From Okamejei kenojei (Eukaryota), in NCBI GenBank assembly GCA_035221665.1, contig CM069147.1, positions 12,772,001 through 12,836,000 on the forward strand: DNA of 64,000 nt. Direction: 5' to 3'. The position numbers were made by a program, and so were the translations under genes. The notes beneath the pieces are model-generated. The model did not search any database, was not told the origin of the DNA, and saw only the letters and a list, made by a program, of their open reading frames with translations. Shown here piece by piece: positions 1 through 64,000 of the stretch. Every line of letters starts with the position of its first letter. Position 1 is the first letter of the stretch.

Positions 1-228
1 GCATGCAGACCACATTAAATACCTTGCCCTGATCAACTTTCTCCTTACCTCAAAAAATGTAGTTAAGGTTAGTATGATAACTTGACTTAACAATACCATG
101 CTGGCCATCGCTGATTAATTTGTGTCTTTGTTATATACTGCAATGTAGTGCCATAATTTGTTTCTGAGATTAATATTTGGTCTTTCTATCATTTATCCCG
201 CCAAAGTAAGCCGTAATTATACCACGTG

Positions 229-356
229 CAAGAAGGAATTGCAGATGCTGGTTTAAACCGAAGATAGACACAAAACCTGGAGTAACGGCGGGACAGGCAG
301 CATCTCTGGAGAGGAGGAATGGTGGATGTTTCAGGTCAAGACCCTTCTTCAGACCC
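229..356 (-). mobile_element. Penelope-derived terminal repeat with minimal hammerhead motif
   Basis: Minus strand reads gggt-CTGAAGA-a-gggtc-tt-gacct-GAAAC-ATC. Same family as the repeat attached to the PLE ORF at 12588. Confidence 0.7.
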
Positions 357-1199
357 TATTTCATGTTAGACTCTATCTGATAATATCAGAATCAAATTAT
401 GAGATGGTTGAAGTGTTTGTAAAAAAAGTCACTGGCTCAAATTATTCAATTACCAAGTTGGAAACCTCAAGTTATTACTTTCTAATAAGTTTTCAATGCA
501 TTTTCAAGATAAATTGTCATCATTATATGGGTAAGATCTTTTCTTCAAAGGAAAATCCCCCTCATTCTCATTTTACCACAATCAGCACCAGCAAATCATG
601 TCGCATGAGTGAAAAACAGGGGAAACTCTTCTGATTTCAGATTGATGTTAATTTTATTCGATGTTTAACTTTGAGTTGCTTCCTTAATTGTAGAATACAT
701 TTAATTTCAACACTAGGTGCAGTAAGCCACACTAATGAGGAGGATTTGTGCGGTTACATTTTGACTAACAAACATGGACCATGTGACAAACAATCAATGT
801 CTCAACTATATTAAATTTGCTATTGGTTTAAACCACAAATAAAGAAAAAGCATTGGTTTTCCAGACTAAGCATAATAACACATGCAGAAATGATTGCAGA
901 AGCTGAAAATAAATCCAATATACAAAGCTGTGTAGCGAGGCCAGAGTGAGGTATAGTCCATGATTACAACACTGAAGAATATTGCTGAAATTACAGTTTC
1001 CCAAGAAAATAATAAAAAAGCTTCTCTTGCGAGACATTTTGAGGGAAAAAAGCCATCTGAAATGGGACTATTGTTCTGGAAAAAGCAATATAAAATCTCC
1101 GAAGATTGAAGTTGTTTTTACTTGTGATAAAGGTTGAGTGCCAGCTAAGAATAGGGTAGATAACTAAACCAGATGGGCCTCAAGATTAGCTCTTTATGT

Positions 1200-1645
1200 A
1201 AAAACAAGGAACTCAGATGTTGGTTGACAAAAAAAGACACAAAGTGATGGAGTAACTCAACGGGTCAACGAGCATCTCCAGAGAACATGGATAGGTCCGG
1301 ACTTTTCAGACTGTTTGTGGTGGGTCAGGAAAGCTGGAAAGCTGAGGGGGGAGCGGGGGGTGAGAGGCAGATGGTTGGACAAAGGTCAGGGATGGAAGGA
1401 TAAAAGATGCATGATAAGGATAGAAGAGTTGGGAATTATAAAGCCAGAGGAAGGAATGTAGGTGGAAGGAAAGGGCGGGGGTGGGGAGAAATGGTTGCGA
1501 GTCCAGGTTGGGCATGGGAAAGAAAGAGGGAGAAAAAGGGGAGGGGGGGGGGGAAACGAGGCATGGGATTTGGTTAGCTACCTAAAATTGGAGAATTCAG
1601 TGTTCATACTGTTGGGTTGTAAGTTACCCAAGCAATATGAGATGG
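1200..1645 (-). mobile_element. Penelope-like element fragment
   Basis: Terminal repeat, purine-rich segment, and acctaaaattggagaattcagtgttcatac shared with 12760-12825. Confidence 0.7.
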
Positions 1646-1754
1646 GGTATCTAAACAATGACTAGTGCCTGCTCCCAGTTTGCTGGAGTTCTCCCGTATT
1701 CAGCATTGTTGGCCTCCTCTACACTGAACGTCCCTAAATGTCTTGAAGTCTTGA

Positions 1755-1888
1755 TACTTTCAAGAGAGAGCTAGATAGGGCAATTAAAGATAGCGGTGTC
1801 AGGGGATATGAGGAGAAGGCAGGAACATGGTGCTGATTGTGGATGATCAGTCATGATCACATTGAATGGCGGTGCTGGCTCGAAGGCA
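1755..1888 (+). mobile_element. CR1 3' UTR fragment
   Basis: Reverse-complement match to 39330-39455. Confidence 0.7.
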
Positions 1889-2347
1889 TAAGCTCAGTTA
1901 TCTGCAACAGGATCCATGTAAACCTTTTTCTAGGGAAATTGGGATTTCCTCTCTCGGTTTGCCTGCCTTGTGCTCAGGATTCATCACGTGTAGAACCCAT
2001 CTCTAAACAAAGCAGTATATGAGCTGGTAGCTGGGTGTTTTAAATCAAGCTTGGGAATGTCTTTTTCCCTGTTCTCAATATATTACTATTTACCTGGCCA
2101 TAATGCAGTTCTTGCATTTCAGAAATGAGAAAGGCATAAGGTTGATTGGAAGAGAAAGGGAGAATTAGAGGTACATCCAACTATAGCTTGCAAATCAGAA
2201 GAGATTGTGGCATTAGGGGAAAGTGAGATGTGGGAAGTCAAGTATATCGCTCGCCGTGAACTCACAATTACAACATATATACAGTGCCCTTCATGATGGT
2301 GGATTTGTGTTCGAGCACCTCTTTACTGCTGCATTCCCCCGTGAATT

Positions 2348-2450
2348 TCAGTCTGAAGAAGGGTCTCAACCCATAACGTCATCCATTCCTTCTCTCCAGA
2401 GACGCTGCCTGTCCCGATGAGTTACTCCCGCTTTTTGTGTTTATCTTCAC
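2348..2450 (+). mobile_element. Penelope-derived terminal repeat
   Basis: cagtctgaagaagggtctcaacccataacgtc...gagttactcc, with a degenerate hammerhead core. Confidence 0.65.
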
Positions 2451-2477
2451 TTGTTGAATTTAGTTTATTTAATTAAA

Positions 2478-2830
2478 CTGTCCCTGAATCTGGAAGTGTG
2501 CATTTCCACACTTCTATACCTTTTGCCTGATGGGAGAGGGGAAAAGAGGCAGTGGCCAGTGTGACTCATCCTTGATTATGCCGCTGGCTTTGCCAAGGCG
2601 GCGTGAGGCATAAAAGGAGTCAATGGAAGTGAGTTTGGTTTGTATGATGATCTGGGCTGCATCCACAATTCTCTGCAGTTTCTTGCAGTCTTGGATGGAG
2701 CTGTTCCCAAACGATGCTGTGATGCATTCCGGTAAAATAATTTCTACCAGACACCTGTAGAAGTTGGTGAGAGTTGTTGGGGACATGCCGAACCTTCTAA
2801 GCCTTCTAAGGAAGTAGAGATGTTAGTGTG
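2478..2830 (-). mobile_element. Rex1/Babar-type LINE fragment (post-RT region)
   Basis: ORF 2514-2786 (LTNFYRCLVEIIL...KKLQRIVDAAQII...KASGIIKDESH) resembles the Rex1/Babar ORF C-terminus. Confidence 0.75.
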
Positions 2831-3244
2831 CAACTGTACCCTCAACTGTGTCTTTTGTCAAATCATTGTCACCTCGATAACAATCCCCACCTTCTGCAGG
2901 CACACTAAACCTTCCCTTTTGGAAATGCTTCTAGGATTTTAAGTAATGCAATGGGATCAGTAATGTTGACTGATTAAAGTATTTATTATATCAAACAGGC
3001 TCCAAGATTTAGCGACCTAACCGAATCACTGGGAGAGAGGGCGGGTGTATTAAGTTTATCTCACCGAGTGTTGGTCACATTGGTATCTGTAAAAGTTTTG
3101 TTCTATACAAACATGGCAGTTACTTTTGCTTTAATGAATCTCTGGGTAGCATGTTAATCATTCTACATGTCGCAGTTTGAAATGATTCAGGCATGACGAA
3201 ATGACATATGAATGCTAATTCCCTGCTGCTAGGTACTTGAAGAG

Positions 3245-3610
3245 CTCAGCGAAACGACGTGAACACGGGAAGCGTGTCCTTTCGCCCTGCCTCACACATC
3301 CCTGGGAATGATTCATTCCAAACGATACTTTCACAATCGCGTTCCACTGTTGCCATCGTTACCCGACGGCAACATTCTTGATGACATCACAATGTCACCT
3401 GTCCCGGCCCCGCCCCCGCTGCCATTCATTAATTTCAGGAGGCGGGAGGCGTCAGCGCGCAGTGACGCAGCGGTAGCAGTATCAGTGTCAGTGTCGAGCG
3501 GTGGGTTGTTGCAGGAGTCAGTGCGATATTGTAACAGTGCAGCTACCTGCCTGCCTGCAGTGGAGTTTCCACGGTGCATGGTTCACGTATACTGCGGGCG
3601 AGAGCAGACC
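3245..3610 (+). promoter_or_regulatory. CpG-rich promoter / 5' UTR region of the Par-6 gene
   Basis: Local CpG enrichment in a CpG-poor background. GC box cccgcccccgc at about 3409 and inverted CRE-like half-sites gcgtca...tgacgc at about 3449-3468. Confidence 0.6.
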
Positions 3611-3673
3611 ATGTCCAAGTACCACAGGACGCCCGCCAGAACTATGGACAATCTTATCGAAGTGAAGAGCAAG
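3611..3673 (+). CDS. PARD6A: Par-6 alpha-like polarity protein, coding exon 1 (MSKYHRTPARTMDNLIEVKSK)
   Basis: accATG start. RTPAR and EVKSK match the PARD6A N-terminus, including PB1 Lys19. Phase-0 donor aag|gtagaa at 3674. Confidence 0.92.
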
Positions 3674-4324
3674 GTAGAAACGTGTTAATTGCTGGATGTA
3701 TTATGTAACTTTCAGCATTGTCCTCAGTGATAGATTTGAATGCATGCTGTTTATAAACGCCGTGAGGTTTTTTTATATAATGACCTAAGGTAGCTCGGAT
3801 TATGTAACAATGCAACAAAACGGTCTTGGTTCAACGGATCGTTCTCTTATTTTGGGGACATTTTCCAGGGACTGCGTGTGTTTTATCCCTAAATGCGTGC
3901 GGGCCACAGTTGCTTGCGCCGCGCTGTTCCTCGGAACGAATTGATCTCGCTATTGATGTAAACAAACCTCACCTTAAAAAAAATCCAAGGCGTTTGCAGC
4001 GGTTAAAATATGACGGGATTTTTTTTGTTATTGTGGCTATTTTATGTTTCTGTCAATGTTCTTCCCTCTCTGGGCACTGGTGCCTGTTTCTCGCCATCAT
4101 AATTCGCATTATTGGCTGTTAATATTGGAGCCATATTTAATGATATTACGTGTTAGAAAGAATTTGAATGGTTGCGCTTAGATTTGGTTTTAAAAATAGG
4201 CAGATTATAAATCTAATGTTTTGGATTTGTGTATTATTTTCACATTCATTGGACGCCTGCCTGGTTACGTGTGTTTAGAGAGATGCAGGTGCCACAAACT
4301 CTTCATTTTTTTCCCCCCTCGCAG

Positions 4325-4547
4325 TTCGATGCTGAATTCCGAAGATTTGCTCTAAAACGTTCCAACGTCGGGGGTTTTCAGGAATTTTACCAGCTGATTC
4401 AAGCCGTCCATCAGATCCCGTACGTGGACGTATTGTTGGGATATACCGACATCCACGGGGACTTGCTGCCCATCAACAACGATGACAATTATCACAAAGC
4501 GGTCTCCTCTGCCAACCCTTTACTGAGAGTCATCATTCAGAGACGGG
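4325..4547 (+). CDS. PARD6A: Par-6 coding exon 2 (PB1 domain, [10 protein letters not shown]...[11 protein letters not shown]...IIQRR)
   Basis: Polypyrimidine tract plus gcag| acceptor ending at 4324. Canonical Par-6 PB1 sequence. Phase-1 donor g|gtaagt at 4548. Confidence 0.95.
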
Positions 4548-5539
4548 GTAAGTCGAACGCAGGAGCTACCTTCCATTGGCGCCTGAATTATATCCCATTT
4601 AAAAAATAATAATAATCTCGAGATGCATAACTGGTAATGTCTGATGGTGCCTTGGCATTTCATGTGACATTATAAACTGTGTATAAATAGTCGCGGCTCT
4701 TTAAGTGCTCAACATAGTGCGCTTGTCGTTTTAAATGTAGGAGGTATCTTAACACCGACACCTCTGTGCACTGAGCATAGGTTTCCGCTATGCAAGGAAT
4801 TCGGTTAATCTTAACTTTTTTCTAAAGAACCGGAGGGGGTGGGGGTGGTGGTGTCAGGAGAAAAGTCGTGGCGTTGTAAGTCACTTACAATGAGATCTAT
4901 TTTTAGCAAAATATTTCTCCATTATTCATGTTCCCTTGTTTTATCTATTTTTAGCACAAACAAGGCACATTGACTCATCGCTATTTGTGCCAGAAATGGG
5001 TGCGTTAAATAGCTATGAATCGCAGATTAAGCAAATAAACGTGGTCTTGGTTCGTATATGGGTTAAATTTTATTTTTATAGTGCTTACTTAAAAAACAAA
5101 ACCTCATGCCACAACACCCATTACGATTGTCCAGATACAAACAATTGCATTTTCATTCCACATGTAAATCATTAGTCTTCATAAAGCCTACGTTTTCAAA
5201 CTGAAGTTAACAAACTGGAGGTAAAGTTAGATTGGAATTGCGGGGGATTACCTCAGATATGGAATGGAGCAAAAACCTATTTGAAACTGTATTGCAGAAA
5301 TATTCTTGCCATTTTGCAATATAATCCTAATATTTTCCACTCTTCCCTTTCCATGGGTAGATGAAAATGTTCAGTCTCCACATAAATCAACGTTGTCGTG
5401 GGCAGCTAACTTGAAACAATTAAAACAACCTCCTAATCAGTTCCTTTCCTCCCACAACCCTAACTGTATTATCACTAATTGGAGAACACAGCTGAGGGAG
5501 TCTCAGCTGCTAATTGCTTTGCCTATATGGTCTGCAAAT

Positions 5540-5632
5540 GATAGACACAAAATGCTGGAGTAACTCAGCGGGACAGGCAGCATCTCTGGAGAGAAGGAAT
5601 GGGTGATGTATCAGGTCGAGACCCTTTTTCAG
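5540..5632 (-). mobile_element. Penelope-derived terminal repeat
   Basis: gatagacacaaaatgctggagtaactcagcgggacaggcagcatctctggag family match. Confidence 0.65.
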
Positions 5633-5999
5633 GTTTGCAGATGGGTGGCCCATGATGCCCCTTCTAAACTTTTCATTGATGCTATTGTAGTCTCTGGAAT
5701 GTCCTCCAGTATTTTGTAAATAACAAGGGCAAAGTGGTTTCATATCGTCAGCAACCCATGAATTGAACGTAGTTTTGGATTACAAGGAGTGCATTTATTT
5801 TGCAAATTAGATCTTTTAATTACATGTTCTTTTTGTTTTGAGCTGCAGTTCCAATAGAAGTCCACTTCTTGTGAATGATATTGATGATAAATGCAATAAG
5901 CATTTTTTTTTCTTCTAATGTTAGATGGGATTGAATTTACACCGCATAATGATATTGGTCTCAGACTTTACCTTTCTGAATGGAGAAAATGTCAAATAG

Positions 6000-6170
6000 T
6001 TCACGGCTGGTAAAGTTGCAGCCTCAGCGCCAGCGATCTGGGTTTAATCCTGTTTGTGTGGAGTTTGCACATTTTTCCTGTGATCACGTGAGTTTCCTCT
6101 AGGTACTCCGGTTTACTCATGCGTCACAAAGACGTGCTAGTCTGAAGGTTAATTGGCCTCTTTAAATTTT
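6000..6170 (+). mobile_element. Degenerate HE1-like SINE fragment
   Basis: gtgtggagtttgcac...ctccggttt...caaagacgtg...ggttaattggcc core. Confidence 0.6.
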
Positions 6171-6292
6171 GACATGGAAAGTCTAAGTTTAACCAAAGAT
6201 TCCTAACTTTTTATTGCCCATATATGAATGATAATATTTTAATTAAATCAATGAGGCTAACGCGCAAAATTGTTTGGGTATTTATAATATTA

Positions 6293-7184
6293 CTAGACTA
6301 AGTGCAGACCCGCTGGGTCTGCTCCCCCAACGCAACATTCCACCACTCACCCGTTCCCCCTACACAACCCGTTCCCCCGACGCAATATTCCACCACTCAC
6401 GCACAGCCCCCAACTGCGCAGACACGGCCCATTTCCTCTCATCCCCCAAAACTCCCTCCCCTTCACTCTTCTCTTCTTTCCCCTCTCCTCCTACCCTCAC
6501 TCCCTCCATAACTCCTCTCCCCGCCCTACTGCCCTCTTATCCCGTTCTCACCTCCCCTATCCCCTCCCCACCTCTCCCACTGCCCTCTTCACCCTTTATT
6601 CCCCACTCTCTACCTCCCCAACTCCTCTCCCTCTATTCCCCCTCCTCCCCCACCAGACATGAGACATGAAACTGAAAAAAGAGGAAGAGATAGATTTCTT
6701 CACGGATTTTGAAACTAGGCCCCCACCGGGTCGGACGAAGCGGACAACGGCGCCCGTGGCTGAGCACCACGGAGGCCGTGAAGTGGGCTTGGCGCCTGCA
6801 GAAGCAGTTGCAGCCAGCCACGCGTTAATGATGCTCACTCCGCTCCTTCAGCTTTATATTCTCCTCGCCGGGCGAGGTGGGCACCGCCCATGATTGACAT
6901 CGGACCCAGCCAATCAGAGTGGTGATGGTGCAGGAAGGGGCGTCGCCATCCTGGCGACTGACGGGAGAGGAGGCCAATCTGCGCATGCACAGTTTTAAAC
7001 CTTAATAACTTTTAAAATATACCATAGATCGGAACAAAACTTTTTTCCCTTGTAGCACAGGTGAATGGTGAGTAAGGTGGCGAAAAATCGTAGTGCTATC
7101 GTGTACTGTTTTTGCGCAAATAGAAAAAAACGCGAAACCGGAAGAGCTCAAGATCAGAGTTTTAGTGATGTGTAGATAGATAGA
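6293..7184 (-). mobile_element. Non-autonomous Helitron
   Basis: Minus strand starts A|TCTATCTATCTAC and ends CTAG|T. An 8-bp GC-rich hairpin gcagaccc-gct-gggtctgc (6304-6322) lies just before the 3' end. Inserted between A and T with no TSD. Confidence 0.8.
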
Positions 7185-7282
7185 TCCTTCCCTCCCTGCC
7201 TCCTTCCCTCCCTCCTGGGGAAAATGTAAAACAAACTTAAAGGTTATTGCTGTATTATCTTTTGTGCCAGCCAGGTGAACGT

Positions 7283-7285
<3 letters not shown>

Positions 7286-7313
<28 letters not shown>
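7286..7313. repeat. (AC)n microsatellite
   Basis: Seen directly. Confidence 0.95.
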
Positions 7314-7316
<3 letters not shown>

Positions 7317-8809
7317 AAGTGAGTTGAGCAACCATTTACTTTAACTTATTAATTTTGCAATCCCCAACAATAGGAAAATTCCTGCCTTTACCAGCACTTA
7401 AATCTGAATACATTGCTTAGTACAATGTTATGAACAGGACATTTGAATTCATGTGGTTCCATTGATCATGTTAATTCCTTTAAACTTGAGTTTATAAGTT
7501 TGCTGAATTCCAGGGTTGCAGCCACAATAGTTCTCTATTTTTTCGGTCACGTCCACCACATGGGATGCTGGAGGCACTGCCAGGATGCTGCTTTCGTACT
7601 CTATACATTTCAATATCAAAGTAATTTGGAAATCAATCAATCACGGACACTTGGTGCACCATCCATTTATGTGACAACTTCACCTTTGCTTACATCCTTG
7701 TGCAACCCTCAAATTTTCTACAAGCTTCTAGTTCTTCCCCCACCCTAATTGGCTGCAATTTTTTAAATCAAATATTACTTCTCTATGTGACATCATGTGT
7801 TCACTGACAGTTATTAAATTATTTCTCCGTTACATTTTAAAGTGGATTGTATTTTTGGGGAAGCGCCAAAGCATTTTTATAACAAGATGCAAAGTGATTA
7901 ACAGTTGCTAAATCATTACAGATTGAAGAACTGAATCCGAGTTTATTAGTGTACTTGCTTGTGTTATGTGCTTTGGGATCTTTCGCTGTTGAAAGATGCT
8001 ATATTTGTCATATTGCTCCTGAGGTAGGGAAGTAATTGCATGAAGTGTATCAGTGAGCTCCAATTTATCTTTCAAACTGTAGGTGATCAAGTCTGACGTT
8101 TGCTGATGACACAAACAGTCACATGCTTGGTAACTTCTGACCTTTTAAAAGCCAATGGCACTTTGTCTTCAAGTGCTTCAATTAGCTAATGCAGCAATAC
8201 TGTGGACAAAAAACTAGGCTGCAGGAATGATTTAGTGTGCCTGATGGAATTCCTTGATAGTTGCAAGATTAAATGTGGATTGTGCTCTTCTTCCCAACTT
8301 CTCACCAATTTACAATAGCTGAATGGCAGACTTTATAAAGTTTCCAATACATGGTCAGGACGATGGACCTGAGAATTGTGGCTTGTGTTCTAAATCTCGT
8401 CTGAGTTTGTGGCTAGAAATTGGTCTATTCAGTTCTGACGTGATTTAGAAAATTTAGTGTGTACTTATGGAGGAGGGAAATACTCTTTTTGGCATACAGC
8501 TATAACCGGGAAGCAAAATATCTGATTATGTGGAGGTTAAGATGCAGTGCATCACAAACTTGCTATATATTTACACTAGAATAGGTCCCTTTCTGGAATT
8601 GTTTATTCAGATTTATGGATGTGTCAGTGAGCATTAGGTCTCCGTAATGTGATTGCATTTTGTGTCCACAGATGGATTTCTCAACCCTTTGTGTCATTGC
8701 TTTGTACATAAAACTGCCGTGGTCGATTTAAAATGTTGCTATAATTGTAAAACTGTCACTGCTACCTGTGATCATGGGAAGCTTGAAACTATTCTATTAT
8801 GGTGCCCTG

Positions 8810-9045
8810 AAATGCGATGGGATGGGGGGGGGGATGGGGGGGGGGGGGAGAAACTATGTATAAACACTGCTGTAATTCTTCCTACATGGTGAAACCAAAA
8901 TGTGTAAAAATGGCCTTTATTAAAATCTGACAATGTGCACTTTAACCACATGCAATTTTTTTTCTATTACAAATCTCAACTTGTGGAGTACGGAGGCAAA
9001 TAAAGTAACGATGGCTCTTTGTCGCAAACATTATGGAGGGCACTG
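8810..9045. mobile_element. Tc1-like transposon terminal fragment
   Basis: Ends ...caaacattatggagggcactg|ta, which reads TA|CAGTGCCCTCCATAATGTTTG on the minus strand, a typical Tc1 terminus with a TA target. Confidence 0.65.
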
Positions 9046-9911
9046 TATTTACTTGCGCTGACCTGACGCTTTGATTTAGTTTATCAAATGTTCAGGCAGT
9101 CCAGTGAACTAGGGTATATTGAAGACAGTTTATCTGAATCATCTGTGCCATTAATACTCTTGACAAATCTTATTTGTATTTTCAGCTTATGTGGTCCACA
9201 TTCAAATTGTAAAGAAAGTTTTGTGGTTCATTTATTCACTGAATAAATTAATTGAGATATCTATTGGTATTTTTTAATGTAATATTGCAACTTGCCTTTT
9301 CTCATGGTATACTGGTATTTCCCGGATGGATGCCAGTTTAGGTCTAGATTTGGATACATGAAAAAATGTTTAACTCGTCTGTTGCACACAAGAACGTCTC
9401 ATTTTGAGCTTTTATATGACTGGATTTTACTCGTTTTAAATGGTACCTTTAGTATTCCCTGAAAGGCAGGCACATGAAATCTCTGTTACAAAGCAAGAAA
9501 TTGTACTGACCACTTTGTACACAGCACCGTGATCATTTGGTCAAGGATTTGGCAACTAATTTGCTTTTTCAAAATAATATTGGATTTTGCATGCATCTGT
9601 GGAAACACAAGTGGCTTTATTTGAAATTGTATCCAAAGGATGACTCCTAGAATGTAGCCTCTCTTCCGCCCCACCGCCGCCAGTAATGCATGAGATTTAT
9701 GATGGGGTTTTTTCCTCTTGATAACTCGAGTCCAAGCCAGAACTTTTTGACTTGGGTGGCAAGTGCTGGCCCTTGGAGAACAATAATTTCAAGTTGTGAC
9801 ATTTAAATATTACAAAAACGACTTGATTGCTAGCATTAACTCACGTTTTAAAGATCTGTGATGAAAATCACTTGCTAAATTGCTCATTTCTAAAATGACT
9901 AAAATCACTTG

Positions 9912-10082
9912 AATAGACACAGAGTACGGGAGTAACTAAGCAGGTCAGACAGCATCTCTGGAGAAAAAGGATGGGTGACGTTTTGAGCCGTAACTCTTCT
10001 TTAGACAGTCTGACCCGCTGAGTTACTCCAGCACTTTGTGTATATCATCGGTGTAAACCAGCATCCACAGTTCTTTCCTACA
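9912..10082. mobile_element. Penelope-derived fold-back repeat
   Basis: Two partial copies of the family in inverted orientation. Confidence 0.6.
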
Positions 10083-12587
10083 GAAAATCACTTGGATGCA
10101 TATTTTTCTAAACATTGTTTAATTTCATGGTAAAGTCTAAATCTCTTGTTAATCAGCCTTTTAGCTAATTTGCTATGAGGTGGGAAATTATGTCTTGTTC
10201 TAATAACTCTTGAACAACCATTGATAACTTGTAAAGTTCCCTGCTAAGTGAGTAGAATGCCATATGTACATTTGTTTGAAAGCTACGTGAAAAAAAAAAT
10301 AATAATTAATTTGTGTATCAACATGGACATTTTTCTTACTTGATGTTGATGTAACTTGAATAAAGTTAATCTTTTAGTTAGAGACTATGGGTTATGCATT
10401 CCACTTGAGATGTTGGGATGCTTTTCATGTGTATGAATAGCCATAGCAAGTAGCAGTTTTGCAAATATAATGTGTTTATTGCAAAAAGCTGCAGTAACTC
10501 AGTGGGTCAGGCAGCATTTCTCTTGAGAAAAGCAATCGATGATGTTTCAGGTCAGGACCCATCTTTGGACCCTGAATGCAAACCAGTTTTTCTTGAATGA
10601 AAGTTTTGGCAAACCTGCAACTATGTGGCTTCAGACTGCGTGAGCAAGGTGCACCAAAAAACTTACTGCTCTTAATATTTGATATTTAATATTAACTTGA
10701 TTGATGAAATTAAGTGACCTCTGCCAATATTTCTCAAACTGGACCTTAAGATATTTGAAAATGTTCTTCACAAGCACATAAATTAGTGTGCTTTTTTTCT
10801 TGTCTAAACCTGTATCTAGTTGCTATTCTGCAAATGCCCTTTAATTTGCATCAGTAAATCTCTTTTTAGAATAGAACTATCGGAGTTCATTTCTACAAAC
10901 GTAGGTTTGATTAACTTCAAGCTTGTAAATTAAATTGGAGGCATTGGTATCAAAAACATTTTGATGAGGTGAGAGAACTTGTTGGTGGTGGCAGTGTGGA
11001 GAATAATGGAAACGTTGAATGTTGGTAAAGTGTGGTTAGTTCACTAATCAGTTCATTTCTGTTTGCTCTCAGCTGGTAACAGCAAAACACCATCTAAAGA
11101 TGGGAATTACTTAACATAGGGGGTTTTGAAGTAAAAACTTCACTTGCAACCAAATACTTGTATGTTAATTTTTGCTTGTTACATCTTTCAGTGAGGTAGA
11201 AATATTAATTACTGGAACAGTAACCCAATGAGCAGTGCTTATTACCCAAAAAAAAAAAAAAAAATTGGGAAGGAAATCTTGTTTCCAGATTTAGTTTTGG
11301 GACAATAAGACCATGTCCACAAATTAACAAGTTTTCAGAAGTCACATTGATCATTCATTGTGTAGGCCACATCTGTACAATAACAAAAGAAAGGGCATGT
11401 CACCACTTGAAATATCGAGGATGAAGTAATTTGGATAGCTTTTTAAAAACAATCCAATGCTATTTTGTTCTTGGATACCATGTACTGTTCACTATGTGGG
11501 GACACAAGACCTGGCATTATTGGTTGTTTGTCTTTTTGGTTACCTTGCGCATTTGGTAAATTAGATTGACTTGCATGACAATTTTCACCTACTCGCACCA
11601 AAAGGCAGCTGTCTTGATTTTGGGGGAGAGGAGGGAAATAAATTAATTGTAAAGTCATGGCTGATTTTGGTCCACAAAGCAAGTAAATCATTCGTTAAAG
11701 TTTAGTACAAGTCGCAAGGTTGTCCTTGGTATCCATAAGTTTCTTTTACATGTTTACATTATTTTTCTTCTGAGACCTTGATGGAAAGAGAAGGGAGTGG
11801 AAAAGAAACAAGTCTATAGCGATGCTAAGCAGAACATACTGCACTTGCATAGTAAGTTGATTAGTACGTGTAGAGGGACAGTATTTTGCAACAAAAGCTG
11901 TTTTTAATTTATTTGGGGGCAACGGCAGGTGATCATGTTTAAACGTGCAACCTTGTATTGAATACAGCAAAAGGCAGTTTGTATCGCACACAAGCTGTTA
12001 ACAACAATGCAATCTTTGTGGTTTCGGTTCAAAGTTGACCATTGGAAACAACTAGTTAAAGTACTTCAATTTTTTTTTTTCCATTTGTCCTATCCAATAT
12101 AATACAACACAAACAGGTTAACAAAGTTCCCTTCTATTTTAGGTATCTGAATATGCCTTCCATCAATATTTGTTTTCCTTGAGTAAGTGGATTCCCAGTC
12201 TGTGTGTTTTAATATTTATTATGGTTGCTGTGTAACTCCTACAGTTGGGTTACCTTGCTGCTTTTCTAATGGACATAATGTCCCTTTTTTTTTGAGGAAG
12301 AATTCTTGCTCTGTAGCCAGTAGTCAAACCACATTCCAACAATCAACTTTTTGACTTGGTTGATAACACACTTTGATGGAGTTCATCTACTCTCCTAGAG
12401 ATAATGTTAGGCTAAAATATTAGTGCAGTGATGTAGTTTTGCAATGTAGTAGGCGCTAAATTTTGTGTGCGATGTTAAAGTGCAATATGTAGATACAAGA
12501 TCCCTCCGCACTGCTCTGTGGAGAAGGTCTACCTGGTGGTCCCCCCAAATCTTGATTAACATGGGTGACCTGCTTATTATTCCAAGG

Positions 12588-13075
12588 TAGATAGAAATGC
12601 TGGAGAAACTCAGCGGGTGAGGCAGCATCTATGGAGCGAAGGAAAAGGTGAAGTTTTGGGTCGAGACCTTTCTTCAGACTGATGTGGGGGTGGGAAGAAG
12701 AAAGGAAGAGACAGAGACGGTGGGCGCTGGAGGATCTGGGGAGGGAGAAAGCAAGGACAACCTGAAATTGGAGAAGTCAATGTTCATACCGCTGGGGTGT
12801 AAACTACCCAAGCGAAATATGAGGTGCTGCTCCTCCAATTTACATTAGGACTCACTCTGGCCATGGAGCAGGCCCAGGACAGAAAGGTCTGATTCTGATT
12901 GGAAGGGAGAAGTTGAAGTGCTGAGCCACCGGGAGATCAGGTTGGTTATTGCGAACTGAGCGAAGGTGTTGGGCGAAGCGATCACCAATGTGGAGCAGCT
13001 GACACCTAGAGCAGCGGGTGCAGGTGAACCTCTGCTGCACCAGGAAAGGCTGCTTAGGTCCTTGGATGGTCGGGG
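12588..13075 (-). mobile_element. Penelope-like element 3' fragment (GIY-YIG endonuclease remnant plus terminal repeat)
   Basis: CSRCQLLHIG/DRFAQHLRSVRNNQPDLPVAQHFN resembles the PLE endonuclease C-terminus. It is followed by the hammerhead-type repeat at 12588-12680. Confidence 0.8.
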
Positions 13076-13082
13076 TGGGATC

Positions 13083-14396
13083 TGTCATCGACAAATCGAC
13101 AACGGTGGATGTTGTCTATATGGATTTCAGTAAGGCCTTTGACAAGGTTCCCCATGGAAGGTTGGTTAAGAAGGTTCAATCTTTGGGTGTTAATGGCGGA
13201 GTAGCAAGATGGATTCAACAGTGGCTGAATGGGAGATGTCAGAGAGTAATGGTGGATGGCTGTTTGTCAGGTTGGAAGCCGGTGACCAGTGGGGTGCCTC
13301 AGGGATCTGTGTTGGGTCCACTGTTGTTTGTCCTATACATCAATGATCTGGATGATGGGGTGGAAAATTGGATAAGTAAGTATGCAGATGATACTAAGAT
13401 AGGTGGTGTTGTGGATAATGAAGTAGATTTTCAAAGTCTACAGAGAGATTTGGGCCATTTGGAAAAGTGGACTGAAAGATGGCAGATGGAGTTTAATGCT
13501 GTTAAGTGTGAAGTGCTACATCTTGGCAGGACAAATCAAAATAGGACGTACATGGTAAATGGTAGGGAATTGAGGAATGCTGTGGAACAGAGGGATCTAG
13601 GAATAACTGCATTGTTCCCTGAAGGTGGAATCACATGTAGTTAGGGTGGTAAAGAAAGCCTTTGGTGTGCTGGCCTTTATAAATCAGAGCATTGAATATA
13701 GGAGTAGGGAAGTAATGTTAAAAATTGTACAAGGCATTGGTAAGACCAATTCTGGAGTATGGTGTACAATTTTGGTCGCCTAATTATAGGAAGGATGTCA
13801 ACAAAATAGAGAGAGTACAGAGAAGATTTACTAGAATGTTGCCAGGGTTGCAGCAACTATGTTACAGAGAAAGGTTGAACAAGTTAGGTCTTTATTCTTT
13901 GGAGCGCAGAAGGTTAAGGGGGGACTTGATTGAGGTCTTTAAAATGATGAAAGGGATAGACAGAGTTGACGTGGATAAGTTTTTCCCATTGAGGGTAGGG
14001 AAGATTCAAACAAGGGGGGACTTGATTGAGGTCTTTAAAATGATGAAAGGGATAGAGTTGACGTGGATACGTTTTTCCCATTGAGGGTAGGGAAGATTCA
14101 AACAAGAGGGCATGACATGAGAATTAAGGGACAGAAGTTTAGGGGTAACGTGAGGGGGAACTTCTTTACTCAGAGGGTGGTGGCTGTGTGGAATGAGCTT
14201 CCAGCAGAAGTGGTGGAGGCAGGATCGATTTTAACATTTAAAAGTAAAGTGAATAGGTATATGGACGTGAAGGGAATGGAGGGGTATGGTCTGAGTGCAG
14301 GTAGATGGGACTAGGGGAAAACAAATAGTCGGCACGGACTGGAAGGGCCGAGAGAGCCTGTTTCCGTGCTGTAATTGTTATATGGTTATATGGTTA
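13083..14396 (+). mobile_element. 5'-truncated CR1 LINE (RT C-terminal part, 3' UTR, tail)
   Basis: VYMDFSKAFDKVPH, SGVPQGSVLGP and YADD RT motifs. Frameshift near 13607. Tandem tail ttatatgg-ttatatgg-tt. Confidence 0.93.
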
Positions 14397-14647
14397 AGTT
14401 TAAGCAGCATAGCAGCAACAAAGCATTCACATTTAAAAGTAAACTTTTAAAATATCATTCCAGCACATAAACTATGCTATGCAAATATTAAACAAGCTCT
14501 CTTTATAGCCTGTATCTAATCGGAGGATTAGTCGATGACATGCAGATTTGGGGGAAATCAAGATTTAACAAAATTTCAGACATGCCTTGTCTGTCTTAAG
14601 ATTTTGTTTCCAGTCATGGACTTTTCATGTATTGATTTATAGCTAAT

Positions 14648-14845
14648 AGCCCTGTCTCACGGTACGAGTTCATTCCAAGAGCTCTCCCAAGTTAAAAAAA
14701 AAATCAAACTCGTGGTAAGCACGGAGAATGAACGCAGCGGGTACATCGGAGCTCGGGGACGTCTCTTTGCGGCTGGTAACACTAACGGCAGGTACTCGGG
14801 AAGACTCGCTAATGGCAGATAAGCACGGGACGACTCGTGAAGTTG
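14648..14845. mobile_element. Truncated MITE related to the 57638 element (one end only)
   Basis: Starts agccctgtctcac...cgagtt...tctcccaag...tcaaactcg and contains ggtactcggg, as in the 57638 MITE. Confidence 0.55.
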
Positions 14846-16616
14846 CAGAATCTCCTCAAGCATAACTTTAACAAGGAACTAATGGAAGTGATCTTTGAAT
14901 ATCCCTCCCAAAATAAATACCTTCAAGATTCTAAAAGACATTGAACAAATCCACTTCTGGATCCCAGTGTCTCCCCACTAAGATCCAATGGCTATTTTGA
15001 CACTCTGCTTGGTGATCATTTCCTGTTAAATGTCATAATGGCAGTTTGTTTTTCGCTATTTTTGAAATGTCGTAACTATTTAAATGTCACCAGTACATGA
15101 TGTCCAGAGATTGTGAATGATAACTCTGACCCCAAGGTATGCACAGTTTTGTTTATCATGCACGTGCTTCACTTTAACAAATCCTCGTTTAACAGGTCTA
15201 ATTCTGAATCAGCTTGTGCACTGTTTCATTACTACAGGCAGGCAAACTGTTAAGGTGCATATTGATCTTTTGCTAAACAAAAAGAAGATTCAAAACTTAA
15301 TCTGCACTTGTTCTCCCCAATACACTTCCAGCAAAATGCACCTAGAGGCTCAATAATTGGGTGATTTAATTCCAAATTGAAAATGCAGATGTTCCCTGTA
15401 CAGAGCTGGGGTGAGCTATTGACCTTTTAGTGAACAGCAATTAAAATGTTTTATTGACTGTCATACTTGATGTGATAGCTTTTAAATTGGATCTCCTTAG
15501 TACTTCTCTTATTCTGGCCTCCTTAATAATCCCTACATTTAATCATTCTGCCATTGGTTGTTGCATCTTTAGCTGCCAGCTCTGAAATTCTCTCTAGCAT
15601 GATCCTCTCCTCTTAAAATATTCAATATTTTGGTCATCTGCCACAACATTTCCTGTTGATTCAGTGTTTACACTGTTGAGAAAGGCCTTGACTCTTTCTA
15701 TATTAAGTGCACAGCATGGTACGTTGTTGGAATTGTAACCAAGCTGCACAATATGGTAAATTATTACACACATTTGGACCAATGTTTCTGCATTAACTAT
15801 TCCCTTTTCCTATAATTGATGTGATTGGACTTGCCTTCAGGGACTGTCCAAATGACCACTTATTTCTGCCTGTTCTAGTCACACAGGGCGAGTTTCTCAT
15901 CCCTCTTTCTCCCAAGTCCTTCCAACAATGAATGCCATCCTGATTTATACCTGTAAATGTACCTTCATTTCCAATAAAACAATTATACATGTCATCCAGT
16001 TTGTAATTTTAAAAAGCACATGGCTACTGCTGGTTTGAACGATAAAGGCAGATTATAGATTACAGAGTGGAGAATTTATGTTAAGATTTGATCCATAAGG
16101 GCAATTTTAAATGTGGGCAATAAAGATGGGTGAAAGGGCCTTGTATCAAATTTAGAGGGTATAAAATAGGATTAGGGGACAGAGTACAGTGGGTGCATTG
16201 AAAGTAACGACAGCACCACTTTAATGCTGCCAAAACTAAATTGAGTTGGAGGATGAGAGGAAGGAATGACTCTCAAATTTGTATTCTGTTTAGACGTTTG
16301 CTTAAGATTTTAATTTGATGCTAAGTTTGCTTTGTGCTAACATTGACCTCTTATTTCATTTTTCATCTCTTTCTTAAAGATGTCAATGTAGGATTTTCTA
16401 TTTTTAACCAGTGACTGCTCCCTGTCTTTGTAACTAAGAAAGCATCACTTTTAATTTGCTTGTGACATCAAGAGATTTGGAAGAACATTTTTAGGTGGGG
16501 TCTAAACCAGTGAGTCAAATCGGCATCGACTCCAACTGACTATTGTACTGGATGTGACTGTCTTTATTGACTCATTCCTCAGGCAGTAATCTATGTATTC
16601 TACTGAGCATTCTACA

Positions 16617-16664
16617 TCACAGCTTTTACAGTGTACCTGTTCACAGCTTTTACAGTGTACCTGT
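16617..16664. repeat. Perfect 24-bp tandem duplication
   Basis: tcacagcttttacagtgtacctgt x2. Confidence 0.95.
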
Positions 16665-17451
16665 TTTGTTAGCAATGACGGAGTTACACAAGGGTGTGGT
16701 GTGCTCTTAATTGTAGTTCGCAAAGCAATGTTTGTTTCCGATTCGACATTGCACAATGTATTGTTACAGAAATAGTTTATCTAAAAGTTGCTGCTGTGTA
16801 CCTTGTGTTTGGTAACGGAAGTTCTGGAAATTCTTGTATCCAGGTGTGTGCGTAAGTGGGAAGGGAGGGAGGGTCATCACGTTGGCAGAATAAAAAGGAT
16901 CTGGAAGAACATTGGTTGAATCAAGGCAAATGTGTCATCTAAATATCAGTGCATTCATCTTTGTAATCTATGCAACCTTTCCTGTCACTTGTCTTGCCAG
17001 TGGGCTTCATCAAGGTCACCAGAGGCCAGCAATTCCCTGAGAATGATCTCCCTCTTGCAGGTCTAGTGTCCATACCTACGGACTGTGGTGTAGCCGGAGA
17101 TCTCGGGCACTTTGCTTAACCCAATCCCATTTGTTGGAATGGGGTTGCTGACCTTGAGTACAAGGGTTTATTTCTCTTAATTACAGAAACATTCTAAGAA
17201 GGTTCAAAGGTGTCAAGGTTGTGGTCTCGGGTCGCTGCTTGGGGGCTTGCTCTGCTTTAATGAGATAATTCTCTGGTGTGGAGTATTAGCTCAATTGGCC
17301 CTTTCAGTGGACATTCAGGTTGGGTAGCTGGCTCAATCTTGTGTGGTCTGCTCCAGTGTAAAAGACAAAGCTTTCATTGCCTGATGAAATGGAGAGGACA
17401 CAAAGCCTATTTCTGCCTAACCATATTATTGCATCTGACCGACCTATAGTT

Positions 17452-17706
17452 GCAGTGCTGGAGTAACACGATGGGTCGGGCAGCATTTCTGGAGATAAAG
17501 GATAGGTGAAGTTTCTGGTTCAAACCCTTCTTCAGACTTATTATTCACTAGGTGGCTCTTGACAGCCTAACTGCTAAAATCAAAAGTCTGAAGAAGAGTC
17601 CCGACCCAAAACGTCACCCATTCCTTTTCTTCAGAATGCGGTCTGACCCGCTGAGCTACTCCAGCTTTTTGTCGATCTTTGGTTTAAAGCAGCATCTGCA
17701 GTTCCT
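17452..17706. mobile_element. Penelope-derived inverted repeat pair
   Basis: Minus copy at 17452-17540 and plus copy at 17585-17706, each with a ctgaagaa...aaac core. Confidence 0.7.
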
Positions 17707-18654
17707 CCCCACTCTTTTGCTATGTACTACCCAACTGGAATTACTGAATGAAAATCTAGATATATTCTTTGTAATTAGATTTGAAAGACGCATGTAGTAG
17801 CTGCCATACACTTTATCTTTAATGTTGTAGTTTTCAAACTGCTGATTCATTCTGAAGATTTCTGGTTTACTCCCAAAGTAATCCACCTACAGCTAGATGG
17901 TAGAAATTTGCTGGGCAGCTAATAATGAACCACAGGCTGAGCATTTTCAATAGCATTTGGTGTTTGGATAATGCATAGTAATTTGATCCATCCATCAAAA
18001 TATTTTTTTTGCAGAGTGAACGATATTGGAAGCCATTATCACTATTTCCTACAGGTTTGGATGTTTTGAATGCTCTCAGGGGCTCGGTTATTAGTCTAAA
18101 GTGCAAGCGTTAGACTAGACTAATTTAATAATCCAGACTCTGTGTAAAGCATGACTTCAGCAGCGAGGTTGTCAAGTCACCAAATGAATAATAAGAGCTC
18201 TGGGCCCAGACAAGAAAGGTTGTATATTTCATTCAGGCCATCAGCACTGGAAGTCTTGTGGATTGTTATTCAGATTTGAATGTACATAACCATAATGAAG
18301 TCCCTCATGGATTTGTTACTGATGTAATCCTAGCACTTTGCTGTATACAAATGTTTAAAGCTCCACTAGAGTTGGCGAGGAATTAAAAACCAAATGCATG
18401 AATCAAAGATGACGTTGGCAAGAATGGTGGTCAGAATGGGTTTCGAAGAGGATTTGGGGGCTTGGGGAGAACTTCAAGGTTTTGAAGGTGAAGCTGGCTG
18501 TTGTGGGCAAAAAGGTAGCTAGTTGTGGGTAGAGTAGTTAAGTTACTGTGCTGGCAGCTGGAATCTGGACCTTACCCCAGAGACACTGGTTTGATTTTCA
18601 AGATGGATGTTGCAGAATGTTTAAGTAATTCAAAAATCTTTAACTAACTATGAA

Positions 18655-18770
18655 TACAAACAATACAATAATACTTTATTAGCCAAGTATGTTTTGCAAC
18701 ATACGAGGAATTTCATTTGCTAAGTCAGTCATACAAATAAAAAGCAACGGAACACACAAAATACATTCTA
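18655..18770 (-). mobile_element. LINE 3' tail fragment
   Basis: (aatac)n tail followed by tttattagccaagtatgttttgcaacatacgaggaatttc. Confidence 0.5.
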
Positions 18771-19546
18771 CAAACCCCACTGCCTCTCTAATGTACATCA
18801 GGAAATAATCTATATATCTTTACCCAGTTTGGCCTGTGTGACTAACTAGGATCTATGCAAGGGTACTGCATGCAAGAGACAACTTGTGTGGAGGGAGCAA
18901 TTGAATTGACCCTGGTCATTGCACTATTGTGACTGACAAAATGCATGCAGGCAGTCCAAATTAAATGTGGGTGGCTAGAGCTTTGAGGCAGCAGCCTTAA
19001 AACATTTGCAATAAATCTGGGATTTACATTTTTGATCTTGTTACTATGAAATGATCACAGCATAAAGATTTTATTGCTGTATTTAGAATTCAAAGAGGTA
19101 CTTTGATATTGGTGCAAGTGACATAAAATATGTTAACGACAAATACTAGAACTTTATCAAATGTCATAGACATGGAGTGCTTGTTAAGCTTTTACTTAAT
19201 GCAATTAAAATGTTGCTACTTAACATAGTAAAAGAGGATAATGTGCAGGTGTAATATTTTCAACTCTTGGTTAGTTTAATATCAGGACATGATTTAATTG
19301 CCATTTTATGAAAGGCTTCATTTTTATACTGCCTACACACTGCTCAGCATGTATGTGATGTATCTATTACAATTGTAAATGATCTTTCAACTTAATGACA
19401 ATTCAATTAGATTGTCTTTTTTTTTTCTAGCTAGTATAGTATTTTTTTTTTTCTAGCTAGTATAGTATTGTGATGCTTTTTCCTGAGTACTGACTTGAGT
19501 TATAAAAGCACCCTGACTCAACATGCAGTATCCAGCTTCATCTGGT

Positions 19547-19689
19547 CGCCTTCTTCTTGCGTATGGCGTGCACAGCCTAAAGTTGTAGGACAACTTGTTC
19601 AATTTTGATCTTATTTGATTGTGCACATCAGGCTGATTGCATTCGTCGAAACGGGGCAGACCACGTGAAGGTTGCAATCTCCCACCCCA
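19547..19689 (-). mobile_element. Short non-autonomous retroposon headed by an HDV-like ribozyme
   Basis: 13-bp TSD agcttcatctggt (19534-19546) / agcttcacctggt (19690-19702). 3' tail caagaagaag on the minus strand. No tRNA-like head seen. Confidence 0.8.
19635..19688 (-). ncRNA. HDV-like (CPEB3-type) self-cleaving ribozyme motif with minimal P4
   Basis: Minus-strand RNA GGGGUGG-GA-GAUUGCA-ACC-UUCACGU-GGU-CUGCCCC-GU-UUCGA-C-GAA-UGCAAUC fits P1, P2, P3, L3 and J4/2 of the nested double pseudoknot. Catalytic-position C at 19645. Confidence 0.8.
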
Positions 19690-20511
19690 AGCTTCACCTG
19701 GTGTACAGCTGTTTGTTTACCAGCTCTGAAGTATCTGCCTGGTGTCTTTTCGATGCTGGCTCCAACTACTGAATGGTCTGGTTAATGGGTAAAGACCAGG
19801 AGTGCAGCCCAGTGCCAGATTTCTGGCAGACAAGGTGCATTGAAATATGTGATCTGGAAAAAATGCTCTTGAACTCTTGTTGGTAGGACACCTTGCAGAT
19901 ATTTGAAATTATTTTTCGGTGCATGTGATATTTGGGTCGAAGTTTAAATCCCGTGCTGCAATGTACTATTCTAAAAAAAATTGCTTCCATTTAAAATGTT
20001 TATTGCAGACAGACCAAAATAACAAAATGTGGAAGATCCTTTCTTTATTGGTTTAATAGAACTGTTAGAATATAAATCTACAATACATAAGCATCCCTTC
20101 TATTACATTAATATTGTTTCCATATTCAGCAACTGAGGCCATACAAGTTGTTGAGAAGATAACAATCAAAGTTTAGGAGCTGATCTGGCTGGATTGAAGC
20201 TGTGTGAAAGAATTTAGGTGCTTGAATCTAGTTCCAGCAAAGACAATGGTGAAAATTTGACAGCAGATGAGTTAAGGCACATGCAGATTGAGTTGCCTTT
20301 CTTGAACGTGAATACCTCGCATTCCTCTGGTGCTCTGCTTCTGGACAGTTGCCATAACAAGTATTACAATTTGTTATTTGTGGATCCAATCTGGGTGACT
20401 TTATATTGCCCCAATTGAACCCCCACCTACACTTGACTGAAGTTCCTTTTTGTCTCTTTCCCTAACCTTTTGTCACACCCACACCTCAATATACAACACC
20501 GCATTGCACAA

Positions 20512-21155
20512 AGGTTCAAAGGTCTTTTATTGTCACGTGTACCACTTAAGGTACAGTGATATTCGATTTACCATACAGCCATACTAAAAAAAAGCAACAA
20601 GACACACAACTACATACAAGTTAACATAAACATCCACCACAGTCGAACCATCCGCAGTCTAAGCTCCTGAAGTCGGGGCGATCGAATCCCCCATGTCACG
20701 GCGATCGAAACTCCAACTTCGGGGTGGTCGAAGTTCCTGAGGCTTGGAGCTTCTGAAGTCTGTCTCTAACCAGAGACCACGAGCTCCACGATTTTAAAAT
20801 CCGCAGGCTCTCGCGGATGGCGATCCATGACGTGGACTGCCAGCTCCATGATGTTAAGTCCGCAGGCTCTCGTGGTTGGAGCTTCCGAAGTTGGTTTCCA
20901 GCAGAGGCCGCCAGCTGCTCGATGTTAGGCCGCAGTGCGGACGGAGACATGATACGGAAAAAAATCGCATCTCCGTCGAGGTAAGGGATTTTTTTTTTTA
21001 AAAAGTTTCCCCCAAACCCCCCCCCCCCCCCCCCCCCCACTCATATAAAACAAGCTAAGGAACACTAAAACATACATTTAACACATACTATAAAACAACA
21101 AAGAAAGAATGGACGAGACAGACTGTTGGCGAGGCAGCCATTGCTGGTGCCACCC
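20512..21155 (-). mobile_element. Non-autonomous retroelement with LINE-type 3' tail and CpG-rich repetitive core
   Basis: Minus 3' end cactgtacc...ggtacacgtgacaataaa plus a short repeated tail, shared with 39062 and 49840. Internal repeats ccgcaggctctcg and ttggagcttc. Confidence 0.6.
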
Positions 21156-22349
21156 AATGAGTATTCAGGTAAAGAATGTTTTTGTAACTTCCGGCCCCAT
21201 CCTTGCTTCTACCCAACTTGTCTCTTGCCTCCCAATCAAATGCCAACCCATAGCACAAGTTAATTATTTTTGGGAGGCCTGTGATTTTTAATTATCTTGT
21301 GTGACTCCTCGAAGTAATTTCCAGAAGCCTTAATAAAAACATCCTAAGATGCTATATGCCTTTAAACATCTTAAACAAATATGGTTGGATATGCCTTTAA
21401 ACAGCTTTAAACATCAATTTTTTTTCTCGGCTTGCTTATTGATGCTCTCAACCAGTGATATTCCAGCAACGTTTCTACAATTAGGCAGACAAGCCTAGTT
21501 TCATCCTTCCCTCTTGGTGCAATCATCGTGCATGCCTGAAAAATAAATTCAAATTACAAATTGAATAGATCTGCTACTTTTCATTCAAGCTTGTTCAGCT
21601 TGCACGTATGGTCTAATAATATCTTGGATTTTTTAAAATACTTTATCCATTGGTTTTCCCCTTGTTTTACTGTGGGCTACCTTCATATGATGCAATTCCT
21701 GTCTCATTTTCTTCATGGGTATTGCCTGCCGCACACCATAGATTATTTAAAACTACTTTAAGTGATTTATGCACTTAATTATTTGGGATACTTTCTCTAT
21801 TCAACCAGGTTTGCTGTGGCTAATTAATTTCTCCTTCTTTTAAGTCTGTCTTACTTAGCATTGCCACTGTTTCTGTGCTACTCCCTCGCATACTTGGTGT
21901 TAGGTGCATAATCACTAAAAGGGCAAAGGTAAAGCCATGGTACTATGTAGTAGACTTTGTGACAGATTTAAAGTTATGATCAAGTTAAGGAAGTCTAATT
22001 TCAGTTGATTATTAAATCCAATTATATATTGGGCCATTATTGATAATGCAAACAAATATGCCATATCCTACATATTCATTGGCTTTGCAGCTCCAAACTA
22101 TTCTGTTCCTCTCAGTAAATGTTAAATATCCCTTAACTCTCCATTACACCCTGCTTATTTCTTTGTTTGCCTTAACTCTGTTATCAAGACTGTTAACAAT
22201 ACCTTTGCCCTGCACACTTTCTCCCTGTTTCCAGTGCCTCGCCACTCGTGTTAATCTATCTCCTGCAATTACATATTTTTGTCACATTACAGGAGAAAGA
22301 TATTTTCCTCCCCCTCCTCACTTCCTATAATCTAATTAAAAAATACTGC

Positions 22350-22615
22350 AGCCTGCGAGAGCAGCTGCCTCAGAGCGGCAGAGTCATGAGGTCAATCCTA
22401 CTCACTGGTGCTGTCATTGTCGTGTTTTCAGGTTCTCACTGTGACTGAGAGTGTCCTCCCACATCTCAATGACGTGTGATTTTGCAGGTTAATTGACCTT
22501 TACCAATTTCCCCTGGTGTGCAGGGAGTCGATGAGCAAGTAGTGTAATATAGAACTAGAACAAATGGGTGATAAATTCCTGGCATGGATTCAGTGGGCCA
22601 AATGCCTTTTTTTGC
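22350..22615 (+). mobile_element. Degenerate HE1-like SINE
   Basis: gctgcctcagagcggcagag head, cctcccacatctcaatgacgtg core, ggcatggattcagtgggcc tail. Confidence 0.6.
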
Positions 22616-25224
22616 ATTTCTCTACACTTGGGTTGGATTTAACGGATTGTTTCACTTTTCATTGTAATGTTGTGTAATCATCAGATTATGGAATCCAATT
22701 TTGCAAGCCCGTCATTGGAATCCAACTTTACAAGCCTGTCATAGTTTGAAGAGACTTGTAACACTTAAATTTGGGAGTTGACCCAGAGTGGAGACCACTT
22801 TCTGCATATCTTGTTTGTAAAAAAATATTTTGTGATCCTTCTGCCGAGGCACATGTACCTTCCTGTTGTTGTGGCCAGGACACTGTCGGACAGCAACAAG
22901 GGCTACTGGGGACTCCGAAGGAATGATTTGAATACTTGCAAGCTCTAGATGAAGAGGCTCATGTTTTTTTGTTTAAATGTCTTGTAATCTTATCAGGTAA
23001 TTGTCACCTGACTGGATTGACCTTGCTGAGAGAAGGATCATGTCACATGAAAGTGATCCTCTTTATTGTACTGAGAATTATGCCTCAGTTGCACCATCAG
23101 GCACTTCTATTTGCTTTTGGCTTCCCCTCTATTCTGTCCCCACCAAATGAGAATGCTCATGGTTGAGCCAATGCCTTTTGGCTGAAATACTAACTTGCCT
23201 TTTGGCTTATTCTCTGTCCGCACATTTTGTCTGATCAGTAATTTAGTGTAAATGGATGCATTGAAACTAATGGATGAAATATGTTAAATGGAGGCTATAT
23301 ACATACCTTGCATGTATGTGCTTACTGAGTCATTTAGACTTACAATCTTATATGGAGTTACAGCATGCTTACCAAGTCCAAAAGCGGAATTCTAATTGCA
23401 ACCTTAAATAACACCCTTCCTCTAGTGCTTCATGATACTAAACGATCCATGCATTATGGTTATTTAGTATTATGATACACGATTTAAGGTTTAATTTGAA
23501 TTAAGTTTTTGGACTTGGTAAGGATGTGCATTTCAGATTAAGAAAGAAATGAATGTGAAAGATGTTGGCTTGCTCCAAATTAATTGCTTTATTTATACAA
23601 TACTGTACCACAGGACATGCTGGTAGTCACAAATTAATTTCAATGCATAAATTATGCATCTAATAGATTCTTAAAAATGAGCATTTTTTTTCAGTAAATG
23701 CAATATCATTAATTCTAATCAATTAAAATGCAAATTATACTGCTGTTGCTATCTAATTTGGTAGACTGCCAGTGCAATGCTGTGGCATTTTTAATTATCA
23801 TTAATATGTGCTATGAGGTGGACATCAATGATCTGTAGTACAGGGAGACTCGTGACAAATGTTCAAGGCTATCCATTTAAACAGCAAGACTTGATCAAAC
23901 TTCACAATTTCCTGTTGTGATCTTCCTGTCGTGAACGGATATGATTTCATGTTTGGAAACCTTTTTCAATTTGGAGAACAAAAACAGCTTTTTTGGCACT
24001 ACATAGAAATCTGTTAATATAACATTTCTCCCCTCCAAACATCAAATTAGATCAATTTTATCGAGATGCATTCAGCGAATGGCATAAGATGGTGGTTTGT
24101 ACTACAGCAAAATCCAACAATTTTAATGTCTATAAAAAGTCACAAAATGAAGTAGCTCAGCAAGTCAGTCAGCGTCTTTGGAGAACATGGAAAGGCAACG
24201 TTTTGGCTCGGGATCTTTCTTTTGATTCAAGGATCTGATCCTCAAAACAGAATCCAGATGGGTCCCAATCCAAAACATTGCCTTGTGTCGACAATTAATT
24301 GACCAGATTTTGTTTGATTTGAAATGGACAGATTATCCCTGTCTATCAAATGGCATTGTCTATGGCTTCTTGATAAATTGGGAAAGTGTTCATGGGGAAA
24401 GTTTTTATTGGGAAAGTAAATCAAATGGACTGTTTTATTAACTATGTGGATATTGTACTTCTATGTCGAGATGTGTAAAAGTCATAATTAGCACGAAGAG
24501 GATAAAATTCATTCTCTCTACTCCCTGTAATAGCAATTTATGCAGTCCTACCAAGCTGTCTGCAAATTTCCATGCAAGTATTAAACTGGATCCTTTTTTG
24601 AAATTGACAGTTGAATCTCTCCTGTCATCCTTTCAAACATTTTAACAAAATAAATGTACAGGAAATTCAGTACGCCTTTAGGTGCAAGGCAACACTTTAA
24701 TTGTCATTTTTTTAAAAAAAAAGGTTTGTCCAGCTTTTAAATTATTGCAATGATTAAATGGCCAGATGTGGGTGGTGTGAATTTGAGCGGTCTCTTCAGT
24801 TGCTGCTCCAGTTGATTTTAAGCAAAATCTCAACAGTGCAGGTCTGTCAATAAGATTATCTTGTTTGTCATATTAAACCTAATACTGGTATGGTATATCT
24901 GGAGAGTAGAGACAATCGGGATTCAGTTTTGAGTTGGCTGTATCGTGTTGCGTTTGTGCAGTGGAAAAGGTGTTAGATTTACAGCAGGCCACATTCCAGA
25001 AGTAAACCAACTGGTCTGAATAGTTTTAGACTGGGTACGCATTCAACAATGCCAAAAATGCAGGCTGCTTTTACTGTATATTGTTGACTGGCTGTTTACA
25101 TTATTTGAGCTTGTCCTTTTGAGTAGTTTCATATTACTCTCTCATTACAAGTGATAGTACAGAGCTGGTGAGCAGCTTATTATTACGATACTTTATCCTT
25201 GTGATACCCTGCCTCGGATGGAAG

Positions 25225-25555
25225 GTGGGCGGCATTTAGAAATGAGAGGGAAGAGCAAGTCGGGGGCTAGTACTTGATCGATGGAACCAGATAAGGCAGA
25301 GACTATGATCGATGGAACTAGATGGGGGAGGGTGTTGTCTAAGTAACGATGGGAGGAAAAGATGAATAAAGGGAGAGAGATCCTGGGTGGATTTGCATCA
25401 TTGGGAAAGGGACAGGGGTTGCAGTGAGTTACCTGAAATTGGAAATTCAATGTTCATGTTGTTAGGCTGTAGGTACGGCGGGCGAATTGAGGTACTGTTC
25501 TACTGGTTTGCGTTTGGCCTCATTGTGGCAGTGGGCAAGGCTGAGGATGGACAGA
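25225..25555 (-). mobile_element. Penelope-like element fragment
   Basis: ttacctgaaattggaaattcaatgttcatg...ctcattgtggcagtg is similar to 12760-12890. Confidence 0.55.
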
Positions 25556-27596
25556 TGAGAGAAGAGCTAATGCTGACATTGTTAATGTAGGCGATGGAAC
25601 GTAGAGACCATTCTTAAGTATGAAGTAAGCAATCTATCATCACTTTGAAATTTGATTTTATTCATTAAAATAACGGCAGTCACTGTCAGACTGAGAGTAA
25701 TTAGTTTTTTTGTTAAAGACTACATATGATTAAATTGTTGCAGCTTTTTTAGATAATGGGGAATTGGAAGGTTGTGGTTTTAAATCACAATCTGGGTCCT
25801 TCAAAAGGCTCATGAGCAAGATAAAGCTGGCAATGTTATGGACTAGATCCCATGCAATGCTCTCTATAGCACCCTTCATCCTTCCTCCAATGTTCCCTGC
25901 CACTTGCCTGGGCCAGATGCCATTCTGATCTAGCTGATTATCTGAAGTAATTAAAATTTAAATCACAGTACTAATAAATAATGGCGCAAGCAAATAATTG
26001 AGAGAACTTGGCTTCATCGATACATGCTAATCGGAGGACCTAGAATCTCCACTTGATATCAATGGATCTTGATTGTGCATTGTGTACCAACTGTGACCTG
26101 ACGTGGGTCGGAGAGGCTTTTTTTGTTCTCTGCGAAATTCCAAGCACTATAGTCTGGTCTCCAGATGTTTGAGCAAAGTGGAAAAATTTCTCTCCTTCCA
26201 TTTATTAGCAAGCCCTGCACCTGTAACCCATGTAGTTATCCAGAACTTAGTTCCATTCAAATGGCTGAACCTTGACCTTCCAATCCATTGACCACAGCCA
26301 TCACAATCTAGCCCAGCGGTAAACACTGGGATATGATGACCATTCTAAAGCGCAGAAATAATATTCTATTGAAAATTACATGTGAAAAGATTCTCGTGGT
26401 ACACAGCTCAGTACTGGGACATTTGTATTGCTGACTTTATGAAATATTGTGTCCATAATTTCCTTGCTTTCATTTATTGATCAGCAAATTCTGCATTTGC
26501 AATGCATCTAGCTATCCAGGTCTTGAACCAAGGCTATTACTGATCAATCGATATAGGCAGCATTAACTGTTTCTGCAATCCTAATTATGGTGTAGATTTT
26601 AATATTGTTCCTGAATCTTCGCTGTAACTGGTTGCAAATGGACAGTGAAGATTGCCCCAGGGTGTCTTGAATCCTGACTAAGTAATGGAATTTGCATAAA
26701 ACCGTATCGCACCAGTCACTTCAAACATTTGGCACATTTCTTGGCAGCAAAGCATGAAGATGAATGGTCTATTCCGTTTGTCAGAGAGATGGTCCCCCAG
26801 GGCACTGTATTCTACAGGGCATTTGAATCCATATGGAATCCTCCATAAAAGGAGTTGAGTGCAGAGAGTCTTGTTACAGCACAGGTTATCATATGCATGC
26901 CAGTGACCAATTGCGTGTTTTTTTTAAAAATAAATCCTGCCCCCTCAGTGCCAGAATACCAATATTCACCACAATAGCAGTAACTGTACAGACTGTACAG
27001 TATGTTATTCTTGATTCCGTGATGAATCGTAAGGTTGTTCCCAAATGAAATTGCCTGGCAGTGGGGGTTCCTTCATGCCCCACCTGGACTCGCGCGCACC
27101 CCCCCCCCCCCTCCCCCGAGGGCCAGGTACATGAAAGAAGCCAAGGGCCAGGTACATGTCACTTAAAAAATGGAAGCACCTTTTGGTGCAAAAAACATGT
27201 TTTGAATATAAGAAATCTGGAATAACTAAAAGGTTTGCACTTTTGAATTTCTTCCTTTTTGCAAGGTTATTCCTTATGTAAATATACATGGAAAGGCTTG
27301 TTACTTGAGAATTAAAAAAATCAAGATAAAGCATTAATTGCTTAAATTCATGATTAGTTTTTTTTTCTCCTGGTGATATTTTAGTCAATCTTGAATTATC
27401 ATATTTCTCCTCCAGATCAAATGTACACATTATTTGTAGGTCCTCTCCAGCTTTTCCATACAGTTTTTGGGTTGTAACTACTTTTGGCTCTTGCTGTATT
27501 TAAACTTGCAGCTGGACTAGAAGGACGACATTTCCAATCAGAATTGATCAGATTAAAACTGACAGTGACTGCCTGAGACACATCTAACTGAACAAT

Positions 27597-28095
27597 GAAG
27601 ACACAAGGAACTGCAGATGTTGGAATCTTGAGCAAAACACAAAGTAATAGAGGAACTCAGCGAGTCAGGCAGCATGTGGAGGGAATGGGCAGATGACATC
27701 TTCAGACTGACTGGATGGGGGTTGGTGACGACTGAAAAAAGAAAGTTGGGAACAAAGCCGGACAAGTGCTAAGTGGGTACAGGTGAGGGGGTGTGATTGG
27801 CAGATGGGTGGAGTAAATGACAGTCTATGGGAGAGAAGGGTGTCAGATAAGCAAGAGGGAGCAATGGTGATGTGTAAAGCTGGAGGAAGGGATATGGATG
27901 GAAGGGAATCGGAAATCATGGTGAGTTCTGGATGTAAGATGATGATATATGGGACTCGTGGGTTCTCCTCCCTCTTTTCCACCTCTGCCCCGACTCCATC
28001 AGTCTGAAGAAGGGTCCCAACCCGGAACATTTTCTATTCATTCGCTCCACAGATGCTCTCTGACCTGCCACCGCCTTCTCGCACTTTGTTTTTTG
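27597..28095. mobile_element. Penelope-like fragment with inverted terminal copies
   Basis: gacacaaggaactgcagatg... on the left and agtctgaagaagggtccc... on the right. Confidence 0.65.
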
Positions 28096-29009
28096 GGTTG
28101 AAATTGAACAAGGTGTTAGATTTGATGCTTTGTTAACTTCAGCTGGGTGGTTATTATTCAGTTTTTTTTCCCACAGTGTTAGTTATGTGAGCTGTGTGAT
28201 ATTTGGATTTTGGATGTTCGAAGCATTTAAGCAGCGGTTTATTGTCGTGCCATTTTTTTTTTTTGCGGTGGGGGGGGGCAAGATGATCATTTTTCAGCAC
28301 TACAATATACAAATCAACAAGTTTTAGCAGATTGGATAACAAGTAGGTTGCACATGTGTGAACTCTGCAAATGTGCAACCTACTACTTATCCAGTTCCCT
28401 AAAACCTGATTAAAATCTTCAATTCAGGACATCTTATTTATTTGCATTTAAATTGCTTCTCTGCTTCTAGAATAAGCTGAAGTTATGTGTACAGTATTTC
28501 AAATGAGAACTGACAAAGACTTGCTCTATAAGCTTCCAATTAAGGTAGTGAACACAACTTGTGCCTTGCAGCCTGTGGTCATATTAATCAGATTGGCTTG
28601 AGGCCTTTTTTCTATCTTGATATAGATCCATCATTGCTGTCTCTGCAACAATTTGTCCATACTGCCAGTTGTGTGATTTATACATGTCAAGTTTTTTTTG
28701 TTCCTGGATATCGAATATGAGAAAGGAGAGGCAGTTTGAGGCTGAGGTTACTTTTTTTAACCCTGTTGGAGCTTCATATCCAATTGCTAATTGGTTCATG
28801 ATCCTGTAATGTTGACCGTAAGCCCAGGAATTTAGATGTCAATATTACTGCTGCCATTGCTGATGTCTACTTGGTTGGAGCTCTGGACTGAATGTTTAGT
28901 TGCACCTTGCATTTTTTCAACCGCTCTGTGGCATAATATTTGCAGAGCAAAACTGGGACACCTAATCCAGTAGTAAGTGTTTCACCTTAACACTTGAGGT
29001 TGAAGTCAT

Positions 29010-29410
29010 GAAATAATGGAGTATGGAAGTAAGCCCTTTGGCCCAAGCTGTACATGCTGACCGAGATGTCTATTTGAACGAGTCCCATCTGCCTGATTTG
29101 GCCCATGTCCCTCCAACTTTCCTATCCATATAACTAAATATCTATTAAACACTAATTTTGCCCACCTCTGGCAGCTTCCTCTGGCAGTTCATTCCATGTA
29201 CCCACCAGCCTCTGTATGTAAATGTTGGCTCTCGAGTCCCTTTTAAATGTCTCCCCTCTAACCTTAAACTTATACCCTCCAGTTAAGACTTCCCCTATCC
29301 CAAAAAAAAGGATTGTAGCCATCTATCGCCTCTGCCCTTCATGATTGAATATGCCTCTATAAGGTCAGTCCTCAACCTTGTGTGCTCTTGGGAAACAGTC
29401 CCAGCTTCTC
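29010..29410 (-). mobile_element. CR1 3' end fragment
   Basis: Degenerate reverse complement of the CR1 3' region at 13870-14370. Confidence 0.6.
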
Positions 29411-30349
29411 CTGCAGAGATTAATTCCTGGTACAAATTAACAATGCAGGTAAACACTGGTTCTGTTTTATTGTTTTTTTTTCACCCGATTAAAGTAATTG
29501 GATTTTGAAGAAAAAAGAAAGCATTAAACGCTTATTGGTCTGTCCAGATTTAGTAATTTATTGCAGAAATGGGACTTGCATTCATGATTATTGCTGCACA
29601 CAACTGTATGATCTAGCAGCACTGCTCTACGGGGCATTTTGGCTCTCGGTGCAAGCAAGCAACATTCAGTCATTCAAACTGAAGTCTCACTGAAACAGCA
29701 TAAAAATAATATTTACTTTAAAACATAACATCACAGAAGGGGGAAAGAAGCTAGGATTAAGTATTTAAAATCTGCATTATTTGAAGAACAAATATTGATT
29801 TTTTTTTTTCCGCTTCCTGAAAATGGCCCTTTGCTAGAATCCAATGGCATAAATACCAGCAGCATTCCTTTACCTTGGCAAATGCACATTTTGCGTTGGC
29901 ATGCTCTGATTCCTGCTTGAAGCAACTCTGTTTTGCCCTCTGATATTGACAAATTCTTTCCTTTAAGATCACAAGAGTGTAGAGCGGAATTCTTACTCGA
30001 GACATTAAGTACTATTGCTCAATGTTCTTGTATCAGAGACGGGATGCATGCGTGGCCACCTCCAGTGAATGCATCATGGCCTGTGGTTTTTTTCCACTGT
30101 TATAATTAATAGTGACCACTTCAGTGTGCAGAATTTATTTAACCATTGCTTCCAATTCACCATTATCTTGGATGCTGATTAACTGGTTGTTTTGTTTGTA
30201 AAAAACTCCCCATCCCATCTTAACAATTTGCTATTTGTCATGAATGGGATCATATTTCCATTGTGGACAAATCAACAGCTGATTGCTACAGGTTTCAAAA
30301 TCTGAAGTGTTTTGTGCCAGTTATCGGTTCCACGTTTCCCATGAGCCCT

Positions 30350-30800
30350 TCCATTAAGTCACGCAGCATAGAGGAGGCCTTTCAGACCGCCTTGCCTTAT
30401 GGTGACAAAGTTGCCGTTCTAGGTAGTCCTTTTTGCCTGCATTTAACCCATTGCTTTCTAAAACCCTTCATATTGATATATTTGTCCAAATGGCATGTCA
30501 AAATTCATAATTGTATCTGCTTCTATAGCTGCTTCTGGCAGCTCATTCCAGGTATGAACCACCCTCTGAATGGAAAAAAGTTGCCCCTGTGGTCCTTAAA
30601 CCTCTCCCTTCTCATCTTGAACCAATGTTCCCTAGTTTTAGAATCCTCTATCCTGGGAGTAAGACTGGGTGTTTATCCATGCTTCTCATGATCTAGTACA
30701 CCTCAATAAGGTCACACTTCAGCCTCCTGCACTCTAAAGAAGGAAGTCCAAGCCTATCTAATCTCACCCTACTCAAGCCGGCAAGTCCAGGTAATGTTCC
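30350..30800 (-). mobile_element. CR1 3' end fragment
   Basis: accaccctctgaatggaaaaaagttgcccct and cctcaataaggtcacacttcagcctcctgcactc. Confidence 0.6.
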
Positions 30801-33800
30801 AAAATGTATTTATTCCCCCCCCCCCCCGCCCCCCTCAAACACTAATCTGATTTATTTGTGATTTTGAATATTTCAAGTATGTACAGCAAATTGCTTTTTC
30901 AATGTAGCTCTTCCTACAAAACCAATAAATGGCAATGTTTACTGAGGTGTGTTTTCTATTCTGAAATAACTAGAGAATCTGCTTTTTTTTGAAACTCACT
31001 ACTTTTATCTCCTGTTTTCTACTGGATCAGATAACCTCTGTGTAGCATTGGTTTGTTTTTTGGTGCAATAAGAATTATAAAAAAAAAAAAAAAATTAAGT
31101 ATCCTAATATGATCTCGAGTCGTGATCATCATGAGGCAGTAGTCACAAAAAAGGTCTTAGCAATGCAAGTTTATCAGGAATTGAAAATCTCCAGCATCTT
31201 GGCTGCTTTGTTCACTGCAGGTCACATTTGTAATGAAGCTTGGAGCAACTTTTAGAATGAGAATTGGGTTAAATGGATTGTGGACAATCTGAGGAAAGGC
31301 GGGCAGATAATGACTTTATCCATCATGTGTTACATTCAGTTACTTGTGGCTATTCAGGAGTTTTTAATTTGCAATGAACATTCATGCATGTAGTTTCCCA
31401 TTACATTTCTCATTTCTGGCCTGTAATACTATAACATAGATGTAAAGATAATGAAGTAGATGGGTTTGTCCATTTTGCTATATCTAAGCCATTATCATTT
31501 TATACACTGCAAGCCTACTCATTCCAAGGAAGACTACTCAAACTTATTCAATGTTCTTTTCATAATTATGATTTTCCACTCTAGTCAATATCTTTGTAAA
31601 TTTTCTCTCCATCACCGTCATTGCAGTCATATCGTTCCTCTAATTGGGTGACTAAATATTATCCTGGCCCAACACCGTCTTTTTGTTTAGTCGTGTGCTG
31701 AGTATAAGAAAGTCTCTTTATACCTTAACCAATGTTCTTGTTGACCTGTACTACCTTAAGCATTTGTTGTCATGGATCTCTATCTTCACACCATTCAGTG
31801 TCTTGCCTATTCCTTTCCCTTACTGTACTGTCTCATTTTGTGCACTGTCTCATTTTATCATGGTCTTATCCAACTGACCAGACTATCTACATGTTATGCA
31901 ATCTAAAACGTTGCTTCAGCAACCATGTAGTCGATTTTAAAAAAAAAAATATCCTCTACAAACTCTGAGGCCCAGGAGGAGCCTCCAGTTTATGATGCCC
32001 ATTACCCATGATTCTGTGCTTCCTTCCAGTGTGCCAACTTTTAATCTACTTTGCTGCCCTGCCTTTGATCATGTGAACTTTTTGCAAAAGTGCCATGTGG
32101 CACTGTGTCAAAGCCTTGCTAAAATTCCATGTAGTCTACATCAAATATACTGGCCTTGTACACCCACTTTACTTTCACCTTTCAAAAGAAAATCAATCAA
32201 GTTTGACATGGCCATCATTTAACACATCCATTCTTGGAGTTGCTGATTAATCTGTACCTTTCCAAATGAATATAGTGTCCCTTGGAATTTTAGTATCAGC
32301 CACTTGGCCAGAACTGATCAGACATTTTACAGGCATTAGGATTAGTTGTCGATTTAAATTCATTTCACAACAAATGCCGTAGTTTTATTAACAATTCTTG
32401 TGTAAAATCCAATCTTTCAAAGCATGAGCCGTACCAGGAAAAGTAAAGACTGTGAATATATTGAATTGTTTAAAAACCCAAATGACCCCCATTAATCCGC
32501 TTCAGGAAAATCTCTTGGACACCATATATTGCCTCCGTGGGCCTCAATTCCATGCTGTTATTGCCGCTTGATGTCCTCTTAGATGTTTGAGGATAAACGT
32601 GGTAACACATTCCGAGACTTCTTTCTACTGGTTTTTAATAAAAGCATGTTCTGTCTTCAACTTTTCCTCCTTGGGTTTCATTTTTTGTGTTCGAGTTTTA
32701 ATCTCCCCGCCCACCCTTCTAGTTTTCCTCAGGATATTAACAGCGTGTATTTTTATACTGTAGATCTATTCTCTCCTTCCCATATCATCAATTCCCAGCT
32801 TTTAATGAATATCTTTATTAACTTTCTGCCCCTTGGTCTTGTACATTTGAGAAGGGGTGAACCTGCTTTGGTAACTAGCGCAAGTAAATTCCATTCCTAT
32901 TTTTTTTCATATAGGAATGTGCTTTATGGAAATTGCTCATTCTAGGACATTAAATAAAGCTTTGTTGAAGCCACTTGTTCTCTCTTAAATAAATACTCGC
33001 CTTAAGTGTCAGAACGGTAAATGTTTCCTTTTTGGAGAAAGATAAGCAGCCGTTTAATTTGGTAGACTTGTCGAATTAGTCTAGGACTCAAAATAAAATG
33101 AGGAAATGTAGTGGAATTTTAGTAGACCACTAATGTATGTGCAGCTTCACACATCCAGAGCTTTCACGTGTAGATCCATCTTGATGAGTCATTGTTTGGA
33201 TTAGAACGTAATAAAATGGATTAATTTTTAAACTCTGTTCTTATTTTAGAACATCTATTGAGCAAAGCAGAAATAACAAATCTGCTTTGGAGGCTTGACT
33301 TGCCTCAGAACTAAGAACAATCTTTGAGGTTGGGTAACCAGTCACAGTACTGTCATTGTCACACTGCTGATTTAAAAAATCTGTTTAATCATGCCATAGA
33401 TTTGCCTTGGAGGTATAGGGTTTGGGTCCAATTCCATGGATGTTGCTATATTATCCAGGGCAGGGTTTTGAATTGCATTTATTCAGTGGGCTTATTTGTG
33501 ATTTGGCTTGTGTGAGTGTTTGGCAAGTGTTATCAGGATATACTGCTAGAAACAGCATGTATTTTTGTTTCTTTTGGCCAAGCCTGCAGAGTGCAAGGTG
33601 ATGCTGCTGGTGCAGCTGTGCTACACCCCCCCCAGTAAACTGGATTTGATCCAGATAACTGATGTCTACACATCTCATTGTGATCATGTGCATGTCCCCT
33701 GGGTACTTGATTCCCTCCCATTTTCCAGAGAGTTGTTGGTGGGTTAATTGAGTTCTGCAGATTCCCCCCTCGTTGTAGATGGTTCTTGAGAGAATTGGTG

Positions 33801-35218
33801 CAACCGGTACTTCTGAAAGAGCAGGTGATAAGAAGTGGAATGTGAATGATTAGGGTTGCTTGGAGAACCAGCATAGTTTTGATGGGCTGAATGGCATAAA
33901 ATGTGAGGGAGAAGCTTGAGTATAATAGACCAAGCTTCCTTTTCCAGCACCTTTGTTGTTCTTGGGCAAACCAGAAATTAGTTTTGTTCAGTTTAAATCT
34001 GCAATAAATGTTTCTGTACCCGTTCTAAGAGCTTCTGTCCTGTGTGGGGAACAATCCAATTCTATAAAAGCCTCTAAGATTCTCCACACTTCTCACTTGC
34101 CCACTTGCCAACTGTCACATTCACAATTGATCCCCTGCACTTTGAGGTGTCCACAAAGATGACCGATGGAGTAAATCTGTGCCTATTGTAACCTAAGGTG
34201 CCTCCTGCAGCATGAGATAGTTCTGACTGGGAGAAAACCTGATCGGTTGTTTGCAGCTTGCTTTAAAATTTTAGTTTCTGGGTGAGTTACAACGTCGTAA
34301 TTGTAGAAAGAAGGATTGTAGAAACCAGGAACTGAAAATGGCACAAAGTGCCCGACTAACCATTGATTGTGGTTGTATTCCATGGAAGTGTTTGTCTGAA
34401 TGCTATGCAGGAACTTTATCATAGCTGTGGAAGCAGTCAGTCCAGGTAAATGCCTGCTCTTGCTGGAATAGTGAAGGGTTGGTTTTTTAAACTGAAGTTC
34501 GGGCCAACAGCACATACCTGGGGAAATTCTGATTCTATACAAAATATCTGAAGAATGTTGTAAGCAGTTAAAACATAAAACAGCAATGGCCCAAATATTG
34601 ATTATTTTTTTTTGTTTTGTTTTCCTTTTCTTTAGAATTTTGGTATTTAGATTCGCAATAAAGCACTTGTAATTTATTGAACAATGCTTTTGTTAGTCTT
34701 TTGGAAGGTTGGTTACAGATTAGTTCCTGAAACCACAAAACGTTAATCAATTTTTAATCTCGTTTGGATTAAACTTTTATTAGTGTAATCATGTGGTTGG
34801 TTTCCTTGGTAATCTAAGTTTCTGGTTACCTTATCTGTTTTCTTGTCATGTTTGTTTTCTTATCAAACGTATTTTCAGGTGATGGCCTTTTGGATTTCTT
34901 GTTCTCCATCCCGTGGGAAATATTTTTCTTTGTTTGTATTTGGGCCTAGCCAAGATCACAACAGCACACGTACACGTGATCATTTATTGGAACTGTCTCT
35001 GGTTTGTTTGCATGCTTATCACAATCATTTCCATTATTATTGGGGACAAATTACTGAAATATTCATGCTGTTGAAATATTTGCACGTCTATCATGTCATG
35101 CAATTATACGTGCGTGCCTCCTGTCAGCTCTTAACAATTCTAATAATTTAATTTAAATTAATTTGCTTTCAGTTTAGTAGATAGATAATTCTGGGGAAAT
35201 GAAAAGAGTTGAATCTTT

Positions 35219-35479
35219 CAGTTTAGGTTATAGATACAGCGCGGTAACAGGCTCTTTGGCCCACCGGATCCGCACCAACCAGCGATCCCTGCATATTAAC
35301 ACTATCCTACACCCACCAGGGACAGTTTTTACATTTACCAAGCCAATTAACCTACATACCTGTACGTCTTTGAAGTGTGGAAGGAAACCGAAGATCTCGG
35401 AGAAAACCCACACAGGTCACAGCACTCGTAGTCAGGATCGAACCCGGGTTGGGCAGCAACTCTACCGCTGCGCCACCGT
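35219..35479 (-). mobile_element. HE1-like SINE with internal deletions
   Basis: Homologous to 52207-52508, with box-B-like gggttcgatcc. Confidence 0.8.
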
Positions 35480-35504
35480 TACAAAGCATTGTCATAGTCA
35501 ACTT

Positions 35505-35725
35505 TTTTAGAGGGTGGAGGACATATGGGACGAGCTGCCAGAGGAGGTAGTTGAGGCAGGTACTATCACGCATTTAAAAGGCATTTAGATGGCTCCATGG
35601 AAAGGCAAGGTATAGAGGGATATGGGATAAACGTGGGCAGGTGGGACTGGTGTAGATGGGGCACCTTAGTTGGCATGAGTAGGTTGGGCCGAAGGGCCTG
35701 TTTGTGCTTTATGACTCTATAACTC
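35505..35725 (+). mobile_element. CR1 3' end fragment
   Basis: agagggtgg...gagctgccagaggaggtagttgaggcagg...gggccgaagggcctgtt, with tail tatgactctataactcta. Confidence 0.75.
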
Positions 35726-38700
35726 TAAGAGTCCTCAATGTGTGGAAAAAGTTTGAAACTTGAGTTTTTTTTAAAGGGTTAAAAGCTTTTTTCCCCTTGT
35801 CAATGAATGAAAGGGCTTTGGATTTCTTCAACTGACCTTTTGCCACTTCCTAATACTTCCATTGATTCCATTGCCTCATACAAGGCTGTGGTCAGAGATC
35901 ATGAAGGAGTTGAGAATGTCATATTAATTTGTTAAAGACCATAGAGCAAAATGTACTAGCAGCAGGCCCATATGGGAGACTACTATCACATTTGCATGAA
36001 TTGTGTAAGAATTATGTAAGGAGACCTTGGGCATGGTCCTGGTGACAGCAAAGTAAATGTACTGTTTAACAAATGTGTCTTGGCTTGTTTTGACTTAAAT
36101 AGCATTCAGCTTTAACACTGACAGTGGATGGGGCAACCAAGCAGCAAGGATGAGGGAGCAAAGTTTAAAGAATCAATCTATGGCCCAGATCATGCTTGTA
36201 TACCAATCTTCTGATAGCTGACAATATTGGGCAGGTCAGTGTATTCCCAGCTTCCTTGCTGTGTGCTATCAGAGTTGCACCTGCTCCACTTGACACTTGC
36301 TCGATTGCCCCTGGCCCCTCTGCTTTACACCAGCCCAGCAAAATCCCATTCATTTCATTTGGATCACTGACGTGCGTGGGGAAAAATAATTGGTTTGGTG
36401 TTTCATTTAGTAGCACTTAAAATTGACTCGTGTAAACAATATTTAATATTAAATCTTTCCAAAGTCCAGTCAGACATATTGGAAGTGGTTGGAAAGGCCA
36501 CCCGACACCACAACTTATGGCCATTTGGGTAGGACCTCGTCTGCCGCCTGTGAACTGCTCTGCCTCCTGAGGTGACAATGCTTCCTGCATCATTCCACCT
36601 GCAGTCCTGTGGACCATTGAAAGTACAGGTTTGCGCCGAGCATAATTTGTCTCCAATTATCGGGAGGGGAAATATGAATGCCTCAACCTGATGTGAATCT
36701 GTTTGCTGTTAAGAGTGTCTTGGAATGGACAAAGTGTGGGAGTGGCATTTCTTCGTACTGAGGGGTTGTTTTTGCCCAAAATCGCTGAACGGATAAAACC
36801 TGGACTGGAGCCGAGGGAAGATATTAATCTCACTGAATAAATGCATCAAGTAGCACACTGATTTATTTGTACTCTGGGATGGTAAGTACATGCATTCCAA
36901 GTATTTGGTTTGTGAAAAGCAAAGTATTGCAGGAATGAATAATTCCAACCAGTCATTCCTCATTCTTTACCTGAATGTCTTTGCTTAATGTATTCCTTTC
37001 ATGTACCACTGGGCTGTGTGCATAATCGGATTGCTCACAACAACTGATTTACTGATAATTGAAACTGATAGGTGATTCATCGCTGTATTAAATGGAATGT
37101 GTAGTCAGATACCACAAGTTGCACATCATTCTGCGACTGCGATGCGCAGGCGCACTTCGCTATGTTACAGCAGTTGCATTGTTTGCTAGTAGATAGTTAA
37201 CGTTTACAACAAAGCCATACCCTATTTCCATCTGTAGCAATCATCTCTGACAATGCCGGGAATTATGTTTTTTAGCTTAAATTAGAATATTATAGTGCGA
37301 AATGGTTCAAGAATCACTCAGCAGAACGGGTGGTTTTACCAGCTTAAAATTGCGTAATAGTTGAGATGAATTTAATATTTCGGTCCGCCCACACGGTCAA
37401 ATGTCTAACATATCACTACATGAAGGATTCTGAAAAATGTAATCCTCAGTTCCTTCTGATAGGCCTGCTGTGGTGAATGCTCCTGAGGATTTAAACTGCA
37501 GTGCATTTTCAGGATAATTTGATGATTTTTAGTTTTGGCTTGGAGGAGTCCTTGCCATTCAAGGTTGGCGTAATATTAGTTTGGGATCTACTGGCATGCA
37601 AGCATTTAGTTGCTGCAGCACATCAAGTGAATTGTACACTTGGAAGCCAAAGCGTCACCTATCCACTTTTTCCACAGATGCTACCTGTCCCACTGAATTA
37701 CACCAGCATTTTGTCTATCTGGTAGAAACCATCATCTGCACTTTTTTATTACATACGTGAGCAGTACACTAGGGGAAATTAATATATCAATACTAGGGTA
37801 CTAATAATACTTCCAATCGTAAAACTGTTAACTGGACTAGAGTGGTGCACTACAATTTACTGTAATTTCCTTAAGCGTTGGCAGGGTGTACATTTGATAC
37901 GTTGGCATCGGGTACCCAGATTGATCTCATGTGACATGTCTAGCTTTGTGTTATAATGTGGATATTAAATGGTTAAAAATTGGCCGTTCTGGATGTATAG
38001 TTTTATGTGGGCCAGAGTAGGCAAAAATCAGTGAACTCCCTTTTCACGCGATTGAACATGATGAGCTCTATGAATCTGCTAAATTGCTATCTCCATTTTT
38101 GTCAGTAGATTTTAATTATCTGTTGCTGTTTTAGCCAAATTTTTAGTTCTCCACTATCTATTTTGTTTTTAAGTTTGTGTCAGTCTAAATCTATAGGTAT
38201 AGCTATTTGTGCGTAACTAATATCTGGATGGGACTGCTTAAGAATGTAGGTTATGGATTAAATACCTGGTAGTTAACCCTTGATCTACATGCGTAAGTGG
38301 AACAACCGGCTAAAGGGCCTGAGGCAGTTGGGGTTGGGATACAATCTTGTTTAGATTCTGTACATGCTGTCTCCACTAGTCAATCAGTATTCTTTACATC
38401 GCCTTTTACACCAGACTATGTGATGCTTGCCTACGCCTAATGTCATGTGATGTGGCTGCAAGCTGTTGAAGTGCATCCTGATCACCGGACATGCTATTTA
38501 ATACATTTGAAGGAAGTTTAATACATTTTTCATTCTAAACCTAAAACAATTGGTTGGATAGGTGTTATCTGAATATTCCTGGAGGAAAGAATAATTGGAC
38601 AGTTCCTCTAATTGGGGAAAACTCCCTAAACCTTGCAGAGACATAAATGAGATTCTTACAGTTATGTATTTTAATTGCTGTAATTTTGCTCGGATCTCTG

Positions 38701-39061
38701 GTGTGATAAGACCATTATCAAAAGGGGGTCTAATATGATCGTAATGGTTTTCTGGCACTTTGGCTACTTGTTTGTTCCGATCTGTCCCGAGAAGTGACCT
38801 GACTGAGTTCCTTCAGCACTTTTTTTTACAGTAGAAATAGGATGTCTATTTGAGGTCAAGGTTGCACATGTGAATGATGTGGTCAGTCCATGTGGTCAAC
38901 TGAATGACTTGAGCCACAATATTGTAGATGTTGGCCTGGGAGAGGATGCTGCTTGTTGGTCTGCTTATTCTTGGAGAATTCATTGGAGGATGTGAAGGAT
39001 TTTGCAGCAACCCAATTTGTGATGTTCCGTTACCTTGAGATGCCGGCTGTGAAACGCCCAA

Positions 39062-39295
39062 GTCTCAGTTCAGTTTATTGTCACGTGCACCGAGGTACAG
39101 TGAAAAGCTGTTGCGTGCTATCCAGTCAGGTGAAACACAATGCATGATCATACACTATAAATGGCTCGAGTGTATGATAAAGGGAATAATGTTTGGTGCC
39201 AGGTAAAGCCAGCAAAGTCCGATCAAGGCTAGTCCGAGGGTCACCAAAGAGTTAGATAGTAGTTCAGCACTGCTCTCTGGTTGTGGTAGGATGGT
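39062..39295 (-). mobile_element. LINE 3' end (Rex/L2-type tail)
   Basis: tttattgtcacgtgcaccgaggtacagtgaaaag terminus. Confidence 0.6.
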
Positions 39296-39790
39296 TCAAT
39301 AGACAATAGGTGCAGGAGTAGGCCATTTGGCCCTTCAAGCAGCACTGCCATTCAATGTGATTATGGCTGATCATCCCCAATCAGTACCCCGTTCCTGCCT
39401 GCTCCCCATATCCCCTGCTTCCGCTATCTTTAAGAGCCCTATCTAGCTCTCTTCAAAATATCCAGAGAACCGGCCTCCACTGAGGCAGAGAATTCCACAG
39501 ACTCACAACTCTCTGAGGAAAAAGTGTTTCCTCGTCTCCATTCTAAATGGCTTGCCCCTTATTCTTAACCTGTGGCCCCTGGTTCTGGACTCCCCCCAAC
39601 GTCGGGAACATGTTTCCTGCCTCTAGCGTGTCCAAACCCTTAATCTTATGTTTCAATAAGATCTCCTCTCATCCTTCTAAACTCTAGAGTGTACAAGCTC
39701 AGCCGCTCCATTATGACAGCATATGACAGTCCCGCCATCCCGGGAATTAACCATGTAAACCTACACTGCACTCCCTCAATTGCAAGAATG
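39296..39790 (-). mobile_element. CR1 LINE 3' end
   Basis: Minus ORF IEGVQCRFTWLIPGMAGLSY...LEFRRMRGDLIET, followed by 3' UTR and short tandem tail. Confidence 0.85.
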
Positions 39791-41187
39791 ACCAGGTTCA
39801 GTTGTCTGGTCATTGATGCCTGACCGACCATGAGCTTTATGCCAGGTCAAATGCATTGGGAATTTTATTGATGTCTGCCTTCACCTGAGAGGTGCGTCTG
39901 CAAAAGGGGAAATGGTTCCATTGTCTATTTTTTTTTTGTCTTTTGTCAGAGGACTATATGATACAGCTGGAGCAAAGTGTTATTTCAGAAGTAATAGCAG
40001 TACATCTTAATTATTTTAACACATTAAGTGAATTTATTAGTTACTGTAGAGTCTTTCACTGATTCTATTCTAACAGTACATATCCTTTGAAGAAAATAAT
40101 GCCGTAACTCATGTCAGTCAATGGTGACTAGTATACAGTGTAGCTGAAACTTAAATTGTTTTGAATCCAGGGTACTAAATTGTAAAGAAAAAGCTATTTT
40201 AATGTTTGTTTCCTGTCTGTGCTGCTGGCTATTGTGTAACCAGCAACAATCCTGAGGCGTTTCGTAAGCAGCTATACGAGAGTTGCTCTTTTAGCAAGAA
40301 AGGTAAATGCTGTAAATTTGAGCCAATGCTGGGGGTTTTTTTGGTCCAGAAAAGCATGATACTTCTGGAGGTAAAATAGGCTTAAAATTAAGACTGCCAA
40401 ATGAGATTTAAATGACCTAAAAACTTGCTTGTACAGATGAATTCTTGAGGGAAGGGTGGTGAAGTAGAAGATTGCTTGGGGAATTCCACAACAAACACCA
40501 GGCTGTGGTGAGATGGCAACAATGGGAAGAAAGGGAGTAAGGAATGCACGAACGTTGAGTTATACCGTGTTTGAGCAGGAAGTTGAAAATAATTTTGTGC
40601 GATGGGGTGGTCATAGAGCGGAGCAAGATACTCCACTCCTACGTAATCCAACGCACTGAGGTGTAGTACGTAACGGAGCGTCACGGCAGCCATCTTTCAA
40701 TGCAAAACTCGACTTCCGTTATGCCTCTCGCAGTGTAATCAGTGTTGTTGGGGAACAGTGTGTGATATAGCTCATCTATCACTTCACATATTTTAGTTAA
40801 TTTTATTTTTAAATGTTTTGCCCGTGCTTAATCTATTTCTGCCCATTTCCCTCCTCCCCAGCCCCCTACTTTATGCAGTTTCCCTTGTATTGCTTCAGCA
40901 CACACTGTGCACAAAATGTGTATGTGTGTGTATATATGCAAAACAGCACACAAAAATATGACATATGGGGTCAAATTTCAAATTCTTTGACAAGCACTTT
41001 ATTGGGTTCATGACTAACATAGTATCAACAACAAATATAAGAAAAGATAGCACATTGATGGCAAGTTTCCGAAAATAGCATCAGAATACACAAATACATT
41101 TTGTGTAACAGTTGTCGAGTGGTGTCCACCAGAGACCTGGTTGGCACAGTAAGTGCACGTATTTCTTATTCCTTTCTATGTTGATGA

Positions 41188-41659
41188 CAGGCACGTGCCG
41201 TGAGTAATTAGTCAGGGTAGGCAGTCAGTATCTTTGGTCATTCGGCTTTTTAAAAAAAATCTTGAAAACCGCGCATGCGCAGAATGTTCTGTCTCCGGTG
41301 AGCTGTCAGTTGGCTTTGAAAAGAAACGTGCTGCGCACACCCAGTATGCTGCTGCGGATGAGCAGTGGGCTGCGCAGCACATGCACGTAGTCCATGGTGT
41401 AAAGACAGAATTTCAGCTGCCTTTATGGACCGTTGCCAATGATGGCTCGAAGCAGCTTCAACAGCACGTGAGTAGCACACACTTCCGCGTGTTAAATGTA
41501 CAGCGGATGAAAGGCACGGGAAAATTATGCCTACCTAAGAGATCTCTTAGGTAAGCATAATTCTCCCGTGCCTTTACTATTTACATTTAATAGTTACCAT
41601 TTATAATTTTATTCAGGGTAGGCATTGCCTACCTTGCCTACCCTGACAGCACGGGCCTG
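41188..41659. mobile_element. hAT-type MITE (short copy) nested in the THAP element
   Basis: TIR caggcacgtgccgtga / tgacagcacgggcctg. 8-bp TSD gttgatga / gtagatga. Ends shared with the 46181 copy. Confidence 0.8.
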
Positions 41660-41900
41660 GTAGATGAATAACACATGGAACAATAACATTGCAAACACCA
41701 TTTCCACTTCATTCACCTGATCATGTAGTAGAATACTGCATCCATCTGAGTGGACACCATATGTGATCTAACCGGACATTACCTTATGGATCTGAGTGAC
41801 ATAGATGGCTGATGAGACAGTGTGTTGCCAAATTGCAGATTGGCTCAGTTTCTTGGTTTTGATGACCAATTTTATGTAAACAATTTGTGATAGAGATATA

Positions 41901-41920
41901 TGTGTGTGTGTGTGTGTGTG
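41901..41920. repeat. (TG)10 microsatellite
   Basis: Seen directly. Confidence 0.95.
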
Positions 41921-42449
41921 TATATCTAAAATCCTAATATTGTGAATACAATATCCATGAACACAATGTCAAAATATTTTTCCATTCTTTCATTCTATAT
42001 TAGCGTAATACGATGTAGTGCATACATCCCTACATATTTAAATTCAGCCGATAAGTTGGTCAAATAACATGGGGACCTTCTTGCTTTTATTGAGACATGG
42101 ATTTTTAAAATGTGAATGTCTCATAATGACACATTTGTGGGTCAGCAGTATATTGCACCAACCTTCACAATTTCAAATAATTCTAAATTGAATTTCATAA
42201 ACAAGGAAAACGCTTTTTATTTCCGTCATTCATGGCAATATTTACATAATTTACGTTTTGTGTGCGAGATATAGAGGGTTGCAGTGTTTTGCATATCAGC
42301 TAACCAATGAAAGTGATGTAAAATTCAACACATTTCAAACAATGATAACCCCACCCCTTGCTTACACCAAAGGACAAAATTTCCAACTTGTATACAATAA
42401 TAAATAAATCGTCATTTAGCACAATTTTGTGTGGGTAACGGGAGGTTCT

Positions 42450-42671
42450 CATTCTTCTTGAGTGACCTACGTTGGGAAAACAGATGTTTTGCCGTGTTCG
42501 GGATGTCAAATAGCGTTGGAACTGCATTCCAATTCAACCTGTTGGTCTGTCTGTTGGAAATCTGGTCACGTTCAGTGTTCAGAGCAAAGACGGCAGGTGG
42601 TTGACAAGTACGCCGGAGTTCAGTGTTGGAGATCTTGACGATCTTGAGTATTCTGGACCCGCTGTCGACAT
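42450..42671 (-). pseudogene. Decayed THAP exon 2 (CRQRVQNTQDRQDLQH*TPAYLSTTCRLCSEH, frameshift, RDQISNRQTNRLNWNAVPTLFD)
   Basis: Acceptor ttttcag|a completes the Arg codon from exon 1. CxxH zinc ligands (CSEH) and AVPTLF box are present. Contains a stop and a frameshift. Confidence 0.75.
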
Positions 42672-43416
42672 CTGAAAATATCATATATGATTAACTAATA
42701 AGAAAAAAAATGATTATAACGACATACCTGCAGAATGGATGATATCACTTAAGTGCAATTGTTTTCAGTTGTGGGGAGAGTATATTGAAGATGCATTTTG
42801 CCTCTAATATGTAAGTTTACCTTAAATGTAGAAGAGCTTATTAAAATCTTCTTACATAGACCATTTAAGTATTTTCTTTGAGGGGGGGGAGGGAGGCGAG
42901 GCAGAGAGAGGCGGATAAGACAGAGACAGATAGAGGAAGAGGGAGAGAGGAACGATGGCACATTATAACGCGCAGCTGTCCCATTTTGTCCGCCGCCGAA
43001 CCCCCCCCCCCCCCCCCCCCCCCACACCGCACCATTGCACCCTTCTTCACGGCGGCCCTGTGATGTCTCGGCTCTGACAATTCGAGGGATCTAACCGTTA
43101 TCAACACTAAGAGCTGCCCCGGGCTGCCGCGCTCCCCGACTCGAATCTGGGCTTGAAAAATCTCGTGATGGGCCTGATGTGTCCCGCAGGCCATATTATG
43201 GAGACACCTGCCTTACAAGAACAAAAACAAAAGTGTACAGAAGTACAAAAATTGATGACTTTATTATTGTGGTAAGTGTAGATCTATTTTAAAAGAAAAT
43301 CTAATAACTTTCTAATGTACCGACAAACCTAGTTTCCCAATCACCGTTGATGGTGGAACAGAAAATAACATTTTCAGGACAGAATAACATCGACAGAAAC
43401 AATAATATTTCCTCAC

Positions 43417-43520
43417 CTTTCTTAGTTATTGGGGAACCTGAAGAGAGACGGGTAGGGTCGTCTACATTGGCGATTAGAGTAATTTATAGCAGAACAGTGA
43501 GCTATAGATGTCGACGCTAT
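43417..43520 (-). pseudogene. Decayed THAP zinc-finger exon 1 of the transposon (IASTSIAHCSAINYSNRQCRRPYPSLFRFPNN*ER)
   Basis: C-x4-(C>Y) and FRFP THAP motifs. Phase-2 donor ag|gtgagg. In-frame stop, and ATA where a start codon would be expected. Confidence 0.7.
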
Positions 43521-43681
43521 GACAGTATCGAGGCAGCCCAGTAAAATGACGCTAACAATCATCCTTGACGACTACGCTTTTTTTCGCCGAGTGTCGTATC
43601 TTGCTCCACTCTATGATCTTTGGGTTGGACTAGAGTATTCATGTAGGAGTGATGACAAAAGAACAGGCCTTTAGGGTAAGG

Positions 43682-43878
43682 TCACAAAGTGCTGGAGTAA
43701 CTCAGCTGGTCAGGCAGCATTCTGGAGAACATGGATAGGTGACGTTTCAGGGCGGGATCCTTCTTCAGATCCTAAATGTCACCTATCCATGTTTTCCAGA
43801 GATGCTGCTTGACCTACTAAGTTACTCTGGCACTTTGTGTCCATTGTCTATTAACCAGCATCTGCCGTTCTTTGTTTC
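43682..43878. mobile_element. Penelope-derived fold-back repeat
   Basis: cacaaagtgctggagtaactcag... and ...gttactctggcactttgtg form inverted arms of about 60 bp. Confidence 0.7.
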
Positions 43879-45689
43879 TAACCATTTTGGGAAAATTAGC
43901 TGGAGATGGGAGTAGTTTTGAGAATAAGGTGTCGGATTTTCAGCAAGGGGTTGAGGGCATTGAAGTAGACCAAAATGTTTGGCTGATCTTGAGACATTGG
44001 CTGGGAAGAGGAAAGGATTTGGCATTAATTATGCAGGTGCTTTGGCTTCAGCCTTCGAAACTGAAGGCTTTGTAGCTCTGCCTGTACACAGGCTAAGCAG
44101 GGTGACCACGTGCTGGTCGTTGAGGCGGGTGCTGCCCGGATGTGGAAGCAGAACACCATCTGTTGCCAAAAGAATGCCATGGAAGAACAGTCATTGTTGA
44201 AGATGCCATTGGCTGCTTAATAGTCAAACCAAGTGACCAGTCCCAATTGATTGGTGTTGGAGGAGGAAGTAATTAATTGTCAAATCTGCATGTGATTGAG
44301 GAAGGGGAAAACTGCATTTTTCGCACTTCCAATATGCCATTTGAAATGTCCATTTAAGTAATTTAGGGATTTGAAGTAACGTTATGGGTGTAGAGTTGGC
44401 AAGGAAGATGGTCTAACATGGGTGATTTCATTGTCATGCAAGTATTTGGAAATTAAAATTAGTCAGCCTAAAGTTTTAGAAATGTGTGTAAATGCGTTGA
44501 GCTAGTGTGAATTGACTCTTTCAATCCTCTGATCCATTCATGTTGTATTCACTGAAATGGAATTTGACTAATTTGGGGCTGCTGGACTACTGACGTTTCC
44601 CATGCACCTTTTAACCTCCGGTATTCTCAGCATGAAGATGCTCTGCTGTGGCTTTTAAAATCTGTTTTTTTAAAAAAAGATGTTTCTTGAGGCTTCACCA
44701 CAAGTGCCCTGTCATGACCAGAGCATGAGATTCTTGAAGCAAGTTATAAAATTGTGAAATAGCTGTACTGAGACTCCAGTTTATATGGGAGTGTAAGTTT
44801 TGAAATGCCTTCGCCAGTAGTGCAGTAGCTTGTGACCTGGTATCTAAGCAACTGTATCTAAATTTCACTATAACCTTGTGTTGTAACCTATCTACAGAAT
44901 TGAGTTTGCTGGTGCTAAACAAAAAGGCAAGAATCTTTTGGGGGTGTAGGTAAATTGCTGGCTCTTTGCAAAGCAACGCCTGTACAATTTATGTAACTGT
45001 ATGAGGACTTGCGTTTATCATCGTCATACTTAAACGAAAATTTAACACCACACTTTGATGCAAGGTTTCTTGATTGTGACCAACTGCCATTTTAGAACGA
45101 TATATCGGGGCTTTTTATGTTTAACTTTAATTGACTACTTGAGAAGCTCAAGATGCTGGAGCCCCCTTCAGTAGCCATGACAATGTACAAGTTTAAATCG
45201 CATGAAAAGTTCTTCCACGAGTCCTTTTATAGCTAACTAGAATCTTAATGCATGAAATACAGCCTTGGCTACCAAATTAAAATTTAACCCAGAATTTTTT
45301 TTCAGAATCTCCAAATTCTCAAAGATCAAGGATGTAATTTAATTTTTAAGTATGATCTGATGTTAAAATAGACTCTTAATATTTAAACTATATCTCCAAA
45401 GCTAATCAATTGTACTGGTCTGTATGCAAATGCTAGTCAGTATTGATTTCCATTCTTGTCCCTTGACATAAACAATTTGCACTTGAACATGCAGCACTTG
45501 AAGAGAAATGTCCCTGTCGAGTGTTTCCAAACAATGTAATGCAGAGCCAAAGATATTGGGGGATATGCTCATTGTTGTAGATTATATTTTGATTGTGAGC
45601 TACAGGCAGTGGTTTGGAAAGAAACCTAGGCCTTTACCATATGCACCAAACACTGAGGATTGTGTGTGCAAAATGAGGGCTAATCCCCA

Positions 45690-48140
45690 TTGCTGTTTGT
45701 GGTTTATATTAGTGATTTAAATGAATGTGCAAGCATGATTAGTAAATGTGCAGTTGACACTGAAGTAGGTGGTATCGTAAACGGTGAAAAGGATTAACAA
45801 AAATTCCAGCAGTATCTTGATCAGCTGGGCAAGTGGGCTGAAGATTCGCTCGTGCAGTTTAATGGAGATAAGTGAAAGGTGTTGCAATTTTGGGCAGGAC
45901 CTTCACAGTGAATGGTAGACCCTTGACAGTTGTAGGGCAGTGTGAGCTCGGAATACAGGTGTTCAGGTCCCTGAAAAGAGAGAAGAATAATGCTGTTGCA
46001 TTAATTGGTTGTTTTGATTACAACTGAACGAAGAATAGTAGAACAAATTTCGACCACTCTACACGCAATGAAAAGGAAACTGATTTCACTTTGGCATGTC
46101 ACACCAGGGCAAGATTTGTGCAGTAAATGGTAGAGTTCTGGCCAGGGCAGCACGACTGAGAGCTAGCGGTATGGGTGTGTCAGGCACGTGCCGTGATTAC
46201 TCGGGGTAGGCACTCGGTCGACTAAAAAAAAAAAATTATTAAACCGCGCATGCGCAGATTGTTCTCTCCGTAAAAATAAAAAATAAAAATAAAAACAGTA
46301 ACAATTCAATTTTCCCAAGGCTTCCTAGTCTCCTTTATTCTGAATTACTGAATGGGTGGGTGATGAAGATTGATGGCAGGTGGAGAGATGGTGGGAAAAA
46401 CGGGAGTACTGGGAAACGTTGAATCAGTTATTGAAAGACAACACTTGTTCAAGGGACCAATTGGGGGGAGTTCCTTTCACAGCAAGTGGAGAGTCTGTGC
46501 CAGGGGTAAAGTTGTGGGGAGAGCAGAAGTGTTGAGTCGGAGGGGGTCGGGGATAATGCCAGTAACTCACCGCTACCGCAGGTCTCCAGGTCGAAGCCAC
46601 GCACTGTAGCCGGGGGTAGAAGCAGCCTCGGGGAGCTGCAAGCGGCAGCCACGACCCGACAGCAGAACAGGCCGCCACTTCAGCGCCTTCTGCCGGCCCG
46701 CTCACCTCTGACAGTGCTCTCCATCTGAACGCCTCTCACCTGCCGCCCGCACATGTCAGCTGCATCCTGCAAATCCTTAAATTCCCACAGCTGAGTAACC
46801 TCAATTGCGCTGTCGGAATTTAAGGACATGAGTTAGGCCAGCGAGCGGCAGGAGAGAGGTTTTGCACGCCTCCGTGCAAGGAGCGTAGCAAGTGACATTA
46901 TCCCGATCCCCTTCTTCATAACATTCGTGCCCTCCCCGCAACTTTACCCCGGGCCAGACTCCCCAAACGTTGTGAAAGGAGCTCTCCCCCCCCCCCCCAC
47001 CCCCACACCCCGGGAAATACGGTATTTAAAAACATCACCAAGAAATGTACTTACCACATCATTGGTACACAAGCTTCATTTTTCTCTCCCTGTTTCCTAA
47101 GATACACTTAAAATAATGCCAATCCATATTTGAAAACCCCGCCAAGAAACTAGCGCTGCGCTTGCGCAGTAGGCTGCTTCGCCTGCGCTGTGCTGCAAAG
47201 GCAGAATTTCCGCTGCCTTCAGCCCCGCTTGAAATTGACGGCTTCCAGCAGCGCTAACGGCACGTGGGCTGCACAGAGCTTCCCGTGTTACAAGCGCTGC
47301 GGATGAAAGGCACGGAGAATTATGCCTACCTAAGAGATCCATCTCTTACATAGGCATAATTCTCCAATGCCTTTACTATTTATATTTAGTAATTACTATG
47401 TTATAATTTTAGTCGGGGTAGGCAGTGCCTACCTTGCCTACCCTGACGGCACGTGCCTGGGATGTGTGATTCCATAAAAGTGGTGAGTCAAGTGGACAGT
47501 GCAGCGATGGCAGCAGTTCGCTCACTTGCCTTCATTGGGAAGGATATAGAGTAGAAATGTTGGGACATCAGGATGCAGCTGTACACGTCATTGGTGAGAC
47601 CACACTTGTTAATGAATATCAAATGCAGTAATGGTTGCTCAACCCATCAGAAGTATATCATTAATTCGGAAAGGGTTCCGTAGAGATTTACTGGGATGTT
47701 ACCTGGGCTTGCGAGGTTCAGTTTTAGGGAGAGGTTGGATAAGCTGGGACTTTATTCTCTGGAGTCTAGGGGTGACCTTGTTAAGGTATACAAATTCAAG
47801 AGGGGCATGAATAAAGTGAACATTGTCTTTTTTTTTCCAAGGTAGAGGTTTTTAAAGCAAAGCCAGAGGGCATAGGCTTGAGGGGCGAGATTCAAGAGAG
47901 ACCTCGGGGAAACCTTTCACTTGGAGGGCATCTGTATCAGAATGAACTGCTAGAGGAAACTATAGAAGTGGATGCAATTATAGTTTATTAAAAGCATTTG
48001 GGCAGATATATGGATAGGAAGAGTTTGGAGGGCTATGGGGCCAAATTCCAGCAAATGGAACCAGCCCTGCATGCCAACTTGATTAGCATAGGCAAGGACT
48101 GAAGGACCCGTTTCCTTGCTGTATAACTGTATGACTGTTT
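45690..48140 (+). mobile_element. Older CR1 LINE interrupted by the hAT element
   Basis: Collinear with 13320-14370 (ADD-like gcagttgacactgaagtaggtgg, ggggtgacctt, 3' UTR) and heavily decayed. Confidence 0.75.
46181..47459. mobile_element. hAT-type non-autonomous element (long copy) nested in a CR1 LINE
   Basis: TIR caggcacgtgccgtga / tgacggcacgtgcctg (15/16). 8-bp TSD gggtgtgt / ggatgtgt. CR1 sequence continues on both sides. Confidence 0.85.
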
Positions 48141-48654
48141 ACTGAGAAGGGGAAAATTCCTTCCTCGTGATTACTAATACACACGCAGGGACATTGTGAT
48201 TTTAGAATGCTGTCTGTCTTTGATGTTTTAAAGGCAATTAAGGGTCACATTTGTGATCCATTATTTTATTAAAAATAAAGCGGCTAGCAGATGGAGTTGG
48301 TTATTACTTGGCTCATTGATGCCGCAGTTGCTTGTGCTTCAGCAAAGGCCGACTTAAGCTAAATGTGAATTCTAGTAGTAAATTACTAGATTGTACGAAA
48401 GATCTATAGATGCTGCTGTTTGAAAAGGGAATATTGAGCTTGCATGCTAATAATGTTAGCTGCTATAATTTGATATGATATGAATCTTGAGGATTTTGGT
48501 CACCATTACATGGCTTGGATGAGGTTCCTGTCTTGTATGAGTGCCCAATATCTACTGTTCAGTTATCTTGCTGCAGTGTGCTACATTTCAGACTGTAATC
48601 ACGGCTACTGCAAATCCGTTGGAAAAGGCCGTTTTGCGCTCGTATAATATTTGT

Positions 48655-48785
48655 AGTCAAGAGTTTTATTGTCATGTGTGTCCCAGATAGAACAATTAAA
48701 TTCTTACTTGCAGCAAAACACAACAGAATATGTAAACATACACTGTAAACAATATAATAGACGAGGGGGGAAAAAGTGTTAAGAG
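48655..48785 (-). mobile_element. LINE 3' tail fragment
   Basis: ttttattgtcatgtgtgtccc...aaattcttacttgcagca terminus. Confidence 0.5.
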
Positions 48786-49419
48786 AGCAGCCACAAAACA
48801 CTCTTTTCTACATTAAAACAAATGTATTTTGGGTGCAACTCCAAGTCAGTCATTAAAAGCCTATTGAAACATACCAAAATAGCCTGCTTTCATATGGAAG
48901 TCTAGACTGTGGGAATATGGTTGAACTTTGATTAGGGGTGGCAGTTGAATATAACCCAAGTGCTGCATTTTCTGTTAAAGAACTTTCCTAAGAGTCCTGA
49001 ACTCGATGTTGTCTGTCTATTCCTGCACAGATGTGTTCCTCTGACACTTTGCGTCTTGTTCTTGTTTCCAACATCTGTAGTTCCTTGTACCGCTGGAATT
49101 GCTCAGTTTATGACCGATCTAGGGTGATGCCTGGCAGCAGGGAGGACAGCCAATATTTTCGGAGATGTAAAAAATATACTGGGTGTACCATGCATGTACT
49201 ATGAGCAGCCCCACGCTGGACCTGAGCTTGATCAAGACATACCACTAACTATCCTGGTTGGTATCAATTATCTTGGGTCATTAGTCCCAAACTACATTAG
49301 TCCCGAATTACAGTATTCCAGAACACTAACATTTGCAGTATACATCTCTCTGGAATCTGTATTGGGATTTGGCGGAGGTTTTGTTGGGATGTGGGGGGGG
49401 AAACAGCAGCTCTGCCCAA

Positions 49420-49862
49420 GTCCCCAAGAAATTGCAGAGAATTGTATATGTAGCCGGGTCCATCACACCAACCGGACTCCCCACCACTGGCTTTGTGCTA
49501 CCTTGAAAAATCAGCCAGCATAATCAAAGACTTGTCCCCACCACAGTCATTCCTTCTTTCTGCTCCTCTCTGGCAGAAGATAAAGAAGCTTGAAGGCTCT
49601 GGAACAACTCCTTCCCCTCTATTATCGGGTTTCTGAACAATCCATTCATAATCTAGGATGCTGTCTGATTCTCCTCTTGCCTATTGAGCACTGGGCTTTA
49701 TGTGAAACTGATGCGCTACAACGCTGAGAACTATATTCTGCACTTTGTCTCTTTCCCTTTACTTTTTCCATTGCACTTCAGTTTGTCTGTGTTTATGGGT
49801 AGTATATGATTGGATAACATGCAAAACAAAGCTTTTTTGCTGTACCTCGGTACACAATAATA
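49420..49862 (+). mobile_element. Rex1/Babar-type LINE 3' end
   Basis: caagaaattgcagagaattgt...gccagcataatcaaaga is homologous to 2478-2830. Ends ctgtacctcggtacacaataa. Confidence 0.7.
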
Positions 49863-50894
49863 TACCTAGTCTGGTGAGCTTGAGCTTTATCCACCCAAAT
49901 CAATTGCATCTCTCAATTTCAATATGGACAAGTAACCGTCTGTAAGTAAAAACAATATTGAACAATACAGTCTTTGGCTAACCTTTGTTCAGTAATGCAT
50001 GCTTTCAAGAGACCTTGTTCAACTACCCATTTGAAACAGTTGAGAGGCAATGGAATGATGCCCAAATGTTGGGTTGTCTTGTTCATGATGCCAGGCGACT
50101 GTTGCCAAAAGGAGAAGTGCCCAGCCAAATAAAGCTCGAGGGAGAAGGCTAGCTATTGCTGGAGCTACAGTGGATACCTTCAGCAAAATAGACTTGGAAC
50201 ATTACCAAGTGTAACATACCAGTCACAAGATGTTGTTTGTAGCATTTGGCCGGGGATGTTTCAGTGTTGTGACGAAAATGGAAGCTCTGGAAGGATTTAA
50301 TGGAATATTTTGGGACAGATGGACACAGTTGGGAGGTGAACATCTGAAGTTCCTGCTGTTTAAAGATGGGTTAGGAAATAAAGGATAATTTAGGTTTTTT
50401 TGTTCAGGGACCCTTTTTACAGAATGTATCATTCCTGTTTCAGCATGATTGAATTTGAACAAACAACTATGTACTGTACAAAGCCATGACCAAATATACC
50501 AGATTTTGAATCTGAATTTAGCAAGGTGGATAGATACTGAGGAGAAAAGCCCAAGTTGATTTAAAAGGCTTGTTTCCCACAGGTTTCAGATGGAGCAAGA
50601 GAACAATTGTTTCAAGCCAAATATCACAGAGCTACTGTACATGGCTTTCCCTGAACTTTACCATTAGCGTTACATTATTCTTGATTTGTTTTTGGCAGAG
50701 CCTGCTTCTGGCTTTGGTGCTTGGTTAGAACATTAGAAACCACCAGTTGGGCAGAGCAAAGTGCAAACTTCCATCTTTCTGGATTCTAAATAAAACAAAT
50801 TGACAAAATCCTGCAGGAAAATACTTCCTGGCTGCCTTCAGTTTTTTTTAATCTACCTTCGAACTCAGCAGTTGTGGAAACCAATCAAATAGCC

Positions 50895-51093
50895 CTATCT
50901 TTCTCTCTCTATCCCCTCCCCCTTCTCAGTTCTCCCACCAGTCTTACTATCTCCGACTACATTTTATCTTTGTCCCACCCACTCCCCTGACATCAGTCTG
51001 AAGAAGGGTCTCAACTTGAAACATCGCCCATTCCTTCTCTCCAGAGATGCTGCCTGTCCCGCTGAATGAGTCAAGCGTTTTGTGCCTATCTTT
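50895..51093 (+). mobile_element. Penelope-derived 3' end / terminal repeat
   Basis: Pyrimidine-rich segment followed by cagtctgaagaagggtctcaacttgaaacatc. Confidence 0.7.
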
Positions 51094-52206
51094 TGCCTGA
51101 TAGACTAGCCTATGCACCAGAATGAACTAGATGGGCCATTCTTTGGAAAGTGAACCAATGTCTCACACGTGACCAGATGGCATCACATAAAGTAATACAT
51201 TATAAAATTTTTGTAAGAGATTAATCTTATATATTGCTATTTTCCTACCTACAGAACTATTGCATGTCTGCTACAGACATGAACATTTTAGCTTTTTAAA
51301 ATTCAGTTTAAGATAAAACTGAGTTATGGAAAAAAAAACTTCCAATGCTTCCTCTAGCAGTTCATTCTGATACAGATGCCCTCCAAGTGAAAAGTTTCCC
51401 CGAGGTACCTCTTGAATATTTGACCTCTGACCTTAAACAAACATTGTCAGCATACCTAAACATTTCACTTGATAAACTTAAAAAAAAAAGGATCATATAT
51501 ACAGTACAAAACAATATACCTGTAATGCTTTCAGAATTAGAAGAGATGTATTCCACAATTTTTCATATCTTTGGTCACACACGTGACTAAGAATGGGCCT
51601 GTCGTAGAAAATCAAGTCAGGTCAGCGTATTTGTTTGTAAACTATTGGCCAAATAGTGTGTACAGCGGTTTAAATGGTTGCCACTCTGTTCAGTTTGAAT
51701 TTAAAGGATGCCTGAAAGCATGTACCACAGACTTTTAAATGTGATTGCCATTTTACACAATATAGGGAGTAATCTTTCTACAGCGCATTGGGCAAGTCTA
51801 GATTTTGATTGTCAGTTAATGTAATCCATCATACAACAGTGACTATAAGCGAAATGCAAAAATTCTGTTCCAATGTGATGTTTGGAATGAGAGCTAGAAA
51901 TGGAGCACCTTGAATCTACAACATAGGGCAAGCACAAGTATTGTGAGCACACTACATCCTAGTGACGGATCCGCTGATACATACTCTGCCCCATTTGTGG
52001 CAGTCTGGATCCTGCATGGAATCCTTGGACAGAATCACTGTTGATCAAATGTAGCTCAAGCCGCACATTTTCCAGTCAGGGCAAAACCTCGTTATTTTGT
52101 CCCAGTGATTAATTTTCATTCACTTGCTATCTTGTCTGACTAGATTTGTTTATTCATGTCCCTGAAGTCTGCATTAATTTTGCTGTGTTCATTAGTTCAA
52201 GACTAA

Positions 52207-52508
52207 TTTTAGTTTAGTTTGGAGATACAACGCGGAAACCCTTCAGCCCACCGGGTCTGCCCCGACCAGCGATCCCTGCGTATTAACACACACTGGGGAC
52301 AATTTTTACATGTACCAAGCCAATTTACCTACATGTACGTCTTTGGAGTGTGGGAGGAAACCGAAGATCTCAGAGAAAACCCACGTAGGTTACGGGGAGA
52401 ACGTACAAACTCCGTACAGACAACACCCGTAGTCGGGATGGAACCCGGGTCTCCAGCGCTGCAAGCACTGTAAGGCAGCAACTCTACCGCTGTGCCACGG
52501 TGCTGTCC
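52207..52508 (-). mobile_element. HE1-like tRNA-derived SINE (V-SINE), near full length
   Basis: Minus strand shows a tRNA-like head gtggcacagcggtagag...ggttccatccc, a V-domain-like core tttcctcccacactccaaagacgtac, a CR1-like 3' end and a (ctaaa)n tail. Confidence 0.85.
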
Positions 52509-54359
52509 GAGCATTTCAAGAAATACTTGTATTGCCATATTATTTCATTCAAGCGTTTTTGCTGCCATCTTTACTATCCAAACTGCTCTGCCTGTTTGCA
52601 ATGCCCTTTTTGTTCATGGAAAATTGATTTAACTAACATTTTGTCCTTGATAGCCTTTGACTCGCTACAATCAGTAATACAATGCACGCTATTATATTAT
52701 TTAGAGTGGAATGTGTTAGTGGCTCCAGGTATCTCTCGCCCTTGTCCTTTGTGAGGTTGAATTTGGGAAGAGCTACCAGCAAGCTTGCTGAGGTGGAAGT
52801 GTAATAGAGAGAGAATGCCTAGAGTGGTAGAGGGGATGCCAATTACTGTAATTTATTCTGGATGATGTGGAGCTGCCCTCTATCCAATTAGGATGTATAA
52901 CCCGTGACCTTTTACAGCAAAGGATTAGAAGAACAAATCAGCAGAACACTCGGCCTCTGACCTGCTTTGGTGCTATAGTTTGGGGGCTAATCTCAATGAA
53001 GCAACCCCCGACTTTTCTTTTAAATCCTCCGTGTTATTTTGTTTTCACACCAGACCTGGCTTCAGTCTTGGTAAATGCTGCCCACAGGTTTTTGCGAACA
53101 TAAATTCATTGAGAAAGTCTTGCGGATATCTTTCTGGTCAGTTTTGTGCTAATTACCAAGACTTAAAACTACATTTGAACATTGCGTTTTTAGCCCCATG
53201 AAAACATTTCGAACAATTCACTGCTAATTTTCAGTGTGTTGGTCCCCCAGTGAGTGTTTCCATAACCTGTTAATTCAGTGGGCAGTGGTGAAAACCGCAC
53301 AGGGACGAGGGCAGATTTCGAAAACCTTTCAAATGAAATTACCTAATTAAGTTGGTATTGGTTATAACTGTTCTTGACGAGTTCCCTTTATAAACATGTT
53401 AACATACAGTTGGTGTGAATCTTCCTTGATGGCCAATCCACAAGTGCTGTTTACAGATCACTATATAAACTAGTCTAATATTAATTTTTAAAAATCATGA
53501 TGAAAGTACAATCTAAATCCTTGTGTTTAAGAATGCTAGATTCCTATTTCAGATCGTTAACTAAAGAGAAGGGGATCTGATTAAGTGGATTGATTTTGAA
53601 TGTACTGTAGATCTGCTAAGAGTCGTATCAATCCAATAGTTCCATAGGAGTGTCACATTCAGCAGGAACTTTTTTCAGGTTATCTATTACAAAATTTCCT
53701 CTTTATAATCTCTTGTGCTGTCTCATTTGCGATGTCCTGCCTTTAGCTGTGCTCAGCTGTTCCTTCAATCTTCTGAACTGTATCCTTCCCTAGTTGGAGA
53801 AATGTAATAGTGGTATTGACATAATTAACATTTGAGACTTTTAAATTTGTACATTGTAAAATGCATGATTGTTTGGCACGTTTGATAAAATAGTATATTT
53901 TCACTCTATGTTCTACAGAGATTAAAATTGGACAAGTCTCATGTTCAACCCTTGACAGAGACTCTTGTGGAAAGAAATAAGATGCATTATGAAGCTCTGC
54001 TTCTTAGTCCCTAAATTACAAGTTCTTCCTCTGTGACGGTTTCATTGAAAGGACTGTTGCAAATACATTCCTCTTGACGTTGAATTGTGAGGATTATGAA
54101 ATAAGACTAGCTTGCAGGAAGTGTAACTGTTAAACTTGAGATTGGCATGTGATGGTGTATTTTTTGCAAGAGCAACTGAGACCTGCGTATTAGGAAAATG
54201 TAGGGAAGCAAAGCAATTGATCATGTAATAGTCACAGATAAATGACAGCAACACCTCCACGGAAATGAGGGTTTTCTACAACAGTTAATTTTTCCATTTA
54301 ACATTTAAAAGCATGCCTACAAAGTCCCACCAGAACATACTTGATAGTTGAAAAAACTA

Positions 54360-54545
54360 TCAATGGAATAACTCAATGGGTCTGACAGCATCTCTGGAGT
54401 ACATGGATATGTAACTTTTCGGGTTTGATTGAAGGGTCCCAACCTGAAACATCACCTATCCATGTCCACTAGAGATGCTGTGTGACCCAATAAGTTACTC
54501 CAGCACTTTTTATCTCTTTTTGGAAACCATCATCTACTATTCCTT
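54360..54545. mobile_element. Penelope-derived fold-back repeat
   Basis: Inverted partial copies of the family. Confidence 0.6.
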
Positions 54546-55909
54546 TATATCTCCATACTTGATAGTTCAACCTGGCAGCAGGAAGCAATTTAAAGTAACC
54601 TGGTCTTGGCTAGATCCCAAATGCCAATCTGCATTGCAACCTGCCAAGAAATTGTAGTTGGAATATAACCTGAATGGGAACATATTTTCCGCATCATTGC
54701 TATTAGCAAATTGCAATTAACAAGATGAGTAATAACTTTGTCCTCCTGTGAGCAATTTCTGTTCCTTGCACGTAAGCAATTACTTGCTTTTGTATATTGT
54801 CTTTCTCAACCATCACTGGATCATACCAAGACCTCTTGAGCCAGTGAAGCACTTTTGATGGGTGATCATTTATAATACTGGAACTATGGCAGCCAAATCG
54901 AGCAGTGACATTGCAAGCAATGACAGGAGACATGGCTATGAGATGAGATCAGGGCAATGTTTTTTTAATGCCTGCAAGGAAGACACCTGTACTCACCACC
55001 TTGCTTTTATTAATGTCATAGATTTTTATAATCCATCTGAGAGTGCATTTAGTCTCTGTTTAATGACTCTTCCAGAAGATGGCACCAATCACACTAAAGA
55101 TTTTAAAAGTAGGAACAGGTTGATCTTAATAATCACTTACCCGCACTAATCCCACAATCTTTTAATTCTCTTCAAGATGATTTTTAATTGTGAATATGCC
55201 GCAGTTCTCTTGCATAAAGAATACCAAAGATTCACTACCTCTTATGGAAGAAATATATTCTTCTGAATGGCTAGTCTTTCATTTTGAGACTGGGACCCCT
55301 GTCTGTGCAACCTACTTCCTCCATCTCAAGCTTAGATTTGTTTTTTACGATTAACTGTCTGGAGTAGGACTTTAGAAACTCCAGCAGTGAAAGGTGAAAC
55401 TGTTGATCCTGATCATTTGCAAAAAAATCAAAGATCTTGGAACTTTCTAAAAACAAAATTTATGTACTTGAATCCAAATGCCTGTAATATATGAACAGAA
55501 CTAAGTGTATCAGTATGCACTTATCTAATTATTACCCAGTCTGTTTTTCTATTGTGTTAATTCCCTTATAGGAAGCAGCATCTGATACTGCCAGAAAAGT
55601 TGTTGTCTCCTACTGTTATCTGTGAAAACTGAATCCTATCGAGTTAGTGTTGCAGCACTAGAAAAGTGTGCCATCAGCTATTAGAGAGAGACAAGACTGC
55701 AGATGCTGGAAGAAAACTAAGGTCTGGAGGGCATCTGTGGAGGGAATGGAGAGACAACATTTGGGTCCAGCTGAAACGTGTCTGTCCATTTTCCTCTACA
55801 GATGCCACCTGACCCAGAGTTCACGTGGCAACATCGATTCCTTTGAAATTAACAACAGGAGTTTTAAACAAGTTTTTTTTTCCATCTGTGTAGCTTCCAT
55901 CTTTTATGG

Positions 55910-56357
55910 CAGTGGTCAGCAACCTAGTTCTGCAGAGGCCGGGTGGCATGTCTGTGAGCGGATGGCGGGCCACATCTACCACGTGTTCACATAGATCCCG
56001 TCCCGAATGGCAGGCATCAAATCACATGTTCACATAGATCCCGCCCCTTCGAGGACGCCACCCGGAGCACTGGCCCCTAGTTACGGGTGCTCACGAACAT
56101 GGCTTATCTATGGACCGTTGCCTTGGCTCTCCTGAAGGCGGTGGCTCACATACTCACACTCGCTCGTCCCCAGCCTATTGACTACCCTGATCCTGATAGT
56201 GAAGCCCAGACATAGAAGGTGCTCGGCCGTGCCGGCGGCTTTGCACAGGATGCAGTACAGCCAGAGCTCTGCCCCGCTCGGGCGGATGACTACAGATAAA
56301 AACAATACACCTGCAGGACGGATAATTTTGGCCCAGGGGCCGTAGGTTGCCGTCCCG
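55910..56357. mobile_element. hAT-type MITE
   Basis: Perfect 8-bp TSD ttttatgg (55902-55909, 56358-56365). Imperfect TIR cagtggtcagcaacct / aggttgccgtcccg. Internal direct repeat tgttcacatagatcccg x2. Confidence 0.8.
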
Positions 56358-57637
56358 TTTTATGGCCTAGGTTAGTTAATGCACAATTTAAAACAGATGG
56401 CATATGATTTGCCTCGCCAAGTATTTAAAGACTTTGGGATCCGTTTAAAATTTAGAAATGCCAACACCATAGCCCATCCCATGCAGGTGACCCGTGTGGG
56501 CCAATGGAAACTAGTGTCAGGAGGTTTTTAAATATTATAGGAATGAATTGTGCTTAATCTTCTACTTCCTTATCCCCTATCTTTGCCTGTTCTGCTCTTC
56601 ATGGCTCTTGTCCATTGTGATTATGGGGTTGATTGTCACGAGGCCTGGATTCCACAGTTGTCCAGGAGGCAGCAATTGGACCACCATCAATGTATTCTAA
56701 GCTTCTGACTCCTGAACACACGTGGCCTGGGACAGCATACAGCATATTGGATGCCTTTTGAACTGCTTTTAAGAAATCAATGAAACCTGATTTCAGAAGC
56801 TTGGTAGAATACCAAAAGGCATGGGTTAGATCAGGGTAAATTAGACATTCACTGTCACTCCAATTGCTGACTTTCAATTAGGTATATTACTGAGAATTGG
56901 GTGTCACTTAAGTGGTGCAATGTCAGGTCTAGGTTAAATGTAAGAACTGCTTTCCTACAGTATTAGGACCAGGCTGCCAAGTTGTGTGGTACAATTCCGT
57001 ATTCCAAGCACTGGAGCAAACTAGAAGGTACTTGAGAAATTTGGGACTTTGATCTGAGCCTGATTCTTTTTTCCCTTTTTGATTGGCTGGATGGATCAGG
57101 AATTCCCCAAACAGGTCTGGCTTTTTTCCCCTCCTGGGGAATTGCAATGTTTTTGGTGGGGATGGGGGCAAGCATATGTAAATGAGGATGATATGGGATA
57201 GGTTGGAAGTACCAGTTTTAATTCCGTGTCGCACTGCTTTTGAACGACCTATAACATTCCAGGCCCAGCAAATGAAGCCAGTGCACTTTGAGAGCCTTTC
57301 TCATTGAGCACCCCCAGGTATGAACTTTGCACATACCATCACAGGGTTGTGCATCTTTTGCACTTTACATTATATATCATCTTGCCTACATTTAGGATAA
57401 TTCTATTCGTGTTCGTCACAGTGCTGTAGGTTCCTCTACATTTAACTGAAAGAAGAAAATGGGATCTTGGTTAAACATCTCATGGTCAGTGCTGCACTCA
57501 TAATCAGCAAGGTGTATGCTAGATAGATGTAGGCTGGCACCCACGCCAAGCAACTCTCTGTATGCTGATCCCAGAAGCGGATCGGCAATCATTCATTACA
57601 ATAGCTCCACTCCACGAACCAGAATTTCTTACTCAAA

Positions 57638-57926
57638 AGCCCCCGTCCCACTTTCCCGAGTTACTCACGAATTCTCCCAAGGTTTCCCCTTGATTCAAAC
57701 TCGGAGATGCCAGCCGTAGGTACTCGGGCTTTTTTTTTTTTACTCGTGGACATTTTTCAACATGCTGAAAAAACGTCCCAGCTTACCTGATTCCCCGAGT
57801 ACCTACGGCTGGCGTTACGAGCCGCTATGAGATATCTACGGACTCGCTACGTACATTCTCCGAGTTTGAATCAAGGGGGAAAACTCGGGAGAATTCGTGA
57901 GTAACTCGGGAAAGTGGGCCGGAGCT
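57638..57926. mobile_element. Palindromic MITE, PIF/Harbinger-like termini
   Basis: About 70-bp near-perfect terminal inverted repeats (cccactttcccgagttactcacgaattctccc...ttgattcaaactcggaga) plus inner inverted arms. taa on the right flank. Confidence 0.75.
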
Positions 57927-58385
57927 TAACTGCTCCAAATGATATTCCCATTGTCCTGTACACTGGATTGCAATTCAGTCTTTCTACTGAATGGATAGCA
58001 CACAACAACAAAAAAGCTATTCACTGTACCTAGGTACACATGCAAATAAACTAAGACTGAAGTGCTGACTGGCACAGTGAAGACCACTTATTATTTCTGT
58101 GGCATTAATTTTTTTTTATTCTGCACAGCCATGAACTGAAACCACAATCATTCTGCATGATCTCCCACCTTCATTCAATGAAACTCCTGTGTTACTCATT
58201 GACATGCTTACGTAACCTGATCTGGTTGTTTTTTGCACTATAAAAAGAGCATTGTACTCGCTGCCAGATATGTTGAAATGTTTACACCTAACTATTTCTA
58301 ACTTTTGAGTGTATCACTCTTAGTAATCCATTGGAGTATTAGCCTATAAAATAACACCTATTGGTCTATGGATGGTAGTTGTGCG

Positions 58386-59313
58386 GGAAGGAACTGCAGA
58401 TGCTGGTTTATAGGAAATATAGATACAAAATGCTGGAGTAACTCATCGGATAAGGCAGCACCACTGGAGAGGAGGAATGGGTGATGTTTCTGGTCGAGAC
58501 CCTTCTTCAGAATCTGAAGTCTGCAAGTCTTTCAGAGTCTAGAGCAGGGGTGGGGAACCTTTTCATGTTGGAAGGCCGCATTAAGTTGGCTGTAATCTAA
58601 TAAGGCCGCATCCAAGAAACTTCAATTAGATATAATTCAAAATGTACGTTATTTGGTAAAAATCTAACTTCAAGAAAATGAAAAAAAATTGTTAATTCTA
58701 AAGTTAATTAACCTTTTAATGACTTTGTGACTGCTTTCTGTGGGAAAGCATTTGAATATTTGGTTGCAACATGGAGGTACGCAGTTTCAGCTGATCTTCT
58801 AGATGGGTATCTGTCATTTGTGACCTTAAGGGTGTCTTGATTTGCGTTGGGTAGGAGAATGTAGATTCGCAGCAATAAGTGGTTGAAAAGCAAGAAAGCA
58901 TTTTTTGTGCATGTCAAAATTAACGTACATTCTAGAGAGTCGCATTAGAAATAAATCGTGAGCATAACAGGTGTTAAAATAGCCATCATGTTTGAATTGT
59001 GGCCGTCAGTCGGGGCGGATTAGTTAGTTGAATCTTCTTTTACTCTTTGGTATTTTAAATATGTTCATTTTAAGATAAAAATTAAAATAATAAAAGACGA
59101 ACAAAACATATAATAAAAATAAAAGGATTTGTTCTACAAAATTTGGATTCATTCAAAAGGCCACACTTAATGGCCTAGAAGGCCCCTTGAGGCCGCAGGT
59201 TCCCCACCTCTGGTCTAGAGTCTGAAGAAGAGTCTCAACCCAAAATGTCAGCCATTCCTTCTATTCGGGGATGCTGCCTGTCCTACTGAATTACTCCAGA
59301 ATTTTGTGTCTAT
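58386..59313. mobile_element. Penelope-derived fold-back split by the hAT insertion
   Basis: Minus arm at 58386-58512 and plus arm at 59220-59313 flank the hAT element. Confidence 0.7.
58545..59212 (-). mobile_element. hAT (Charlie/Buster-type) deletion derivative retaining the transposase C-terminus
   Basis: 16-bp TIR caggggtggggaacct / cagaggtggggaacct. Perfect 8-bp TSD gtctagag (58537-58544, 59213-59220). ORF 58716-58901 (FSTTYCCESTFS...RSQMTDTHLEDQLKL...KQSQSH) resembles the hAT dimerisation-domain tail. Confidence 0.9.
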
Positions 59314-61556
59314 GGATAATAGTTGCTGTGTGACTACTTTCACTCCTTTTTTAAGGGACTAACTGCGGGTTGGAGTACTGCAATAATTTTTGATATTCAA
59401 CATGGAAAATATCGAATTTGGGTAATGAGTCAGTACCAACTATAAACCACCCATTCCCAACCCTTGCCTGTTCAGCCCCATTTTTATCCACTTCCCCTGC
59501 CCTCATGCTTGATGTGGTGGAATATAATGGTAACTCCAAACACCAACTCCCAGACCATACAAGGTCGTGGTGTGTTGGATCTGAGGATCTTTTACCATCT
59601 TAAATACCAGAGGATGGGGCTTGTTTGAATGCAGTCGCTATGGGGAAGATGCACTGCTGCCCGAACAGAGGGATAACACCACAGCTTGATAATGGAGCCC
59701 AATCAGTTAGGATCAAATCGGGACGGACAATTACAGTACCATGCAAGATTTGTTCCAATGTAAAATAGAGATTCCAGTTATATAGATGTTTTCATCATGG
59801 TGCAAATAAATGAGGAACTGAAAGAGGGATAAAGCCTGATGGGTATCTTTGTGCTTGAATGATATTTGATTTTTTTTTAAACCTGAACAAATTAAGTCTC
59901 AACTGACCAAGGAACAAAAAATTATTGAAATGATACATTTTTATGCAGCATTAAATTTTCAATGCTGAAAGAAAAGTGTTTAATTTTGCACATGTGTATA
60001 TTCCAGATTAACAACAGCACAACACTTCCACTCAAGGGTCTCAATTTTCAACCACCCTGTTAGTAATTTTGTAATTCAAGAAAATTCTTTATTCTTCCAA
60101 TGATAGGAGGGGAAAAAAAACGTATTGTGGTTCCCTTTAACTAGATGTTTTAATATGAAATACATGGACGTTTTTCTGTCCTGCAGTGTAGTCAGTCAGA
60201 AGGGCCCTGATGTGATGACTGAATAAAAGCTGCTTCTAAAGAGATTCATTGCGATTTAAATCGTCTCTTGCAGTGCTGTCAATAAATAATATCCTATTAT
60301 GTCATCAATGAACTGCAGGATGGGAAGAGGTCACTTTGTGCATTTCAAGTACTAAATCTGATGTAACATGAATTTTAATTTTTTACTATGATGTTGAAAA
60401 GCTACTTTATGAAATGTTACTAATCGCATCTGAGAGTAATGTTAAATCTAAATACATGCTTCAGTCAGCTGAGCAGTTCAAATTCTGGAATTTACAGCAG
60501 CAGTAGACAGTTTAATGATGTGAACAGAAATCAAATGACATTTATCTGCTTCTCAAATTGTCAGCTATTGCTTTAGCAAATCAGACCATAAAATAATTCA
60601 ACCATTTTCTTTAGTGGTCTGGCAGAGTAGTAGTTGCAACAATTATCTGACACTCAAATTAACAACAACTTTAACAACAACTTCAACCATTTCAAGATTT
60701 TTTTGGCCGAAGGATCTGGAACATAAAGGGTGGTTTTGCATCGGGGGATGGACTAGCTGTCAGGCACCAGATGAAGTGTAATTGATTGTTAGATGAGGTA
60801 CTGAAGAGGGAGCAGCGACTGTAGCGATCCTAAATACAGTATATTTCTTAAATGCCTCAATATGCTTTAAGTGTGCAATCTAAATTTTGTTTGCTTGCAT
60901 TAGGGAGCTCTTCCTCTAATTAAAGTAGTTCTATGGCTGTGTGTAGTTAGGGGTAGTTGGAAGAGGGGTGAGAAGGAAGAGAATGTAACTGGACCTAAAA
61001 CTTTTGTTGCCTATGTGTCCTTTATACAAATGTTTTCTATGAAGATGTGACCATTCCTAGGTATTTTCCAGTGTATTTTGGATGGTGGTGTATCCTGCAA
61101 TATTGTATTCATTTTACCGAGAACAAATATTTCTGACTCTCCTGGAATCTAAATTGAACATAGCAGAAAGATTTGGAAAATTAATCTGTCTTTTGCTCCC
61201 TCGGTATTACAATTCTCTATGGTTTTACCAAGATAAGTGATTTTCCCCTTTTGATCATTCAATATATCTAAACTCGATAAAATGAACTTATTGCAATGCC
61301 AAATTTAAACTTCACTCTAAGCTAATACTTTAAGTTCTTAATATAAACCCTACAACCAAATCTCTGCCACATTCTGGCTAGGTATCGGCTGGATTTTAAG
61401 GAGAGTTCTAACACTAGCTAAATCTGGTGGAAATATTTATTCTCTCTGATAAGTGAGATAAGTGCTGAATGCTTTTGATTTGACTTGATTTTGATTTAAA
61501 TGAAAAGTTCAAATGTTGCTTCAGAAATCTAACCAAACATTTGCATCTTTCTGCAG

Positions 61557-62404
61557 CTGAAGGTGACTGTGGGGCGTTTGGCACAAATTCTCTCCTACGC
61601 AAGAAGAAAGGTCTTCATGTGCTACGGCCTGTCTATCACAAGTCAAAGCCTCACATTTTGATTGGAATGCCCCAGGATTTCCGACAGATCTCTTCCATTA
61701 TTGATGTGGACATCCTTCCAGAAACTCACCGCAGAGTCCGTCTTCACAAACACGGCTCTGACAAACCACTTGGATTCTACATTCGCGATGGGGTGAGTGT
61801 ACGGGTGGCCCCTCAAGGGGTGGAAAAGGTTCCAGGTATCTTCATCTCCAGGCTTGTCCGAGGTGGCTTGGCAGAGAGCACTGGCCTGCTTGCGGTGAAC
61901 GATGAAATACTAGAGGTCAACGGGATTGATGTCGCCGGGAAGTCACTGGACCAAGTGACTGACATGATGGTAGCAAACAGTCACAATCTGATCATTACCG
62001 TGAAACCAGCAAATCAACGCAATAATGTCATTCGCAGCAGCAGGGCCTCTGGCAGTTCTGGTGTTTCCACGGACAGCAGTCCAAGCCAGCACAATGTCAT
62101 AGCTACTTCGCACTATGCCAACCACTACAGTGCAGCCGAAGGAGAGAGTGAAGATGAAGGCGATCTAATAATTGAAAACGACATGCCATCATACATTCCA
62201 AAAACAATGTTCCCAAATTATGTGAATGGAGATCTTACAAAAAAGCTGCAGCATAACCTCTCCCTAAACAGCCCACTGTTAGACAGCAAAGAAAACAAAT
62301 ATAAAGGGTCCTTAAACTCTTTGAACACACACAGTGACAGTCCTGGCAAAATAAGTTCAAGCCATGGAAACATGCGAGAAGATGGAACAATGATAACACT
62401 ATAG
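61557..62404 (+). CDS. PARD6A: Par-6 coding exon 3 (semi-CRIB, PDZ domain, C-terminal tail ending EDGTMITL)
   Basis: Acceptor tctttctgcag| ends at 61556. Phase matches exon 2 (G+CT = Ala). [17 protein letters not shown] semi-CRIB and [19 protein letters not shown]. Spliced CDS 63+223+848 = 1134 nt, 377 aa plus stop. Confidence 0.95.
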
Positions 62405-63629
62405 ACAATTTTCCTTTATAATCACTTTTATATAAAATTTCCAAGTCCTTCGTGGTTAAGGAGGTTGGAATCTAATCAATTTTCACAAAGATATTTGATG
62501 CCAATGGTGAATCTGGAGGTTAGAAGTATTTATGAAAGCAAAAGAAAAATCGTAATCGCTTGTATGAAGGATCTTTGACGAAGAATTGTGCGTATTTGCA
62601 TCATGTTTCATTTTCAATGTCAATGTCCAAGATTCTGTTTAGAAGCCAACCTCTTGAACTGGTTCCTGTTTAATAAAACTGGAATGCATCACATTATGGA
62701 GCAGCATTTGAACAGATGTTACCTGCAATTGGAGACAAATGTATCTTGTGAAATTGCAATACAAGAGTTTTTAAAAATGCAGGTTCACTATCTTCATATC
62801 ATGGAACCTGTACATCGCATCAGTGACCTCATTGTTACAAATGTAAACTTACAAACTACTTATTCAGCATTATTTGCATTTATCCAATTTGAGAGCAGGT
62901 GTCCCCTTTTTCCTATGGAAAACAATTAAAAAACTGATTAAACGTGGACAGGATTTCAGTGGAGCATAAACCTTTCGTGAAGTAGCTGCTCTGCTCCCTA
63001 AAAGGATATTTGAGAGCTTTGCAATTTTAAACTTGTGGATTTCCTGCTGTAAGGCAGATTCTTCCTTGGTGGTATGAGGGTGTCCTGTATTGTATTTTTT
63101 TAACCTACCTGTATCTTAAATTTTAAGAAACTCTGCTGGCTTCAGTACCTTTTAAAACCATGCTGCTTGACATATTCTTTCTGTATTGCACACATTTTGT
63201 ACTTTTCTCTCCTTAAACAGAGCACTGTTCGTCACTGAGATAAGTAACCATCAATAATACTCCAACGTCTGTGTACATTAGATGACAAAGAGCACTTTTT
63301 GGCATACTTTCAGAAAAAGGTCAGTGTAGTTACTTCCAAGGTTAATTTATCTACAGTGTACCATAAATTAATTAATAGATTAAAATTGGTCAAAAGCTTC
63401 TTATTTTTAATCTCTTTCATTAAATGGAAATTCTCACTGACAAACCTGGGGCACACAAGGCGGCATTGTCATCTAAAGAAGCTTTACAATGTCTGTAATT
63501 GGGTTTAAATTATATGGAAACACTTGGGAATGAATTTGAAGACATTTCACTTTTTATCCACATAAATATAGAGACAATTGTTGTTGAGGTTTTGGGGTAG
63601 TCTAAACTTGACAAACAGGTTGGTAATTA

Positions 63630-63832
63630 GAAGATAGGCACAAAGTGCTGGAGTAACTCAACAGGTCAGGCAGCATCTCTGGAGGAAAAAGGATGTATAA
63701 TGTTTCGAATCCGCAGAAGGGTCCCAACCAGAAACGTCACCCGCCCTTTTTCTCCAGAGATGCTGCCTGATCCGCTGAGTTATTCCAGCACTTTGTGTCT
63801 ATCTTTGGTATAAACCAGCATTTGCAGTTCTT
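63630..63832. mobile_element. Penelope-derived fold-back repeat downstream of the Par-6 CDS
   Basis: aagataggcacaaagtgctggagtaactca... and ...tgagttattccagcactttgtgtctatctt form inverted arms. Confidence 0.75.
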
Positions 63833-64000
63833 ATCTGCACAGGTTGGTAGTTTAGTATCGGCACATTCATTTCCAGCAGAACTGGATGCACTTTGTTAGA
63901 GTATAATTGTGCAACTTTACTAATAATTTAAAAATAGTAGAAATTAAGTATGAGCTCCTTGTATAGACCCTGTAGGTGATCTTGGTAACCTGGAGCCTTT

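Follow-up and report, generated by a model that had tools for sequence, protein, structure and literature searches.

The window, by which we mean the whole 64-kb stretch of Okamejei kenojei DNA analysed here, carries a short insert between two exons of a Par-6-type gene. A preliminary description of this DNA had reported a 143-bp insert (19547-19689) bracketed by 13-bp direct repeats with one mismatch (19534-19546 and 19690-19702) and lying antisense to Par-6, and re-inspection bears out both the coordinates and the orientation. Since a PB1 exon and a PDZ exon, both on the plus strand, flank the insert, it can reasonably be placed in an intron of a Par-6-type gene. The features are given below in order of position; V-E denotes the LINE to which both ends of the insert are traced in this study, and TSD a target-site duplication.

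4217..4609, plus strand: Par-6-type exon lying upstream of the insert, read as a stop-to-stop frame that encodes a PB1 domain
19534..19546, no strand: TSD, downstream copy, 13 bp
19547..19549, minus strand: three extra bases between the tail and the TSD
19550..19588, minus strand: V-E 3' end including the short 3' UTR, 42 of 44 positions identical to the V-E copy L281
19550-19558, minus strand: (AAG)3 tail
19577-19588, minus strand: last three codons of the V-E ORF and its stop
19589..19611, minus strand: 23-nt linker, absent from V-E at the corresponding place
19612..19634, minus strand: start of the V-E 5' UTR, element positions 55-77, the 3' part of which pairs with the element 3' end (predicted hairpin)
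19635..19688, minus strand: predicted 54-nt HDV-like ribozyme fold of the minimal kind, lacking P4 and derived from the 5' terminus of V-E, the parent LINE
19682-19688 / 19653-19659, minus strand: ribozyme P1
19673-19679 / 19635-19641, minus strand: ribozyme P2
19670-19672 / 19660-19662, minus strand: ribozyme P3
19663-19669, minus strand: ribozyme L3
19646-19652, minus strand: ribozyme J1/4 and short loop
19642-19645, minus strand: ribozyme J4/2, with 19645 as the putative catalytic C
19689, minus strand: one additional T separating the TSD from G1 and not encoded by the element (position -1 differs among copies, with T enriched)
19690..19702, no strand: TSD, upstream copy, 13 bp
61484..62404, plus strand: Par-6-type exon lying downstream of the insert, read as a stop-to-stop frame that encodes a PDZ domain

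Read on the minus strand, 19688-19635 runs P1(7)-J1/2(2)-P2(7)-P3(3)-L3(7)-P3'-P1'-GU-short loop-CGAA-P2', and 17 of its 17 pairs are formed. The P1, P2, P3, L3, GU linker and C-GAA of the preliminary description all match this re-parsed strand, as does its placement of the start of the fold one base (T 19689) inside the TSD, G1 being 19688. All seven pairs of P1 form, with a G1-Y pair at the predicted cleavage site, while L3 has the conserved U...CG and J4/2 the putative catalytic C followed by purines. In P1.1, for which HDV-like ribozymes have two G-C pairs, a single C-G pair and a U.U are possible, as in the printed CPEB3 ribozyme sequence. The G1-C pair of the window copy had been called unusual, and indeed G1-C36 occurs in only 7 of 66 family copies and G1.U in 47; the HDV-like descriptor, in its published form, has G1-Y, hence permits G1-C, and gives J4/2 as C-R-R-A. 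When a family-agnostic HDV descriptor was run on the window, on unrelated LINE loci and on three first-order Markov copies of the window, it had a single match in the 64 kb, the insert itself, none in 100 kb of the unrelated LINE loci, and 0, 1 and 0 matches in the Markov copies. The proposed comparison with the Rfam CPEB3 and HDV models succeeded in part. The HDV model RF02682 aligns exactly to 19635-19688, at 15.1 bits and E 3.7 against a gathering score of 44 that nothing in the window reaches, whereas the CPEB3 model is silent, with no match at E<=10 in the window or in the family heads described below. The P4 stem is missing both from the short element, hereafter the mini, and from its parent V-E, and a genome search for a mini or parent with a long P4 gave 63 pattern matches, all of them mini variants. 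With ViennaRNA, P1 and P3 form the best nested fold of the consensus 54-mer; in the full-length mini, G2-U5 pairs with 56-59 in competition with P1, and a long 3' hairpin forms as well.

The mini is a multicopy family with a common 5' start, as had been predicted. A first-look BLAST of its own 2.76-Gb genome gave 2,161 candidates, of which 40 were scored. Exact matches to a 23-mer of the head numbered 5,323 and those to a 16-mer of the tail 11,169 (reversed controls, 0); the exact tail word was present in 16 of 30 head-selected copies, and capture-recapture gives a rough copy number of ~21,000. The copies examined comprised 30 best BLAST matches, 30 selected by the head and 40 selected by the tail and lacking the exact head word, with three segmental duplicates (L036, L050, L094) and one LINE tail (L084) left out of the copy set. 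These 40 tail matches were 39 minis and the short LINE tail L084, and although the copies had been chosen for missing the exact head word, 36 of 38 reach position 4 or less. Position 1 is G in 58 of 60 copies. The preceding base differs from copy to copy (T 29, A 13, C 9 and G 9 in 60 copies), which argues that the extra T at 19689 is not part of the element; T is nevertheless enriched relative to positions -2 to -8 (p = 5e-5), and this may reflect target choice or microhomology. TSDs of 9-15 bp, with a mode of 11-12 bp, were found in 75 of 94 copies, and in 57 of those 75 they end within one base of G1. The element start therefore coincides with the predicted HDV cleavage site across the family, and not merely in the window.

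Two subfamilies can be told apart by J4/2 (CGAA or CUAA) and a 2-nt indel, with mean non-CpG divergences of 5.2% and 3.9%; in subfamily B, as in V-E, a U directly follows the putative catalytic C. All 17 pairs, the catalytic C and L3 are intact in 30 of 66 sampled copies, 28 of the 66 having been picked by the exact head word. Purifying selection on the ribozyme part was not detected (4.4% non-CpG changes, against 3.7% in the middle of the element): it decays as fast as the middle, so individual copies show no sign of selection, and the window copy itself is probably inert. Four metagenome matches to the family were only 19-27 nt long and lay inside bacterial-looking coding DNA, and were dismissed as chance. 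A literature search over titles and the starts of abstracts found no published description of the mini family.

Where the ends of the mini come from was settled by the LINEs of the same genome. Two partners were considered and dropped: the top PF14529 family (L101-L130), presumably I/Nimb-like, is unconnected to the mini head, and V-A, which has a common core and a similar tail, was abandoned once V-E had been found. A compact LINE with a similar tail (L152) came to light through a search by endonuclease family and an inspection of 20 diverse matches; its endonuclease had 156 matches among the 150 scored of 561 candidates. Inspection of 30 and a further 20 of these loci yielded the families V-A, V-B, V-C1, V-C2 and V-D, all of which begin at the G1 of a predicted HDV-like fold particular to the family and end in (AAG)n; the head of the mini was not found in any of them among the inspected loci. 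The parent itself emerged from both ends. A pattern of the mini tail preceded by other letters had 655 matches in the genome, and in about 38 of the first 100 listed one and the same ORF end runs, by eye, into the last 38 nt of the mini. At the 5' side, L292 and L302 read from the head through a 5' UTR and an ATG into an endonuclease, and L292 runs on into sequence common to the RT-bearing 3' copies of V-E.

V-E is about 3,030 nt long, with a single ORF for endonuclease and RT, and contributes the first 77 and the last 39 bases of the mini; the window copy is identical to it at 67 of 76 positions of the head (positions 2-77, compared with the V-E head in L303) and, as listed, almost throughout the 3' end. 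The (AAG)n tail is common to both, and the P4-less fold is already present in V-E. Its fragments tile an intact 1043-aa APE and RT protein from residue 50 to the end, with RNase H absent, while every V-E copy inspected is broken, none having an intact ORF. A V-E-specific 5' word has 88 genome matches, and the 30 loci inspected were 8 LINE copies and 22 minis, the latter of three other types (9, 7 and 6 loci), each with a different deletion junction. In the window copy, the linker at 19589-19611 includes, by eye, a short direct duplication of the head end together with an inverted duplication of the tail start, and would represent such a junction. Both ends from one LINE, a deleted ORF, a TSD and a simple-repeat tail are the marks of a bipartite LINE derivative, and all are present. 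We regard it as quite probable, with a good margin of confidence, that the insert derives from the Vingi-type LINE V-E as a short internally deleted element (SIDE). The preliminary description had seen a novel kind of SINE; an internal-deletion derivative of a LINE belongs to a class already described.

Mobilisation by a partner LINE had also been suggested, and the presence of V-E in the same genome agrees with it; the assignment of that partner to the RTE clade was not supported, the architecture being that of Vingi. RTE elements are likewise single-ORF APE and RT elements without RNase H, form bipartite derivatives and bear HDV-like ribozymes, and these traits would speak for an RTE-clade partner and for the mini as an RTE-type bipartite derivative. 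No named RTE element stands among the homologues listed, and the relatives of the V families speak against this reading. Among the best 92 relatives of V-B none is listed with RNase H, and proteins of about 1000 aa on contigs of 3-3.6 kb make up most of them; of the next five (P0093-P0097), none of them named Ingi, four have RNase H and one of these additionally a PHD finger, which fits a sister of Ingi that lacks RNase H. V-E has a CCHC-type knuckle at its C-terminus and a QLNVEG motif at the start of its endonuclease, both of which we take to be Vingi/Ingi traits. A 2026 review describes Vingi as compact, single-ORF and APE-type, sister to Ingi and without RNase H (PMC13708176), and V-E agrees with this: it is compact, its one ORF has APE and RT, and RNase H is absent. 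In addition, the supplement of PMC5786205 prints the 5' ends of four named Vingi elements, which have, by eye, the same fold and register, and Vingi-2_Gav, at 3128 nt, is close to V-E in length. That V-E is a Vingi is thus a well-supported inference from architecture, motifs and printed 5' ends; V-E is likely not an RTE, and we would give the RTE reading very little credence.

The covariation that had been proposed as a check on P1, P2 and P3 is present among the heads of the different families. In five heads (V-E type, V-A, V-B, V-C1 and V-C2), which are single copies selected for intactness, 85 of 85 stem cells are paired and 11 of 17 pairs have changed on both sides. When strands are swapped between families only 9-14 of the 17 positions pair, the exception being V-C1 with V-C2, the stems of which are identical. 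The V-E head is represented here by the mini3 copy L294, the direct LINE copies missing positions 1-7 or 1-8, and V-D was omitted as a misfit to the fixed spacing. The 3' strand of P2 was picked by best pairing, so that P1 and P3 form the position-fixed part; on their own they show 50 of 50 cells paired and 5 of 10 pairs altered on both sides. A strict descriptor passed 16 of 27 loci and failed all four of V-A, where J4/2 is CAGA and is permitted by the published C-R-R-A, and all three of V-D. The putative catalytic C is invariant across the families, followed by G, U, A or C; V-B lacks a G after P1, which makes P1.1 doubtful in that family. Aligned to RF02682, the heads of V-C1 and V-C2 score 32 bits (E 0.015-0.02). 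None of the heads reached the Rfam gathering score, and no ribozyme match was returned at E<=10 for the heads of mini, V-E, V-A, V-B or V-D. The most likely reading of these patterns is that an HDV-like ribozyme is a feature of the Vingi clade.

The same results dispose of a more conventional account, in which the insert would be an ordinary tRNA-derived SINE transcribed by Pol III, its ribozyme-like pairing would be fortuitous, and GTTTCGAC, a B-box-like word at element positions 37-44, would be a B box. A length of 138 nt is that of a SINE. ARAGORN, however, finds 0 tRNA genes, the stems covary across families, and the head comes from a protein-coding LINE, where it forms the 5' end; this last point effectively refutes the Pol III reading, to which we attach almost no probability.

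The copies of V-E have a further peculiarity. In 5 of 20 tail-selected copies the head is inverted, running from position 41-82 back to 4-10, and stands directly before a distant 3' fragment; in none of the 20 does a forward head lie within 4 kb, and internal sequence is not inverted in any of them. Inverted heads were also found in 6 of 8 head-selected LINE copies, one of them of the ordinary kind with adjacent breakpoints, and a TSD surrounds the whole inverted structure in 4 of 9 tested. Of 15 joints in four public sequencing runs, 4 change strand, each of them with one side at head positions 9-25; some may represent the same loci. The inverted heads resemble L1 twin priming and differ from it in that the second primer lands just behind the ribozyme. 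One explanation, which we hold to be about evenly balanced between right and wrong, is that the Vingi protein keeps the RNA's 5' end at the target; if true, it would explain why Vingi keeps yielding two-ended minis. No published description of Vingi head inversions was found among literature titles and the starts of abstracts.

A role for the head other than cutting has to be weighed at this point. The V-E origin could be correct and the precise 5' end could still be due chiefly to a Pol II promoter that lies inside the element and overlaps the head, with a fold that protects the RNA or binds protein and cuts slowly or not at all. The 77-nt head of L1Tc, Pr77, the nearest case that has been studied, is reported to be promoter and ribozyme at once, the P4 of V-E is the shortest among the families here, the full-length mini has a competing pairing, and the inverted heads suggest that the RNA 5' end is held by protein. 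Yet every parsed family retains the catalytic C, L3 and G1-Y despite turnover of the stems, the start falls exactly at the predicted cleavage position in six families, and HDV-like ribozymes without P4 have already been described. We consider the promoter explanation unlikely, though clearly less so than the RTE and Pol III readings, and retain a self-cleaving head as the preferred one.

The genomic copies establish the two-ended V-E origin, the start at G1, the (AAG)n end, the 9-15 bp TSDs and the conserved fold, and from these we infer the following course of events. A copy would be transcribed, either from an internal promoter or by read-through of transcription that starts at a promoter of the host or of a neighbour. 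The ribozyme would cut 5' of G1 and remain attached to the RNA, giving it a 5' end that is defined and protected. The V-E endonuclease/RT would then bind the 3' tail in trans, and probably the head too, and insertion would follow by target-primed reverse transcription. Individual genomic copies, the antisense intronic one in the window included, would thereafter decay neutrally.

Several known systems share parts of this picture. The internal-deletion families of Vingi-1_EE in hedgehog (Kojima et al. 2011, as cited in PMC5786205) likewise retain both Vingi ends only, with several products per parent and mobilisation in trans; what is added here is that the head is recognised as a predicted HDV-like fold. 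The passage of PMC5786205 that lists 5' ribozymes names six LINE clades (R1, R2, R4, RTE, Ingi, LOA) and leaves Vingi unnamed. In trypanosomes, NARTc with L1Tc and RIME with ingi are similar in that the first ~77 nt and the 3' end are common with an Ingi-group LINE (PMC3383444, PMC3185411, PMC4035085), and the HDV-like ribozyme of NARTc is reported to cut at +1, with activity demonstrated (PMC3185411, PMC3383444). The mini differs from NARTc and RIME in its vertebrate genome, its parent without RNase H, its P4-less fold, its about 21,000 copies and its (AAG)n tail. The R2 SIDEs of Drosophila also join a ribozyme head to a LINE 3' end and are described as released from a co-transcript by self-cleavage (PMC3414825); R2 is specific for rDNA and uses a restriction-like endonuclease, whereas the mini family is dispersed, APE-driven and far more numerous. 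The minimal HDV-like drz-Mtgn/theta ribozymes resemble the fold in the window in lacking P4 and in their length of about 54 nt. They come from metagenomes and phages, the origin and function of the first examples being stated there as open, and the fold described here is by comparison the head of a eukaryotic LINE (PMC10879173). A review also notes that some SINEs use HDV-like ribozymes (PMC6765202). The SIDE class is therefore known; relative to this literature, the apparent novelties are that Vingi carries predicted ribozymes, that one on a vertebrate LINE is P4-less and that ribozyme heads occur inverted in LINE copies.

These observations bear on both the host and the application of such elements. 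A single vertebrate genome would harbor ~21,000 copies of a predicted 54-nt P4-less ribozyme, and sense copies in introns could cut the host pre-mRNA, which predicts an antisense bias. Vingi has been used for RNA-only gene insertion, and in the account of the 2026 review the native 5' UTR was kept, with no reason given in that account (PMC13708176). A self-cleaving, protein-bound head would be a testable explanation for this retained 5' UTR.

The relationship with the mammalian CPEB3 ribozyme, which the preliminary description had raised as a possibility, holds in a form different from the one proposed. The window ribozyme and CPEB3 have in common the 7+2+7+3 register, L3, the GU after P1 and CGAA. 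The stems, however, differ, P3 is A-C-C rather than G-C-G, and P4 is missing; compared with the elephant CPEB3 ribozyme printed in the supplement of PMC8233481, 26 of 49 positions are identical by eye. The mini is moreover a mobile multicopy family, here in a Par-6-type gene, whereas the CPEB3 ribozyme is a single conserved intronic copy. By these letters the window ribozyme is a distant CPEB3 cousin only. Another Vingi lineage comes much closer. The 5' end of the gharial Vingi-2_Gav (supplement of PMC5786205) matches CPEB3 at 38 of 40 positions between 2 and 41 and at 14 of the last 14, that is, at 52 of 54 overall outside the P4 tip in the mammalian comparison, and numbering from base 1 of the element equals CPEB3 numbering from the cleavage site. 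In the alligator SINE2-1_AMi, the portion that derives from Vingi is identical to CPEB3 at 57 of 66 positions, by eye, with the entire 7-bp P4 stem among them, and differs in L4, where natural variation of the CPEB3 ribozyme is reported to be concentrated. These comparisons were made by eye on machine-read supplement text rather than with an alignment program. Other papers drawn on are PMC6326823, PMC10919898, PMC8256844 and PMC3747384.

Since the stems turn over freely among the heads of the present genome, stem identity argues for descent rather than convergence. The heads of Vingi-4_Crp, Vingi-2_SPur and Vingi-1_BF are similar, so the sequence would be old in Vingi and the direction from Vingi to CPEB3 is the simpler one; the human genome is also reported to retain a Vingi fossil (PMC5753468). 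On the strength of these printed sequences, we think it very probable that the mammalian CPEB3 ribozyme is the domesticated 5' end of an ancient insertion of another Vingi lineage. A search of titles and the starts of abstracts found no publication linking Vingi to the CPEB3 ribozyme, and Ruminski 2011, Webb 2009, Webb and Luptak 2011, Kojima 2011, Repbase reports, patents or bioRxiv supplements may already note the link; whether the whole proposition, with HDV-like ribozymes as the standard Vingi 5' end and CPEB3 domesticated from Vingi, is both true and not already in print could go either way with equal ease. Several mammalian lineages are reported to have kept the CPEB3 ribozyme unaltered over about 159 My, and the ribozyme has been linked to memory; it was stated in 2021 to be absent outside mammals, and its outgroup is described as missing (PMC8233481). 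If the descent is true, the Vingi-2_Gav head would supply this missing outgroup and a concrete origin for the CPEB3 ribozyme, and the element in the window would be a recent, minimal cousin with ~21,000 copies that shows the same predicted head in action.

The ~3-kb Vingi-type LINE V-E, parent of the abundant, internally deleted mini-element to which the window's 143-bp insert belongs, is also the source of three other mini-elements, which are rarer than the main one and have different deletion junctions (among loci L285-L314). All three retain the U5-A32 pair of V-E, whereas the abundant family has U5.G32. In the 3' half of the abundant mini-element a long hairpin is predicted (window 19565-19629, minus strand), in which positions 60-69 would pair with positions 114-123; in subfamily A all 10 of these pairs are perfect. 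A 6-bp hairpin is predicted to be nested inside the long one.

The head of V-E, that is, its 5' end with the predicted HDV-like ribozyme, is inverted and fused to a distant 3' fragment in LINE copies L268, L270, L278, L279 and L282, and the same structure is found in copies L297, L298, L299, L303, L305 and L312. This head also takes part in strand-switch joints in public sequencing runs.

Besides V-E, the genome holds five Vingi-type LINE families, each with its own HDV-like head (loci L157-L165, L166-L173, L177, L185 and L198-L201). The V-B head is without the usual G after P1, and that of V-D has a long P4 and longer J1/2 and J4/2 joins. An 11-mer common to the 3' end of V-D (L198) and mini-element positions 8-18 is probably a chance match. 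Copies L185, L188, L190, L194, L195 and L197 of V-C2 have upstream flanks in common, and thus a single insertion seems to have been amplified within a larger repeat or segmental duplication.

The abundant, young LINE family at L101-L130, which we take to be I/Nimb-like, has one open frame of 1276 aa (L112) and no relation to the ribozyme-headed mini-element. The window carries further repeats, including an older interspersed one of 100-200 bp, present in more than 12 copies that are 73-88% alike.

Other repeats in the window (older interspersed repeat: part of the set)
226-354, older interspersed repeat
2341-2448, older interspersed repeat
5527-5632, older interspersed repeat
13003-14084, plus strand, CR1-type RT fragments
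near 13916-14110, ~100-bp tandem duplication among these fragments
17585-17712, older interspersed repeat
19419-19469, short tandem duplication (~24 bp), 65 bp from the mini-element
43683-43872, older interspersed repeat
58380-58518, older interspersed repeat
63621-63841, older interspersed repeat

Outside the skate, in sequences from the supplements to PMC5786205 and PMC8233481, the mammalian CPEB3 ribozyme and the 5' end of the crocodilian Vingi-2_Gav agree by eye at 52 of 54 positions, the P4 tip excluded. By the same comparison, the Vingi-derived middle of the alligator SINE2-1_AMi is identical to the CPEB3 ribozyme at 57 of 66 positions, P4 stem included; its L3, however, is altered at both ends and its P1 has a gap. 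Judged by its sequence, the ribozyme part of SINE2-1_AMi looks as if it had been inactivated, sitting behind a tRNA head.
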